Source: an uncultured delta proteobacterium (lineage in GTDB: Bacteria; Desulfobacterota; Binatia; Binatales; Binataceae). Taken from it: a DNA stretch of 64,000 bases. Shown here in pieces: positions 1 to 64,000 of the stretch (its first letter is position 1; each line of letters begins with the position of its first letter). Both the position numbers and the translations under genes were made by a program. The stretch spans positions 581,350 through 645,349 of the forward strand of contig CAWJFQ010000010.1 of assembly GCA_963842215.1 (NCBI GenBank), in the 5' to 3' direction. Below the pieces are notes generated by a model, which saw only the letters and a list, made by a program, of their open reading frames with translations, was not told the DNA's origin and made no database searches.

Positions 1-1900
1 CGCGCACGTTTTCCGACAGGCCCTGGATTCCGGGCCGCAGCCGGCAGGTGTCGCGTACTATCAGGTCGACTTTCACACCCGCCTGCGACGCACGATAAAG
101 CGCACGCGTTATATCGACGTCCTCGAGCGCATTCATCTTGAACTGAATCAGGCCCGGCGCCGCGGGCGTGCTGGCTTTGATTTCGCGCTCGATTCGCGCC
201 AATAGCGCGCGCTTGAGCACGGTAGGAGCGGGCAGAATCTTGCGATAGGGACGATCGGGCATATAACCGGTCGTCAGGTAGTTGAACAACTCGGTCAGGT
301 CCTCGCCGATGGTACCGTCGCAGGTCAGTAGTCCGAAGTCGGCATAGAATCGCGCCGTCACCGGATGATAGTTGCCGGTGCCGATGTGCGCGTAACGCCG
401 CAGGCCGTTGTAATCCTGGCGAATGACCAGGATAACCTTGCTGTGAGTCTTAAGGCCGACGACGCCGTAGGTTACGTGGATGCCGAATTCCTCGAGCCGG
501 GTGGCAAACTGAATGTTCGCGGCTTCGTCGAAGCGCGCCTTCAGCTCGACCACCACCGCCACCTGCTTGCCGTTGCGCGCGGCGTCGCACAGATAGCCGA
601 TGATCTTCGAATCCGGCGAAGTCCGATAGAGAGTCATCTTGATGGCGCGGACTTTCGGATCTTCCGCTGCTTCGCGCAAAAATCGCTCGACCGAGGTCGA
701 GAACGACTCGTAGGGATGCAGCAGCAGGAACGAGCCCGCGTCGCGAATGACGTGAAAGATACTGCGGCCGACGGTGAGGCGCGGGTGATCTACAGGATGA
801 TGGGGCGGATCGTGCAGGGCAGGCTCGTCGATCGCCGCCAGCTCGCCGAGGTCGCGCATGCCGAGAATGCCGTCGACTTCGAAAACGTCGGCGCGCTCGT
901 CCAGACCAAGCTCTGCCGCCAGCATCCCGCGATGGACAGGATTGATTCCGGCCATCACTTCGAGCCGCACGATTGGCGCGAACCGGCGATCGCGCAGCTC
1001 GGATTCGATCAGCGCCAGCAAGTCGTCGGCCTCGTCCTCGTCGCGCTCGGTGTTGGCGTTGCGGGTTACGCGGAAGAGCTCGAAAGAGTCGATCAGCATC
1101 GAGGGAAACAGCAGATCGAGATTGTTGGCGACCACGTCCTCGAGCCGCACAAAATCACTTTGATTGCCGACCCGGAGAAAGCGCGGAATGCCGAAGCCGA
1201 TCGGCACTTTCACCCGCGCCATCAGCGGGTCCGAGTCGTTCTGGTAACGCGCCGTGACCAGCAGGTTGAGCGACAGATTAGAGACGAATGGGAACGGATG
1301 CGCCGGATCCATCGCTTGCGGCGTTACCAGCGGGAAAATGTTCTTGTAGTAATACTCGCGAATCGACTTGCGCTCGGCTTCCGACAGACTGGCATAGAGA
1401 CGCACGCGAATGCCGTGGTTTTCGAGCTGGCGGAGGATCTGCGGGCCAAGCTCACGCTGCCGCTGCTCGAGCTCGCGCACCACCTGGTAACATTCCGCGA
1501 TTTGCTGCTGCGGTGAGCGTCCGTCGACCGTCAGCTCGTGCATCCCGGCGACGACCTGCTGCTTGAGGCCGCCGATACGCTTCATGAAAAACTCGTCGAG
1601 GTTGGAGGCGGTGATAGCCAGGAACTTTAGGCGTTCGAGCAGCGGATTTCGTTCGTCTTCGGCTTCGTGCAGAACGCGTCGATTGAAGGCGAGCCAGGTG
1701 AGCTCGCGATTGAGAAACAGGTCGGGCGAAGCGAGGTCCTTGTCGATGTGCGGCGGCGGCGCTTTCTCGATCGCTGAAACGGGAGTATCGACAATATCAG
1801 TCACGACCGGCGAGACTGCCGCGACTCCATTTCGAGGCGCCGGCGCCTCCGCAACCGCGGTCGAGGCAACTATTCCGGGACTGTCTGCCTGATTCGCCAT
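1..1900 (-). CDS. ppk1: Polyphosphate kinase 1 (3' end beyond window edge)
   Basis: Manual minus-strand translation from ATG at 1900: LFLNRELTWLAFNRRVL...LERLKFLAITASNLDEFFMKR, LLLHPYESF, ELKARFDEAANI, GLKTHSK, HIGTGNY. Missing from the ORF track because there is no stop in the window. Confidence 0.95.
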   Translation of the reverse strand, partial: MANQADSPGIVASTAVAEAPAPRNGVAAVSPVVTDIVDTPVSAIEKAPPPHIDKDLASPDLFLNRELTWLAFNRRVLHEAEDERNPLLERLKFLAITASNLDEFFMKRIGGLKQQVVAGMHELTVDGRSPQQQIAECYQVVRELEQRQRELGPQILRQLENHGIRVRLYASLSEAERKSIREYYYKNIFPLVTPQAMDPAHPFPFVSNLSLNLLVTARYQNDSDPLMARVKVPIGFGIPRFLRVGNQSDFVRLEDVVANNLDLLFPSMLIDSFELFRVTRNANTERDEDEADDLLALIESELRDRRFAPIVRLEVMAGINPVHRGMLAAELGLDERADVFEVDGILGMRDLGELAAIDEPALHDPPHHPVDHPRLTVGRSIFHVIRDAGSFLLLHPYESFSTSVERFLREAAEDPKVRAIKMTLYRTSPDSKIIGYLCDAARNGKQVAVVVELKARFDEAANIQFATRLEEFGIHVTYGVVGLKTHSKVILVIRQDYNGLRRYAHIGTGNYHPVTARFYADFGLLTCDGTIGEDLTELFNYLTTGYMPDRPYRKILPAPTVLKRALLARIEREIKASTPAAPGLIQFKMNALEDVDITRALYRASQAGVKVDLIVRDTCRLRPGIQGLSENVR

Positions 1901-2086
1901 AAACTCGTTGGTTCCCATCCACCACCCCCATCCACCCCAGCATTGTAGCCGCCCTCGCGGTCAATTGCCTATCCTCGGCGAGTATTGCTCAATAAATGAG
2001 TATTTCCGCCATGTTATCGGCTTTCGATTTGTTCTTGACGCGTCGATTGTGCGATTCTGCGGACTGAAGTTTGGTCCGGTGGCACC

Positions 2087-3274
2087 ATGAATAACTACTT
2101 GTACGAGGTCGCAAAGCGGCTGATTGCGTTCGACACGGTCAGCGCGAAAAGCGATCGCGACGCGATGGAATACCTCGCAAGCGAGCTCGTGCGGCGCGGA
2201 TTCAGAACCGCGCTGCAGCCAGTCGAGCTGTTCGGCGTCTCGCAGGCGAACCTGGTCGCATGGGCCGGACCGCCGCGGGCAGATGGTCTGATAATTTCCG
2301 GACACGTGGACACCGTTCCTTATGATGGGCAGCCCGGATGGGAGCGCGAGCCGCTCAAGCTCGAACGTGAGGGCGAGCGAATCTACGGCCGCGGCACCAC
2401 CGATATGAAGGGGTTCATCGCGCAATGCCTCGACGCGGCGCACACGCTCGAGAGCTCCAGGCTCAAGCGGCCGCTGGTATTCGTATTTACCGCGAGCGAG
2501 GAAATCGGATGCCTCGGTGCTCATAGCGTCGCACCGGCGCTCAAGCAAATCCTGGGCGAGACGCCGGTGCCGCAGCTGGCGTGGATTGGAGAACCGACGT
2601 CCTGGGGAGTCGCCCATGCGCACAAGAGCATCGTGTCGTTCGGCGTAACCGTTCGCGGGCTCGGTGGGCATAGCGGTGCGCCAGCCAAGGGCGTCAATGC
2701 GATCGCGGTGATGGCGCGAGTCATGGACACCATCGGGCGCTATCAGCAGGAGCTGACGGCGCGCCGGCCGCCGAAATATGCAGAGATTTTTCCCGACGCG
2801 CCGTGCGACGTGCTGAATTTCGGAACGGTGCACGGCGGAATCGCGCTCAACATGATTGCCGAGGAGTGCAAGCTGCGCGTTAGCTATCGCACGCTGCCCG
2901 ATACCGATCCGCTCGACGTATATCGTGAGATCGAGCGCCGCATTGGCGCGCTGGACGGGTTCGATTACGCCGGCCGCGAACATCGCGCGCAAATTGAAAC
3001 CGCTCTGATGAACATAGTGCCACCCCTCGATTCACCGCGCGGGACGGCTCTGGAAGCCGCTCTATTCGAGGTCACCGGCGCGAATACATCGGGCGGCGCG
3101 CTCTACGGCACCGACGGGGCATGGTTTACGGGGTCGGGTATCACGTCGCTAATCTGTGGTCCGGGCGATCTCGAGCAAGCGCATCAGCCCAACGAACACA
3201 TTCGGCGCGACGCGTTCGAACGCGGCACCGCGATGATTCACAAAGTGATCGAGCGGCTGTGCTGCGCTGCCTGA
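2087..3274 (+). CDS. argE: Acetylornithine deacetylase (M20 family)
   Basis: SGHVDTVP, GRGTTDMKGF, SEEIGC, IGEPT, GGHS and AHQPNE motifs. Confidence 0.85.
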   Translation: MNNYLYEVAKRLIAFDTVSAKSDRDAMEYLASELVRRGFRTALQPVELFGVSQANLVAWAGPPRADGLIISGHVDTVPYDGQPGWEREPLKLEREGERIYGRGTTDMKGFIAQCLDAAHTLESSRLKRPLVFVFTASEEIGCLGAHSVAPALKQILGETPVPQLAWIGEPTSWGVAHAHKSIVSFGVTVRGLGGHSGAPAKGVNAIAVMARVMDTIGRYQQELTARRPPKYAEIFPDAPCDVLNFGTVHGGIALNMIAEECKLRVSYRTLPDTDPLDVYREIERRIGALDGFDYAGREHRAQIETALMNIVPPLDSPRGTALEAALFEVTGANTSGGALYGTDGAWFTGSGITSLICGPGDLEQAHQPNEHIRRDAFERGTAMIHKVIERLCCAA

Positions 3275-3275
3275 G

Positions 3276-4019
3276 CTACTGAACTGAAATAGGTATACGG
3301 ACCTCGAACGACGACGGGATCGCGACGCCGTTCTTTACCGCCGGGAAGAACTTCCACTGCTTGAGCGTGTCGAGCAGCACCTGGTTGAGGCGCGGACTGG
3401 AAGTCGGCTTCTCGAGCGTGACTTCGCTGGTACCGTCGAACGACACGTTGAAGCGCGCGACCGCTTCGGTCTGGATGACGTCCTCGCGCAGATCGTCGGG
3501 TATCACCGGGGTCGGCGCGTAAATCGCCCGCGCGCCGACATTGTCGGTACCGATGCCGCCGCCGGAACCTTCGCCCGTTTCCGAACTGCTCTCACCGCTC
3601 TCCGACTCACTGCCCGCGGCAGGCCCCGGCGGCGCCTCGACACCCGGCGCAGCAGTGGATTTCTCGGTGCCGTAGGGGGACCGAATCACCGGCGGCAGCG
3701 GCGCAGCCTTCTTGGCGGGAGCGACCGGGTGAGGCTTCGGTGCAGCCTTGGGATGAGGAATCGCGGGCGCCGTCGGATGAATCGCACCGCCATTGCCCTG
3801 CAGGCCGCCGACTTCCTTGGGTATCTCGACCAGTTGCGCCTCGATCGGCTTGGTCTCAGCCTCCGGCATCACCGTCGTGCGCATCAAGATGAGCGAAAAT
3901 GCACTCAACAAAATCGCCCAAATCGCGATTGCCGCGGGTATAATCCACAGCAGGCGCCGCGCCGGGTCGTCCAACTCGGGCGGTCGCATCGCGATTGGGG
4001 CTGCGCTGGACACGGTCAA
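3276..4019 (-). CDS. tonB: TonB energy transducer
   Basis: N-terminal TM helix, Pro/Lys-rich linker and TonB_C domain (LKQWKFFPA); lies directly after exbD. Confidence 0.85.
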   Translation of the reverse strand: MTVSSAAPIAMRPPELDDPARRLLWIIPAAIAIWAILLSAFSLILMRTTVMPEAETKPIEAQLVEIPKEVGGLQGNGGAIHPTAPAIPHPKAAPKPHPVAPAKKAAPLPPVIRSPYGTEKSTAAPGVEAPPGPAAGSESESGESSSETGEGSGGGIGTDNVGARAIYAPTPVIPDDLREDVIQTEAVARFNVSFDGTSEVTLEKPTSSPRLNQVLLDTLKQWKFFPAVKNGVAIPSSFEVRIPISVQ

Positions 4020-4414
4020 TGTTTCACGGCGATAAGAAATTTCTCGACGCCCGCGCGCCGCGCCTGGATCATCGCCTCAACCACCGTCCCTTCCGGCGCG
4101 TCGGTGTCCGCATTGACTACCACGCCCAGGTCGTTGGTCTTGAGCATAGGCTTGAGCAGGAACGCCAGTTGGTCGAGGGTGGTTGGTGTCTTGTCAATGA
4201 AGATGTGGCTGTCGTGCGTTACCGTGAGCGTGATCGGCTCCTGATGCTCCATCGATTCAGCGTTGCCCTTGGGCAGATTGACGGCGATCGAGTTGAGACT
4301 CTGCATCGAGAGCGAGGCGAGCATGAAGGTCACCAGCAGGAAAAACATCACGTCGATCATCGGGATGATCTCGATTCGCCCGTGACGAAAATTCCGCGCT
4401 CGTTGAATTTTCAT
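4016..4414 (-). CDS. exbD: Biopolymer transport protein ExbD
   Basis: IEIIPMIDVMFFLLVTFML motif; start MKIQR at 4414 overlaps the exbB stop. Confidence 0.93.
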   Translation of the reverse strand: MKIQRARNFRHGRIEIIPMIDVMFFLLVTFMLASLSMQSLNSIAVNLPKGNAESMEHQEPITLTVTHDSHIFIDKTPTTLDQLAFLLKPMLKTNDLGVVVNADTDAPEGTVVEAMIQARRAGVEKFLIAVKH

Positions 4415-5082
4415 CGCGCTACCGCCGCTGGGCGCGGGCCGTGCGCAGCTTCGCCACCTTCCTGGTCGAGGCGTATGTGATCGACGAGCCGCGAGCCCAG
4501 CCGCTCCATGGTGTCGAGCGATTGCGACTGCTTGCGTGAAAAAAAGTTGAAAGCGAACAGCGCGAGCACCGCGATCAGCAATCCCAGGGCGGTGGCAATC
4601 AGCGCCTGCGCGACGCCCGCCGTCACTTGCGTCGGCGCGACCAGCGTCGACGAGCCGATCACGTTGAACGATTGCATCATGCCCGTGATGGTGCCGAGCA
4701 GTCCGAGCAGGGGAGCCGCGGTGACGATAGTCTCGAGCACCCAAAGTCCGCGCGCGAGGGTTTTTTCGATCCGCCCGGCCTCATCGCCGGCCCTGGATTC
4801 GACCCACCACGCGGGCTGGTTGCGATTGTCGGCGATCACTTGAAGGAAGCGTCCGTACGCGTTGCGCGGTCCGAGCTGTTTCAAATGTTTCTCGAGCTCG
4901 ACCCACGAAAATCCGAAGGTCTCGATCAGGTCCGCGACTGACGCCGGCATCCGCAGGCATCGGGCATAAAGCACGGCACGGTCGATGATAATTGCGACTG
5001 CCAGCACGCCCAGCACCAGCAGCGGATAAACCATCGCGCCGCCGAACTTCAGCGCCTGCCACGCTACTGCTAGTTCCTGCAT
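4411..5082 (-). CDS. exbB: MotA/TolQ/ExbB proton channel
   Basis: AAPLLGLLGTITGMM and ALIATALGL motifs; AAGGAG SD upstream. Confidence 0.93.
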   Translation of the reverse strand: MQELAVAWQALKFGGAMVYPLLVLGVLAVAIIIDRAVLYARCLRMPASVADLIETFGFSWVELEKHLKQLGPRNAYGRFLQVIADNRNQPAWWVESRAGDEAGRIEKTLARGLWVLETIVTAAPLLGLLGTITGMMQSFNVIGSSTLVAPTQVTAGVAQALIATALGLLIAVLALFAFNFFSRKQSQSLDTMERLGSRLVDHIRLDQEGGEAAHGPRPAAVAR

Positions 5083-5162
5083 TACTCAGTTCTCCTTACG
5101 AGTGGACGCCCTGATTCTCCGTCCAGCCGGCGTCAGATAGGGGGCCGGGGCCGCGGCTAGTT

Positions 5163-5181
5163 GATAATAATAACCATTATC
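5163..5181. promoter_or_regulatory. Fur box upstream of exbB-exbD-tonB
   Basis: GATAATAATAACCATTATC matches the Fur consensus GATAATGATAATCATTATC at 17/19; extended palindrome TTGATAAT-N7-ATTATCAA at 5161-5183. Confidence 0.85.
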
Positions 5182-5255
5182 AATGTTGAGTTCGAGGTTT
5201 GTTTTGTCAGGCGAAGCTGACCTGATCCACAGACGCCGGGCGCGTGAGTTACGTT

Positions 5256-7658
5256 TCACGGCGTCTGCGTGCTCGCGGGCTTGGTGAACGGAAATTCATA
5301 CTTTATCCCGCCGTATAGCGCGCGGCGGGGGCCGAATTGATTGGCAAACACGCCGATTCCGGTGCCGTTTCGAACGAGGTAAGTGTGATCGGCCAGGTTC
5401 ACGATGGCACCGCGAAATTCCAGCACGCCGCCATTGTTAGGTACAGGCACACGCTTGGTGATGCCGGCGTCGACCTGAATATAGAACGGCAGATTTCCCG
5501 TATTCGCGAATCCGCTTCTCAAGCCGCTGCCGTATATTCCATCGATGCTGAACATCCATCCGAGCCAGTTGTAGACGGCGCCGGCGGAATTAGTGAAGGT
5601 CTGGTCGTGATCGAGAAAGACATAGTGACTGCTGATGTACTTCAGTTCGTCCGGCGCGAAGTTGAATTGGCCGGATTCCACCTGCGTGCCCTGCGCGACG
5701 CTGTAGGCGAAGTTATTGTAGGCGTAGAAGCCCTCGTGACTGTATGAGCCCGTGAACTCGACGCCCCAGACGCGTCCCTTGTTGTAGTTGAAAGTTTCGA
5801 AGATAAGCGCCGGCCCGAACTGCCCTTCGTCGATCAGGTCGGACGCTTTCTTGTAATAGGAGTCGATGCCGACGTTAAGTCCCGGAATGAGCTCCTGGGT
5901 CACGCCGGCGTCAAACAAATGGTCGCGCTCGACGGTCGGAGTGCCGTTTCCTTTGGATGGAGGCGCGCCGGTCGTGTCTTCGAGCTGCTTGATATCGCCG
6001 ACCGACACCAGTTCGGTCTCGGGTGGCGTCATCTGGCGGGCATAGCCTGCGTGCAGCGTGGTGCTCTTGAACAGCTTGTATTCGAACGCAGCGCGGGGAC
6101 TGGCCTGGTCCGCCCGAACCAGCCCGTCGTACAGATCGAAACGGACGCCGTAGTTGAACGTCAGCTTTTTGGTCAGCTTCCATTCGTCCTGGATATAGCC
6201 GCTGTAAATCCAGGTCTGCAGCGCGAGGTCGTCGACGAACGATTCCGGCGTGGTTAAAGGCGTTCCGCCGACGATTTTGAACGTCGACTCGTGATTGTCG
6301 ATTTCGGCGCGCTCGGCGTCGAAATATCCGCCAAGGCGAAACGTATGATCGGCAATTCCATGATACGCCGTGTCGAGCTGAAAACCGTTGCCCCAGTCGC
6401 TGCGAAACACTTTCGCCGCAGCGCCATTGTAGATCAGGTCGCCGGTGTGATCGGGATTGAAGGTAACCGCTGAGTAACGGCTGAAGGGCGCGATTTGGTA
6501 ATCGATATTCTCACCGACCGTTCCCTGCAGTGCCAGCACGTTGAAGTAGTTCTGCTCGAACTGATTGTCGCGCACTTTTGCCGACGGATAGACTGGCACG
6601 CCCGCCAGCGCGAAAACCTGCGGCTGATTCGGGTTCGCCGGAATCTGAAAGTGATTGATCGCGGTTCCGGAGATCAGGCTCAGCCGGGTGGTCGAATTTA
6701 TAAAGTATGAAAAGTAGCCAAAGCCCGCGCCCTGGTTGCTGGTATCGTGAATCGCGGTGGGGCCGGACGTCGGCGGCTCGACCCCGCGATCGGTGCCGTA
6801 ATACTGGCCCGTCACGAAGTAGCTGAAGTTGCCGCTCGACCCGCCGTACTCGAAGCTGGGCTCAGTCGTTCCACGTTGGCCGCCGTAGAAGTCCACGTCG
6901 GCCAGATTGTCCAGCAGCCCATCCTTGGTCTTGATGTCGATGACTCCTGCCGTCCGCAGGCCGTACTCAGCGGGCAGCGCTCCAGTCAGCAGGCTGATCG
7001 ATTGGGCGAAACGCGGGCTCAGCACCTGTCCGAAGCCGGTGATGCCCTCGGGGAGCTGGACCCCGTTTATCCGGTACTGAAGATTGGCGTGGTCACCGCG
7101 CACGTGAAGCTGCCCGTAGGAATCCTGCGCGACGCCGGGCGCCTGCAGTATCACCTGGTTAAGCGGCGTGTTCGCGCCTTGCGGCAAGGAGTGGATCGCT
7201 TGCTGAGTGAACGTGTATTTGCTGCCACCGGTGTCGGGCGCCAGCGAGTTGCGCGACTGGTTAAGACGCGTCGCCGCGACCTTCAGACTGACTTCCTTCT
7301 CGGCTTCCATGGCGAGCACAATCGGCGCAGCACCTTTAGCCGAGACCGATACGATCGAAGTCGCCGTTTTGAATCCATCCTTGGTCGCAACGACCGCGTA
7401 GGTGCCGCGCCCTACGTTAAACGAGAACTCGCCCGCATCGTTGCTCGACGCATGCGCCACAACTCGCCCGCTCGATCCCTGAATCGACAGGGCCGCTTGC
7501 TTGATCGGTCTGCCGAGAGCGTCCTTCACCACGCCGGTGATTCGATATTTCTTTGTAGTCGTCGAGGTCCTCACGTTAGCCGCTACTGCCGGCATGCAAA
7601 CAGCCAGTTGAAGCATGAAACCGGCAAGCGAGATCCTCCCAAACAAACTCATTCGCAT
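5256..7658 (-). CDS. TonB-dependent receptor with N-terminal carboxypeptidase-regulatory-like domain
   Basis: Signal peptide, ITGVVKDALGRPI domain, plug (LHVRGDH...YRINGV), barrel ending GGIKYEF; GGAG SD before ATG 7658. Confidence 0.92.
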   Translation of the reverse strand: MRMSLFGRISLAGFMLQLAVCMPAVAANVRTSTTTKKYRITGVVKDALGRPIKQAALSIQGSSGRVVAHASSNDAGEFSFNVGRGTYAVVATKDGFKTATSIVSVSAKGAAPIVLAMEAEKEVSLKVAATRLNQSRNSLAPDTGGSKYTFTQQAIHSLPQGANTPLNQVILQAPGVAQDSYGQLHVRGDHANLQYRINGVQLPEGITGFGQVLSPRFAQSISLLTGALPAEYGLRTAGVIDIKTKDGLLDNLADVDFYGGQRGTTEPSFEYGGSSGNFSYFVTGQYYGTDRGVEPPTSGPTAIHDTSNQGAGFGYFSYFINSTTRLSLISGTAINHFQIPANPNQPQVFALAGVPVYPSAKVRDNQFEQNYFNVLALQGTVGENIDYQIAPFSRYSAVTFNPDHTGDLIYNGAAAKVFRSDWGNGFQLDTAYHGIADHTFRLGGYFDAERAEIDNHESTFKIVGGTPLTTPESFVDDLALQTWIYSGYIQDEWKLTKKLTFNYGVRFDLYDGLVRADQASPRAAFEYKLFKSTTLHAGYARQMTPPETELVSVGDIKQLEDTTGAPPSKGNGTPTVERDHLFDAGVTQELIPGLNVGIDSYYKKASDLIDEGQFGPALIFETFNYNKGRVWGVEFTGSYSHEGFYAYNNFAYSVAQGTQVESGQFNFAPDELKYISSHYVFLDHDQTFTNSAGAVYNWLGWMFSIDGIYGSGLRSGFANTGNLPFYIQVDAGITKRVPVPNNGGVLEFRGAIVNLADHTYLVRNGTGIGVFANQFGPRRALYGGIKYEFPFTKPASTQTP

Positions 7659-7763
7659 CGCAAGCTCCCATTCGTTCAAGGTCCCCGCGCCTTTCGGACG
7701 CGATCGGCGCCGCGCGAATCATCGCGCGCACCAGAAGAAAACGGATGTCTCGGAAAAGGGGGC

Positions 7764-8099
7764 TTAGAGCGATACGGGCGGAGCACGAACGCGCGCAGCA
7801 GAAAGCGCCGGCGACTCGGAACGGCTCGGGGCGGCAATGAAGACAACCTCCGCGACTGCCGGACTGCTCGCAAGCGTCACCGTCGAAGCGACCGAGCCGG
7901 GTGAATGCAATGCAAGCTGGCAAACCGGACAGAATCCCGGGTCGGCGCTCAGCGCCGAGGTTAGCAGGCCATCACGCGAAACCGCGCTCTCATGAAAATG
8001 CGCGACGCCAATCAGCTGGGAAACGAGAATCAGCGCCGCGCCAAAAATCGCGATCACGCGCGCGGCCCGTCTCCCGCTCTTATGCAACCTGGGTATCAT
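7764..8099 (-). CDS. DUF2946-like upstream regulatory protein (signal/TM, HFH, CPVC, C-terminal RAPP)
   Basis: 111 aa; hydrophobic N-terminus, AHFH, CPVCQ, Pro/Ala/Ser-rich linker, ends RVRAPPVSL; 105 nt upstream of the TBDR. Confidence 0.8.
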   Translation of the reverse strand: MIPRLHKSGRRAARVIAIFGAALILVSQLIGVAHFHESAVSRDGLLTSALSADPGFCPVCQLALHSPGSVASTVTLASSPAVAEVVFIAAPSRSESPALSAARVRAPPVSL

Positions 8100-8206
8100 C
8101 GCACCGTTGTCCCGGCCGGAAGGGCCCGACCGAGACTCCACGATGATCGAGCGTGCCGCGCGACAACCAGATGTGTCAAGCGCTCCAGGACATCGAGGCA
8201 ACTAGC

Positions 8207-8518
8207 TCATCGCGACGGTCGCTTCACTCTTGCGGCCCGCGTGGCTGGGCGGTAGACGAAGTCGATCAAATAGACATTTTCGCCCGGCCCATGTTTGGCC
8301 ACCTTCAAAAGATTGATGACACCTGAAAAACCCGAGCGTCTTGCAAGTTCGGGCGTGACATCTGCCAGCGTGATCCGCTGAATCGAGGTCACTTCAATGA
8401 ATCCTCGATCCAGCCGGTACCGACCGCCGACTCTGACATGCGGCCGACGCCATATCCGGACGCTACAGGTGACCTCGCCCCGCATGATCGGTTCCCGCAG
8501 TCGCTTGGTGAATACCAT
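8207..8518 (-). CDS. ASCH/PUA-like domain protein
   Basis: PIMRGEVTCSVRIWRRPHVRVGGRY and LARRSGF resemble the ASCH GxKxxxxR/W pattern. Confidence 0.65.
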   Translation of the reverse strand: MVFTKRLREPIMRGEVTCSVRIWRRPHVRVGGRYRLDRGFIEVTSIQRITLADVTPELARRSGFSGVINLLKVAKHGPGENVYLIDFVYRPATRAARVKRPSR

Positions 8519-8554
8519 CAGCCACAGGCAAGCCCTTGTTCGGTTTGCCCCGGC

Positions 8555-10050
8555 CTACGCCTTCAGCCAATCGACACTCTGCTCGTACGCATACGCGATT
8601 TTCAGCGGTGTCGAATCCTCGAAGTGCCGCCCGACGATCATCAGTCCCACCGGAAGCCCATTGGATTTCGCGCACGGCACGCTAATCGCCGGGTGTCCGC
8701 TCATGTCGAACGGCGCGGTATTAGTGATCATCGAGTAGGGCGCTTGCGCGTCGAGGCGATGCGCCTTCATCGGCGTCGATGGCATCACCAGCGCATCGTA
8801 CTCACCAAGGGCAGCGTCGTATTTCGCCGTCAGCAAATGCCGATAGCTTTGCGCCTTAGCATAAAACTTTCCGTGATAGCGCTCGCGCAACAAGTTTCCG
8901 AACACCAGCATGAACTTGACCGTCAGCGCGAGATCGTTCGCGCGCTCAGGAAACCGCTGCCCGAAGTGGGCGGCAAGCTCCGGCATGTACGCGCCCGTGT
9001 GATGCGTGCCGTGCAGATTCGTCCGCGCCAACATCGCCATCCCTTCAGGCACGATCGCGTAGAGCACGTCGGAGGCATTTTGATGCTCCGGAATCGAAAT
9101 CTCGGTCGCACGCGCACCGAGTTTGCCTAGCGCCGCGATCGCACGATTCACAGCAGCGTTCACGTCGTCCTGCGCGCCCGCCTGCTTAAAGCCTTCGCGT
9201 ACGACTCCCAGCTTGATTCCGGCGAGCGACTTGCCGAGCGCCTCGCGATACAGGGCGGTCGTCACTTCGCGCTGGCGCGGATCAAGCGGATCTTTGCCCG
9301 CGAGCACCTCGAGCAGCAATGCGACATCGCTGACGCTGCGAGCCATGGGGCCAACATGATCAAGCGACGGGTCGATGCTCATCACGCCCGTGTACGGCAC
9401 GAGGCCGTAGGTTGGCTTGATCCCAACCACACCTGACCATGATGCGGGAATTCTGATCGAGCCGCCCTGGTCGGTGCCGATCGTCATAGTCGATGTCGTC
9501 ATAGTAGAGCGCCGCGCGCCGAGCCGCAGGATGAACCGCCCGCGCAGTATTCGGGATTGTGCGGATTGCGTGACGGACCATATAAGCTGGTGAGGCCGTC
9601 GCCCGACAGCGCGAAGTCGTCCATGTTCAGGGTCGCGACGATCTCCGCGCCCGCATCGAGCATCCGCGTGACGATTGTCGCGTCGCTCGTCGGCGACGTG
9701 GCCCTTGCAGCACCGACGAGCCGCCGCTGGCCGGAATGCCAGCGACACATACGCTGTCCTTCACTCCGACGCTCTTGCCCTTCAACTGTCCGCTCGCCGC
9801 GCCCTTGATGACGCATCGCGTGACGATTGCGTTGAGCGGATCATCTTCGCAGAGGGCCGGACACCCGCTTTGCGATCGCGGATAGCGCGTCGCCGAGTCT
9901 GCGGCGCCTGCTGCAATCGCATCGATCTGCTCGAGATCGCCATCTGCGCGGGCATCATGCGTCGAGCGCTGCGACTTCGCCGGCAGTCAGCTCGATATGG
10001 TTCGCGCGCGCGATGCGCTTCATCTTCTGCGTGTGGAATTCGAATGCCAT
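8555..10050 (-). pseudogene. Amidase-signature family amidase, multiply frameshifted
   Basis: Fragments in three frames: DATIVTRMLDAGA, NPHNPEYCAGGSSCGS, GTDQGGSIRIPASWSG, GLPVGLMIVG. Could be a pseudogene or indel errors. Confidence 0.8.
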
Positions 10051-10053
10051 CGG

Positions 10054-11094
<1,041 letters not shown>

Positions 11095-11103
11095 CGCCGT
11101 CGC

Positions 11104-11574
11104 CTATGCCTTTTCGTTCTCGAATGCCATTCGCGGACCCTGCGCGCACCACGAAAAGTGGCAATGCCACATCTTCCAGACTGGCTTTCCCGCATCGTCC
11201 TCGCGCAGGTAAACCTCGGTACTGCGGAACTTGCCGCTGCCCGGCAGTGGCTTGCCGTCCGCAAGCGTAATGGTGAAGTCGGCACTGGATGAGAGCCATC
11301 CCATGTCGCCGCGGACGCGCACGCGCAGGTCCTCATCCTCGCCGAGCTTAGCTTGCGCTTTCGATTTACCCAGGAATTCCCAGAGGGTCGCCCACTCTTC
11401 GATCCCGTCGTAGGCGAAGCCGTTGAGGTTCCAGCCGAAGAACTTGTCGCCGCCTACGAATGCTTCCCGCATCATCGGAATGCTGCCCGTGCGATTGGCC
11501 TTGACCCAAAGATTGTGCAGCCGCACGATCTCGTCGATATCGTTCTGCGGGCCTTCGCCGCGAATTTTTGCCAT
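11104..11574 (-). CDS. NTF2/SnoaL-like protein
   Basis: 156 aa; VRVRGDMGW, FRSTEVYLRE...WKMWHCHFS; GGAGG SD. Confidence 0.75.
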   Translation of the reverse strand: MAKIRGEGPQNDIDEIVRLHNLWVKANRTGSIPMMREAFVGGDKFFGWNLNGFAYDGIEEWATLWEFLGKSKAQAKLGEDEDLRVRVRGDMGWLSSSADFTITLADGKPLPGSGKFRSTEVYLREDDAGKPVWKMWHCHFSWCAQGPRMAFENEKA

Positions 11575-11697
11575 TGCAATTCCTCCGTTGAGCGGGTTGC
11601 TACGCGAGTAGCTATACCTCACTTCGCACCGAACATTCACGCTTGGCGAATCTTCAGAGTTCAGGCTAAGTTGGCGGCGAGACAGGAGGCTTGCGCC

Positions 11698-12555
11698 ATG
11701 AACCAGTTCAAAGTCGGTGACGTCAAAATCACTCGCATCATCGAGAGCGAGGCGCCGTGGCCCGGGACCTTCATCATGCCCGACGCCATTCCCGAAAACG
11801 TCAAGAAAGAAGCAGACTGGCTCTATCCCATCTTCTCCGATGAGAAAGGCAAACTTCGGATGAGTATCCATGCGCTGGTACTCGAGTCTCAGGGCAAGCG
11901 CATCATCGTCGACACCTGCATCGGCAACGAGAAGGTTCGCTCGAATCCGGCGTGGAGCAACTTGAAGCTGCCATTCCTGAGCGATCTCGAGAAGGCGGGT
12001 CACACGCGCGAGCAGATCGATCGCGTCGTGTGCACGCATCTACACGTCGATCACGTCGGCTGGAACACGATGCTGAAAGACGACAAGTGGGTGCCGACGT
12101 TCCCCAACGCGCGCTATCTGCTCGGCGGCACCGAATGGGAGTACTGGTCGCGGTTCGAGGGCAAGGATATGCGCGACCCGGTCGAGGACTCGGTGCGTCC
12201 GGTGGTCGAATTGGGGATGGCCGACCTGGTCGAGTCCACCTTTCGCGTGACCGACGAAGTTTGGCTCGAGCCTACGCCCGGACATACGCCGGGACATCAC
12301 AGCGTGCGGATTTCATCGAAGGGGCAAGAGGCGGTGATCACCGGCGACCTGATGCATCATCCGATTCAATGCAAATTTCCCGAATGGGACGATGGCTTCG
12401 ATTCCGATGGCCCGCAGGCGAAAAAGACGCGGCGCGCATTCTGCGAGAAATACGCCGACAGCAACGTGGTCGTATTCGGGACGCATTTCGCGACGCCATC
12501 GGCGGGAAAGATCTCGAAGAACGGCGACTCGTTCAGATTTGCCGCGGTCAAATGA
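11698..12555 (+). CDS. MBL-fold metallo-hydrolase
   Basis: THLHVDHVG, PGHTPGH and GDLMH motifs; AGGAGG SD. Confidence 0.9.
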   Translation: MNQFKVGDVKITRIIESEAPWPGTFIMPDAIPENVKKEADWLYPIFSDEKGKLRMSIHALVLESQGKRIIVDTCIGNEKVRSNPAWSNLKLPFLSDLEKAGHTREQIDRVVCTHLHVDHVGWNTMLKDDKWVPTFPNARYLLGGTEWEYWSRFEGKDMRDPVEDSVRPVVELGMADLVESTFRVTDEVWLEPTPGHTPGHHSVRISSKGQEAVITGDLMHHPIQCKFPEWDDGFDSDGPQAKKTRRAFCEKYADSNVVVFGTHFATPSAGKISKNGDSFRFAAVK

Positions 12556-12565
12556 CGGTCGCGTG

Positions 12566-13216
12566 ATGGGCGACGTCGCGCTTTCGTTCGACAACGGCCC
12601 CGACCCCGCCGTGACGCCGGGAGTGCTCGACGTGCTCGCGCGGCGCGGCGTTAAGGCATCGTTCTTCGTACTCGGCAAGAATCTCGCGTCAGCAGAGCGG
12701 ATGAAGCTGGCGCAGCGAGCGGCGGCCGAGGGGCATCGAATCGGCAATCATTCGTTCACCCATCGCATACCGCTCGGCGACGATCCTGCTAAGGACGCGG
12801 TCGACTCGGAAATCGCGAAGACCGAGCAGTTGATCGGTCCGCTCGCAGAGAATCCCAAACTGTTTCGTCCGTTCGGCGGCGGCGGCAAAATCGGACCGCA
12901 CCTGCTGAGCCGCGCCGCGGTTGATCACCTTACCGCCAATCACTACACCTGCGTGCTGTGGAATTGCGTGCCCGAGGATTGGATCGATCAGGACGCGTGG
13001 GTTGAGCGCGCGCTTCGCGATGCTTCGACGCTACCGCATACTCTGGTCGTGATGCACGATATTCTGCCGCGCGCGATGAGCCATCTCGAGCGTTTCATCG
13101 GTGCGCTCGCGGACGCGGGACATCGCATCACGCGGGAGTTTCCTGCCGAGTGCGTGCCGATTGAACGCGGCGAGATTGTCCGCGACATCTCGGGCTTCGT
13201 ATCTTCCAGCAGCTAG
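12566..13216 (+). CDS. Polysaccharide deacetylase (NodB/CE4 family)
   Basis: LSFDNGP, GNHSFTH, FRPFGG and VVMHD motifs. Confidence 0.85.
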   Translation: MGDVALSFDNGPDPAVTPGVLDVLARRGVKASFFVLGKNLASAERMKLAQRAAAEGHRIGNHSFTHRIPLGDDPAKDAVDSEIAKTEQLIGPLAENPKLFRPFGGGGKIGPHLLSRAAVDHLTANHYTCVLWNCVPEDWIDQDAWVERALRDASTLPHTLVVMHDILPRAMSHLERFIGALADAGHRITREFPAECVPIERGEIVRDISGFVSSSS

Positions 13217-13992
13217 GAAATCTCGCTCGAAAATCGAATCGTCTTTTTCTTCAATCCTGCGAGCACGACCTCGACGCCGCCGCTGCGCAGCATCCATTCG
13301 AGCCGATGGTCCCGGTACTGGCGCGCGAATGCTCCCGACTCGAGAATCTGCGGCAGCGTATCCATCGAGCCTGCGAACTGTGCTGCCGCCTCGATCGTTT
13401 TGCGGACGCTCGGTCGTTCTTCGACGCGCGCGAGCCAAGCAGCCAGGCGCGTTCCCGCCTTCGGCGAATTGCCCCATACGACCGAGCCGCGCACATGCGG
13501 ATATACGCTCAAGTCGCCGTAGCCGAATGACGCGCCGTTGAAATGGTTCGCGGTGCCGAGCTCGCGTTCGAGCCACGCGAAAACGCCAGCGGTCTGCTCG
13601 GAGGCTTTCTTTTCGAGCTGCTTTGCAGGTTCGCCGGTCACGCGCTTCCACGCGCGAACTTCCATCAGGCCCCAATTGATCGCCTCGTAGTATGTGTCGC
13701 AGACGTCTTCGATCATGCGGACGCGCGCGCGCTCGCGCGGCGTCGAAGGCAGCAGGGCGGGTGTCGGCCATTTTTCCTCGATGTAATCGAGGATGATCGT
13801 CGAGTCGAAAATCGCGAAGTCGTCATCCACCAGCGCGGGCACTTCGAGCCGCGGGTTGGTCTTGCCGAAGGCCGTCGGCGCGCCGCTGAACGCGTCGGGA
13901 AGTTCGACCTCGAACGCGACGTTCTTTTCGTAGAACGCGATTTTTACCTTCTGTACGTAGGGAGAGAACGGATGCTCGTAGAGTTTCGGCAT
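13213..13992 (-). CDS. Glutathione S-transferase family protein
   Basis: SPYVQKV, NPRLEVPAL, IFDSTIILDYIEE. Confidence 0.9.
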   Translation of the reverse strand: MPKLYEHPFSPYVQKVKIAFYEKNVAFEVELPDAFSGAPTAFGKTNPRLEVPALVDDDFAIFDSTIILDYIEEKWPTPALLPSTPRERARVRMIEDVCDTYYEAINWGLMEVRAWKRVTGEPAKQLEKKASEQTAGVFAWLERELGTANHFNGASFGYGDLSVYPHVRGSVVWGNSPKAGTRLAAWLARVEERPSVRKTIEAAAQFAGSMDTLPQILESGAFARQYRDHRLEWMLRSGGVEVVLAGLKKKTIRFSSEIS

Positions 13993-14109
13993 GAACAATT
14001 CACCTCGATTCGAAAATAACGGCTGCTGACGATACCGCGATCGGAAATCGTTCACCAGCACGAATCATTTTATCTTTGCCCGCTTGAATTCGTTTGGTAC
14101 GCTCATCGT

Positions 14110-14607
14110 ATGAATACTTATTTCCGCGCGCGCCGTTCAATCGTTTCAATGACTATCGGAGTGATTTTTTTGTCTGTTACTGCGCCTGCGTTTGCCTTTG
14201 ACATCGGATCGCTTCTCAACAACAAGCCAAAAGAGCCGGACAAGTTTGCGATCATCCGCGTCGACAAGCTCGCTTCGCTGATGGCTGATCCGAACTCGCA
14301 CATCAACATCTACGATGCGAACGGATGGGGCCTGCGTTCGACCGCCGGCGTGATTCCAGGCGCGCATCTGCTCACCAGCGACGACAAGTATGACGTTGCG
14401 ACGGAGTTGCCGCCCGCCAAAAACGCCAAGCTCATTTTCTATTGCGCCGACCTGCATTGAACCGCGTCGCATGAAGCCGCCCGGCGGGCGGAAGCAGCGG
14501 GCTATACAGACGTAAGCGTGATGAGCGACGGCATCCAGGGATGGAAGCAAGCCGGTAAGCCGGTGGATTATCCAAAGAAGACCGACAGCGATAGCAAAGA
14601 CGACTGA
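14110..14607 (+). CDS. Secreted rhodanese-like protein, probable selenoprotein (UGA at 14458-14460)
   Basis: IYDAN...GVIPGA...LIFYCADLH-UGA-TASHEAARRAEAAGYTDVSVMSDGIQGWKQAGKPV; the rhodanese C-terminal motif lies in frame after the UGA. Confidence 0.8.
14461..14500 (+). promoter_or_regulatory. Candidate bacterial SECIS hairpin
   Basis: CCGCCC(14477-82)-GGC-GGGCGG(14486-91) upper stem with a G-containing loop; lower stem CCGC(14462-65)/GCGG(14497-500); directly 3' of the UGA. Confidence 0.6.
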
Positions 14608-14634
14608 GCTCTTGCTCGCGCGCGCCGGCGAGCG

Positions 14635-16453
14635 ATGACATATATTGTCGGCGTGCAACGCGACAATCCAACTCCAGTTCCGCAATCGGCGGCGGCAATC
14701 CGCGAGCTGACTCCGCGTAGCATCGCGCTTGGCATCGCGCTCGCGCTGATTCTGGGCGCGGCGAACGCCTACCTCGGTCTTTACGCGGGCTTGACCGTGT
14801 CCGCGAGCATTCCGGCCGCCGTCATCTCGATGGCCATTCTGCGGATTCTTGGCGGCTCGACCATACTCGAGAACAACGTTGTGCAGACGATCGCGTCGGC
14901 AGGCGAGGCGGTCGCCGCCGGCGCCATCTTCACGTTTCCGGCGCTGGTCATCCTTGGCGGCGTCAGAACTCTGCCGTACGTGGAAGTGACTGCGCTATGC
15001 GTCGTGGGCGCGACGATGGGCGCATTGCTGGTGGTCTTTTTGCGCCGCGCTTACATCGTCGAGGAGCGCCTGCCGTTTCCCGAAGGTCTCGCGTGCGCGC
15101 AAGTGCTTCGCGCCGGCGACGCAAAGGCAAATGTTCGCCCGCTTGTAATCGGCGGTCTGATCTCGGCGGCTCTGAAAGCGCTTCAGGACATGGCAGGAGT
15201 CATTCCCGGCGCTGTAACGGGCGCACGATGGGTCGGCAGTGCGGCGGTGGCCGGGTCGCTGGATATTTCAGCGGCGCTGCTCGGCGTCGGCTACATAATC
15301 GGGATCAGAATTGCGGCGCTGGTATTCGCCGGCGGCGCATTCGCGTGGCTGGTCGCGATTCCCATGCTCACCGCGTTTCATGGGGGCAGCGGAACGGGCG
15401 ATGCCGCGACGACTGCGTCGCAACTGTGGAGCGGCCAGGTGCGCTATCTCGGCGTTGGCGCGATGCTGACGGGCGGAGTGGTAACGCTGTGGAAATTGCG
15501 CGGACGAATGGCATCGGCGATCGCTGACAGCATCCGAATCGTGCGCTCGACTCAGGCCGCCGTCGCGACCGCGCGCGAGGATACCGATCTTTCGGCGCGC
15601 GCGGTGCTGACTGCGGTGGCGCTTTGCATGCCGGTTACTTTCGCCATCTGCCTTGGACTCAGCGGACAGGTGGCGCTCAGCGCGGCACTCGCACTCTTGT
15701 TGACGCTGATCTGTTTTTTCGCGACTGCGATCGCAGGCTACCTGACCGGAATCGTCGGCGCGTCGAACAATCCGGTTTCGGGCGTGACTGTGATCGTATT
15801 GCTGGCGGTGGCCCTGTTTTTGAAACTGGTCGGCGTGTCACAAAGTGTCGGGCCGCAGCTGGCGATTCTTTCCGGTGCGATCGTGTGCACAGCGGCTGCG
15901 ATGGCTGGTGATTCTACCCACGACCTGGCGACCGGCTTTCACGTTGGCGCGACGCCGCGCTCGCTCGAAATCGGAGTGCTGGTCGGCGCGATCGCGTCGT
16001 CGTTCCTGATGGCGCCGATTCTAAATTTGCTGATCGCCGGCTATGGAATCGCAGGTACTCCGACCGCGCGGGCCGGCGCATTGGCCGCTCCGCAGGCGTT
16101 CTTGATGGCAAAGGTGACGCAGGGAGTTTTTCATGGCGGCTTGCCGTTGGGGACGATCGCGGCAGGCGCAGTGCTTGCGGCGATACTCGGTTTCAGCTGA
16201 TCGCCATTTGGAACGGAAGGGATCGACGTGGCGCACGCCCATAATGCCGGCCGCGATCGGACTCTATCTGCCGTTCGGACTCAGCGTTGCGATTTTTATT
16301 GGCGCACTGGCACATTCAGTTTTTGGATCCGAGGACGCAGGCGAAAGCGGGCCCGGGATTCTGTTCGCGGCCGGGCTGGTGGCAGGTGAGGCGCTAATGG
16401 GAGTTGCGAGCGGCGCGATGGTCACGGCAGGGATCAAGCTGCCGATTTTCTGA
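14635..16453 (+). CDS. OPT family oligopeptide/metal-chelate transporter (one frameshift near 16190)
   Basis: ANAYLGLYAGLTVSASIPAAV, ENNVVQTIASAG, LPFPEG, NNPVSG, LAAPQA; C-terminus (PAAIGLYLP...GLVAGEAL) is in the next frame. Confidence 0.88.
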
Positions 16454-16465
16454 GAGGGGATACAC

Positions 16466-17093
16466 ATGCGATCGCGATCAAGTTCTGTACTAAAGATTCC
16501 GTCGATGTGCGCGATCGCACTGATGTGCTTCGCCGGGAGCGCGCAGGCGCAAATGCCGGTCAGTCCTTTGTCGGTCACTGGCACCAGGATAATTCGGTTC
16601 GTGCCGCCGATTCCGAGCGGTAACGCGCAGGAAGGTTCGTGTTGGACGGAGTCGATCGCGGCGCCTCGAGCCGGTGCCTGGCGATGCTCAGTTGGCAACG
16701 CGATCAGCGATCCATGTTTCGAGGTGCCGCCTAATCGCGATCAACTCGTGTGCGGCGCCGACCCGGCTCTGAAGAGCCGACGGTTTCGTCCTGAAGCTGA
16801 CCAAGCCGCTGCCCAAATCCACGCTGCCCGTCAATCGCAAAGCGGAGCCCTGGATCTTTCAGTTGTCGGACGGCTCGATCTGCGAGGCCATGACGGGCAC
16901 ACTGTCGCCGGTTAACGGCGAGCCGGCGCGATGGTCATGCGCGATCCACAATCGCGACCAGGTCAGGCCGCGAGGACTGGTCACGGCGCTCCGGCCGGGG
17001 AGAATCTGGATGGCCGACAAGTTTCCCGACAGCGCGATCGGTACTCAAGGCGCGAAGCCGGAAAAAGTTCCGGTGCGAATGATATGGGAGTGA
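16466..17093 (+). CDS. Secreted Cys-rich hypothetical protein (frameshift near 16780)
   Basis: Signal peptide (SAQA-Q), CW...WRC...DPCF...C, continuing in another frame as GFVLKLTKPLP...LSDGSICEAMTG...WSC. Confidence 0.6.
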
Positions 17094-17100
17094 GTGTGCG

Positions 17101-17601
17101 CTATTTGCGCATCGTGCGCAGCTGCTTGTGAGTCAGCATCCAGCGCAGTTCGCCGCCGCCACGTTCGAAGCGGGTAGGCAAGTCGATCGCGATGCATCCG
17201 CCGGTTTTCAATTTCAGATGAGCGACGTCGCCCGTGCCGGTCAGCACGATCGACGCTATGGCGCTGAGCTGGGGCTCGTGGCCGACGATCATCAGGTTGT
17301 CGTGCTTTGAAAATGCACGCAGCGCCGCCACCGCATCGGTGGCTGTCACGCCGGTCGCGAGTGCCGGCAAGACTTGCGGCGGCGGTGTATTTTCGTAGGC
17401 CGCCGATACGATCTCGGCGGTTTCGGCCGCGCGAACGAGTGGGCTGGTGAGGATGGCATCGAACTTCAGACCCATCGCCCGCAGCCCCGCGGCAGCTCCA
17501 CGCATTTTTTCCTTTGAGCGGTCGGTGAGTTTGCGCGCGCCGTCGTCGCCGCTCGAGGCGGCCTCTTCGGCGGTCGCGTGACGCAGAATATAGAGCATCA
17601 T
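17101..17601 (-). CDS. sixA: Phosphohistidine phosphatase SixA
   Basis: LYILRHA, ILTSPLVRAAETA, IVGHEP. Confidence 0.9.
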   Translation of the reverse strand: MMLYILRHATAEEAASSGDDGARKLTDRSKEKMRGAAAGLRAMGLKFDAILTSPLVRAAETAEIVSAAYENTPPPQVLPALATGVTATDAVAALRAFSKHDNLMIVGHEPQLSAIASIVLTGTGDVAHLKLKTGGCIAIDLPTRFERGGGELRWMLTHKQLRTMRK

Positions 17602-18689
17602 GGGGTTGCTTCCGTGACCGATTGCAGATTCATCGAGTGGTGATTGGAGTGCGTAGGTTCTTCGGACTCGCCGCGTGGAATTTGCGATTTGTCGGGCGGA
17701 TCGGATTCGAGCGGGTCGGCATCAGGTGCGGGCGAGCTTATGGGCTTCAGCGCCAATCTGCCGGCGCGTCGAATCTCCTCGAGCGTGTCGCGCATCGCGT
17801 CGGAGCGCTCGAAGCGTCGCCACGCTCGCATGCATTGCCGGCGGAGTTTACTCTCACGGCGCCCCAGCGACTGGATTAACGCGCCTGCGGCGAGCACAGT
17901 CCTGGGCGGCGCGCCGGGCGTCTCGGCATAGGACAAAAGCCAAGCCGAGGCGACGGTCGTGTCGTGATAGAGCCCCAGCAATTCCTGCAATTCCTCGAGT
18001 CGCGCGATGGTCTTCTTTTGACGCTTGGCGCCGAGCGGCGCAATCATCTCGAGTTCATAACGCAGCCGCTTGATACGAACTCGGAGCTTGTGAAACACGG
18101 GTGCGGGCGCGTCACCGGCAAGCTTTTCGCCAAGACGCGCAGCGCCTCGGGTGGCAGGCCGGACCAATTGTGCGGCTACAACGCCGAGCCTGCGATCGGC
18201 GCCGAGTTTCTTGAAAGCCGGCCGCGACAGTTTCGCAAGCAGGTTGCGATAACGCTTCGACGCGAGAAGCTCGTACAGCTTTGCGTGCTCTGCCTTGCGA
18301 CGCTGGTCGAGCGCCGCAATCATCGGCGCGATCGCGGCGTTGAGATCAGGGTCGATTTTGGCGGCGCGTGCGGTAATCAGTGCCGAGGTTACGTCGCATT
18401 CGCGACAGGCCCCGGCCTGATGAGCAATCCAAGGAATGTCGCGCCGGTAGAACTTGATCTGCGAGGCGTAGATGACGCTGGAAAACAATTCGATCGATGC
18501 GCGCAGGCGCCGGGTCGCGACGCGAAGTTGATGCAGGGCCTCGGCGTCACCGGATTCGGCCGCGTTCTGATGCCGCACCAGAGCATCGACTCCGAACGCA
18601 ATCGCCTTGCGCGCGGCGTCGGCAACGGTTTCCCCTGGAGAAAGCGTAACCCTGCGCGGCGGCGCATCTGCGCGCGACTCATCCATCAC
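17598..18689 (-). CDS. CHAD domain protein (polyP-binding)
   Basis: LHQLRVATRRLRA, FHKLRVRIKRLRY, LQELLGLYHD. Confidence 0.92.
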   Translation of the reverse strand: MMDESRADAPPRRVTLSPGETVADAARKAIAFGVDALVRHQNAAESGDAEALHQLRVATRRLRASIELFSSVIYASQIKFYRRDIPWIAHQAGACRECDVTSALITARAAKIDPDLNAAIAPMIAALDQRRKAEHAKLYELLASKRYRNLLAKLSRPAFKKLGADRRLGVVAAQLVRPATRGAARLGEKLAGDAPAPVFHKLRVRIKRLRYELEMIAPLGAKRQKKTIARLEELQELLGLYHDTTVASAWLLSYAETPGAPPRTVLAAGALIQSLGRRESKLRRQCMRAWRRFERSDAMRDTLEEIRRAGRLALKPISSPAPDADPLESDPPDKSQIPRGESEEPTHSNHHSMNLQSVTEATP

Positions 18690-18694
18690 CCGTA

Positions 18695-19450
18695 TTATTC
18701 CTTGCGCGATACGCCGTTGTCGGCAGACTCGGGTCGCGACCTGCCGTTGGCGCCGGACAGGTATTCGGCGATGTGTTTTCGAAGCTCGCCCTGGACTTCC
18801 TCCATCGGCAAGCGCGCATCGACGGAGACGAAGCCGAATTCGCTGGACAGGCGGCGGTACTCATCTATAAGGCGGCTCTGGTAGCGCTCGAATGAATCGA
18901 ACAGATCGGTGCCGAGCGCGAGATGCATCCCTGATTCCCAATAGTCCATTCCTTTGCCCATAATGACGCGCGGGATCAGTGACTCGACATCGATATCTAG
19001 ATAGAGCACGAGGTCGGGCACCAGCGCCATGCCGAACACCTCGCGGGTCCAGTCGGGGTCGGCGCCCATCACGGAGTTGCGCGCGAACGCGGTGTACATA
19101 TAGCGATCGGCGATTACGATGAAGCCGGCCTGCAAAGCCGGCAGGATTTCATGCTCGAGACGATCGGCAAAATCCGCTGCGTAGAGCAGCGAGAAGGTGG
19201 TGACGGTGAGCTGATGGCCGGCCTTGGCCTCGTTGATGGTTTCGGAGAGCAACGGGGAGCGGGTCCATCCGGTGTTGCTGACGGCATAGCCTTCGAGCTC
19301 GAGCCACGGCCGGAGCAACTCGATCTGCGCGGAACGGCCGACGCCGTCGGTGCCTTCGATCGCGATCAAGTGTCCGGGCAGTCGCTTTTTCGCGACGTAC
19401 GGCAGGCCGTTGCCGTACCAGGACTTAGCGCGGCTGCGATGTGGTGCCAT
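18695..19450 (-). CDS. Thymidylate-kinase-fold protein 2 (degenerate P-loop)
   Basis: IAIEGTDGVGRSAQ, IADRYMYTAFAR, PDLVLYLD; alternative start at 19486. Confidence 0.85.
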   Translation of the reverse strand: MAPHRSRAKSWYGNGLPYVAKKRLPGHLIAIEGTDGVGRSAQIELLRPWLELEGYAVSNTGWTRSPLLSETINEAKAGHQLTVTTFSLLYAADFADRLEHEILPALQAGFIVIADRYMYTAFARNSVMGADPDWTREVFGMALVPDLVLYLDIDVESLIPRVIMGKGMDYWESGMHLALGTDLFDSFERYQSRLIDEYRRLSSEFGFVSVDARLPMEEVQGELRKHIAEYLSGANGRSRPESADNGVSRKE

Positions 19451-20285
19451 TTTTTCCGTTCGCTCGGTCGCGATCGTAGTCGGCAAGAATTTCCTGGACC
19501 ATCGTGCGAACGACTCTCTGTTGATTGGGAATCTCGGCGGTCGCGTCGATAGGACGCATCCCGAACTCGCCGGTCAATTGATCGTAGATTTCGAGCACGC
19601 GGCTTTGGAACATCCGGAAACTCTCGACGGGATCAGCCGAGAGACCGACGTCCATGCCGGCCTCGTGGTACTTGAGCTTGGCGCGTCCCGACAGCAGGCG
19701 CTCGAGCGAAACGTCAATCGGCACGCGAAAGTACAGGGTTAAATCGGGACGCAGGGCCGGACTGTAAACCGCGCGGACCCAATCGGGATGCACGCCGCGA
19801 GCGACGTCGCGGGCGAACGCGGTGTAGACGTAACGATCGGCGAGCACGATCATGCCGGCTTTCAGCGGCGGCAGGATCTGATAGGTCAGGCGATCGGCGA
19901 AATCGACTGCGTGCAGCAGTGAGAAGGTGGTTGGGGTCAGCAGATTTTTTTTCTTGCCGCGTTGCATCGAGCGCCGCACTAGCCGCGATGAATTCCACTC
20001 GGTGAAATGAACGGGGTAGCCGCGTGACCGCAGCCATCGTTCAAGCAGTAGCAGTTGGGTAGATTTCCCCGATCCGTCGATGCCCTCGACGCAAATCAAA
20101 CGGCCGCGATAGGGATGCGGCGTTTCGAGCAGGGTCTTGGGCGCGGTGCGAGGTTCAAACTTGCTGGCCGAGGAAAGGTGACCGTTGGCCGGGACGGTGG
20201 AAGGTGCCGGCGACTCTAGCGCTGGAGCACCACCTGGCGATCCAGCAGTCTCGATAGCAGGTCGGTCCTTCTCTCGCATGTCCAT
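19425..20285 (-). CDS. Thymidylate-kinase-fold protein 1
   Basis: ICVEGIDGSGKSTQ, LADRYVYTAFAR, PDLTLYF; start uncertain because it overlaps the ppx 3' end. Confidence 0.85.
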   Translation of the reverse strand: MDMREKDRPAIETAGSPGGAPALESPAPSTVPANGHLSSASKFEPRTAPKTLLETPHPYRGRLICVEGIDGSGKSTQLLLLERWLRSRGYPVHFTEWNSSRLVRRSMQRGKKKNLLTPTTFSLLHAVDFADRLTYQILPPLKAGMIVLADRYVYTAFARDVARGVHPDWVRAVYSPALRPDLTLYFRVPIDVSLERLLSGRAKLKYHEAGMDVGLSADPVESFRMFQSRVLEIYDQLTGEFGMRPIDATAEIPNQQRVVRTMVQEILADYDRDRANGKNGTTSQPR

Positions 20286-21769
20286 AGTTCGAGGTCGGCT
20301 TTCTCGCGCTTCGAATCGACTCCGACAATCACACGGCCGGGTGAGTATCTGACCTCGATATTCTTAACCACACCGAAGTGGCTTCGATCCAGAGCATCGG
20401 CGACCCGCAAAATCGCGGCGAGGCCTCTGATCACACGGCGCTTGGCGGGACTGAGCGATTTCAAATCCGGCGAATCGAGTTTCGGGGCCTGCTTGCGATG
20501 CCCGCGAGCCGCCTGCGCGATAACCTCGATTTCGTCAGAGTCGAAGCCGAACAGCTCCGCATTCTTAATCAGGTAGTAAGAATGGCGATTGTGCCGGTCA
20601 TGATCAATCGCGTGGCCTATGTCGTGCAGTAAAGCCCCGAATTCAAGGAGTTCTCGCGAGGACTTGGGCAGGCCCAAAACAGGCGCAGTCGCGTCGAAGA
20701 ACTTGAGAGCAAGCCGCGCGACCTGCTTGCCGTGATCGTTGGCACCGGCGAATCGAGTCGCCAGGGCGTTGACCGAGCGGCGGCGGGCGTCCACCGCAGA
20801 GCGCGAATCGATCTTGTGTGCGAGGCCCAGCAGCACGCCCTCGCGCAGCGCCCAAGTGCATGCCACGAGCTCCGGTGCGCCGGATTTTTTCAAGATGAAA
20901 TTCACGAGCGTAGCCGCCGCGGGCATCAAGTCGACGCGCTTGGCGTCCATGCCGGGAAGATCGACGCGCAGCGCGGCGTTGGCCTCGACCAGATCGCGCG
21001 AGAGATCCGAAATTTCGCCGGCCGAAGCGCTCGCGCCATGCAGCCTGCCCAGCTCCTCGCCGCGCGACGATCGCGCCATCGCGACCAGAGTGTTGATGGT
21101 TCCCGAAGTTCCAATCGCGCGGACGACACCGGCGCGTTTTGCCTTTCGCATCAGCGGGCCGATCGCGCGCTCGAGATGCGCTTCGAGCCTGGTCAACTCC
21201 GCGCGCGAAGGCGGGTCGTCGACGAGAAATCTTTCCGCCAGCCGCGCTGCGCCCAGCTTCACACTACGCATCCAGAGTGGCTTGCCGTCGCGCACCAGCA
21301 CGAGTTCCACGCTGCCGCCGCCGACATCGACCAGCAGATGAGGACCGCCGTCAAGACCCAGTGCGTGATGCGCGGCCTGAAAGATCAGACGCGCTTCGTC
21401 GAGCCCGGAGATCACCTCAACCGTCAACCCCGTCTCGCGCTTGATGCGCCGGATGAATTCCGTACGATTGCGCGCCTCGCGCACCGCGCTGGTCGCGACT
21501 GCGCGCAGCCGGTCGACGCGGCGCACTCGTAGCAAGCGTTTGAAGTTCACCATCGCGCGCACCGCGAGGTCCATCGATTCCGTGGTGAGACGGCCGGTCG
21601 TGAACGAACGACGTCCGAGCCGCACCATCTCTTTGACACGGTCAACGACTTCGATGTGACCCTCGCGGCTCACGTCTGCCACGATCATGTGGACGGAATT
21701 GGATCCGACATCGATGGCTCCCAGTCGCATGCTTAGAAGGTAACGTCCCAGGCGCTCGATGTCATCCAT
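20216..21769 (-). CDS. ppx: Ppx/GppA exopolyphosphatase with HD domain
   Basis: AIDVGSNS, ATSAVREA, DVGGGSVE, ALREG, ALLHDIG, LRVADALD; GGAGG SD before ATG 21769 (alternative start 21730). Confidence 0.92.
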   Translation of the reverse strand: MDDIERLGRYLLSMRLGAIDVGSNSVHMIVADVSREGHIEVVDRVKEMVRLGRRSFTTGRLTTESMDLAVRAMVNFKRLLRVRRVDRLRAVATSAVREARNRTEFIRRIKRETGLTVEVISGLDEARLIFQAAHHALGLDGGPHLLVDVGGGSVELVLVRDGKPLWMRSVKLGAARLAERFLVDDPPSRAELTRLEAHLERAIGPLMRKAKRAGVVRAIGTSGTINTLVAMARSSRGEELGRLHGASASAGEISDLSRDLVEANAALRVDLPGMDAKRVDLMPAAATLVNFILKKSGAPELVACTWALREGVLLGLAHKIDSRSAVDARRRSVNALATRFAGANDHGKQVARLALKFFDATAPVLGLPKSSRELLEFGALLHDIGHAIDHDRHNRHSYYLIKNAELFGFDSDEIEVIAQAARGHRKQAPKLDSPDLKSLSPAKRRVIRGLAAILRVADALDRSHFGVVKNIEVRYSPGRVIVGVDSKREKADLELWTCERRTDLLSRLLDRQVVLQR

Positions 21770-21941
21770 GTAGCCTCCGCATCCGCACCGGCGCGACGAA
21801 GAAATCTCGCGCACTTCACCCCTGTTGATTAGAAGTGAGGCGCATTACGACCTGATGAACGCCCAGTGTCGAATTTGTTTTCGAGTATCTTCGGAAACTC
21901 GCTCAGTTTAATCTGGATCGAGTACCCGTAAGGACAGTTTT

Positions 21942-23546
21942 TTGGCAGCTGCAGCCTCAACCCCGATTGGAACCGACTTTCCCGAGTACGGCTCGTCGAG
22001 CCACAAATGGCTGATCGCGTTGGCCGTGATGCTGGGCACAACGCTCGAAGTCCTCGATACGTCGATCGTTAATGTCGCGCTGCCGCATATGCAGGGCAGC
22101 TTTTCGGCGAGCGTCGACGAGATCGCGTGGGTCCTTACCAGCTACCTCGTCGCCAACGGGATCATGATCCCGATGACCGGCTGGATCTCGTCGCGTTTCG
22201 GCCGCAAGCGGTACTTCCTGACGTCGGTCGCGGTTTTCGTGGCCGCCTCCGGCCTCTGCGGCGCCGCTCGATCGCTCGATCAGATGGTGCTCTTCAGATT
22301 GATACAGGGCGCAGCGGGTGCCGCGATGGTCCCGTCATCACAGGCGATCCTGATGGAAACGTTCCCGCCCAACGAGCAACAGCTCGCAATGGCAACGTGG
22401 GGAATGGGCCTGATGGTCGCGCCGATCATGGGTCCGACGCTCGGTGGATGGATCACCGACAACTGGAATTGGCGTTGGAATTTTTACATCAACTTGCCAA
22501 TCGGCGCCGCCGCGTTCCTGATGGTCTGGACGTTTGTCCACGATCCCGCATACATGCGGGTTCGCCGCGCTACCGCCGGCAAGACCGACTACACCGGCAT
22601 CATTCTGCTGGTCCTCGGGCTCGGCCTCGCACAGCTCGTGCTCGACCGCGGCCAGCGGGCAGACTGGTTCAGTTCGCCGTGGGTCGTTTACTGTACGATT
22701 TTTTCCGCGATCTGCATCGTTGCTCTGACGATCAACGAGCTGCGCATCAAAGAACCGATTCTCGATCTTTCAATTCTTGGGATTCCCGTGTTCACCATGT
22801 CCGTGATGCTGATGGTCGCCATGAGCTTCGCCCTGTTCGGCACCGGACTTCTGAATCCCATTTTTCTGCAGGAGCTGATGGGCTATAGCGCATGGAAGGC
22901 TGGCCTGGTGCTTGCGCCGCGAGGACTCGGCACGATGGCGGCCATGCTTATCGTCGGACAGTTGGCGCGCTACCGCTACGACACGCGTCCATTGATCGGC
23001 GTGGGCTTTGTCACGATGGCCATCGCGTTGTGGACGATGGCGGGATGGAACACTCAGGTCAGCATGTGGACGGTGACATGGCCCAGCCTCGTCATGGGGG
23101 TCGGGATGGGGATGATTTTTCCCACGCTGTCCGCCACTACACTTGCATGCGTGAGCCGCGAGCGCGTCGGCTACGCTGCGAGCCTCTACAATATGATGCG
23201 CAACACCGGGGCTGCGATCGGCATTTCCTACATGACGACGGTGCTGGTCGATCACGAGCAGACGCATCAGTCGTACCTTGGCGCTCATTTCACCGTCTTC
23301 GACGCGTGGAAGATGAGCGACGCGGCGCAGCTCACTCCAGGCGGACGCGGCTTTGACTATATTCCGCAAATACTCAGTGGCCAGAAGCAGGGGCTGGGCG
23401 AGGTATATGGAATGATCCAACGCCAGGCGATGATGCTGTCGTTCAACGACATCTATCGCACCCTGGCTATCGTAATGATGATTCTGATCCCGACCTTCTT
23501 GCTACTTCGCCGGGCGCAGCCCGCCGGCGGGATGGCTGCCCACTAG
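21942..23546 (+). CDS. DHA2 (EmrB/QacA) MFS efflux permease
   Basis: LDTSIVNVALP, SRFGRKR, GPTLGGWITDNWNWRWNFYINLPIG. Confidence 0.92.
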   Translation: MAAAASTPIGTDFPEYGSSSHKWLIALAVMLGTTLEVLDTSIVNVALPHMQGSFSASVDEIAWVLTSYLVANGIMIPMTGWISSRFGRKRYFLTSVAVFVAASGLCGAARSLDQMVLFRLIQGAAGAAMVPSSQAILMETFPPNEQQLAMATWGMGLMVAPIMGPTLGGWITDNWNWRWNFYINLPIGAAAFLMVWTFVHDPAYMRVRRATAGKTDYTGIILLVLGLGLAQLVLDRGQRADWFSSPWVVYCTIFSAICIVALTINELRIKEPILDLSILGIPVFTMSVMLMVAMSFALFGTGLLNPIFLQELMGYSAWKAGLVLAPRGLGTMAAMLIVGQLARYRYDTRPLIGVGFVTMAIALWTMAGWNTQVSMWTVTWPSLVMGVGMGMIFPTLSATTLACVSRERVGYAASLYNMMRNTGAAIGISYMTTVLVDHEQTHQSYLGAHFTVFDAWKMSDAAQLTPGGRGFDYIPQILSGQKQGLGEVYGMIQRQAMMLSFNDIYRTLAIVMMILIPTFLLLRRAQPAGGMAAH

Positions 23547-24067
23547 TACTTCAACTTCGTGAGCACTCGCTCGAACACTTCCAGTGATGCACGATCGAAC
23601 AGCACAAAGTCGATGCGTTCGAGCGTCGTCGGATTCTCGAGATGCGCGCGAACTTCCTCGAGCATCACCTGAGCGCATCGCTCGATTGGAAAACCCGCGA
23701 TGCCGGTGCCAATCGCTGGAAATGCAATCGTCTTGAGCGAGTTCTCGTTGGCGCGCTTCAACGAGTTGCGGGTGGCGGCGCGTAAATTCATCTCCGACGT
23801 CGATTCTCCCAGCCGCATGCTGGCCGCGTGAATCACGTGCCGCGCACGAAGCTGGCCCGCGCCCGTGATCGCCGCCTCGCCCACTGCTATCGGCCCAATT
23901 CTGTCGCATTCATGCTGAATCGCCGGACCACCCTTGACGCGAATCGCGCCTGCTACACCGCCACCCAGCATCAGCTCGTTGTTTGCCGCATTAACGATCG
24001 CGTCCGCATCCGCGTCGGTGAGGTCGCCCTTGCGCATCGTGATTTTCGCCCACCACTGTTTGCTCAT
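23543..24067 (-). CDS. Macro domain protein (YmdB-like ADP-ribosyl hydrolase)
   Basis: GDLT, IVNAAN, GGGVAGAI, FPAIGTGIAGFP. Confidence 0.92.
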   Translation of the reverse strand: MSKQWWAKITMRKGDLTDADADAIVNAANNELMLGGGVAGAIRVKGGPAIQHECDRIGPIAVGEAAITGAGQLRARHVIHAASMRLGESTSEMNLRAATRNSLKRANENSLKTIAFPAIGTGIAGFPIERCAQVMLEEVRAHLENPTTLERIDFVLFDRASLEVFERVLTKLKY

Positions 24068-24111
24068 CGTCGTGTTATTATCGCGCCAATCGCGGATAAG
24101 CGAAAACGCGC

Positions 24112-25692
24112 GTGCTCAGGGTGTGGATCAGCGAGAAAACTTCCCGTTTGCGACTAGTCGCGCAGGTTGCCGCGGCGATACTCGTGCTTGCGGGATGCGA
24201 TGGCGGTCGCACCGGTCGCCCCGGCACGATCCAGGTCGATATCGAAATCTCGCCGACTTCGACCGACCCGCGCTTCGCGACCGACGCGACTTCTTCGCGA
24301 ATCAACGAACTCATTTTCGATTCGCTGGTGAAAACCGATCGCGACGGCCAGTTCGTCGGACATCTTGCCAGCAGCATCGAGCGTCCAACCCCGACGGAAA
24401 TTATCTTTCATCTTAAGCACGGTGTGCGCTTCAGCGACGGACACGAATTGACGGCGCGCGATGTGCTATTCACCTACGATTCGATTCTCGCACCCGAATC
24501 GATGTCGCCAAAACGCGCAAGCCTCGACGCGTTGAAGTCAATCGATGCGCTCGACGACTACACGCTTGCCATGACCACCGCGCGTCCATATGCGCCCGCT
24601 CTTGAGATGGCGACGGAAGGTATCGTACCGGTAGGAACCCCGCTGCCCTCGAAAGCAGACACGGTCGCACCCATCGGCAGCGGTCCTTTTCGGATGGTCG
24701 ACTATGTGCGCGATGAAGCCGTTCGCCTCGAACGCAATACGTACTATCCGCATCAGTCGGATACGCCGCAATCGATCCTCTTCAAGATCGTTCCCGACCC
24801 CACGGTACGCGCGCTCGAATTGGCAGAGGGCGTTTGCGATTTTTCGGGAAATAATATTGAGTACGACGTGCTGCCGTGGCTCGCCGCGCACGAGTCATTG
24901 GAACTCAGCAAGACCCCGGGTAGCACCTACCGATATTTGTCTTTCAACTTTCGCGATCCTCGGCTGCGCGACCTGCGGGTGCGACGCGCGATTGCCTATT
25001 CGATCGATCGCAATACTATCGTCAATGACATGTTGCGCGGGACTGGTCGAATAGCTACTGGCATGCTGTCGCCCGAGAATTGGGCATATGACGGCAACGT
25101 CACTACCTATTCCTACGATCCGGAAAAGGCGCGCCATCTACTCGACGAGGCTGGCTACCCCGCCGCAAACAGTGGCATGCGCGGGTTGCGATTCGAGTAC
25201 AAGACTACTCCCGAGGGCGCACGCATGGGCGAAGTGTTTCAAGCGATGCTTCAGCAAGTGGGAATCGATCTGACTATTCGAACGCTCGACTTCGCTACCT
25301 ACTATGCTGACGTACAGTCGGGAAGCTTCGATCTGACTTCGCTCCAGTGGGTGGGCGTCAACGATCCAAATTTCTACTACATGGTATTCGATTCGAAGAA
25401 GACGCCACCGCATGGACAAAATCGAAGTTACTATTCCGACCCCGCCATGGATCGTCTAGTTGAAGCCGGTACCGCTGACGTTGATGTTGATACGCGAAAG
25501 AAAATCTACGGCCAGGTGCAGCAGCTTGCGGCTGAAGACCTTCCTTACGTATCGCTGTGGTGGGTCGACAATGTGGCCGTGATGAACCGCCGTCTGGTTG
25601 GCTTCGACGCCTATCCCAACGGCAGCTTCCGATCGCTCGCAACGCTGACGCTCCTGGGTCCGGACGGCGGAGAGCCGTCGCAAAAGCAGTGA
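24112..25692 (+). CDS. Peptide/nickel ABC transporter substrate-binding lipoprotein (family 5)
   Basis: LAGC lipobox, GVRFSDG...TARDV, IGSGPF, VRRAIAYSIDR. Confidence 0.92.
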   Translation: MLRVWISEKTSRLRLVAQVAAAILVLAGCDGGRTGRPGTIQVDIEISPTSTDPRFATDATSSRINELIFDSLVKTDRDGQFVGHLASSIERPTPTEIIFHLKHGVRFSDGHELTARDVLFTYDSILAPESMSPKRASLDALKSIDALDDYTLAMTTARPYAPALEMATEGIVPVGTPLPSKADTVAPIGSGPFRMVDYVRDEAVRLERNTYYPHQSDTPQSILFKIVPDPTVRALELAEGVCDFSGNNIEYDVLPWLAAHESLELSKTPGSTYRYLSFNFRDPRLRDLRVRRAIAYSIDRNTIVNDMLRGTGRIATGMLSPENWAYDGNVTTYSYDPEKARHLLDEAGYPAANSGMRGLRFEYKTTPEGARMGEVFQAMLQQVGIDLTIRTLDFATYYADVQSGSFDLTSLQWVGVNDPNFYYMVFDSKKTPPHGQNRSYYSDPAMDRLVEAGTADVDVDTRKKIYGQVQQLAAEDLPYVSLWWVDNVAVMNRRLVGFDAYPNGSFRSLATLTLLGPDGGEPSQKQ

Positions 25693-26609
25693 AAAATTAC
25701 CTGGTCCGGCGCCTCCTCGCGCTTGCGCCGGTCGCGCTGGGCGTGGCGAGCCTGACCTTTGCGATCATCCATCTGGTGCCGGGCGATCCGGTGATTGCGA
25801 TGCTGGGTGAGACCGCGGCACCGATCGACATCGTTGGGATGCGCCATCAGCTCGGCCTCGATCGTCCGCTCCTGGAGCAATACCTCGCGTATCTCGGTGG
25901 GCTCGCAGTGGGTGATATGGGCGAGTCAATTTCATATCGTCGGCCGGTTTCGCAGCTCATCGCCGAACGCTTTCCGGCGACGATCGAGCTCGCCGCTGTT
26001 GGGATGTTGGTCGCTGTGTTGATCGCATTCCCACTTGGCATCATCGCGGGTTCGAATCCCGGCCACGCCGGCGATCTCGGCGCGATGGGATTTGCGATCA
26101 TCGGTATTTCGATTCCCCACATCTACCTGGGCCCGTTGCTGATGATTCTGTTTTCGCTCGATCTCCGATGGCTGCCGCTGACCGGCCGCGGCGGTATCTC
26201 GCACCTCGTTCTGCCCGCTCTAACTCTTGGCACTGCGCTGGCCGCAATTCTCGCGCGCATGTTGCGTCAGAGCCTGATTCGCGTACGCGAGAGCGACTAT
26301 ATGCGCACTGCCCTCAGCAAAGGACTTACCAGGCGCTCGGCGCTTGTTCGCCACGGCCTCAAGAACGCGCTCACCTCAGTCGTGACCATCATCGGTCTTC
26401 AGATGGGCGCGCTGTTAAGCGGAACACTCATCACGGAAATCATATTTTCCTGGCCCGGTATCGGCCGCCTGCTGATCAGCGCGATCGGGGCACGCGACTA
26501 CCCAGTCGTCGAAGGATGCGTACTCACATTCGCGATGACCTACGTTGTCCTAAACCTGGCGACGGATTTGGTTTATGCAGTGATAGATCCCCGGGTGAGA
26601 ATCTCCTGA
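25689..26609 (+). CDS. Peptide ABC transporter permease (DppB-like)
   Basis: HLVPGDP, LGLDRP, DYMRTALSKG, EIIFSWPGIG, IDPRVR; GTG start overlaps the upstream stop. Confidence 0.92.
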   Translation: MKNYLVRRLLALAPVALGVASLTFAIIHLVPGDPVIAMLGETAAPIDIVGMRHQLGLDRPLLEQYLAYLGGLAVGDMGESISYRRPVSQLIAERFPATIELAAVGMLVAVLIAFPLGIIAGSNPGHAGDLGAMGFAIIGISIPHIYLGPLLMILFSLDLRWLPLTGRGGISHLVLPALTLGTALAAILARMLRQSLIRVRESDYMRTALSKGLTRRSALVRHGLKNALTSVVTIIGLQMGALLSGTLITEIIFSWPGIGRLLISAIGARDYPVVEGCVLTFAMTYVVLNLATDLVYAVIDPRVRIS

Positions 26610-26611
26610 TC

Positions 26612-27418
26612 ATGGGGGTTCGCAATCTATCGCTGGCTATTGGAGTTACTATCGTTGTAGCTATTGTCACCGCTACAGTTCTGGGTCCGCTAGTGTTTCG
26701 CGTCGATCCCCTGTCCATTGATCTGGCTAATACTCTCGCGCCGCCCAGCCGTGCGCATCCGTTCGGTTGCGACTCGCTAGGCCGTGACGTACTCGCCCGG
26801 ATATTGTGGGGAGCTCGACTCTCGCTCTCGATTTCGACCGTGGTCGTTGCGTTCTCGATAGTCGTCGGCAGCCTGATTGGCGCGACCGCAGCGCTGTCCG
26901 GCGGTCGAATCGACAACCTCATGATGCGCGGCGTCGATATCGTTCTGGCCTTCCCGGGAATCCTGCTCGCGATCGCGCTCGCGGCGATTCTCGGACCCGG
27001 TCTGATCGATCTCGCGATCGCCCTGACAGCCATGGGATGGACCGGCTATGCGCGCATCGTGCGCGCGGAAGTACTGAGCTTGCGCGAGCGCGATTACATT
27101 CTCGCCGCCGAGAGCCTGGGCGCCGGCCGGACTCGCCTGCTGATGCACCATCTACTGCCCGGCGTGGTGGGTCCGCTTGCGGTGCAGGCGACGTTCGGTA
27201 TCGGCGGAATCATCGGCGCTGAAGCCGCGCTCTCATTCCTCGGCCTGGGCGCGCTGCCGCCAACTCCGAGTTGGGGCAACATGCTCGACGCCGGCCGCGC
27301 CTTCCTGCTCGTTGCGCCGCATCTTACAACCGCGCCCGGACTCGCGATCGGGCTTTCGATTCTTGGTTTCAACCTTCTCGGCGACGGCATCGCACAGAAG
27401 GTAGGACATCGCGCTTGA
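26612..27418 (+). CDS. Peptide ABC transporter permease (DppC-like)
   Basis: HPFGCDSLGRD, ARIVRAEVL, LSFLGLG, SWGNML, FNLLGD. Confidence 0.92.
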   Translation: MGVRNLSLAIGVTIVVAIVTATVLGPLVFRVDPLSIDLANTLAPPSRAHPFGCDSLGRDVLARILWGARLSLSISTVVVAFSIVVGSLIGATAALSGGRIDNLMMRGVDIVLAFPGILLAIALAAILGPGLIDLAIALTAMGWTGYARIVRAEVLSLRERDYILAAESLGAGRTRLLMHHLLPGVVGPLAVQATFGIGGIIGAEAALSFLGLGALPPTPSWGNMLDAGRAFLLVAPHLTTAPGLAIGLSILGFNLLGDGIAQKVGHRA

Positions 27419-27575
27419 CGGTCGTCGCCTCGAGCGCTCGGCGTGCGAAACGCGGAGCTTTCGTGATACTCGTTCTGATCGGGAAGCGAGCGCACGCAAT
27501 GGTGAGAATCGAACCCGCCGAACTGGTGCGGCGTTTGACGGCTTTTGTCGGTACGGAAGGCAGGTACTTACGGTC

Positions 27576-27614
27576 GTGCACCATAGAGTAAATTCGCTGT
27601 GCACCAAAGAGTAA
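27576..27614. repeat. 16-bp direct repeat with 23-bp period, upstream of the 27630 gene
   Basis: GTGCACCATAGAGTAA (27576-91) and GTGCACCAAAGAGTAA (27599-614), 15/16 identical. Confidence 0.75.
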
Positions 27615-27629
27615 TAGGAGAACTGACTA

Positions 27630-28649
27630 ATGCCTGAAACGAAAGTAGTACTGCTCGAACAAGACGACCTGATGCACTCCAACACCGGCGAGTCGAACTT
27701 CAACGAGAGCGCATACTACAATTTCTTCGACCGTAGTCAGCGGCTCGGCGGCTTCATCCGACTGGGCAATCGAGCGAACGAAGGCTACGCCGAGATGACT
27801 ATATGCCTTTACCTGCCGGATGGGACCGTCGGCTTCATGTTCCAACGGCCCGAGATCAAGAACAACGACGCTCACGATGCCGGAGGTGCAAAGTTCGAAG
27901 TGGTGAAACCTTTTGAGCGCCATCGCGTCAGCTACCACGGCAAGGTATGCATCCTGAAGAATCCGCTCGAGATGGCTGATCCGGCCAGGGCGTTCAAAAA
28001 TAATCCATACTCGAAAGCGTCGCTCGAGCTTGACTATGTAGCCGTTTCGCCGGGATGGGGCGGCGAGCTGCGCGAGAAAATTGGAGATCAGTGGGTCTCC
28101 CCAAAAGCATCCGGCGATCCAGAGGCTCAGTTCGCCAAGGGCCACTTGGAGCAGCTTGGCCACGCAACCGGAAGGCTGGTGTTGACGGCTGACGGCAAGG
28201 ACCGTGAGTTCAAAATCGATGGGCTCGGCTTGCGCGACCACAGCTGGGGACCGCGCTATTGGCAGGCGCCGAAGTTTTACCGATGGCTGACGATGAACTT
28301 CGACCGGGATCTCGGTGCGATGGCCACGATCACCGTGAATCGCGACGGAAGCGAACGCCCGGGAGGATTCGTCGCGCGTAAAGGCAAGCCGTTTCAGAAT
28401 ATCGTGAAGGTCGATGTTCAGACCGAGTTCGCCGGCGAACAGCAGCTACACGACAAGATCAAGGTAAACTGTCAGACCGCGGACGGTGGAGCGCCAATAG
28501 TCATTACCGGCAAAGTGCTATCTATGATTCCGTTGCGCAACCGTCGCGCGGGCATAGTCACTCGCATCGCAGAAGGTATGACCGAGTGGAATTGGGACGG
28601 CAAGATTGGCTATGGGCTTTCCGAGTACCTGGATCATTTCGATGACTAA
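27630..28649 (+). CDS. Hypothetical protein, AttH/tocopherol-cyclase-like beta fold
   Basis: NESAYYNF, HLEQLG, GLRDHSWGPR, GYGLSEY; AGGAG SD. Confidence 0.6.
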   Translation: MPETKVVLLEQDDLMHSNTGESNFNESAYYNFFDRSQRLGGFIRLGNRANEGYAEMTICLYLPDGTVGFMFQRPEIKNNDAHDAGGAKFEVVKPFERHRVSYHGKVCILKNPLEMADPARAFKNNPYSKASLELDYVAVSPGWGGELREKIGDQWVSPKASGDPEAQFAKGHLEQLGHATGRLVLTADGKDREFKIDGLGLRDHSWGPRYWQAPKFYRWLTMNFDRDLGAMATITVNRDGSERPGGFVARKGKPFQNIVKVDVQTEFAGEQQLHDKIKVNCQTADGGAPIVITGKVLSMIPLRNRRAGIVTRIAEGMTEWNWDGKIGYGLSEYLDHFDD

Positions 28650-28656
28650 ATCTCAG

Positions 28657-29691
28657 TCATCGAGCTTGCTTTAGCGCGCGCAAACTCTCCGTGTAAGGGG
28701 GATATGCGACGCCGCGTTCGGTAATAATTGCAGTCACCAGCTCGGCGGGCGTGACGTCGAACGCGGGGTTGAACGTATGGATGCCCTTCGGCGCGATCTG
28801 CTTGCCGGCATACTCCGTGAGCTCGCGGCCTGAGCGCTCTTCGATCGGGATCGCTGCGCCGTTGGGACATTCGAGATCAATCGACGACAATGGCGCCGCG
28901 ACATAAAACGGCACGCCATGTCGCCGCGCCATCACTGCCAGCGGGTAAGTGCCGATTTTGTTTGCTACGTCGCCGTTGGCCGCGGTGCGATCGGTTCCCA
29001 CCACTACGCAATCAATCTTGTTCTGCGACAGCACCGTGGCCGCCATGTTGTCGGCGATGACCGTCACCGGTATCCGATCTTTGTGGAGCTCCCACGCGGT
29101 AAGCCGCGAACCCTGCAAGAATGGCCGTGTCTCGTCAGCGAACACCTGGATTTTCTTTCCCGCGTCGCGAGCGGCTCGCACCACGCCGAGCGCCGTTCCG
29201 TAACCTGCGGTCGCCAGCGCGCCGGCGTTGCAATGTGTCAACACGGTAGCGGGATCTCCGATGAGTTCGGCACCGAATTTGCCCATCGCCCGGTTCGCCG
29301 CAAGGTCTTCCGTGTAAACCGCAATCGCCTCTTCGCGCATGCGCTGAAATAACTCTGCCGAGTTGAGCGAAGTGCTTTCTTCCAGCACTCGTCCCATTCG
29401 ATCCACCGCCCACGCCAGGTTTATTGCTGTCGGCCGTGTGGCTTTGAGAGCCTTCGCGACGGTGGCGAACCGTTTTTGCGCCTTCGCGCCCGCGGTGCCC
29501 TTGATGCCCAGTGCAACGCCCATGGCGGCCGCGACCCCGATCGCCGGCGCGCCGCGTATCACCATCGTGCGGATCGCTTCGGCGACGCCGCGGTAGTCAC
29601 GATAAGTTCGAATCACCTCGCGTGCCGGCAGCAGCCTCTGATCGATCATGCGGACAGTATCCGCCCGCCATTCAATCGTCATCACTGCCAT
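28657..29691 (-). CDS. mtnA: Methylthioribose-1-phosphate isomerase
   Basis: IRGAPAIG, LTHCNAGALAT, DETRPFLQG, ANKIGTY, NPAFDVTP. Confidence 0.95.
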   Translation of the reverse strand: MAVMTIEWRADTVRMIDQRLLPAREVIRTYRDYRGVAEAIRTMVIRGAPAIGVAAAMGVALGIKGTAGAKAQKRFATVAKALKATRPTAINLAWAVDRMGRVLEESTSLNSAELFQRMREEAIAVYTEDLAANRAMGKFGAELIGDPATVLTHCNAGALATAGYGTALGVVRAARDAGKKIQVFADETRPFLQGSRLTAWELHKDRIPVTVIADNMAATVLSQNKIDCVVVGTDRTAANGDVANKIGTYPLAVMARRHGVPFYVAAPLSSIDLECPNGAAIPIEERSGRELTEYAGKQIAPKGIHTFNPAFDVTPAELVTAIITERGVAYPPYTESLRALKQAR

Positions 29692-29851
29692 GTAATCTTG
29701 CTCTTTCGCTCGCGACTGAGGTTTCGAAAGATTATAGCAATTCTGTACTGAAGAACTGAGCGATAGAAATACGGCGCCGGCGATAATTCGCTGCGCCGCC
29801 CACTATACTCATCGCGCGATACCGCATGCCTAATGGGGGTGCGAACTTCGG

Positions 29852-30235
29852 CTAGACTCTTTCGTATACTCCGCGCGCCTTTCGCTTTGCAGCTCCCGCA
29901 TCGATCCATCGCGTGATTGCTGCAAAAATTTCCGATGGTCGCTTCCCCTTCAGTCCCCGCACGTCGCGCACGTCCGACGCTTTAAACTGTTTCGGGAGTG
30001 CCGAAAGTACGGTACGCCAGTTGACTCGGCCGCGCGGTCCGCTGCTGACCGCTTTGGTTCCGCGCGCTCCATTACCGATCAACGATGCCAGCCGCGCTTC
30101 TTCTTGTTTGAGTTTGCTCAGTATCGACTCTTTGGCGCGAATATCCTTGCGGAGATTCAATAGCAAGGTGCGCGCCTGCTGCTGTACTTGTTGAAAGGCG
30201 GAGGCACCTCCGCGAGAAGCTTTCTTACGTGGCAT
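29852..30235 (-). CDS. Small basic protein with coiled coil and putative winged-helix C-terminus
   Basis: 127 aa, Lys/Arg-rich; heptad region LLNLRKDIRAKESILSKLKQEEARL; ends AITRWIDAGAAKRKARGVY; AAGGAG SD. Confidence 0.7.
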   Translation of the reverse strand: MPRKKASRGGASAFQQVQQQARTLLLNLRKDIRAKESILSKLKQEEARLASLIGNGARGTKAVSSGPRGRVNWRTVLSALPKQFKASDVRDVRGLKGKRPSEIFAAITRWIDAGAAKRKARGVYERV

Positions 30236-30266
30236 TTAGCTATTTCTCCTTTCGCCGAATGGTCAG

Positions 30267-30309
30267 TCAAATCTACTTTGACGATACACAATCAAATCTA
30301 CGTCTACAA
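30267..30309 (-). promoter_or_regulatory. Putative sigma70 promoter with overlapping GTAGATTTGA direct repeats
   Basis: TTGTAG(30309-304)-N17-TATCGT(30286-281); exact 10-mer repeats at 30267-76 and 30292-301. Confidence 0.5.
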
Positions 30310-31092
30310 GGATTAAGGTCATTGGATGATTATCAACATCGCTCAACTGGATATAGCCGCTGGATGTTATTTAATCGCTCTTGCGCGCTCGTCTTTCATA
30401 CCGATAACAACTTTAATAATCGCGGGCAGGGAATAGCCATCGATGAAAACGGCTATACGACTCGTCCCATCTGACTAGTCACAACAGAGACGCGCTCATC
30501 GGGTAGATAGTCACTCGACGGGTTGAGGAAGCTTGTCGCGCGGTCCCTTTGACACCAATATTCGCCGACTATGGTTCGTGCCAGGAAGAGAACACTCGGA
30601 TCATCTCGGCGCCCAACAGGATCCGGCGGGAAATGTAGGAGCCGTGGTTCAGAGAGCGAAGCCCGGGCCGATCTTCGTTAGAATTGCGCCACTCGGTTGA
30701 TATAGCGATTTTAGAAGCTATGAAGAGCCACTATGCGCCCAATATCATGCATAGCGTTCGATACAATAGTCACAACTCCTGCTTGCCGCCAGCTCCATCG
30801 TCTGTCTGTTATGTTCGGGGCCAAGTAACCATAGAAAAAATAGCCATTTAGCGGGCAGACTACCTAATTTCCAGACAGCGATGCCTCGAGTTTTAAACGC
30901 TCTAATCCTATTCGCAAGCAGATAGCTATTAGGCAAATTGCCCTAGAAAGGCCGGAAATTGAGCAGGATGACACTATGTTTGCGCTTGGCGCGATGCTAT
31001 AACGCATTCCGGAATTCTGACTGGATGCGCGCTGTTGGTATAGCTAGAGACGCACTGTGCCGCAAGGCACTCGGGTTGCAAGGAGAGGGGTA

Positions 31093-31401
31093 ATGGGCCG
31101 CAGACTGTATGTTGGGAATCTGGCTTGGACTGTGACCGACCAGGATCTGCTCGACGTATTTTCAGAAGCAGGAAAGGTGGACAGCTCGCAAGTCATAATT
31201 GACCGCGCTACCAACCGCTCGCGGGGATTCGGTTTCGTCGAGATGGCGACCGATGAGGCAGCCGAAGGCGCAATCAAAAAGTTGAACGGCCGCGATATCA
31301 AGGGCCGTCCAATTCGCGTCAACGAAGCGCAGGCGCGCAGCGGCGGAGCTGGTGGTGGTGGCGGCGGCGGCGAACGCCGCGGCGGCGGGCGCGACCACTA
31401 G
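31093..31401 (+). CDS. RRM RNA-binding protein with Gly-rich tail
   Basis: RNP2 LYVGNL and RNP1 RGFGFVEM. Confidence 0.95.
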   Translation: MGRRLYVGNLAWTVTDQDLLDVFSEAGKVDSSQVIIDRATNRSRGFGFVEMATDEAAEGAIKKLNGRDIKGRPIRVNEAQARSGGAGGGGGGGERRGGGRDH

Positions 31402-31544
31402 TCAGTTCTCGCAATTCTGGCTAGTGCGCGATTGTAGTTTGGCTGTTGGTCGCGTCGCAAAATATAGTTCACCCGTTTGAAGGGGATGTCCGATTCTCGG
31501 ATCGCACCTTCGCGGTCAACGCTTCCCGGTACTGAAACATCTCT

Positions 31545-32480
31545 TTGGAACTAATAACGCTGGAGGCGCAGAGCGAGCGCGCGGTGATTGTTCCGGCTGC
31601 CGGCTGCCAATGCCTCAGCTATCGCGTTGGCGCGCTGGAAATCATCGCCGGGCCGGCAAATCCCGACGCATGGCGCGAACATCCGCATCGCGGCGGAATT
31701 CCGATTCTCTTTCCGTGGCCGAGCCGCATCGCCGGTGCACGCTTTACTTTCAAGGGCCGCGAATACCGGCTGCCGGTGAACGAGCCCGCGCGCGGCAACG
31801 CGATTCACGGCTTTGCATGCGAACGCGCCTTTCGGGTGACGCGGCGCGGACCGTACTACGTCACGGCGATTCTCGATTCGTCTGACTATCCGGATCTCAC
31901 CTCGATCTGGCCGTGGCCGTTCAAACTCGAAACAGACTACGAAGTAGGTAATGGACTGAGATTGAAGGCTCGCATCACTAATACGGGCGAATCAATAATG
32001 CCGTTCGGATTCGGCGCGCATCCTTACTTTCATGCACCGCTCAATCCCAGCGGAGCGCACGATGCGATGCTGATCCAGCTCGACGCGGACGCTCGATGGC
32101 CGCTCGGCGCGAACCTGATCCCTACTGGCGAAGTGGAGCCGCTGTCCGGCAAATACGACCTCCGCTCGCCGCATGCTATCGGCGCCGATACTTACGACGA
32201 CGCGTTCCATATGGCGCCCTTCTCGAGGACCGGCGACGCGCCACGCGCGCGTCTGATGGATCCGTCGCTCAAGATCGCGGTCGAGGTCCGCGCCGATCCG
32301 GCATTCGAAGACTTCGTCGTCTATGCTCCGCCGGATAGCCTTGTCGTCGCGCTCGAGCCGTATACCTGCGCGCCAGACGCCTTCAATCTCGCCTCCCGTG
32401 GCATCGCGGCCGGGATGCGCGAGCTCGCGCCCGGCCAGACCTTCGAAGCGGGATTTGAGATTCGCATTAATGCCCCTTGA
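31545..32480 (+). CDS. Aldose 1-epimerase family protein
   Basis: LFPWPSRI, NAIHG, GAHPYF, YDDAF, ALEPYT. Confidence 0.88.
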   Translation: MELITLEAQSERAVIVPAAGCQCLSYRVGALEIIAGPANPDAWREHPHRGGIPILFPWPSRIAGARFTFKGREYRLPVNEPARGNAIHGFACERAFRVTRRGPYYVTAILDSSDYPDLTSIWPWPFKLETDYEVGNGLRLKARITNTGESIMPFGFGAHPYFHAPLNPSGAHDAMLIQLDADARWPLGANLIPTGEVEPLSGKYDLRSPHAIGADTYDDAFHMAPFSRTGDAPRARLMDPSLKIAVEVRADPAFEDFVVYAPPDSLVVALEPYTCAPDAFNLASRGIAAGMRELAPGQTFEAGFEIRINAP

Positions 32481-33285
32481 AGCGCGGCTCACGCCGCTGC
32501 GCCAACGCAGTCGCGCCTTCGCGAAAATCCTCGGTGACGAGCAACGAGCTCTGCGCCAGCACCTCGAGTTCCTGAAACGTCATCTTGTCCAGGCCGTAAC
32601 CTTTGTCGATGATCCGCTTCGCCAGCCCAACCGCGAGCGGTGCGTTCCGCGCCATCTCACGCGCGAGCTCTTCGGCCGCCGCGATATGTGTGCCGTCGGC
32701 GACCACGCGATTCACCAGCCCGATCTTTTCAGCATCGGTTGCCTCGATCATTCGAGCAGTCATGATCAGTTCCTTCGAGCGTGCATAGCCGACCGTCCGC
32801 GTCAGCCGCGTGGTGCCGCCGACGTCGGGCACGAGACCCACCCGGACTTCCGGCATCCCGAGCCGGGCGCCGGCCGCCGCCACTCTCGCGTCGCATGCGA
32901 GCGCCAGCTCGAGCCCGAGGCCGCCGACGAAGCCATGAAGCGCGCCGATCACGGGCTTCTCGATGCTCTCGATTCGGTTTAGCGACGCCTGCGACTCGGC
33001 CACAAAGCGTCGAAAACGCTGCATGTCGGGACCGCCGCCATGACCGCCCTGCGCGCCGGTGTCGTTGGCGAGCGAGGTGAAATCGATTCCCGCCGAGAAA
33101 GCCTGTCCTTCGCCGTAAATGATAATCGCGCGAACTTCGGTACGATCGACTTCGTCGATCGCCTCGGGCAGCGCGCGGAGCATCGCCTGGTTAATCGCGT
33201 TGCGCTTCTCAGGACGATTAAGCGCGATGTACGCGATCTCGCCCTCAACCCGAACTTTGATTGGATTTTCCGCCATGTCAGACAC
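32467..33285 (-). CDS. Enoyl-CoA hydratase/isomerase
   Basis: LNRPEKRNAI, FSAGID, GLGLELALACD, PEVRVGLVP. Confidence 0.92.
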   Translation of the reverse strand: MSDMAENPIKVRVEGEIAYIALNRPEKRNAINQAMLRALPEAIDEVDRTEVRAIIIYGEGQAFSAGIDFTSLANDTGAQGGHGGGPDMQRFRRFVAESQASLNRIESIEKPVIGALHGFVGGLGLELALACDARVAAAGARLGMPEVRVGLVPDVGGTTRLTRTVGYARSKELIMTARMIEATDAEKIGLVNRVVADGTHIAAAEELAREMARNAPLAVGLAKRIIDKGYGLDKMTFQELEVLAQSSLLVTEDFREGATALAQRREPRFKGH

Positions 33286-33313
33286 CTCGATTGCTATTGA
33301 ACTGCGGGCCGTC

Positions 33314-34369
33314 TCAGGGTTTCAGCAGGACTTTCATTACGTTGTCTTTTCTTGCGTTGAAGATTTCGTAGCCTTTGGCTGCATCGTCCAGCGGCATTAT
33401 GTGGCTGATCAGTGGGCGCGGATCGAGCGTGCCGCGTTCTATTAGGCGCGCCAGTTCCGGGATGTGCGCGTTGATGTTCGCCAGCCCGATGCGGAACGTT
33501 AGATCGTGGCCGAACGCGTAGCCGATCGGAAAATTGAACGAAGGCGCACCGAACACGCCGATAACCGACACGGTTCCGCCGCCGCGCGCCGCCATTATTG
33601 CGGCGGTCAGCGCACTCTCGTTGCCAACGGCCTCGATAGTCACATCGGCGCCGCGCCCTTCCGTATGCTCGAGAATCGTCTGCTGCGCCTTTTCAGTGTC
33701 TACAGCTAAAGCACCCAACTTGCGCGCGAGTTCCAGGCGGTACGGGATGCTATCGACGGCGATTACTTCGGCTGGCCCGAACAGCTTCGCACTCATCACG
33801 GCGCACAATCCCACCGGGCCGCAGCCGAAAATCGCCACCGTGTCGCCCGGCCGGATGTTGCCGTTGACCGCGCCGAAAAAACTGGTTGGCAGGATGTCGG
33901 CGAGAAAAACCGCGGCGTCATCGTCGATCGCATCGGGCAGCGGATAGCAGGTGTAATCTGCCATCGGCACGCGCACTGCCTCGGATTGCTCGCCACCCAG
34001 CCATCCGAGCTTGCCTGCGGAACTCGATCCGTAGCCGAACACGGCGGAACCGCTTTCCGCGCATTGCGAGGGCTGCCCGCGACGGCAGAAGAAACATCGC
34101 CCGCATGCGACCAGCCCCGATACGACGACCCGCTGTCCCTTCTTCAGCCGATCGACGCCCGCGCCGACCTCCTCGATCACGCCGACGCCCTCATGACCGA
34201 GCACGAAGCCGGGCACGATCGGAAAAGCGCCGTGATAGAAGTGCAGGTCCGAGCCGCAAATTCCCGCGCGCGTGATTCGCACCAGAGCGTCGGTTGGTGT
34301 CTTGAGCGCAGGGTCATCGACCTGCTCGACGCGCACATCATGCGGTCCATGGAAGACAGTTCCCTTCAT
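33314..34369 (-). CDS. Zn-dependent alcohol dehydrogenase (MDR family)
   Basis: GICGSDLH, GHEGVG, CGRCFFC...C, GCGPVG. Confidence 0.92.
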   Translation of the reverse strand: MKGTVFHGPHDVRVEQVDDPALKTPTDALVRITRAGICGSDLHFYHGAFPIVPGFVLGHEGVGVIEEVGAGVDRLKKGQRVVVSGLVACGRCFFCRRGQPSQCAESGSAVFGYGSSSAGKLGWLGGEQSEAVRVPMADYTCYPLPDAIDDDAAVFLADILPTSFFGAVNGNIRPGDTVAIFGCGPVGLCAVMSAKLFGPAEVIAVDSIPYRLELARKLGALAVDTEKAQQTILEHTEGRGADVTIEAVGNESALTAAIMAARGGGTVSVIGVFGAPSFNFPIGYAFGHDLTFRIGLANINAHIPELARLIERGTLDPRPLISHIMPLDDAAKGYEIFNARKDNVMKVLLKP

Positions 34370-34527
34370 GTGCAATCCTTCTTTGGCGACAGCGTCCGAC
34401 AGAGGTGCTTCAGCGCCAAGGTCGACGCAAGTGGCGATTTGACGGGATAATGGCACAGACCGGCGCGGGTTTGCAGAGGCGGCGAAGCCCGTGGTAATTC
34501 CTGAGTCTCGGTACCTTGGAGGCTCTT

Positions 34528-34992
34528 ATGATTCAGAATGTGAAGAAAATCCTCGCTCCTATCGACTTTTCGGCCAGTTCGATGGAGGCGATGAACGGCG
34601 CAAAGGACCTGGCGAAAGATGTGGGCGCCGAAGTTCACCTGATGCACGTCATCGCGCCGCATCACCATTTCATCCCGCTGCCTCTGGCGACAAACGCCGA
34701 GCAGAGTCGCGAGCTGGCACGAGAAGCCGCGATGATCGAGCAGGCCGAAGAGGAACTCGCGCGCATCAAGAAGGATGACTTCGGCAGCTCCAACAAGGTC
34801 TTTACGTTTGCCGTGGTCGGGCCGCCGGTTTCCAAGCTCATCGAATACGCCAAAGCGCAATCGATCGACCTGATCGTCATGTCCACTCACGGACGGACCG
34901 GCGCCGAGCATGCATTGATCGGCAGCGTAACCGAAAAAATCGTGCGCAATGCGCCGTGCTCGGTTCTGGTCCTTCGGCCGCGCAAGCAATAG
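34528..34992 (+). CDS. Universal stress protein
   Basis: ILAPIDFS, DLIVMSTHGR, GSVTEKIVRNAPCSVLV. Confidence 0.93.
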   Translation: MIQNVKKILAPIDFSASSMEAMNGAKDLAKDVGAEVHLMHVIAPHHHFIPLPLATNAEQSRELAREAAMIEQAEEELARIKKDDFGSSNKVFTFAVVGPPVSKLIEYAKAQSIDLIVMSTHGRTGAEHALIGSVTEKIVRNAPCSVLVLRPRKQ

Positions 34993-35065
34993 GCGAAGCT
35001 TACCGTCATTTCCGGCGGTCGCGTGCGCCTGATGCGCGACCGCCGAGTTGCAACTGGAGATTCAC

Positions 35066-35464
35066 ATGAACCTTGAACAACAAAAGGAACGCGCGCTTAC
35101 TTTTCTGAAGCTCTTCGAGAAGCCCGAAGCAAAGGCCTTCGACGGTTTAATCGCGGATGATTTCGAGTTCGAGATGATGGGCCGACTGCCCGGCGTCGCG
35201 CCGATGCGCGGCAAGGATGCGTTTTTGAAGTCGATGCCGGCGACGTTGAAGGCGATGTTTCCCAACGGCTTGAACATGAAGTTTCATTCGACCATCGCCG
35301 AGGGCCCGCACGTCGCGATTCAGGCCGAATCCGACACGACCGCGGGCAACGGAAAGAAATACGCGAACCGCTATCACTTCTATTTTCTGTTCAAGGGCGA
35401 CAAAATCGCGCAAGTTCGGGAGTACAATGACGTAAACCACGTGCGCGAAGTTTTCATGAGCTGA
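35066..35464 (+). CDS. NTF2/SnoaL-like protein
   Basis: IAEGPHVA, YANRYHF, GDKIAQVREY. Confidence 0.85.
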   Translation: MNLEQQKERALTFLKLFEKPEAKAFDGLIADDFEFEMMGRLPGVAPMRGKDAFLKSMPATLKAMFPNGLNMKFHSTIAEGPHVAIQAESDTTAGNGKKYANRYHFYFLFKGDKIAQVREYNDVNHVREVFMS

Positions 35465-35549
35465 TTTGTCGGCCGCACACAAGATAGTACACACAACAGT
35501 ACGCAGCTTGGTGTACATCCCGAGAGCGATCGGTCAGGGAACTTACCTG

Positions 35550-35628
35550 AAAAATGATAAGGGCCAGGCAGATTTCTCCGCCCGGCCCGTAGCCAACCGG
35601 GAAAAGGGGGGCAAACCCCGGCCAGCTA
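35550..35628 (-). ncRNA. Candidate small RNA (two hairpins, C-rich loop, terminator)
   Basis: TTGCAA-N16-TAGAAT promoter (35661-35634); 12-bp stem with loop GUUUGCCCCCCUUUU; 12-bp stem with GAAA loop; then UUAUCAUUUUU. Confidence 0.6.
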
Positions 35629-35713
35629 GCCGTATTCTATACAAGTGCAGGCGTGTTGCAACAACGATTTTTACCCAGCATCCACAGGGGAAAACGGGGG
35701 CTTTGGCTGGCGC

Positions 35714-35983
35714 TCAGACGTTTCCACCGCCAAGCGCGGGGATGAAATGAACTTCGCTATCCTCGCGCAAGCTGTCGAGGACGCCGCCAGTGGCAATCTC
35801 ACCGTCGATGGACACTGCGATCGACGGCTTGATGTCTCCGTCCACCAGCAGTTGCTCCTCAATTCCGGGAAAACGGTCGCCGAGCTGGCGAACCAGTTCA
35901 CGGATCGATCTTGCCGGAACCTCAACGCGCTCAAGGCCTTCAGTGAACTTGCGTAACAACGCGGGAATCACGGCAGTAGGCAT
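35714..35983 (-). CDS. MoaD/ThiS ubiquitin-like sulfur carrier
   Basis: IPALLRKFT...RFPGI...VSIDGE...VHFIPALGGGNV. Confidence 0.88.
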   Translation of the reverse strand: MPTAVIPALLRKFTEGLERVEVPARSIRELVRQLGDRFPGIEEQLLVDGDIKPSIAVSIDGEIATGGVLDSLREDSEVHFIPALGGGNV

Positions 35984-35986
35984 TGT

Positions 35987-36021
35987 AAAAGAAGGAGAGC
36001 GAGCGCCTGCGCTCGCTCTCC
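35987..36021 (-). terminator. Intrinsic terminator after the molybdoenzyme large subunit
   Basis: 13-bp perfect inverted repeat GGAGAGCGAGCGC/GCGCTCGCTCTCC followed by TTCTTTT on the minus strand. Confidence 0.7.
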
Positions 36022-36038
36022 GCTTCAATCACCCTTGA

Positions 36039-38327
36039 TCAATCCGCCGCAGCTGAATGTTGGGTTGCGGCTCGATGCTTCAGCATCGCTTTCAGCAGCT
36101 TCGGCGGCGACATCGGCGTTTCGGTCATCCTGACGCCCACCGCGCGGTAAATCGCGTTCGCCACCGCTGCCACCGGCGGCACGATCGATACCTCGCCGAC
36201 GCCTCTTACACCGAGCGGATGGCCGGGATTTGCCTCCTCGACGACAATGGCTTCGATCATCGGCAAGTCGAGGCAGGTCGGCATGCGGTAGTCGAGGAAG
36301 CCGGAGTTACGCAGCGTGCCCTTGTCGTCGTAGAAGTATTCTTCATTGAGCGCCCAGCCGAGTCCCTGCGCCGTGCCGCCCTGCATCTGACCTTCGACAT
36401 AGCTCGGATGAATCGCTTTGCCGGCATCCTGCGCGATCGTGCATCGCAGAAGTTGCACTTTGCCGGTATCGGGATCGACCTCGACGTCGACGCACGTCGT
36501 TGCAAATCCAGGTCCCACGCCGCGCGCATTTACGCTGGCACGACCGGTAATCGGTCCTCCGGTGCGAGCCAGGCGAGGCGCGAGTTGCTTGATGGACATC
36601 GGCGGCACGCCGTTGCCTTTGGCGAAGAATTTCCCGTCCTTGAATTCAACCTCGTCGGGCTTCTTTTCCCAGAACTTGGCGGCGCGCTCGAGCAACTGGC
36701 GTTCGGCATCCTTGGCGGCTTCGTACACTGCCATCCCGGTTGCGAAGGTGACGCGGCTGCCACCGGTCACGTCGGTATGTCCGATTGAATCGGTGTCGGC
36801 GGTTATCGGGCGCACGTCGGTCACCGGCAGTCCGAGTACTTCCGCGGTGATCATTGCCATCGAGGCGCGCGAGCCGCCGATATCGGGCGAACCGGTCACG
36901 ACGCTGGCCGTTCCGTCGGCGTGAATATTCACGGTCGCGGAAGACTGCATGCCGGCATTGAACCAGAATCCTGACGCGACACCGCGTCCGCGGAACTTGC
37001 CGGTCAGCTTCGATTTGTAGTGCGCGCTGTTCTTGATCGCTTCAACGGTCTGGATGAATCCGATGCGCTTGAACGGAGGGCCGACGACCTGCGCCGCGCC
37101 TTCCTTGACGCCGTTGTTGAGGCGGAAGTCGAGCGGATCGATTCCGCATTTCTCGGCAAGCTCATCGATCACCGTCTCGGACGCGAACGCGGCGTTGGTG
37201 GCGCCCGGCGCACGATAGGCCGCGGTCTTGGGGCGATTGACTACGACGTCGTACGCGTCGATCTGAAAATGCTCGATGGTGTAGGGAGCGATGATGCACA
37301 TCGCGCCCGCACCTACCGGCGAGCCCGGGAACGCACCGGCCTCGTATGCCATCCAGATTTCAGCGGCGACGAGTTTGCCGTCCTTGGTCGCGCCCATCTT
37401 CACTTTGATCTTCGAACCCGAGGTTGGACCGCTGGCGCGCAGCACTTCCGAGCGTGACATGACGAGTTTTACCGGAGCGCCGGTCTTTTTCGACAGCAGC
37501 ACCGATATCGGCTCGAGATAGATCGTCGTTTTGCCGCCGAAGCCGCCGCCGATTTCGGCCGGCACGACCTTGATATGGCCGACCGGCATCCCCAGCACTT
37601 GCGCACTCAGCGAGCGCACGTCGAAGGCGCCCTGCGTCGAGCAGTAGATCGTCGCGTGTCCGTCGGAGTTGTAAATGCCCACAGCGTTGTGCGGCTCGAT
37701 GTATCCCTGGTGGACCATCGCGGTGTTGAATTCGCGCTCGATCACGTAGTCGGCGGACTTGAATCCAGCTTCAATATCGCCGCGCTTGAACTGGTAGTGC
37801 TGCGCGACGTTGGTCTGCTTGTCGCCTTCTTCCTTGTTGCGGAGGTCCTTGAGCAAAATTCCCGCGCCTTTCTTCATGGCCACATCGACGGTCATCACGG
37901 GTGGCAGCACTTCGTATTCGACTTCGATCAGGCGCAGCGCTTCCTCCGCGATGTGCGGGCTGGTCGCAGCGACGGCGGCAATTGCATGGCCGTCGTACAG
38001 CACCTTGTCGTGCGCGAGGATGTTCATCGACAGGTACATGGGGTTGATCGTCATTTCGCCGGCTTGCTCGAGCTTGTTCTCCGCCTGCGGCAGATCCTTG
38101 GCCGTGACGATAGCCTTCACCCCGGGCAGCTTGAGCGCCTTGTCGATGTTGATCGATTTGATATTTGCGTGCGCATGCGGGCTGCGCAGCACCTTGCCGT
38201 GCAGCATGCCGGGGAACGCGTAGTCGGCGCCGTACTTGGCGCGGCCCGTCACCTTGTCAGCGCCGTCGTGGCGAATGGGACGCGTGCCGATAACTTTGAA
38301 ATTGCCTGTCGTAGTTGATGCCGCCAT
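36039..38327 (-). CDS. Xanthine dehydrogenase family molybdopterin-binding subunit
   Basis: KVTGRAKY, RSPHAHA, GGGFGGK, AYRAPG, GQMQGG, RGVGE. Confidence 0.93.
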   Translation of the reverse strand: MAASTTTGNFKVIGTRPIRHDGADKVTGRAKYGADYAFPGMLHGKVLRSPHAHANIKSINIDKALKLPGVKAIVTAKDLPQAENKLEQAGEMTINPMYLSMNILAHDKVLYDGHAIAAVAATSPHIAEEALRLIEVEYEVLPPVMTVDVAMKKGAGILLKDLRNKEEGDKQTNVAQHYQFKRGDIEAGFKSADYVIEREFNTAMVHQGYIEPHNAVGIYNSDGHATIYCSTQGAFDVRSLSAQVLGMPVGHIKVVPAEIGGGFGGKTTIYLEPISVLLSKKTGAPVKLVMSRSEVLRASGPTSGSKIKVKMGATKDGKLVAAEIWMAYEAGAFPGSPVGAGAMCIIAPYTIEHFQIDAYDVVVNRPKTAAYRAPGATNAAFASETVIDELAEKCGIDPLDFRLNNGVKEGAAQVVGPPFKRIGFIQTVEAIKNSAHYKSKLTGKFRGRGVASGFWFNAGMQSSATVNIHADGTASVVTGSPDIGGSRASMAMITAEVLGLPVTDVRPITADTDSIGHTDVTGGSRVTFATGMAVYEAAKDAERQLLERAAKFWEKKPDEVEFKDGKFFAKGNGVPPMSIKQLAPRLARTGGPITGRASVNARGVGPGFATTCVDVEVDPDTGKVQLLRCTIAQDAGKAIHPSYVEGQMQGGTAQGLGWALNEEYFYDDKGTLRNSGFLDYRMPTCLDLPMIEAIVVEEANPGHPLGVRGVGEVSIVPPVAAVANAIYRAVGVRMTETPMSPPKLLKAMLKHRAATQHSAAAD

Positions 38328-38372
38328 GGCCTTACCTCTTGAAGAACTTTGTCGTATCTATCGTGATGATCG

Positions 38373-38870
38373 TTAAGCCGCCGATTTGCGCTTGTCCTGT
38401 CCGCGCATGTCAGCGGCGGCATCGAGCACCGCTTTCACGATCTTGTCATAACCGGTGCATCTGCAAAGATTCCCGGCCAGCGCGTAACGAACCTCGGGCT
38501 CGCTGGGATTCGGATTGCGTTCCAGCAGCGACTTTGCCGAAATCAAAAATCCCGGCGTGCAGATGCCGCACTGCAGGCTCGCGTGTTCGAGAAACTTGTT
38601 CTGCAGGACGTGCAGGGCGCCATTGGTGGCGAGTCCCTCGACGGTCGAGATGTTTTTGCCTTGTGCCTCGACGCCGAGCATCAGGCACGAGTCCACCGCG
38701 CGGCCGTCGACCATCACAGTGCACGCGCCGCAGTCGCCGGTCAGGCATCCTTCTTTCGAGCCGGTGAGCTCTAGCACGTCGCGCAGGGTTTCAAGCAAGC
38801 TTTGGCGCGGCTCGCACAGGAACTCGACGGTTTCGCCGTTGATTGTCGCTTCTACCAGGGTCTTTTTCAT
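38373..38870 (-). CDS. Xanthine dehydrogenase family 2Fe-2S subunit
   Basis: GCLTGDCGACTV, QCGICTPG, NLCRCTGY. Confidence 0.95.
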   Translation of the reverse strand: MKKTLVEATINGETVEFLCEPRQSLLETLRDVLELTGSKEGCLTGDCGACTVMVDGRAVDSCLMLGVEAQGKNISTVEGLATNGALHVLQNKFLEHASLQCGICTPGFLISAKSLLERNPNPSEPEVRYALAGNLCRCTGYDKIVKAVLDAAADMRGQDKRKSAA

Positions 38871-38901
38871 AGCTCTATGCCGTGTATTGTATCGATTGGG
38901 T

Positions 38902-39771
38902 TCAGATTTTCTTGGCGCGTTCGGCGGCGATTGTGAGCGCGCGGCGCGTCAGCACCGCGGCAATATGGAGACGAAATTCGCGCGTCCCGCGCATGTCGTC
39001 GATTGGCCTGCAGACTTCGCTCACCGCGCGTCCGGCGGCCTCGAGCGCCGCGTCGTCGAGCTTCTTGCCGACCAGCGCATCCGTAGCCTTGCTTTCGAGC
39101 AATGGAGTCGCCGCGACTGCGCCTAGTCCGATACGCGCCGCCTTCACCTTGTCGCCGTCGAGTGTAACCGACGCACCTACGCCGACCACCGCGATATCCA
39201 TTTCGTTGCGCGGGATGAACCGCAGGTAGGCGTCGCTCGAATGCGGCGCCGGCGCGGGAATCAGCAGCTCAACCAGCAGCTCACCAGGCCTGAGCACGGT
39301 GCGTCCGGGAGAGACAACGAAAGACTCGACCGGCACCTCGCGCTCGCCGCTCGGGCCGACGATTCGCGCGCGCGCTCCCACCGCGATCAGCGCAGGGGTG
39401 CTGTCGGCGGCCGGCGATCCATTGCAGAGATTGCCGCCGACCGAAGCGCGATTCTGAATCTGCAGAGAGCCGATCAGATGCGCCGCCTCGGTCAAGCCGG
39501 GATAGTGGCGGTGCATGACTTCGCTCTCGTGAATCTCGATGCACGAGACGGCCGCGCCGAGGCGCAAGCCCTTTTTCGCATCGAAAGAGAGCGTGTGCAG
39601 TTCCTTGATCTTCTTGATGTCGACCAGGTGCTCGGTGCGGCGCACTCCGGCGCGGAGCTGGATAATGAGGTCGGTACCGCCGCAAAATGGGCGGGCGTTT
39701 TCACCGTGGGCTTTGAGTATGCTGACCGCCTGATCGAGCGTACTCGGGGCTTCGTAGTTGATGGCGTGCAA
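38902..39771 (-). CDS. Xanthine dehydrogenase family FAD-binding subunit
   Basis: GGTDL, IGSLQIQNRASVGGN, PIDDMRGT. Confidence 0.93.
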   Translation of the reverse strand: MHAINYEAPSTLDQAVSILKAHGENARPFCGGTDLIIQLRAGVRRTEHLVDIKKIKELHTLSFDAKKGLRLGAAVSCIEIHESEVMHRHYPGLTEAAHLIGSLQIQNRASVGGNLCNGSPAADSTPALIAVGARARIVGPSGEREVPVESFVVSPGRTVLRPGELLVELLIPAPAPHSSDAYLRFIPRNEMDIAVVGVGASVTLDGDKVKAARIGLGAVAATPLLESKATDALVGKKLDDAALEAAGRAVSEVCRPIDDMRGTREFRLHIAAVLTRRALTIAAERAKKI

Positions 39772-39930
39772 GTGTGGCAGACCTCCAGATGGGGCTTAAA
39801 ATAATAGCGCCCGTCTACCTTGGATAGCCTAGTTACTGACCGCTGAAAAGAGCATGGCGGGAGATAGAAAAGCGTCACGCGGCGCTGGGAACTCGCGAAC
39901 CTCTGATCGGAACTCTGAAGTGTGAAAGAG

Positions 39931-50702: not shown

Positions 50703-51170
50703 ATGCCGAACAACGAAAGCGAAAAAACATCCGAATCAAAGACCTACTTGCCCTCCGGAATGCCGGCGCCGCAGGCGTCGCGCGACGGATTGGATCGCGA
50801 ATTCTGGGAAGCGGCACGGCGTCACGAGCTGGTCGTGCAGAAATGCAATTCATGCGGGACGTTTCAGTTCGGCCCCGAATGGATCTGCCACAAGTGCCAC
50901 ACGCTCGACGTCGGATGGCATCGCGTGTCCGGCCGCGGCCGGGTTTACAGTTGGGAGCGCGTGTGGCATCCGGCGCATCCCGCATTGAAGTCCGCGTGTC
51001 CTTACATTGTCGTGGTGGTCGAACTGCCCGACGCCGGCAACGTCCGCATGGTCGGCAACCTACTGAGCGATCCCGCTCTTGAAGTGGAGTTCGATGCGAA
51101 CGTCGAAGCCGTCTTCGAGGATCATCCCGAAGGCTTCACCTTGATTCAATGGCGCCTCGCGAATCGTTGA
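50703..51170 (+). CDS. DUF35 Zn-ribbon/OB-fold protein
   Basis: FWEAAR...QKCNSCG...ICHKC...SGRGRVYSW...PYIVVVVEL. Confidence 0.9.
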   Translation: MPNNESEKTSESKTYLPSGMPAPQASRDGLDREFWEAARRHELVVQKCNSCGTFQFGPEWICHKCHTLDVGWHRVSGRGRVYSWERVWHPAHPALKSACPYIVVVVELPDAGNVRMVGNLLSDPALEVEFDANVEAVFEDHPEGFTLIQWRLANR

Positions 51171-51186
51171 GGCGGACGCTTGCTGC

Positions 51187-51849
51187 TCAGGTCTTTTCCG
51201 GTTCGTCAGCCTTGATGAACTTCAGCGACGCGGAATTCATACAGTAGCGCAAGCCGGTCGGCCGCGGACCGTCGTCGAACACGTGCCCGAGATGCGCGTC
51301 GCATTGCGCGCACAGCACCTCGGTCCGCTTCATGAAAAGCGAACGGTCCGTTTCGGTCTTGACGTTCTCCGCCGCGATCGGCTGGTAGAAGCTCGGCCAG
51401 CCGGTGCCCGATTCGAACTTGGTGTCCGAGCTGAAGAGCGCATTGCCGCAGCAGATACACCGATACAGACCCTTGTCATGATTCTCGGCGTACAAATTCT
51501 GGAACGGCCGCTCAGTACCTTTCTTACGCGTGACCTCGAACTGCTCGGGAGTCAGTTCCTTGCGCCATTCGTCGTCCGTCTTCACAACTTTATCTACCAT
51601 CACGAGTCCCTTTCTCTGTCCGGAATCGGTGAACTCAACGATCGATACTTTAACTATACCCGACGCGCCAGAATCCGGCGAATCTGCGGAACCGTCAGCC
51701 AAGACGCCTCTTTCAGAGTATCCAAACGCAATGACCGCGGGTATCGCAACGACCGCGGCAACGAATGCGCGCCGCCCGATCAGAAGCTTGTTCTGACTAT
51801 TCGAATGTCGACGGTCTTCAGCCAATTTCCGACCTGATGTGTTGATCAT
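51187..51849 (-). CDS. msrB: Methionine-R-sulfoxide reductase with Tat-like signal
   Basis: [23 protein letters not shown]; N-terminal GRRAFV plus hydrophobic segment. Confidence 0.93.
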
Positions 51850-51906
51850 GGCATATTAGAAAACGCGGTCGAAGGCCGTCCGGTTCCCAATCGCAAGCCA
51901 CGACAG

Positions 51907-52230
51907 TCAGACCAGAGTGGGAATTTTATCGAGCCGACTGCCGAGTCGGCGCGCAGCTTCCCAGGTGTCGTAACGCCCCTGCAGCCTGATCAAGATTCCC
52001 GGGCCATTGCCGCAGAGCTTGCCCAGCCGAACAGCCATCTCGGAGCTAATCGAGATGCCGCCGACCATGACTCGATGTAGAGTCTGACGACTCACGCCGA
52101 GCAAGGTGGCAATTTCACCGATGGTCCGATGACGCCGCAGTTCAGGCATGACCTCTTCGGCAAAAATAACGCCGGGATGAATCGGCTTGCGTGCGGCTAC
52201 CTTTTTCCGATCAACGGCATACTGCTTCAT
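51907..52230 (-). CDS. higA: HigA/VapI-type HTH antitoxin
   Basis: PIHPGVI, LLGVSRQTLH, ISSEMAVRLG, LQGRYD. Confidence 0.82.
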   Translation of the reverse strand: MKQYAVDRKKVAARKPIHPGVIFAEEVMPELRRHRTIGEIATLLGVSRQTLHRVMVGGISISSEMAVRLGKLCGNGPGILIRLQGRYDTWEAARRLGSRLDKIPTLV

Positions 52231-52241
52231 TTCGGCAGCCT

Positions 52242-53312
52242 CTAAATTTGGTACACGAACAGTTTCTGCTCTTTGGGCTTCAGAAACACGTGCGCGCCGT
52301 TCTCCAGATGCAGCGTCTGGAAGCGCTCGTGGCTGATCTCGACTTGCACCATATCGCCCCATTCGGCGACCAGCTCGACCTTGACCTGCGGGCCGGCCGG
52401 ATTGATCGACTTCACCGTCGCGGGGAAAGTCTGCTTGCCGTTGGGCCGCAATACGATTTCCAGCAGATGCGGCCGCACGTAGAGCACCGCCTTGCCGGTC
52501 TCGGGATGCGCATGCGCGTGCGTGTTGTCGAGCTCCACAGCGGTGTCGCCAAGGAACACGCGGCCGTTCTCGATTCGGCCGTGGAACAGGTTCACGTTGC
52601 CTAGGAAGTTATACACGAAGGCGTTGGCGGGATGGTGGTAGACTTCCTCGGCCGAGCCAATCTGCTCGATCCGTCCTTGGTTCATCACGACGATGCGGTT
52701 GGCGAGCTCCAGCGCTTCTTCCTGATCGTGGGTGACGAAGACACTGGTTATTTTGATCTCGTCATGCAGCCGCCGCAGCCAACGGCGCAGCTCCTGCCGC
52801 ACTTTGGCGTCGAGCGCACCGAACGGCTCGTCGAGCAGCAGAACCTTCGGCTCGACTGCTAGCGTGCGCGCAAGTGCGACGCGCTGGCGCTGTCCGCCGG
52901 AGAGTTGCGAGGGGTAGCGGTCGGCCAGAAAATCGAGCTGCACGAGTTGCAGTAGCTCATGCACGCGTCGCGCGATCTCGGTCTCTGCAGGACGCGCGCG
53001 CCGCGGCAGCACCCGGAGTCCGAAGGCGACATTTTCGAAAACTGTCATATGTCGGAACAGCGCGTAATGCTGAAAGACGAAGCCGACTTTGCGCTCGCGA
53101 ACAGCAACGGCGCTGGCGTCTTCGCCGTGAAACAGCACCTCGCCGGTGTCGGGCGTTTCCAACCCGGCGATTATTCTCAGCAGCGTGGTCTTGCCCGAGC
53201 CCGACAGGCCGAGCAGCGCGACCAGCTCGCCGGTTTCGATATGCAGGCTGATGTTGTCAACCGCAACGAAGTCGCCAAACTTCTTGCTGATGTTTCTAAG
53301 CTCGATACTCAT
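52242..53312 (-). CDS. cysA: Sulfate ABC transporter ATPase
   Basis: [29 protein letters not shown] tail; operon context. Confidence 0.95.
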
Positions 53313-54193
53313 GCGGCCACTTTGATCGCCAGGTCGTCCTGTTCCTGCTTCACCGGAACTACGCGGCGCTCGAGCGAATACTTGGCCACTAGCGTCGCGA
53401 TGGCAAGCAAGGTAAGCAGCGACGAGACCGCAAACGCTGCTGCGAACTGGTAGTCATTGTACAGAATCTCGACATACAGCGGCATCGTGTTGGTATGCCC
53501 GCGGATGTGCCCCGAGACCACCGAGACCGCCCCGAACTCACCCATCGCGCGCGCGTTGCACAGCACCATCCCGTACAGCAGTCCCCATTTGACGTTGGGC
53601 AATGTCACCCGGAAAAACATTTGCCATCCGCCGGCGCCCAACACGATCGCGGCTTCTTCTTCTTCGCTGCCGACCGCCTGCATGATCGGGATTAGCTCGC
53701 GGGCGGCGAGTGGAAAGGTGACGAAGATGGTAGCGAGCACGATTCCCGGCTCGGCAAAGATGATCCTGATGCCGTGTTCCGCGAGCCATCCGCCGAGCGG
53801 CGCGCGCACCCCAAGCAGCAGCACGAAGAGCATCCCCGAAATGACCGGAGACACCGAGAACGGTATGTCTATCAGTGTCAGCAAGGTTTGCTTGCCGGGA
53901 AAATCGAAGCGCGCTATGGCCCACGACGCGGCAATCCCGAAAGTGACGTTGAGCGGCACCGCTATGGCCGCGGTCATCAAGGTCAGGCGAATGGCGGCGC
54001 GCGCCTCCGGATCAGTGATCGCGGCGAAATAAGCGCCGATTCCTTTCGCGAACGCTTCCGCAAATACTGCAACCACCGGTAGAAATAGAAAAAGCGCCAG
54101 GAAGCCGAAAGTCGTCGCAATCAGGGCAACCCTGACCCACGGTGGATCCGCAGTCCCAGGCCTTTTCGGTTCGCCTTGCGAATTGGTAGCCAT
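53309..54193 (-). CDS. cysW: Sulfate ABC transporter permease
   Basis: [29 protein letters not shown]. Confidence 0.95.
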
Positions 54194-54201
54194 CGACGAG
54201 G

Positions 54202-55035
54202 TCAGGCCGTGAGCCGGCGGCTGCTCCACCTTTGCAGCACGTTGATAGCGAACAGAAGCATGAACGACGCCGTCAGCATCACCACGGCGATCGCGGTCGC
54301 ACCGGGATAGTCGAACTGCTCGAGCTTGCTCATGATTAGCAGTGGCACCACCTCGGTGCGCATCGGCATGTTCCCCGAGATGAAAACGACCGAGCCGTAT
54401 TCGCCGAGAGCGCGCGCGAACGCAAGTGCAAATCCTGTAAGCAGCGCCGGAATCAGCGCCGGCGCGATAACCAGGACGAACGTCTGCAAGCGGCTCGCGC
54501 CGAGCGTCGCGGCAGCCTCCTCGTATTCCTGGTCGAGATCCTCAAGCACCGGCTGGATAGTGCGAACCACAAACGGCAGACCTACGAAAGTCAGTGCCAC
54601 CGCGACTCCAATCGGCGTGTAGGCGACTTGTATTCCAAGCGGCGCGAGGTAGCGCCCGACCCATCCATTGCTGGCGTAAATCGCAGTCAGAGTAATTCCC
54701 GCTACCGAAGTCGGCAGCGCAAATGGCAGATCGACCATCACGTCAATCAGCGTCTTGCCGGGAAATTCGTAACGGACCAGGCTCCACGCGACAATGAATC
54801 CGAAAACCGAGTTGACCGATGCTCCCACCACGGACGCGCCGAAGCTCAGCTTGTATGCCGCAATCGTGCGCGGACTTGCGACGGCCGCCCAGAATTGAGG
54901 CCAAGTGAGGGTGAAAGTCTTGAAGAAGATCGTCGAGATCGGAATCAACACGACGATTCCGAGATACGCCAGCGTGAAGCCCAGGGTCAGGCCGAATCCC
55001 GGCAGTACATTGGTCCTTTTCGTGGTCGATGCCAT
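54202..55035 (-). CDS. cysT: Sulfate ABC transporter permease
   Basis: LPGFGLTLG, DLPFALPTSVAG, GEYGSVVFISGN. Confidence 0.95.
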   Translation of the reverse strand: MASTTKRTNVLPGFGLTLGFTLAYLGIVVLIPISTIFFKTFTLTWPQFWAAVASPRTIAAYKLSFGASVVGASVNSVFGFIVAWSLVRYEFPGKTLIDVMVDLPFALPTSVAGITLTAIYASNGWVGRYLAPLGIQVAYTPIGVAVALTFVGLPFVVRTIQPVLEDLDQEYEEAAATLGASRLQTFVLVIAPALIPALLTGFALAFARALGEYGSVVFISGNMPMRTEVVPLLIMSKLEQFDYPGATAIAVVMLTASFMLLFAINVLQRWSSRRLTA

Positions 55036-55060
55036 CGCGCTTCGTTATGCTCCGACTCCG

Positions 55061-56092
55061 CTAATTTCCTGGTTGATACACTTTATCGAATATCCCGCCG
55101 TCGCCGAAAAACTTCGGCTGTGCGCTCTTCCATCCGCCAAAATCCGCATCAATAGTCATCAGGGTTAAGCCGGGGAACTGGTTTGCATATTTCGCGGCGA
55201 CGGTCTTGTCGCGCGGACGAAAAAAATTCTGCGCGATTATTTCCTGTCCCGCGGGCGCGTATAGAAATTCCAGGTACGCTTTCGAGATAGCCGCCGTGCC
55301 GTGACGCTGGTCCACCTTATCCACCCATGCGACCGGAGGTTCCGCCAGTACGCTTACCGACGGATACACGATCTCGAACTTGTCGGCGCCGAATTCCTTG
55401 ATTGCCATCCGCGCCTCGTTTTCCCACGCGATCAGCACGTCGCCGAGCTGGCGCTCGACGAACGTGGTGGTCGAGCCGCGCGCGCCGGAATCGAGCACCG
55501 GCACATTTTTGTACAGCGCGCCGATGAACGCAGCCGCCTTGGCCTCGTCGCCGTTGTTCTTCTTCAGGGCGTAGCCCCACGCCGCCAGGAAATTCCAGCG
55601 CGCGCCGCCCGAGGTCTTGGGATTCGGTGTGATCACCGCGATGCCAGGTTTCACCAGGTCATCCCAATCGTGAATGTTCTTTGGATTTCCCTTGCGCACC
55701 AGCAGCACAATGGTCGAGGTGTAGGGGCAACTGTTGTCGGGCAGGCGCGATTGCCAGTCGGCCGGCAGCAAGCCGGCCTTGTCGACGATCGCATCGATGT
55801 CGCCGGCGAGGCCGAGCGTCACGACGTCCGCCTCGAGACCGTCGATCACCGCGCGCGCCTGCTTACCCGAGCCGCCGTGCGATTGCTCGATATTGACGTC
55901 GTTGCCAGTCTTCGCCTTCCACTCCTTTGCGAATTGCGCGTTGACCGCCTCGTAGAGCTCGCGCGTCGGATCGTACGATACATTGAGAATTGTGATCTGG
56001 GCGGCATGCGCAGCGCCCATCCCGAAAACAACGCTCGCCGCCAAAGTGATGGCGGCGAGCGTATGGCTGAATTTCAATTTGCGGCCGTTCAT
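55061..56092 (-). CDS. sbp: Sulfate-binding periplasmic protein
   Basis: [39 protein letters not shown]. Confidence 0.95.
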
Positions 56093-56099
56093 TCTCACC

Positions 56100-57569
56100 T
56101 CAAAACGAGATCTGCAGTTGCGACTCGATGACGCTTTCGTTGGGCCGGTCCTTGGGCGCGGCGGTTGTACCGGCGCCGCCGTCGAAAAAGGTATTCGCAT
56201 AGTCCCACTGCCACTTGATGTTCGAGTTCAGATACCAGTTGATTCCCGCTGCAAACTCGGTCGCAGTTTTCGCGGCCACATTCGGAGCGGCGAAACCGAG
56301 TTGGAATTGCCGGGTATCGGCTGCGACATTGCTGATTCTGGCCGCCAACTCCAATCCACCCCACCATCCGTTGCGCGGATCGAACGGATGATACGGCTTA
56401 ACCCAGCCGTAGGACGCGTTTTCGCCAGTCAGAATGTAGGAAGCCTGCGCGAAGTAGCCGGTGTCAGTGAACGTATCGGTACGGTTGATTTGCCGTTTGA
56501 ACGGAGCACTCCCGACAGTGGTGAACCGGTTCAGCGAATGCGAGTCCTGCGCGTACTCCGCCATCAAACCCAGGCCGCGCCAGTAGTAGTAGGCCTGCGG
56601 CTCAAGACGCGCACGCAATCCCGACGCGGTCACGCCCGAATTGTAGGAGAACCAGGTGCTCTGGCCGTACGTCTTGTAGACCGAAGTTGCGCTGCCGCGC
56701 TCGTCGCCATAGGAACCGGCGAAACCAAAGCCCAGCCCCTTGAGCCATTGGTTCTCGGTTAGCTCGAACGGCGTCGCGAAGACGCGGCCGACGAAATCCT
56801 TGCCGTCGTTGTTGTCGATGTCGGTAGTGTCCGCAGCAGTATTGTTAGGTACCCCATTCATTAACGCGGCATCATAGTAAACGCGGCCCTCCAGTAGTCT
56901 GCCGTGCAGGTCGAAACCAGTGTCGCGGTTCGGGACCAGATTCTGGATCTCCGAACGTTCGCTGAATTCCAAATCGCGGTCGGACTGTAGCCGCTCGAGA
57001 TCCAGCGGCGCTTTGAACTTTCCGGTTCTCAGGCTTGCATAATCCCAATAGGTGATATTCAGGTAGGCATCCTGCAGCGTAACTTTGCCTTGGCCGAAGT
57101 CCGGCGTGATGTTGAAATTGTAGTAGTCCGCAACTGAGCCGGTCAGAATCGGGCGCACTCGGTTCAGGTAGAACGTGCTGCTGATGTTCTTGTCGCTGCC
57201 ACTGGTAAAGAAACGGCCGTCGCCCTGGATGATCCCGCCGAAATTGATGTTGTAAGCGTGGTTGGGCGACGACAAGGAAAATCCCTCGTCGCCAACCTTG
57301 ACGACCGGCGCCTGCAGCGCATTCTGGTGCTGGACCTGCTGCTGCACCTCAAGTTTCTGGTCGATCACTTTCACTTTCTGATCAAGTCCCTCCAGCGTAT
57401 CGACCCGGTGCTCGAGCTGTTGGATCTGAGTCTTCAGCAGCTCGATTTCCTGATCCCTCGGATCGGCAGTCCGCGTGGACTGCGCCTGCGCCGGCCCGGC
57501 GGGAATAAACACCCCGGTTACTATCGCTGCCAGCAGGATTGGCAGGATCGGCAAAGTGCATTTTCTCAT
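56100..57569 (-). CDS. OprO/OprP-family anion-selective porin
   Basis: Signal peptide, N-terminal coiled coil, [29 protein letters not shown]-terminal QLQISF. Confidence 0.88.
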
Positions 57570-57672
57570 CTCGAAAGCCCCTCGTAGTCTTGGGAACTTC
57601 CGGATGACCGGTCAGCTCGTGGTTTACAATTAAACGCTCTGTCATGGTGCCGCCGGATCCTTCCCTGGTCCG
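57562..57672 (-). repeat. Duplicated structured leader, copy A (before the porin)
   Basis: 26-nt exact match 57588-613 = 58600-625; second block 57642-672 ~ 58654-683; includes the SD and ATGAGAAA. Confidence 0.92.
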
Positions 57673-57717
57673 CGCTTCTCCATTGAATTTTACTTTTGTA
57701 CCGTCACGCGTGATTCG

Positions 57718-58581
57718 TCATTTGATGCAGCCGCCGGGCTGGTTGTTGGTCGCCCCCGTGAAGTTGCCAAACCATTTGTTGGTGCCGCAACTCGAGTTCG
57801 CGTCGAACAGGTCGTCCTTTGAATTGCTGCCCGCCGCTGTCTCTGTCTGGTTGGTGATAATCGAGCTCTTGGCGCCGAAATCGAGCGCGACACCGTAGTT
57901 GGTATTGCCCTGGATGTTTCCCGTGAAAAGGTAGTTGCCCGGTGACGGACCGACTCCGGGGCATCCGGCGCTGATCGGTCCGATCGGCGAGCATCCAACG
58001 TACAATCCGATGTTGCCGTTCGACTCGGTTTTGGAATTGGTAACGTCACTCGTGGACGTTTGTTTCAGCCATATTCCGTAGTTGAGATTGTCCTCCGCCG
58101 TGGTGTTGGTCAGCTCGATATCTGAGGCTTTGCTCAGTTCCACGCCTGCAGTTCCATTGCTATTCGCCGAGACGTCGTCAGCAACGATTTGCCTGCCCTC
58201 GATGAGCAAACCGACATCCCACCCGCTTATCACGGTGCCGCGGAATCCAAGAAAATCCGAGCGAATGCTGCGATGAACCCAAATCCCGATTCCGCTTGGC
58301 GAGGTGCCGCCGGCGCCGGTGACGCTTTTCTTTGCGCCGTCCAAAATCACGAAGCTCGAAGCGATCTCGATGCACGCACCGGCCGGAGTAAGTCCCTGTG
58401 ATGAACTAATTGCCAACCCGAGCTTGTAGGAGCCGGGCGTAGTAATCGTGCATCCGCAAGCATTAATAGTCGGCGGGCATACTGCCTGCGCCGAGGCCGG
58501 AGCCGGCAGCGTTAAGGCTCCGGCGGCCACCACTGTCGCCAGGAGCACCCCCTGAAAAAAAAGCGTAGCGCAGTTTCTCAT
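57718..58581 (-). CDS. Secreted right-handed beta-helix (PbH1/NosD-like) protein
   Basis: Signal peptide; repeats NGTAGVEL, NLNYGIWL, NGNIGLYV, NTNYGVAL; Cys-rich. Confidence 0.75.
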   Translation of the reverse strand: MRNCATLFFQGVLLATVVAAGALTLPAPASAQAVCPPTINACGCTITTPGSYKLGLAISSSQGLTPAGACIEIASSFVILDGAKKSVTGAGGTSPSGIGIWVHRSIRSDFLGFRGTVISGWDVGLLIEGRQIVADDVSANSNGTAGVELSKASDIELTNTTAEDNLNYGIWLKQTSTSDVTNSKTESNGNIGLYVGCSPIGPISAGCPGVGPSPGNYLFTGNIQGNTNYGVALDFGAKSSIITNQTETAAGSNSKDDLFDANSSCGTNKWFGNFTGATNNQPGGCIK

Positions 58582-58683
58582 CTCAAAAGTCCCTCGTCAT
58601 CTTGGGAACTTCCGGATGACCGGTCGGCTCGCAGTTGTGATTGACAGCTCTATTCATGGTGCGCCGGATCCTTCCCCGGTCCG
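58574..58683 (-). repeat. Duplicated structured leader, copy B (after DUF2292, before the beta-helix gene)
   Basis: Matches copy A with an offset of about 1012 nt. Confidence 0.92.
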
Positions 58684-58735
58684 GGCTCCTCGGCGAAATT
58701 TCCATGGTTCGCGGACGGCTCACTTCGATCGCAAA

Positions 58736-58933
58736 CTATCCACGGCTTGGCTTGTCGAAACGGAACTTTTCCTTGCGCTCGATTTGAACCACCCGCGAAT
58801 CCTGGATTACGACCTCGATCGAGCCAAAGCGGACGCCGCTGATTGCATTGGCGATACGCCGAAGGATCTCATCGCCCGGGTCAGATTGAAGCGGAGCATC
58901 GTGGCCGCGGTTCAAGATCGATTCTACTTTCAT
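58736..58933 (-). CDS. YezD/DUF2292 (OscA-like) small protein
   Basis: 65 aa; AISGVRFGSIEVVIQDSRVVQIERKEKFR; AGGA SD. Confidence 0.88.
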   Translation of the reverse strand: MKVESILNRGHDAPLQSDPGDEILRRIANAISGVRFGSIEVVIQDSRVVQIERKEKFRFDKPSRG

Positions 58934-58936
58934 AAG

Positions 58937-58961
58937 ATATCCTATTAGATTACTAGACTTA
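58937..58961 (-). promoter_or_regulatory. Putative Rrf2/CymR-like operator 2
   Basis: TAAGTCTAGTAATCTAATAGGATAT; resembles operator 1 and overlaps the SD. Confidence 0.55.
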
Positions 58962-59056
58962 TTGTACAAAAAAACTCTAGGGTCGCGTCCGAACTGCATA
59001 CGTTGCGAATTTGTTGAATCCGGGTCTGCATTGTCATGCATCGATGCGACCTGCCC

Positions 59057-59103
59057 TAAGTCGATAAGGTGGCTAGACTAAAGATCGCGCCTAAATCAGT
59101 CAA
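59057..59103 (-). promoter_or_regulatory. sigma70 promoter with overlapping Rrf2/CymR-like operator 1
   Basis: TTGACT(59103-098)-N17-TAGTCT(59080-075); operator TTAGTCTAGCCACCTTATCGACTTA (59081-057). Confidence 0.65.
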
Positions 59104-59201
59104 GGGTTACAAATAGGAAATATTTGGCGGACGCCAGCGAGAATTCCGCTCTTTGTGACCTAATCGTGATGTCTCGTCGGAGACACGATTACGGCTTTAT
59201 T

Positions 59202-60044
59202 TCAGCGCGCCTTGGCCTTCATTTCGCCGTACTTGTCGAGCAATGGAAGAACCGTATCGCGCGTCGCGGGCGGCAGTGCGAAGATCAGCCGGTCGACGCC
59301 GAGGTCGAGGAACTTTTTAACATGCTCCTCGTTCGGGCCGACACCGAACATCGAGACTGGAAGTTTCTTGCGGCCGGCCTTCTTGCCCGCATCGGCCAGC
59401 GTCTTGAGATTGCCGGCCAGATCATAGCGTGGAAAGTTTATCGGCATCCATCCGTCACAATATTCCGCGACGCGATCGAAAGTCTTGGGCGATTGTGAGC
59501 CAAGCAGGATCGGCGGTCCACCGGCCTGCACCGGCTTGGGGAACGACCAGATCGGATCGAAATTCACGAACTCACCATGAAACTCGGCGGCCTCCTTGGT
59601 CCAGATCTGTTTCATCGCAAGGACTTTTTCCTTGACGATTTTCCAGCGCCGCTTGAACTGGGCGCCATGATTCTGCATCTCTTCGACATTCCAGCCCGCG
59701 CCGATTCCCAGAATCACGCGCCCGCCGGAAATCATGTCGAGCGAGGCGACTTCCTTGGCCAGTGTGATTGGGTCACGCTCGATCACCAGGCATACACCCG
59801 TGCCTAGCTTGAGTTTCTTGGTGACCGCGGCCGCCGCGCCCAGCGCGACGAACGGGTCGTGCGTGTGCCAGTATTCCTTGGGCAAGTCAGCGCCGCCGGG
59901 CCATGGGGTTTTGCGCGACGCGGGTATATGAGTGTGCTCGGGGAAGAAGAGCGACTCGAAGCCGCGTTCCTCCGCCGCGAGTGCAAGTTCGATCGGCTGG
60001 ATTGCGTAGTCAGTCGGGAACATCGAGACTCCAAATTCGGCCAT
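59202..60044 (-). CDS. LLM-class (probably F420-dependent) oxidoreductase
   Basis: GFESLFFPEHTHIP, DPFVAL, LGIGAGWNVEE, PKPVQ...PPI. Confidence 0.88.
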   Translation of the reverse strand: MAEFGVSMFPTDYAIQPIELALAAEERGFESLFFPEHTHIPASRKTPWPGGADLPKEYWHTHDPFVALGAAAAVTKKLKLGTGVCLVIERDPITLAKEVASLDMISGGRVILGIGAGWNVEEMQNHGAQFKRRWKIVKEKVLAMKQIWTKEAAEFHGEFVNFDPIWSFPKPVQAGGPPILLGSQSPKTFDRVAEYCDGWMPINFPRYDLAGNLKTLADAGKKAGRKKLPVSMFGVGPNEEHVKKFLDLGVDRLIFALPPATRDTVLPLLDKYGEMKAKAR

Positions 60045-60144
60045 GGCGATTCCTCCTGGGTCAAGCGGGCGATGCGCCGCCGCCTGCGTCAGAGTTTCAT
60101 ATCACAACTGGCAGGCGAAGCGTCTGCGCTTCACTGCTGCGATG

Positions 60145-62136
60145 CTAATTTTGAGTTGTCGACGCGCCGACGACGCGGACCTTCGCCGTCGAGCCGGGAA
60201 TCCTGTCTGCCGCCATCGGCTGGTAGCGTCCACCCAGGTTGTCGGCCAGGAACTTTTCCATGCGTGCGGTGAAGTCCAGCCGGTTTTCAGGCCGCACGAA
60301 ACCGTGGCCTTCGTCTGTATATAAAACGTAAACGGCATTGCCGCGATGTTTCGCGATCGCATCGACGATTTGCTCCGCCTCGGCCTGCTTGACGCGCGGA
60401 TCGTTCGCGCCCTGGCCGATCAGCATCGGGATTTTAATCTTGTCGGCGGAGAAAAGCGGTGACGCCGCCGTCAGCAGCTGCTTGTCCCCGGGATCGCCGG
60501 GATTGCCAACCCTGGTGAAGAAGATCGCGCGCACGACATCCCAATACGGCGGAAACGACGCCAACAGCGTGAACAGGTTCGAGGGGCCGCATTCGTCAAC
60601 CGCGCATCGATAGAGGTCGGGCGTGAAGGCGGCGCCCGCCAACGCTGCGTAGCCGCCGTACGATCCGCCGAATATCGCGACGCGTTTCGGATCCGCGATT
60701 CCCTGGTCGACGGCCCATTTCACGCCATCGGTCAGATCGCTCTGCATCGTGCGGCCCCATTCGCGGTCGCCCGCGTGCAGATATTTCTTTCCGAATCCGG
60801 TCGAGCCGCGAAAATTAACCTGGAGCACGGCATAGCCCCGGTTTGCGAGCAGTTGAATGTTGGGACCGAAGCCCCAACTGTCGCGCGCCCATGGTCCGCC
60901 ATGCACCACCAGCACCAGCGGCAGATTTTTCGCAAGCACGCCCGTCGGCAGCGTCAGGTAACCGTTGAGCTTCATGCCGTCGCGCGCGGTGAATTCGACC
61001 GGCTTCATCGTCGCGAGCGGAGCGTCGTCGAGTTTTGGCTGGACGCTGAACAGGAGGGTCGCCTTCCTCGATTCGCGATCCCACGAATAGTAGCGCACCG
61101 GCGCGCGATCGCTGGAGAACGAAACAAGCCAGGTCTTGTCGGCGAGGTCGCGGTCGGCGACACTGAAATCTCCGTCACTGATTTTGGCGATCGCGTCGAA
61201 GTCGGCCTGAATCGACGGATCGACAACCGTCCAATGCATCCGTCCGGGGTCGAACGCTACCGCCTGCACTACGTGCCGCGTCGGCTGAATCATCGCGTCG
61301 CTCAAATCGGCGGCGTCGCTATGCGCGATCGTCGTCTCCTTGCCTGACGCCAGCTCATGGCGCACCAGGCGCGCGGTATCCGTCCCGATCGAGCTGCTGA
61401 GAAAGATCTCTTGGCCATCCTTGGTGAAGTCCAAGGCCGCCAGGTTATCTTCCCGCCCTGCCTTTATCAGCGTGCGCCACGGACCTGCCGCGCTGTCGCG
61501 AATCCGAATCTCGGTGCCGCCGTCGGGCGTCGTGATGGTGGCGGCGCGAACCGTCATATCGTCGTCAGCGAGCCACCCCGCGACGTCGCCGGGGTTTTTG
61601 GTGTCGAGCTCGACCGCACCGGTGCCCAGATCGACGCGATAGACGTCCATCAATTTGCGATCGCGCAGATTGAGTGCGACCAGGACGCGCGCGGGAAATT
61701 TTGGACTCGAGGCGACGAACTCGGCGCGCACAGCTTGCCACGGAGTCAAGTCGCGGACGTTGTGCGAGTCGAGATCGACGGCGAACAGATGGAAGTTCTC
61801 GTCGCCGGCGGCGTCCTGCGCGTAGAGAATCGTTTTCGAATCGAACGCCCATCCGAAAGTCTGAATTCCACGGCTCTTGTCCGCCGTGACTACGCGCGCG
61901 TCCTGTTTGCCGATAGTCTGCACCCATACTTGCAGGATTTCGTGCTCATCCGGCGCGAGCCACGCCAGCCGCTTGCCGTCGGGCGAGATGTGCGGATTGG
62001 CGCGCTCAGGATTTCCAAGCAGTGTCTCTCGCGGAATCAGCGGCGGTAACTGGCCAAAACTCGGCGGCTCTGGAATTGTCGAAGTCATGGTGAGGACCGC
62101 AATGATTAATGAGAGCTTCCACGCAAATTCGAACAT
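60145..62136 (-). CDS. S9 prolyl oligopeptidase family peptidase
   Basis: VHGGPW, GGSYGG, GANDPRV, DEGHGF. Confidence 0.93.
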   Translation of the reverse strand: MFEFAWKLSLIIAVLTMTSTIPEPPSFGQLPPLIPRETLLGNPERANPHISPDGKRLAWLAPDEHEILQVWVQTIGKQDARVVTADKSRGIQTFGWAFDSKTILYAQDAAGDENFHLFAVDLDSHNVRDLTPWQAVRAEFVASSPKFPARVLVALNLRDRKLMDVYRVDLGTGAVELDTKNPGDVAGWLADDDMTVRAATITTPDGGTEIRIRDSAAGPWRTLIKAGREDNLAALDFTKDGQEIFLSSSIGTDTARLVRHELASGKETTIAHSDAADLSDAMIQPTRHVVQAVAFDPGRMHWTVVDPSIQADFDAIAKISDGDFSVADRDLADKTWLVSFSSDRAPVRYYSWDRESRKATLLFSVQPKLDDAPLATMKPVEFTARDGMKLNGYLTLPTGVLAKNLPLVLVVHGGPWARDSWGFGPNIQLLANRGYAVLQVNFRGSTGFGKKYLHAGDREWGRTMQSDLTDGVKWAVDQGIADPKRVAIFGGSYGGYAALAGAAFTPDLYRCAVDECGPSNLFTLLASFPPYWDVVRAIFFTRVGNPGDPGDKQLLTAASPLFSADKIKIPMLIGQGANDPRVKQAEAEQIVDAIAKHRGNAVYVLYTDEGHGFVRPENRLDFTARMEKFLADNLGGRYQPMAADRIPGSTAKVRVVGASTTQN

Positions 62137-62278
62137 CGAGCATTAAAGATGACAGAAAAAACCGCGGAGTGAAGGACGCACGCATGGCGGCGCCGCCGCG
62201 GAATAAGAGGCGCGGCTCTTGGGAGCATGGGCACCCCACACGCGAGAGAAGGGCGAGAAATGAAGCGCGGAGCCCGGG

Positions 62279-63955
62279 CTATTGCGCGCCTGACCGCAAC
62301 ACTTGCCCGGGCAGATAACCCGAATGATGCCCGTGCGCGTAAAGCACGTCGCCGTTGACAATCGTGTATTCGACGCCCTCCGCCGGCATCACCAGCCTGC
62401 GTCCTCCGCCCGGCAAGTCGTTCTGCATCCGCGCGCGTTTGGCCGAGCCTATCCGGTGCTCGTCGAATATCGCGATGTCGGCCGGCAGTCCGACCTTGAG
62501 CCTGCCGCGATTATTGATTCCAAAGAAGTCCGCCGGCTCCGACGTGATTCGCTTGATTGCGTTCTCCAGCGTCATCGCCTGTCGCTCGCGTACCCAGGTG
62601 CCCAGCAGGTAGGTGCAGTAGCCCGCATCGCACAGCATGTTCACGTGCGCGCCGCCGTCCGACAGTCCGATCATCGTGCGCGGGTCCGCGATCAGCCGCT
62701 GAATTCCTTCCTCGTGATATTGCTGCATTGTGTACTGGATATTCAGATCGTCCTCGAGCGCGAGGTCGAAGAATGTATCGAGCGGATCCTCCTGCCGCTG
62801 TTCGGCGATTTCGGCGACGGTCTTGCGCTCGTATTGTTTCATCGAAGGACTGGTGACCTCGAGCACTTCGACCCGGTTCCATCGGCCTTGAAACAGATGC
62901 GGCCGCTTGAGCTCCTCGCGAAACGCGCCGCGAAATTCAGGGTTGCGATAGAATTCCTTTTGCCTCGCCAGCGGCTGATTGAATACCGGTCCCCACAGCT
63001 CCATGTCGGCGAAAGAGAACGGGTTGCGCAAATCCATCTGCACCACGAATGGCTTGCACAGCACTTGCGGCACGCCGCCGCGATTGATCAGCGGCTCCAG
63101 CCGCCGGAGCGTATTGGCGCTGGCCTCGGGATTGTCGGGGCGGCTCGCCATCGCCAGCCACGTGACCGGCCGCATGCTCTCGTCGAGCAGAAACTCCAGC
63201 AGCCCTTGTTCCTCCTCCGACATTCGTCCCGCGCGCCGCGTCAGCGCAACTTCGATCGAGCCGCGCCCCGCGTCACGCAGCACGTTGGCGTACGCCTTCA
63301 ACTCGTCGCGCGACGCCAGCCGGCATGCCAGCGGACGCCCCTGGTACCCGATATGCTGCGGCAGGGTAGTCGTCGAAAATCCGAACGCGCCGGCGTCGAT
63401 CGCCTCGCGCAGCAAGCCCGCGACCCGCGTCGTCTCCTCTGGCGACGCCTCGCGCTCCATCGATTCTTCTCCCAGCACGTAGTGCCGAAATGGAGTCAGC
63501 GGCGCCAGGAACGCGAGATTGATTCCGGCGCCGCGACGCTCGGCGGCTTTGAGGAAATCCGGAAAGCTCTCCCACTCCCACGTAATTCCTTTTGACAGCG
63601 CCTCGAACGGAATCGCCTCGACGTTGACCAGGTCCCAGGCGGCGACCTCGCGCGCGGCCGGCTTGCACGGCGCAATACCCACTCCGCAATTTCCCATCAC
63701 GACGGTCGTAACTCCGTGCCACGAAGTACAACTGACTAATGGGTCCCAGCAGATCTGAGCATCGTAGTGAGTATGCGGATCGACGAAACCCGGCGCCACG
63801 ATCAGGTCGGAGGCATCGATTATCTCTGCGGCACCCGCGGCAACTTTTCCAATCTCCGCGATCTTTCCGTCCTTGACTGCTATATCGGCGCGACGGCGAA
63901 ACGCTCCGGTTCCGTCGATGACCGTGCCGTTCTTGATAATCAAATCATAGGCCAT
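62279..63955 (-). CDS. N-acyl-D-amino-acid deacylase-like amidohydrolase
   Basis: [35 protein letters not shown]. Confidence 0.88.
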
Positions 63956-64000
63956 TGCGTTCTCCCCGGACGCGATTCTCAGTAATCCGACTCAGCTCTC

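Follow-up and report, generated by a model that had tools for sequence, protein, structure and literature searches.

The window, i.e., the whole 64,000-nt stretch of Candidatus Binatus DNA that was analysed, carries on its minus strand an operon whose first gene (58736..58933) encodes, as originally predicted, a 65-aa DUF2292 (OscA/YezD-like) protein, whose PF10055 score of 60.2 bits (cut-off, 22; E 1.4e-16) places it in the family. Leader B (58582..58735) lies between this gene and that of a secreted right-handed beta-helix/NosD-like protein of 287 aa (57718..58581; PF13229, E 1.3e-7; PF05048, E 2.2e-7), and leader A (57570..57717) lies between the beta-helix gene and that of a 489-aa OprO/P-family porin (56100..57569; PF07396, E 2.3e-18). 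The operon continues on the same strand with open reading frames (ORFs) for a sulfate ABC importer (sbp, cysT and cysW; 53309..56200), where sbp matches PF13531 (E 1.6e-37) with a start that is not fixed within its ORF, and cysT and cysW are named from their translations alone.

Leaders A and B, ~1012 nt apart, share one block of 70 nt at 87% identity and another of 30 nt at 90%, separated by a diverged spacer, an arrangement that the original prediction had recognized. As copies they are 83-87% identical, first codons included, and both are retained in most species of the genus. A scan of the 4.5-Mb genome, which had been proposed as a search for more copies, recovered leaders A and B by BLAST and with a covariance model (E 1.9e-7 and 1.7e-6; next best, 0.054) and gave no third copy. 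Moreover, cmscan against Rfam 15 returned no match at E ≤ 5 for positions 52000-60500 of the window.

A hairpin unit with compensatory changes

The core unit in each leader is a 25-nt RNA hairpin, N5-GA-CCGG-N4-CCGG-A-N5', made of a 5-bp outer helix (GAGCU/AGUUC), a GA/A internal loop, a CCGG/CCGG inner stem and a 4-nt loop. Unit A (GAGCU-GA-CCGG-UCAU-CCGG-A-AGUUC; 57594..57618, minus strand) scores 37 bits with model R2 (E 1.9e-7 genome-wide) and folds alone at -10.7 kcal/mol, and unit B (GAGCC-GA-CCGG-UCAU-CCGG-A-AGUUC; 58606..58630, minus strand) scores 34 bits (E 1.7e-6 genome-wide) and folds alone at -7.9 kcal/mol. For this proximal block, the CCGG-UCAU-CCGG hairpin described earlier, with its GA and A(A/G)G flanks, is real and covaries, and the 5-bp outer helix extends it.

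Among 73 units from many phyla, in an alignment fitted to the model, 92.5% of the cells are paired, and changes on both sides affect 7 of the 9 pairs (89 cells), a value reached by none of 500 shuffles; the unit shows the compensatory changes expected of a structured cis-regulatory RNA. The inner stem takes the form CCAG/CUGG in 10 of 72 rows across phyla, and the frequent G-U and U-G wobbles, together with the fixed strand, indicate a constraint acting on RNA and not on DNA. Conserved bases are concentrated in the GA/A internal loop, the tetraloop is variable, the 3' flank (GGAGG/GGAAG) is SD-like in appearance, and tandem units are frequent downstream of DUF2292, in many leaders. In 20 loci from other phyla, cmscan gave no Rfam 15 match at E ≤ 1, sul1, mini-ykkC and SAM classes included, and the hairpin is an RNA motif absent from Rfam 15. 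The earlier expectation for sequences downstream of DUF2292 genes was borne out in many phyla, where a GA-CCRG-loop-CYGG-A hairpin with CCRG/CYGG covariation and conserved flanks lies on the gene's strand.

The distal block had been read as two further units of the same kind, four in total, but the leaders hold two canonical units and two different hairpins, here termed P1. By RNAalifold, P1 folds as CGGACC-AGGGAA-GG(A)UCCG in leader A (57654..57672, minus strand) and as the likewise non-canonical CGGACC-GGGGAA-GG(A)UCCG in leader B (58665..58683, minus strand), with compensatory changes, on both sides, in 6 of the 7 pairs; the register proposed earlier leaves its CCRG/CCGG unpaired in 53 of 68 sequences. 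The earlier hairpins taken as one structure performed no better than shuffles (87.3% vs. 87.1% paired; 180/500 shuffles). Two long-range pairings considered by eye (A1) were also discarded, GGGAA/UUCCC, which three variants break without compensation, and GGAUCCGG/CCGG..AUCC. CsrA was rejected as reader of the GGA-rich P1 loop, since a search of the source genome (89.8% complete) for its gene (PF02599) found none and control genomes gave matches.

Distribution of the unit relative to DUF2292

In 151 genomes of the family, which are related and thus not independent in these counts, 92 of 110 R2 matches at E ≤ 1e-3 lay within 2.5 kb of a PF10055 gene, 75 of these within 300 nt. DUF2292 was present in 64 of the 66 family genomes with a strong unit, and a unit was found nearby in 66 of the 79 with DUF2292 and in none of the other 13; a strong unit was also seen in a genome 72% complete (G248) where DUF2292 was not detected. 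Within the genus, the identical 26 of 32 genomes carry both, and two members (G007 and G010) retain the porin-sbp operon and have neither DUF2292 nor the unit. Model R1, built on the entire Binatus leader, was too specific, and in most other genera the unit escaped it.

The number of reported DUF2292 loci exceeds 541. In a set of 80 such loci, spanning about a dozen phyla, R2 gave 93 matches, of which 92 were downstream and on the gene's strand, mostly directly behind the gene, with the second copies of Binatus ~1 kb further. With a model-free pattern, 55 of 70 cross-phylum loci yielded 62 units, all of them on the gene's strand, the opposite strand giving 0, and at least 4 of the 5 outer pairs formed in 41 of these 62, against 3 of 56 genome-wide pattern matches, both real copies being among the three. 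The next gene encodes a porin in 36 of the 80 loci, and DUF2292-unit-porin is a core conserved across phyla; in Pseudomonas flexibilis, the unit sits between the DUF2292 gene and sbp. No unit was visible at the DUF2292 loci of Geobacter (L146) and Cohnella (L200), at L166, L178, L198 and L204, or at two loci of the family (L095 and L105), and two R2 matches (L215 and L216) were judged false positives by their context. Furthermore, some units lie remote from DUF2292, upstream of envelope-protein genes, in genomes that do have DUF2292, which is compatible with a trans-acting factor.

Competing folds in the leaders

In 48 Binatus leaders, RNAalifold predicts a long helix that joins CAUCCGGAAGUUCCC with the SD and the AUG, using the loop and the 3' half of the unit and masking the next gene's ribosome-binding site and start codon. 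Its 3' strand spans 57567..57583 in leader A (SD GAGGGG and the AUG of the porin gene) and 58579..58595 in leader B (SD GAGGGA and the AUG of the beta-helix gene), both on the minus strand. This sequestor fold beats the best unit-enforced fold by 5.6-6.4 kcal/mol, and 96.9% of its cells pair in 75 sequences, in an alignment fitted to the model; within Binatus, 7 of the 14 pairs vary on one side only and 3 on both. The original prediction did not contain this long helix.

At three loci (L112, L115 and L214), the base directly following the inner stem is the first of a strong hairpin with a U-run behind it, so that unit and terminator overlap; all three terminators were seen by folding and missed by a simple terminator scanner. 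In most lineages examined, the competitor is not a terminator but a structure that masks the ribosome-binding site. The unit is thus one of two mutually exclusive folds, as expected of a cis-regulatory RNA, with the SD/AUG sequestor or, at these three loci, the terminator as the other, and the architecture is compatible with either translation activation or antitermination.

DUF2292 as a candidate RNA-binding regulator

PF10055 is the sole Pfam domain listed for the 65-aa protein in the Pfam scan. With the NCBIfam OscA equivalog model (NF033785) it reaches 56.3 bits, under the curated cut-off of 85 bits, and by these profile scores it is a relative of OscA rather than its equivalog. The AF2 model (pLDDT 78) comprises a helix (residues 19-32) and two strands (37-44 and 47-55). 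Foldseek against the PDB found no neighbour at E ≤ 0.001 (best E 0.95), so nothing in its structural neighbours marks DUF2292 as an RNA binder; a PDB sequence search gave matches at chance level only, an ESM Atlas search with PF10055 clusters excluded gave no usable match, and the homodimer prediction was 0.40, where the mark is 0.42. An apparent DUF2292-HTH fusion (L123) was rejected, as the XRE-like gene is a separate one, its GTG overlapping the stop of the DUF2292 frame. PF10055 had no match in the E. coli control genome.

In the papers searched, we found neither a mechanism for DUF2292/YezD/OscA nor a description of this hairpin. OscA of P. corrugata, of the same Pfam family, heads the oscA-sbp transcriptional unit, and its inactivation makes the strain chromate-sensitive (PMC2996968); it is induced by sulfur starvation or chromate (Viti et al. 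2009, cited in PMC2996968). The pertinent passage of that paper gives neither a mechanism nor an RNA element (PMC2996968).

We consider it probable that the leader hairpin is a cis-regulatory switch, most likely held closed by DUF2292 as an RNA-binding activator. From the co-occurrence of gene and unit we infer that DUF2292 may bind the hairpin, and its activating effect and any signal that it might sense are to be read in the same conditional sense; this genomic evidence makes DUF2292 a strong candidate for an RNA-binding regulator of a new type. Each leader would carry one copy of a widespread cis-regulatory hairpin. In the OFF state, the free RNA would prefer the fold in which the loop and 3' half of the hairpin pair with the SD and the start codon, and in the ON state the closed hairpin would leave the ribosome-binding site free. 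The closing factor would most likely be DUF2292, produced from the first cistron of the same mRNA, acting as an anti-sequestor in Binatus and as an antiterminator where the hairpin overlaps a terminator. Under sulfur limitation, DUF2292 might in this way license the beta-helix protein, the porin and probably the sulfate importer.

This scheme has counterparts among known regulators. In the BglG/SacY/LicT family, a small RNA-binding module closes a ~29-nt RAT hairpin with internal loops, the 3' side of which otherwise forms the terminator base, and the default OFF state is turned ON by the protein. The proposed DUF2292 scheme would likewise rest on a protein-closed hairpin that is OFF by default; however, the hairpin sequence is unrelated, DUF2292 is encoded directly upstream on the same mRNA, the competitor mostly hides the ribosome site, and the Pfam scan of the 65-aa protein gives neither the CAT nor the PRD (sensor) domains of CAT-RAT systems. 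HutP, TRAP and PyrR are small oligomeric proteins that choose between leader folds of metabolic operons, as DUF2292 is proposed to do, each sensing a known metabolite, but their sites are repeated short single-stranded triplets or a distinct hairpin, whereas behind DUF2292 a structured hairpin would serve as the site, and no resemblance emerged from the fold search. ANTAR regulators (AmiR, NasR, EutV) act on two tandem hairpins, the second overlapping a terminator, with hexaloops that carry fixed bases; tandem units are common behind DUF2292 as well, but with variable tetraloops and a conserved GA/A internal loop, and DUF2292 has no ANTAR domain. Finally, the sul1 RNA motif is also a candidate cis-regulatory RNA, with a ligand not known, that precedes sulfate-transporter and sulfur-metabolism genes, and the part of the source describing it does not mention DUF2292 (Weinberg et al. 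2017, PMC5737381); cmscan gave no sul1 match in the window or in the 20 cross-phylum loci.

Other explanations of the leaders were weighed against this reading. Recent neutral duplication, or a DNA-level operator without RNA function, would agree with the high identity of the two copies, even in their first codons, but is scarcely credible: most species of the genus have retained the two copies, the spacer diverges and the blocks do not, and the cross-phylum conservation, the compensatory and wobble changes and the strict strand bias already contradict it. A very small riboswitch, closing on a sulfur-related small molecule or ion, with DUF2292 merely the first gene of the operon, would account for one conserved element serving two expression platforms (SD sequestor and terminators), for the clustering of conserved bases in the internal loop and for the tandem units of many leaders, the guanidine-II riboswitch class also having tandem small hairpins. 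Riboswitches precede the first regulated gene, however, and this unit almost always has DUF2292 just upstream and vanishes along with it where the regulated operon remains (G007 and G010); moreover, the tetraloop is variable, any pocket is limited to ~25 nt and one 2x1 internal loop, and no Rfam riboswitch matched in the window or the 20 cross-phylum loci, all of which makes a riboswitch quite improbable.

It is also conceivable, though unlikely, that the hairpin is read by another factor (a protein, a small RNA, the ribosome, RNases or temperature) and only sets the ratio of DUF2292 to downstream expression, with DUF2292 having a role unrelated to RNA, for instance in sulfur handling or porin biogenesis. 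The DUF2292-unit-porin core would also be preserved if DUF2292 and the porin were functionally linked, gene and hairpin may travel as a module for reasons besides direct binding, the fold search gave no hint of RNA binding, and the 3' flank resembles an SD. Nevertheless, another reader gives no reason for the loss of a 25-nt element exactly with DUF2292 in G007 and G010 and leaves the distant units ahead of unrelated envelope genes unexplained; CsrA is not found in the genome at its 89.8% completeness, and the pairing of the element with translational as well as transcriptional platforms suggests a factor dedicated to switching.

Returning to DUF2292 as the factor that closes the hairpin, a wider proposal may be put forward, tentatively and with some doubt, in which DUF2292/OscA/YezD founds a class of ~45-residue RNA-binding switches that extends across phyla; these would clamp a 25-nt GA/A-loop hairpin, relieve termination or the masking of the ribosome site only when sulfur metabolites are in a particular state, and govern a small trans regulon that includes outer-membrane channels. 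For a small, widespread, sulfur-starvation-induced protein of unknown function, a hairpin with an ON/OFF design provides a testable hypothesis. The hairpin suggests that, in many phyla, sulfate uptake and a dedicated outer-membrane anion channel are controlled post-transcriptionally; among the groups concerned are Binatia, an example of uncultivated soil lineages, together with Nitrospira, methanotrophs and pseudomonads. If true, the DUF2292 switch class would supply the post-transcriptional arm that is missing from the bacterial response to sulfur starvation.

Repeated leaders and a common hairpin unit

In the window, the DUF2292 gene (58933..58736, minus strand) encodes a 65-aa protein that matched PF10055 in a Pfam scan (E 1.4e-16) and was related to the NCBIfam family 'OscA', but under that family's cut-off. 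On the same strand and 3' of it lie a gene for a secreted right-handed beta-helix, NosD-like protein (58581..57718), an OprO/P-type porin gene (57569..56100), and then sbp and two permease genes, taken by their translated sequences to be cysT and cysW. The gaps between the DUF2292, beta-helix and porin genes are leaders (58582-58735 and 57570-57717, minus strand) that match over 70 nt at 87% identity and over 30 nt at 90%, these two blocks being separated by a diverged spacer; their repetition, as claimed in the original prediction, is real and far beyond chance. Leaders were kept in 30 of the 36 other species of the genus (Candidatus Binatus) that were searched, in one or two copies each, and neither BLAST nor a covariance model found a third copy in the source genome. 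The beta-helix gene (57718-58581), with its own leader copy, sits between DUF2292 and the porin gene, an insertion that Binatus shares with some other genera of the Binataceae (loci L068, L071 and L091).

Folding of 48 aligned Binatus leaders (alignment A1) with RNAalifold gave a distal hairpin, P1 (CGGACC-AGGGAA-GG(A)UCCG), and a long helix, the sequestor, in which CAUCCGGAAGUUCCC is paired with GAGGGRCUUYYGAGAUG, a segment holding the Shine-Dalgarno (SD) sequence and start codon; single-sequence folds concurred. When Binatus leaders and more distant family members (alignment A3, 75 sequences) were fitted to the model, 96.9% of cells were paired and both-sided changes occurred in 9/21 pairs (P1, 6/7; sequestor, 3/14), which no shuffle equaled. 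The two hairpins originally proposed, taken as one structure, did no better than shuffles, and the register given for the distal one does not hold: 53 of 68 sequences leave one of its pairs unpaired. P1 (57654-57672 and 58665-58683, minus strand) contains a bulged A, and its AGGGAA loop hardly varies within Binatus. Other genera have a second canonical unit at this position, and P1 might represent a second binding site that has diverged.

A covariance model of the whole Binatus leader (R1) matched little outside the genus. The DNA 3' of 20 DUF2292 genes missed by R1 was examined by eye, and a shorter unit, N5-GA-CCGG-N4-CCGG-A-N5', was seen in 18 of these loci, the exceptions being L095 and L105. 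The proximal block of the original prediction is exactly this unit, its invariant 5' flank GAGCU forming an outer helix with AGUUC. Variants stay paired in both the outer helix (GAGCU/AGCUC, GAACU/GGUUC, GUUCC/GGAGC, CGCC/GGCG, CACC/GGUG) and the inner stem (CCAG/CUGG, CCGA/UCGG). The unit model, R2, was built from 37 units pre-selected by pattern (inner stem and at least 3/5 outer pairs), so that the pair count on these rows is biased. Among the 73 units of alignment A6, both-sided changes were found in 7/9 pairs (89 cells), with many G-U wobbles, and no shuffle equaled this. Moreover, no Rfam 15 family matched the unit in the window region or in 20 cross-phylum loci, and the candidate sulfur-related sul1 motif, judging from excerpts of its description, is a distinct family (PMC5737381). 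The unit is a new RNA motif.

Association of the unit with DUF2292

DUF2292 was present in 79 of 151 family genomes, and the unit lay nearby in 66 of these. Across the same genomes R2 gave 110 matches at E<=1e-3, 92 within 2.5 kb of a PF10055 gene and 75 within 300 nt; of the 66 genomes with a match at E<=1e-4, 64 had DUF2292. These tallies take in one unpublished genome (G228), on which no claim depends alone. Within Binatus, DUF2292 and the unit occurred in the same 26 of 32 genomes. Five of the six genomes with neither, G023 being omitted, were queried with the proteins of sbp and the porin gene. The porin-sbp operon persisted in G007 (97% complete, in one contig) and in G010 without DUF2292 and the unit, with an Rrf2-type regulator gene and a short spacer of high AT content immediately upstream; in G005 sbp was at a contig edge, and G018 and G294 had no match to either query. 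An AT-rich word (TAGTCYAGT..AATAGGATA-like) stands just 5' of the operon's first gene (window 58934-58965; L220 2990-3050; L221 3110-3170). It was seen in the window, G007 and G010, the latter two with the Rrf2-family gene directly upstream, and is likely a promoter or operator for a CymR/IscR-like repressor.

PF10055 was rare in the phylum sample (18/401 genomes), and in other classes having it units were again found 3' of DUF2292. A scan of all GTDB species returned at least 541 DUF2292 loci, of which 80 were kept; by record titles these include Binataceae, Nitrospira, Acidobacteriota, Thermoanaerobaculia, Methylococcales, Alcanivorax, Pseudomonas flexibilis, Asticcacaulis, Planctomycetota, Brocadiaceae, Cytophagia, Methylomirabilota, Hydrogenedentota, Omnitrophota, a 'Clostridiales' MAG, Cohnella, Geobacter and others. 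In them R2 had 93 matches at E<=1, of which 92 share the strand of the DUF2292 gene and lie 3' of it, mostly right after its end, the second copies in Binatus following about 1 kb later. L139-L208 are the 70 loci that do not belong to the closest Binatus set, and 47 of them had a match at E<=0.005; about 13 of the remaining 23 had a recognizable variant by eye, L164 and L167 were doubtful, L186 stops at a contig edge, and no unit was seen by eye in L146, L166, L178, L180, L198, L200 and L204.

Furthermore, a model-free pattern search of both strands of these 70 loci found 62 units in 55 loci on the DUF2292 strand and none on the opposite one. At least 4/5 outer pairs were formed in 41/62 of them, compared with 3/56 pattern units genome-wide in the source genome (G000), its two real copies included. 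The cross-phylum expectation of a CCRG/CYGG-type hairpin behind DUF2292 was borne out, together with the both-sided pair changes (7/9 pairs in A6). Some loci differ in arrangement. No unit was visible directly behind DUF2292 in L125, where an O-acetylhomoserine sulfhydrylase-like gene is next, nor in L121, L146 (Geobacter) and L200 (Cohnella), where other ORFs follow; R2 does match L121 further downstream, at about 390 nt (23.2 bits) and at about 600 nt. In L123, a high-GC relative (about 1474-1674, minus strand), the stop codon of DUF2292 and the GTG start of a gene for an XRE-type helix-turn-helix protein overlap, and R2 matches lie 700-1400 nt further downstream.

Genes next to the unit

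The gene after DUF2292 in the 80 loci was a porin in 36, a beta-helix gene in 8, sbp in 3 and unrecognized by four queries in 33. The OprO/P-type 'phosphate' porin (window 56100-57569, minus strand; L129-L208) is the commonest gene behind DUF2292 and the unit across phyla, and its substrate is probably sulfate or a related anion rather than phosphate. According to excerpts of one report, OscA is a small protein of undescribed function that forms one transcriptional unit with sbp; chromate or sulfur starvation induces it, and cells become chromate-sensitive when it is inactivated (PMC2996968).

Canonical units far from DUF2292 were also seen, in L078 (about 3032-3062 and 4693-4723, minus strand), L209, L210, L211, L212, L213 and L214. 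They precede genes for an OmpA-like lipoprotein (with a terminator in the case of L214), a small lipoprotein and a large outer-membrane-type protein, a 114-aa secreted protein and an FAD-type oxidoreductase. Where remote units precede genes for lipoproteins, OmpA-like proteins and other envelope proteins, the host genomes have DUF2292 elsewhere, which hints at a small regulon that would be controlled in trans.

A putative protein-dependent switch

Folded in isolation, the two window units reach -10.7 (unit A) and -7.9 kcal/mol (unit B). The best fold of the leader uses the sequestor, with an energy 5.6-6.4 kcal/mol more favorable than that of the best fold constrained to contain the unit. Since the sequestor outcompetes the unit, the leader RNA on its own should be OFF. 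In L112, L115 and L214, a strong hairpin with a U-run comes immediately after the inner stem of the unit, and its 5' arm takes the A and outer 3' strand of the unit; in Nitrospira and other groups, as read from the sequences, pairing of the outer 3' strand with the SD or start region is possible instead. A single conserved element combined with either of two types of expression platform is the hallmark of a switch read by a trans factor, and in both the SD-sequestor and the terminator designs the closed unit would be the ON state.

The simplest reading, which we somewhat favor, is that DUF2292 would bind and stabilize the unit, because the unit is gained and lost with DUF2292, is always behind the DUF2292 gene, and occurs also at remote loci. 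The predicted fold of DUF2292 is one helix and a beta-hairpin with a basic tail; the model had no significant structural neighbor, and neither supports nor excludes RNA binding. In the main texts searched, from journals open without subscription, we found no mechanism for DUF2292/YezD/OscA and no description of the unit. The central idea of the original prediction, a candidate regulatory system of DUF2292 and these hairpins, is well supported at the comparative-genomics level; two structural details of that prediction were wrong.

Protein-dependent antiterminators include BglG/SacY with RAT, ANTAR, HutP and TRAP. The DUF2292-unit system would work like these, and DUF2292 belongs to none of them, since the protein matches only PF10055. 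In this context, DUF2292 is a probable new RNA-binding protein family with a known kind of mechanism, an idea that can now be tested at the bench.
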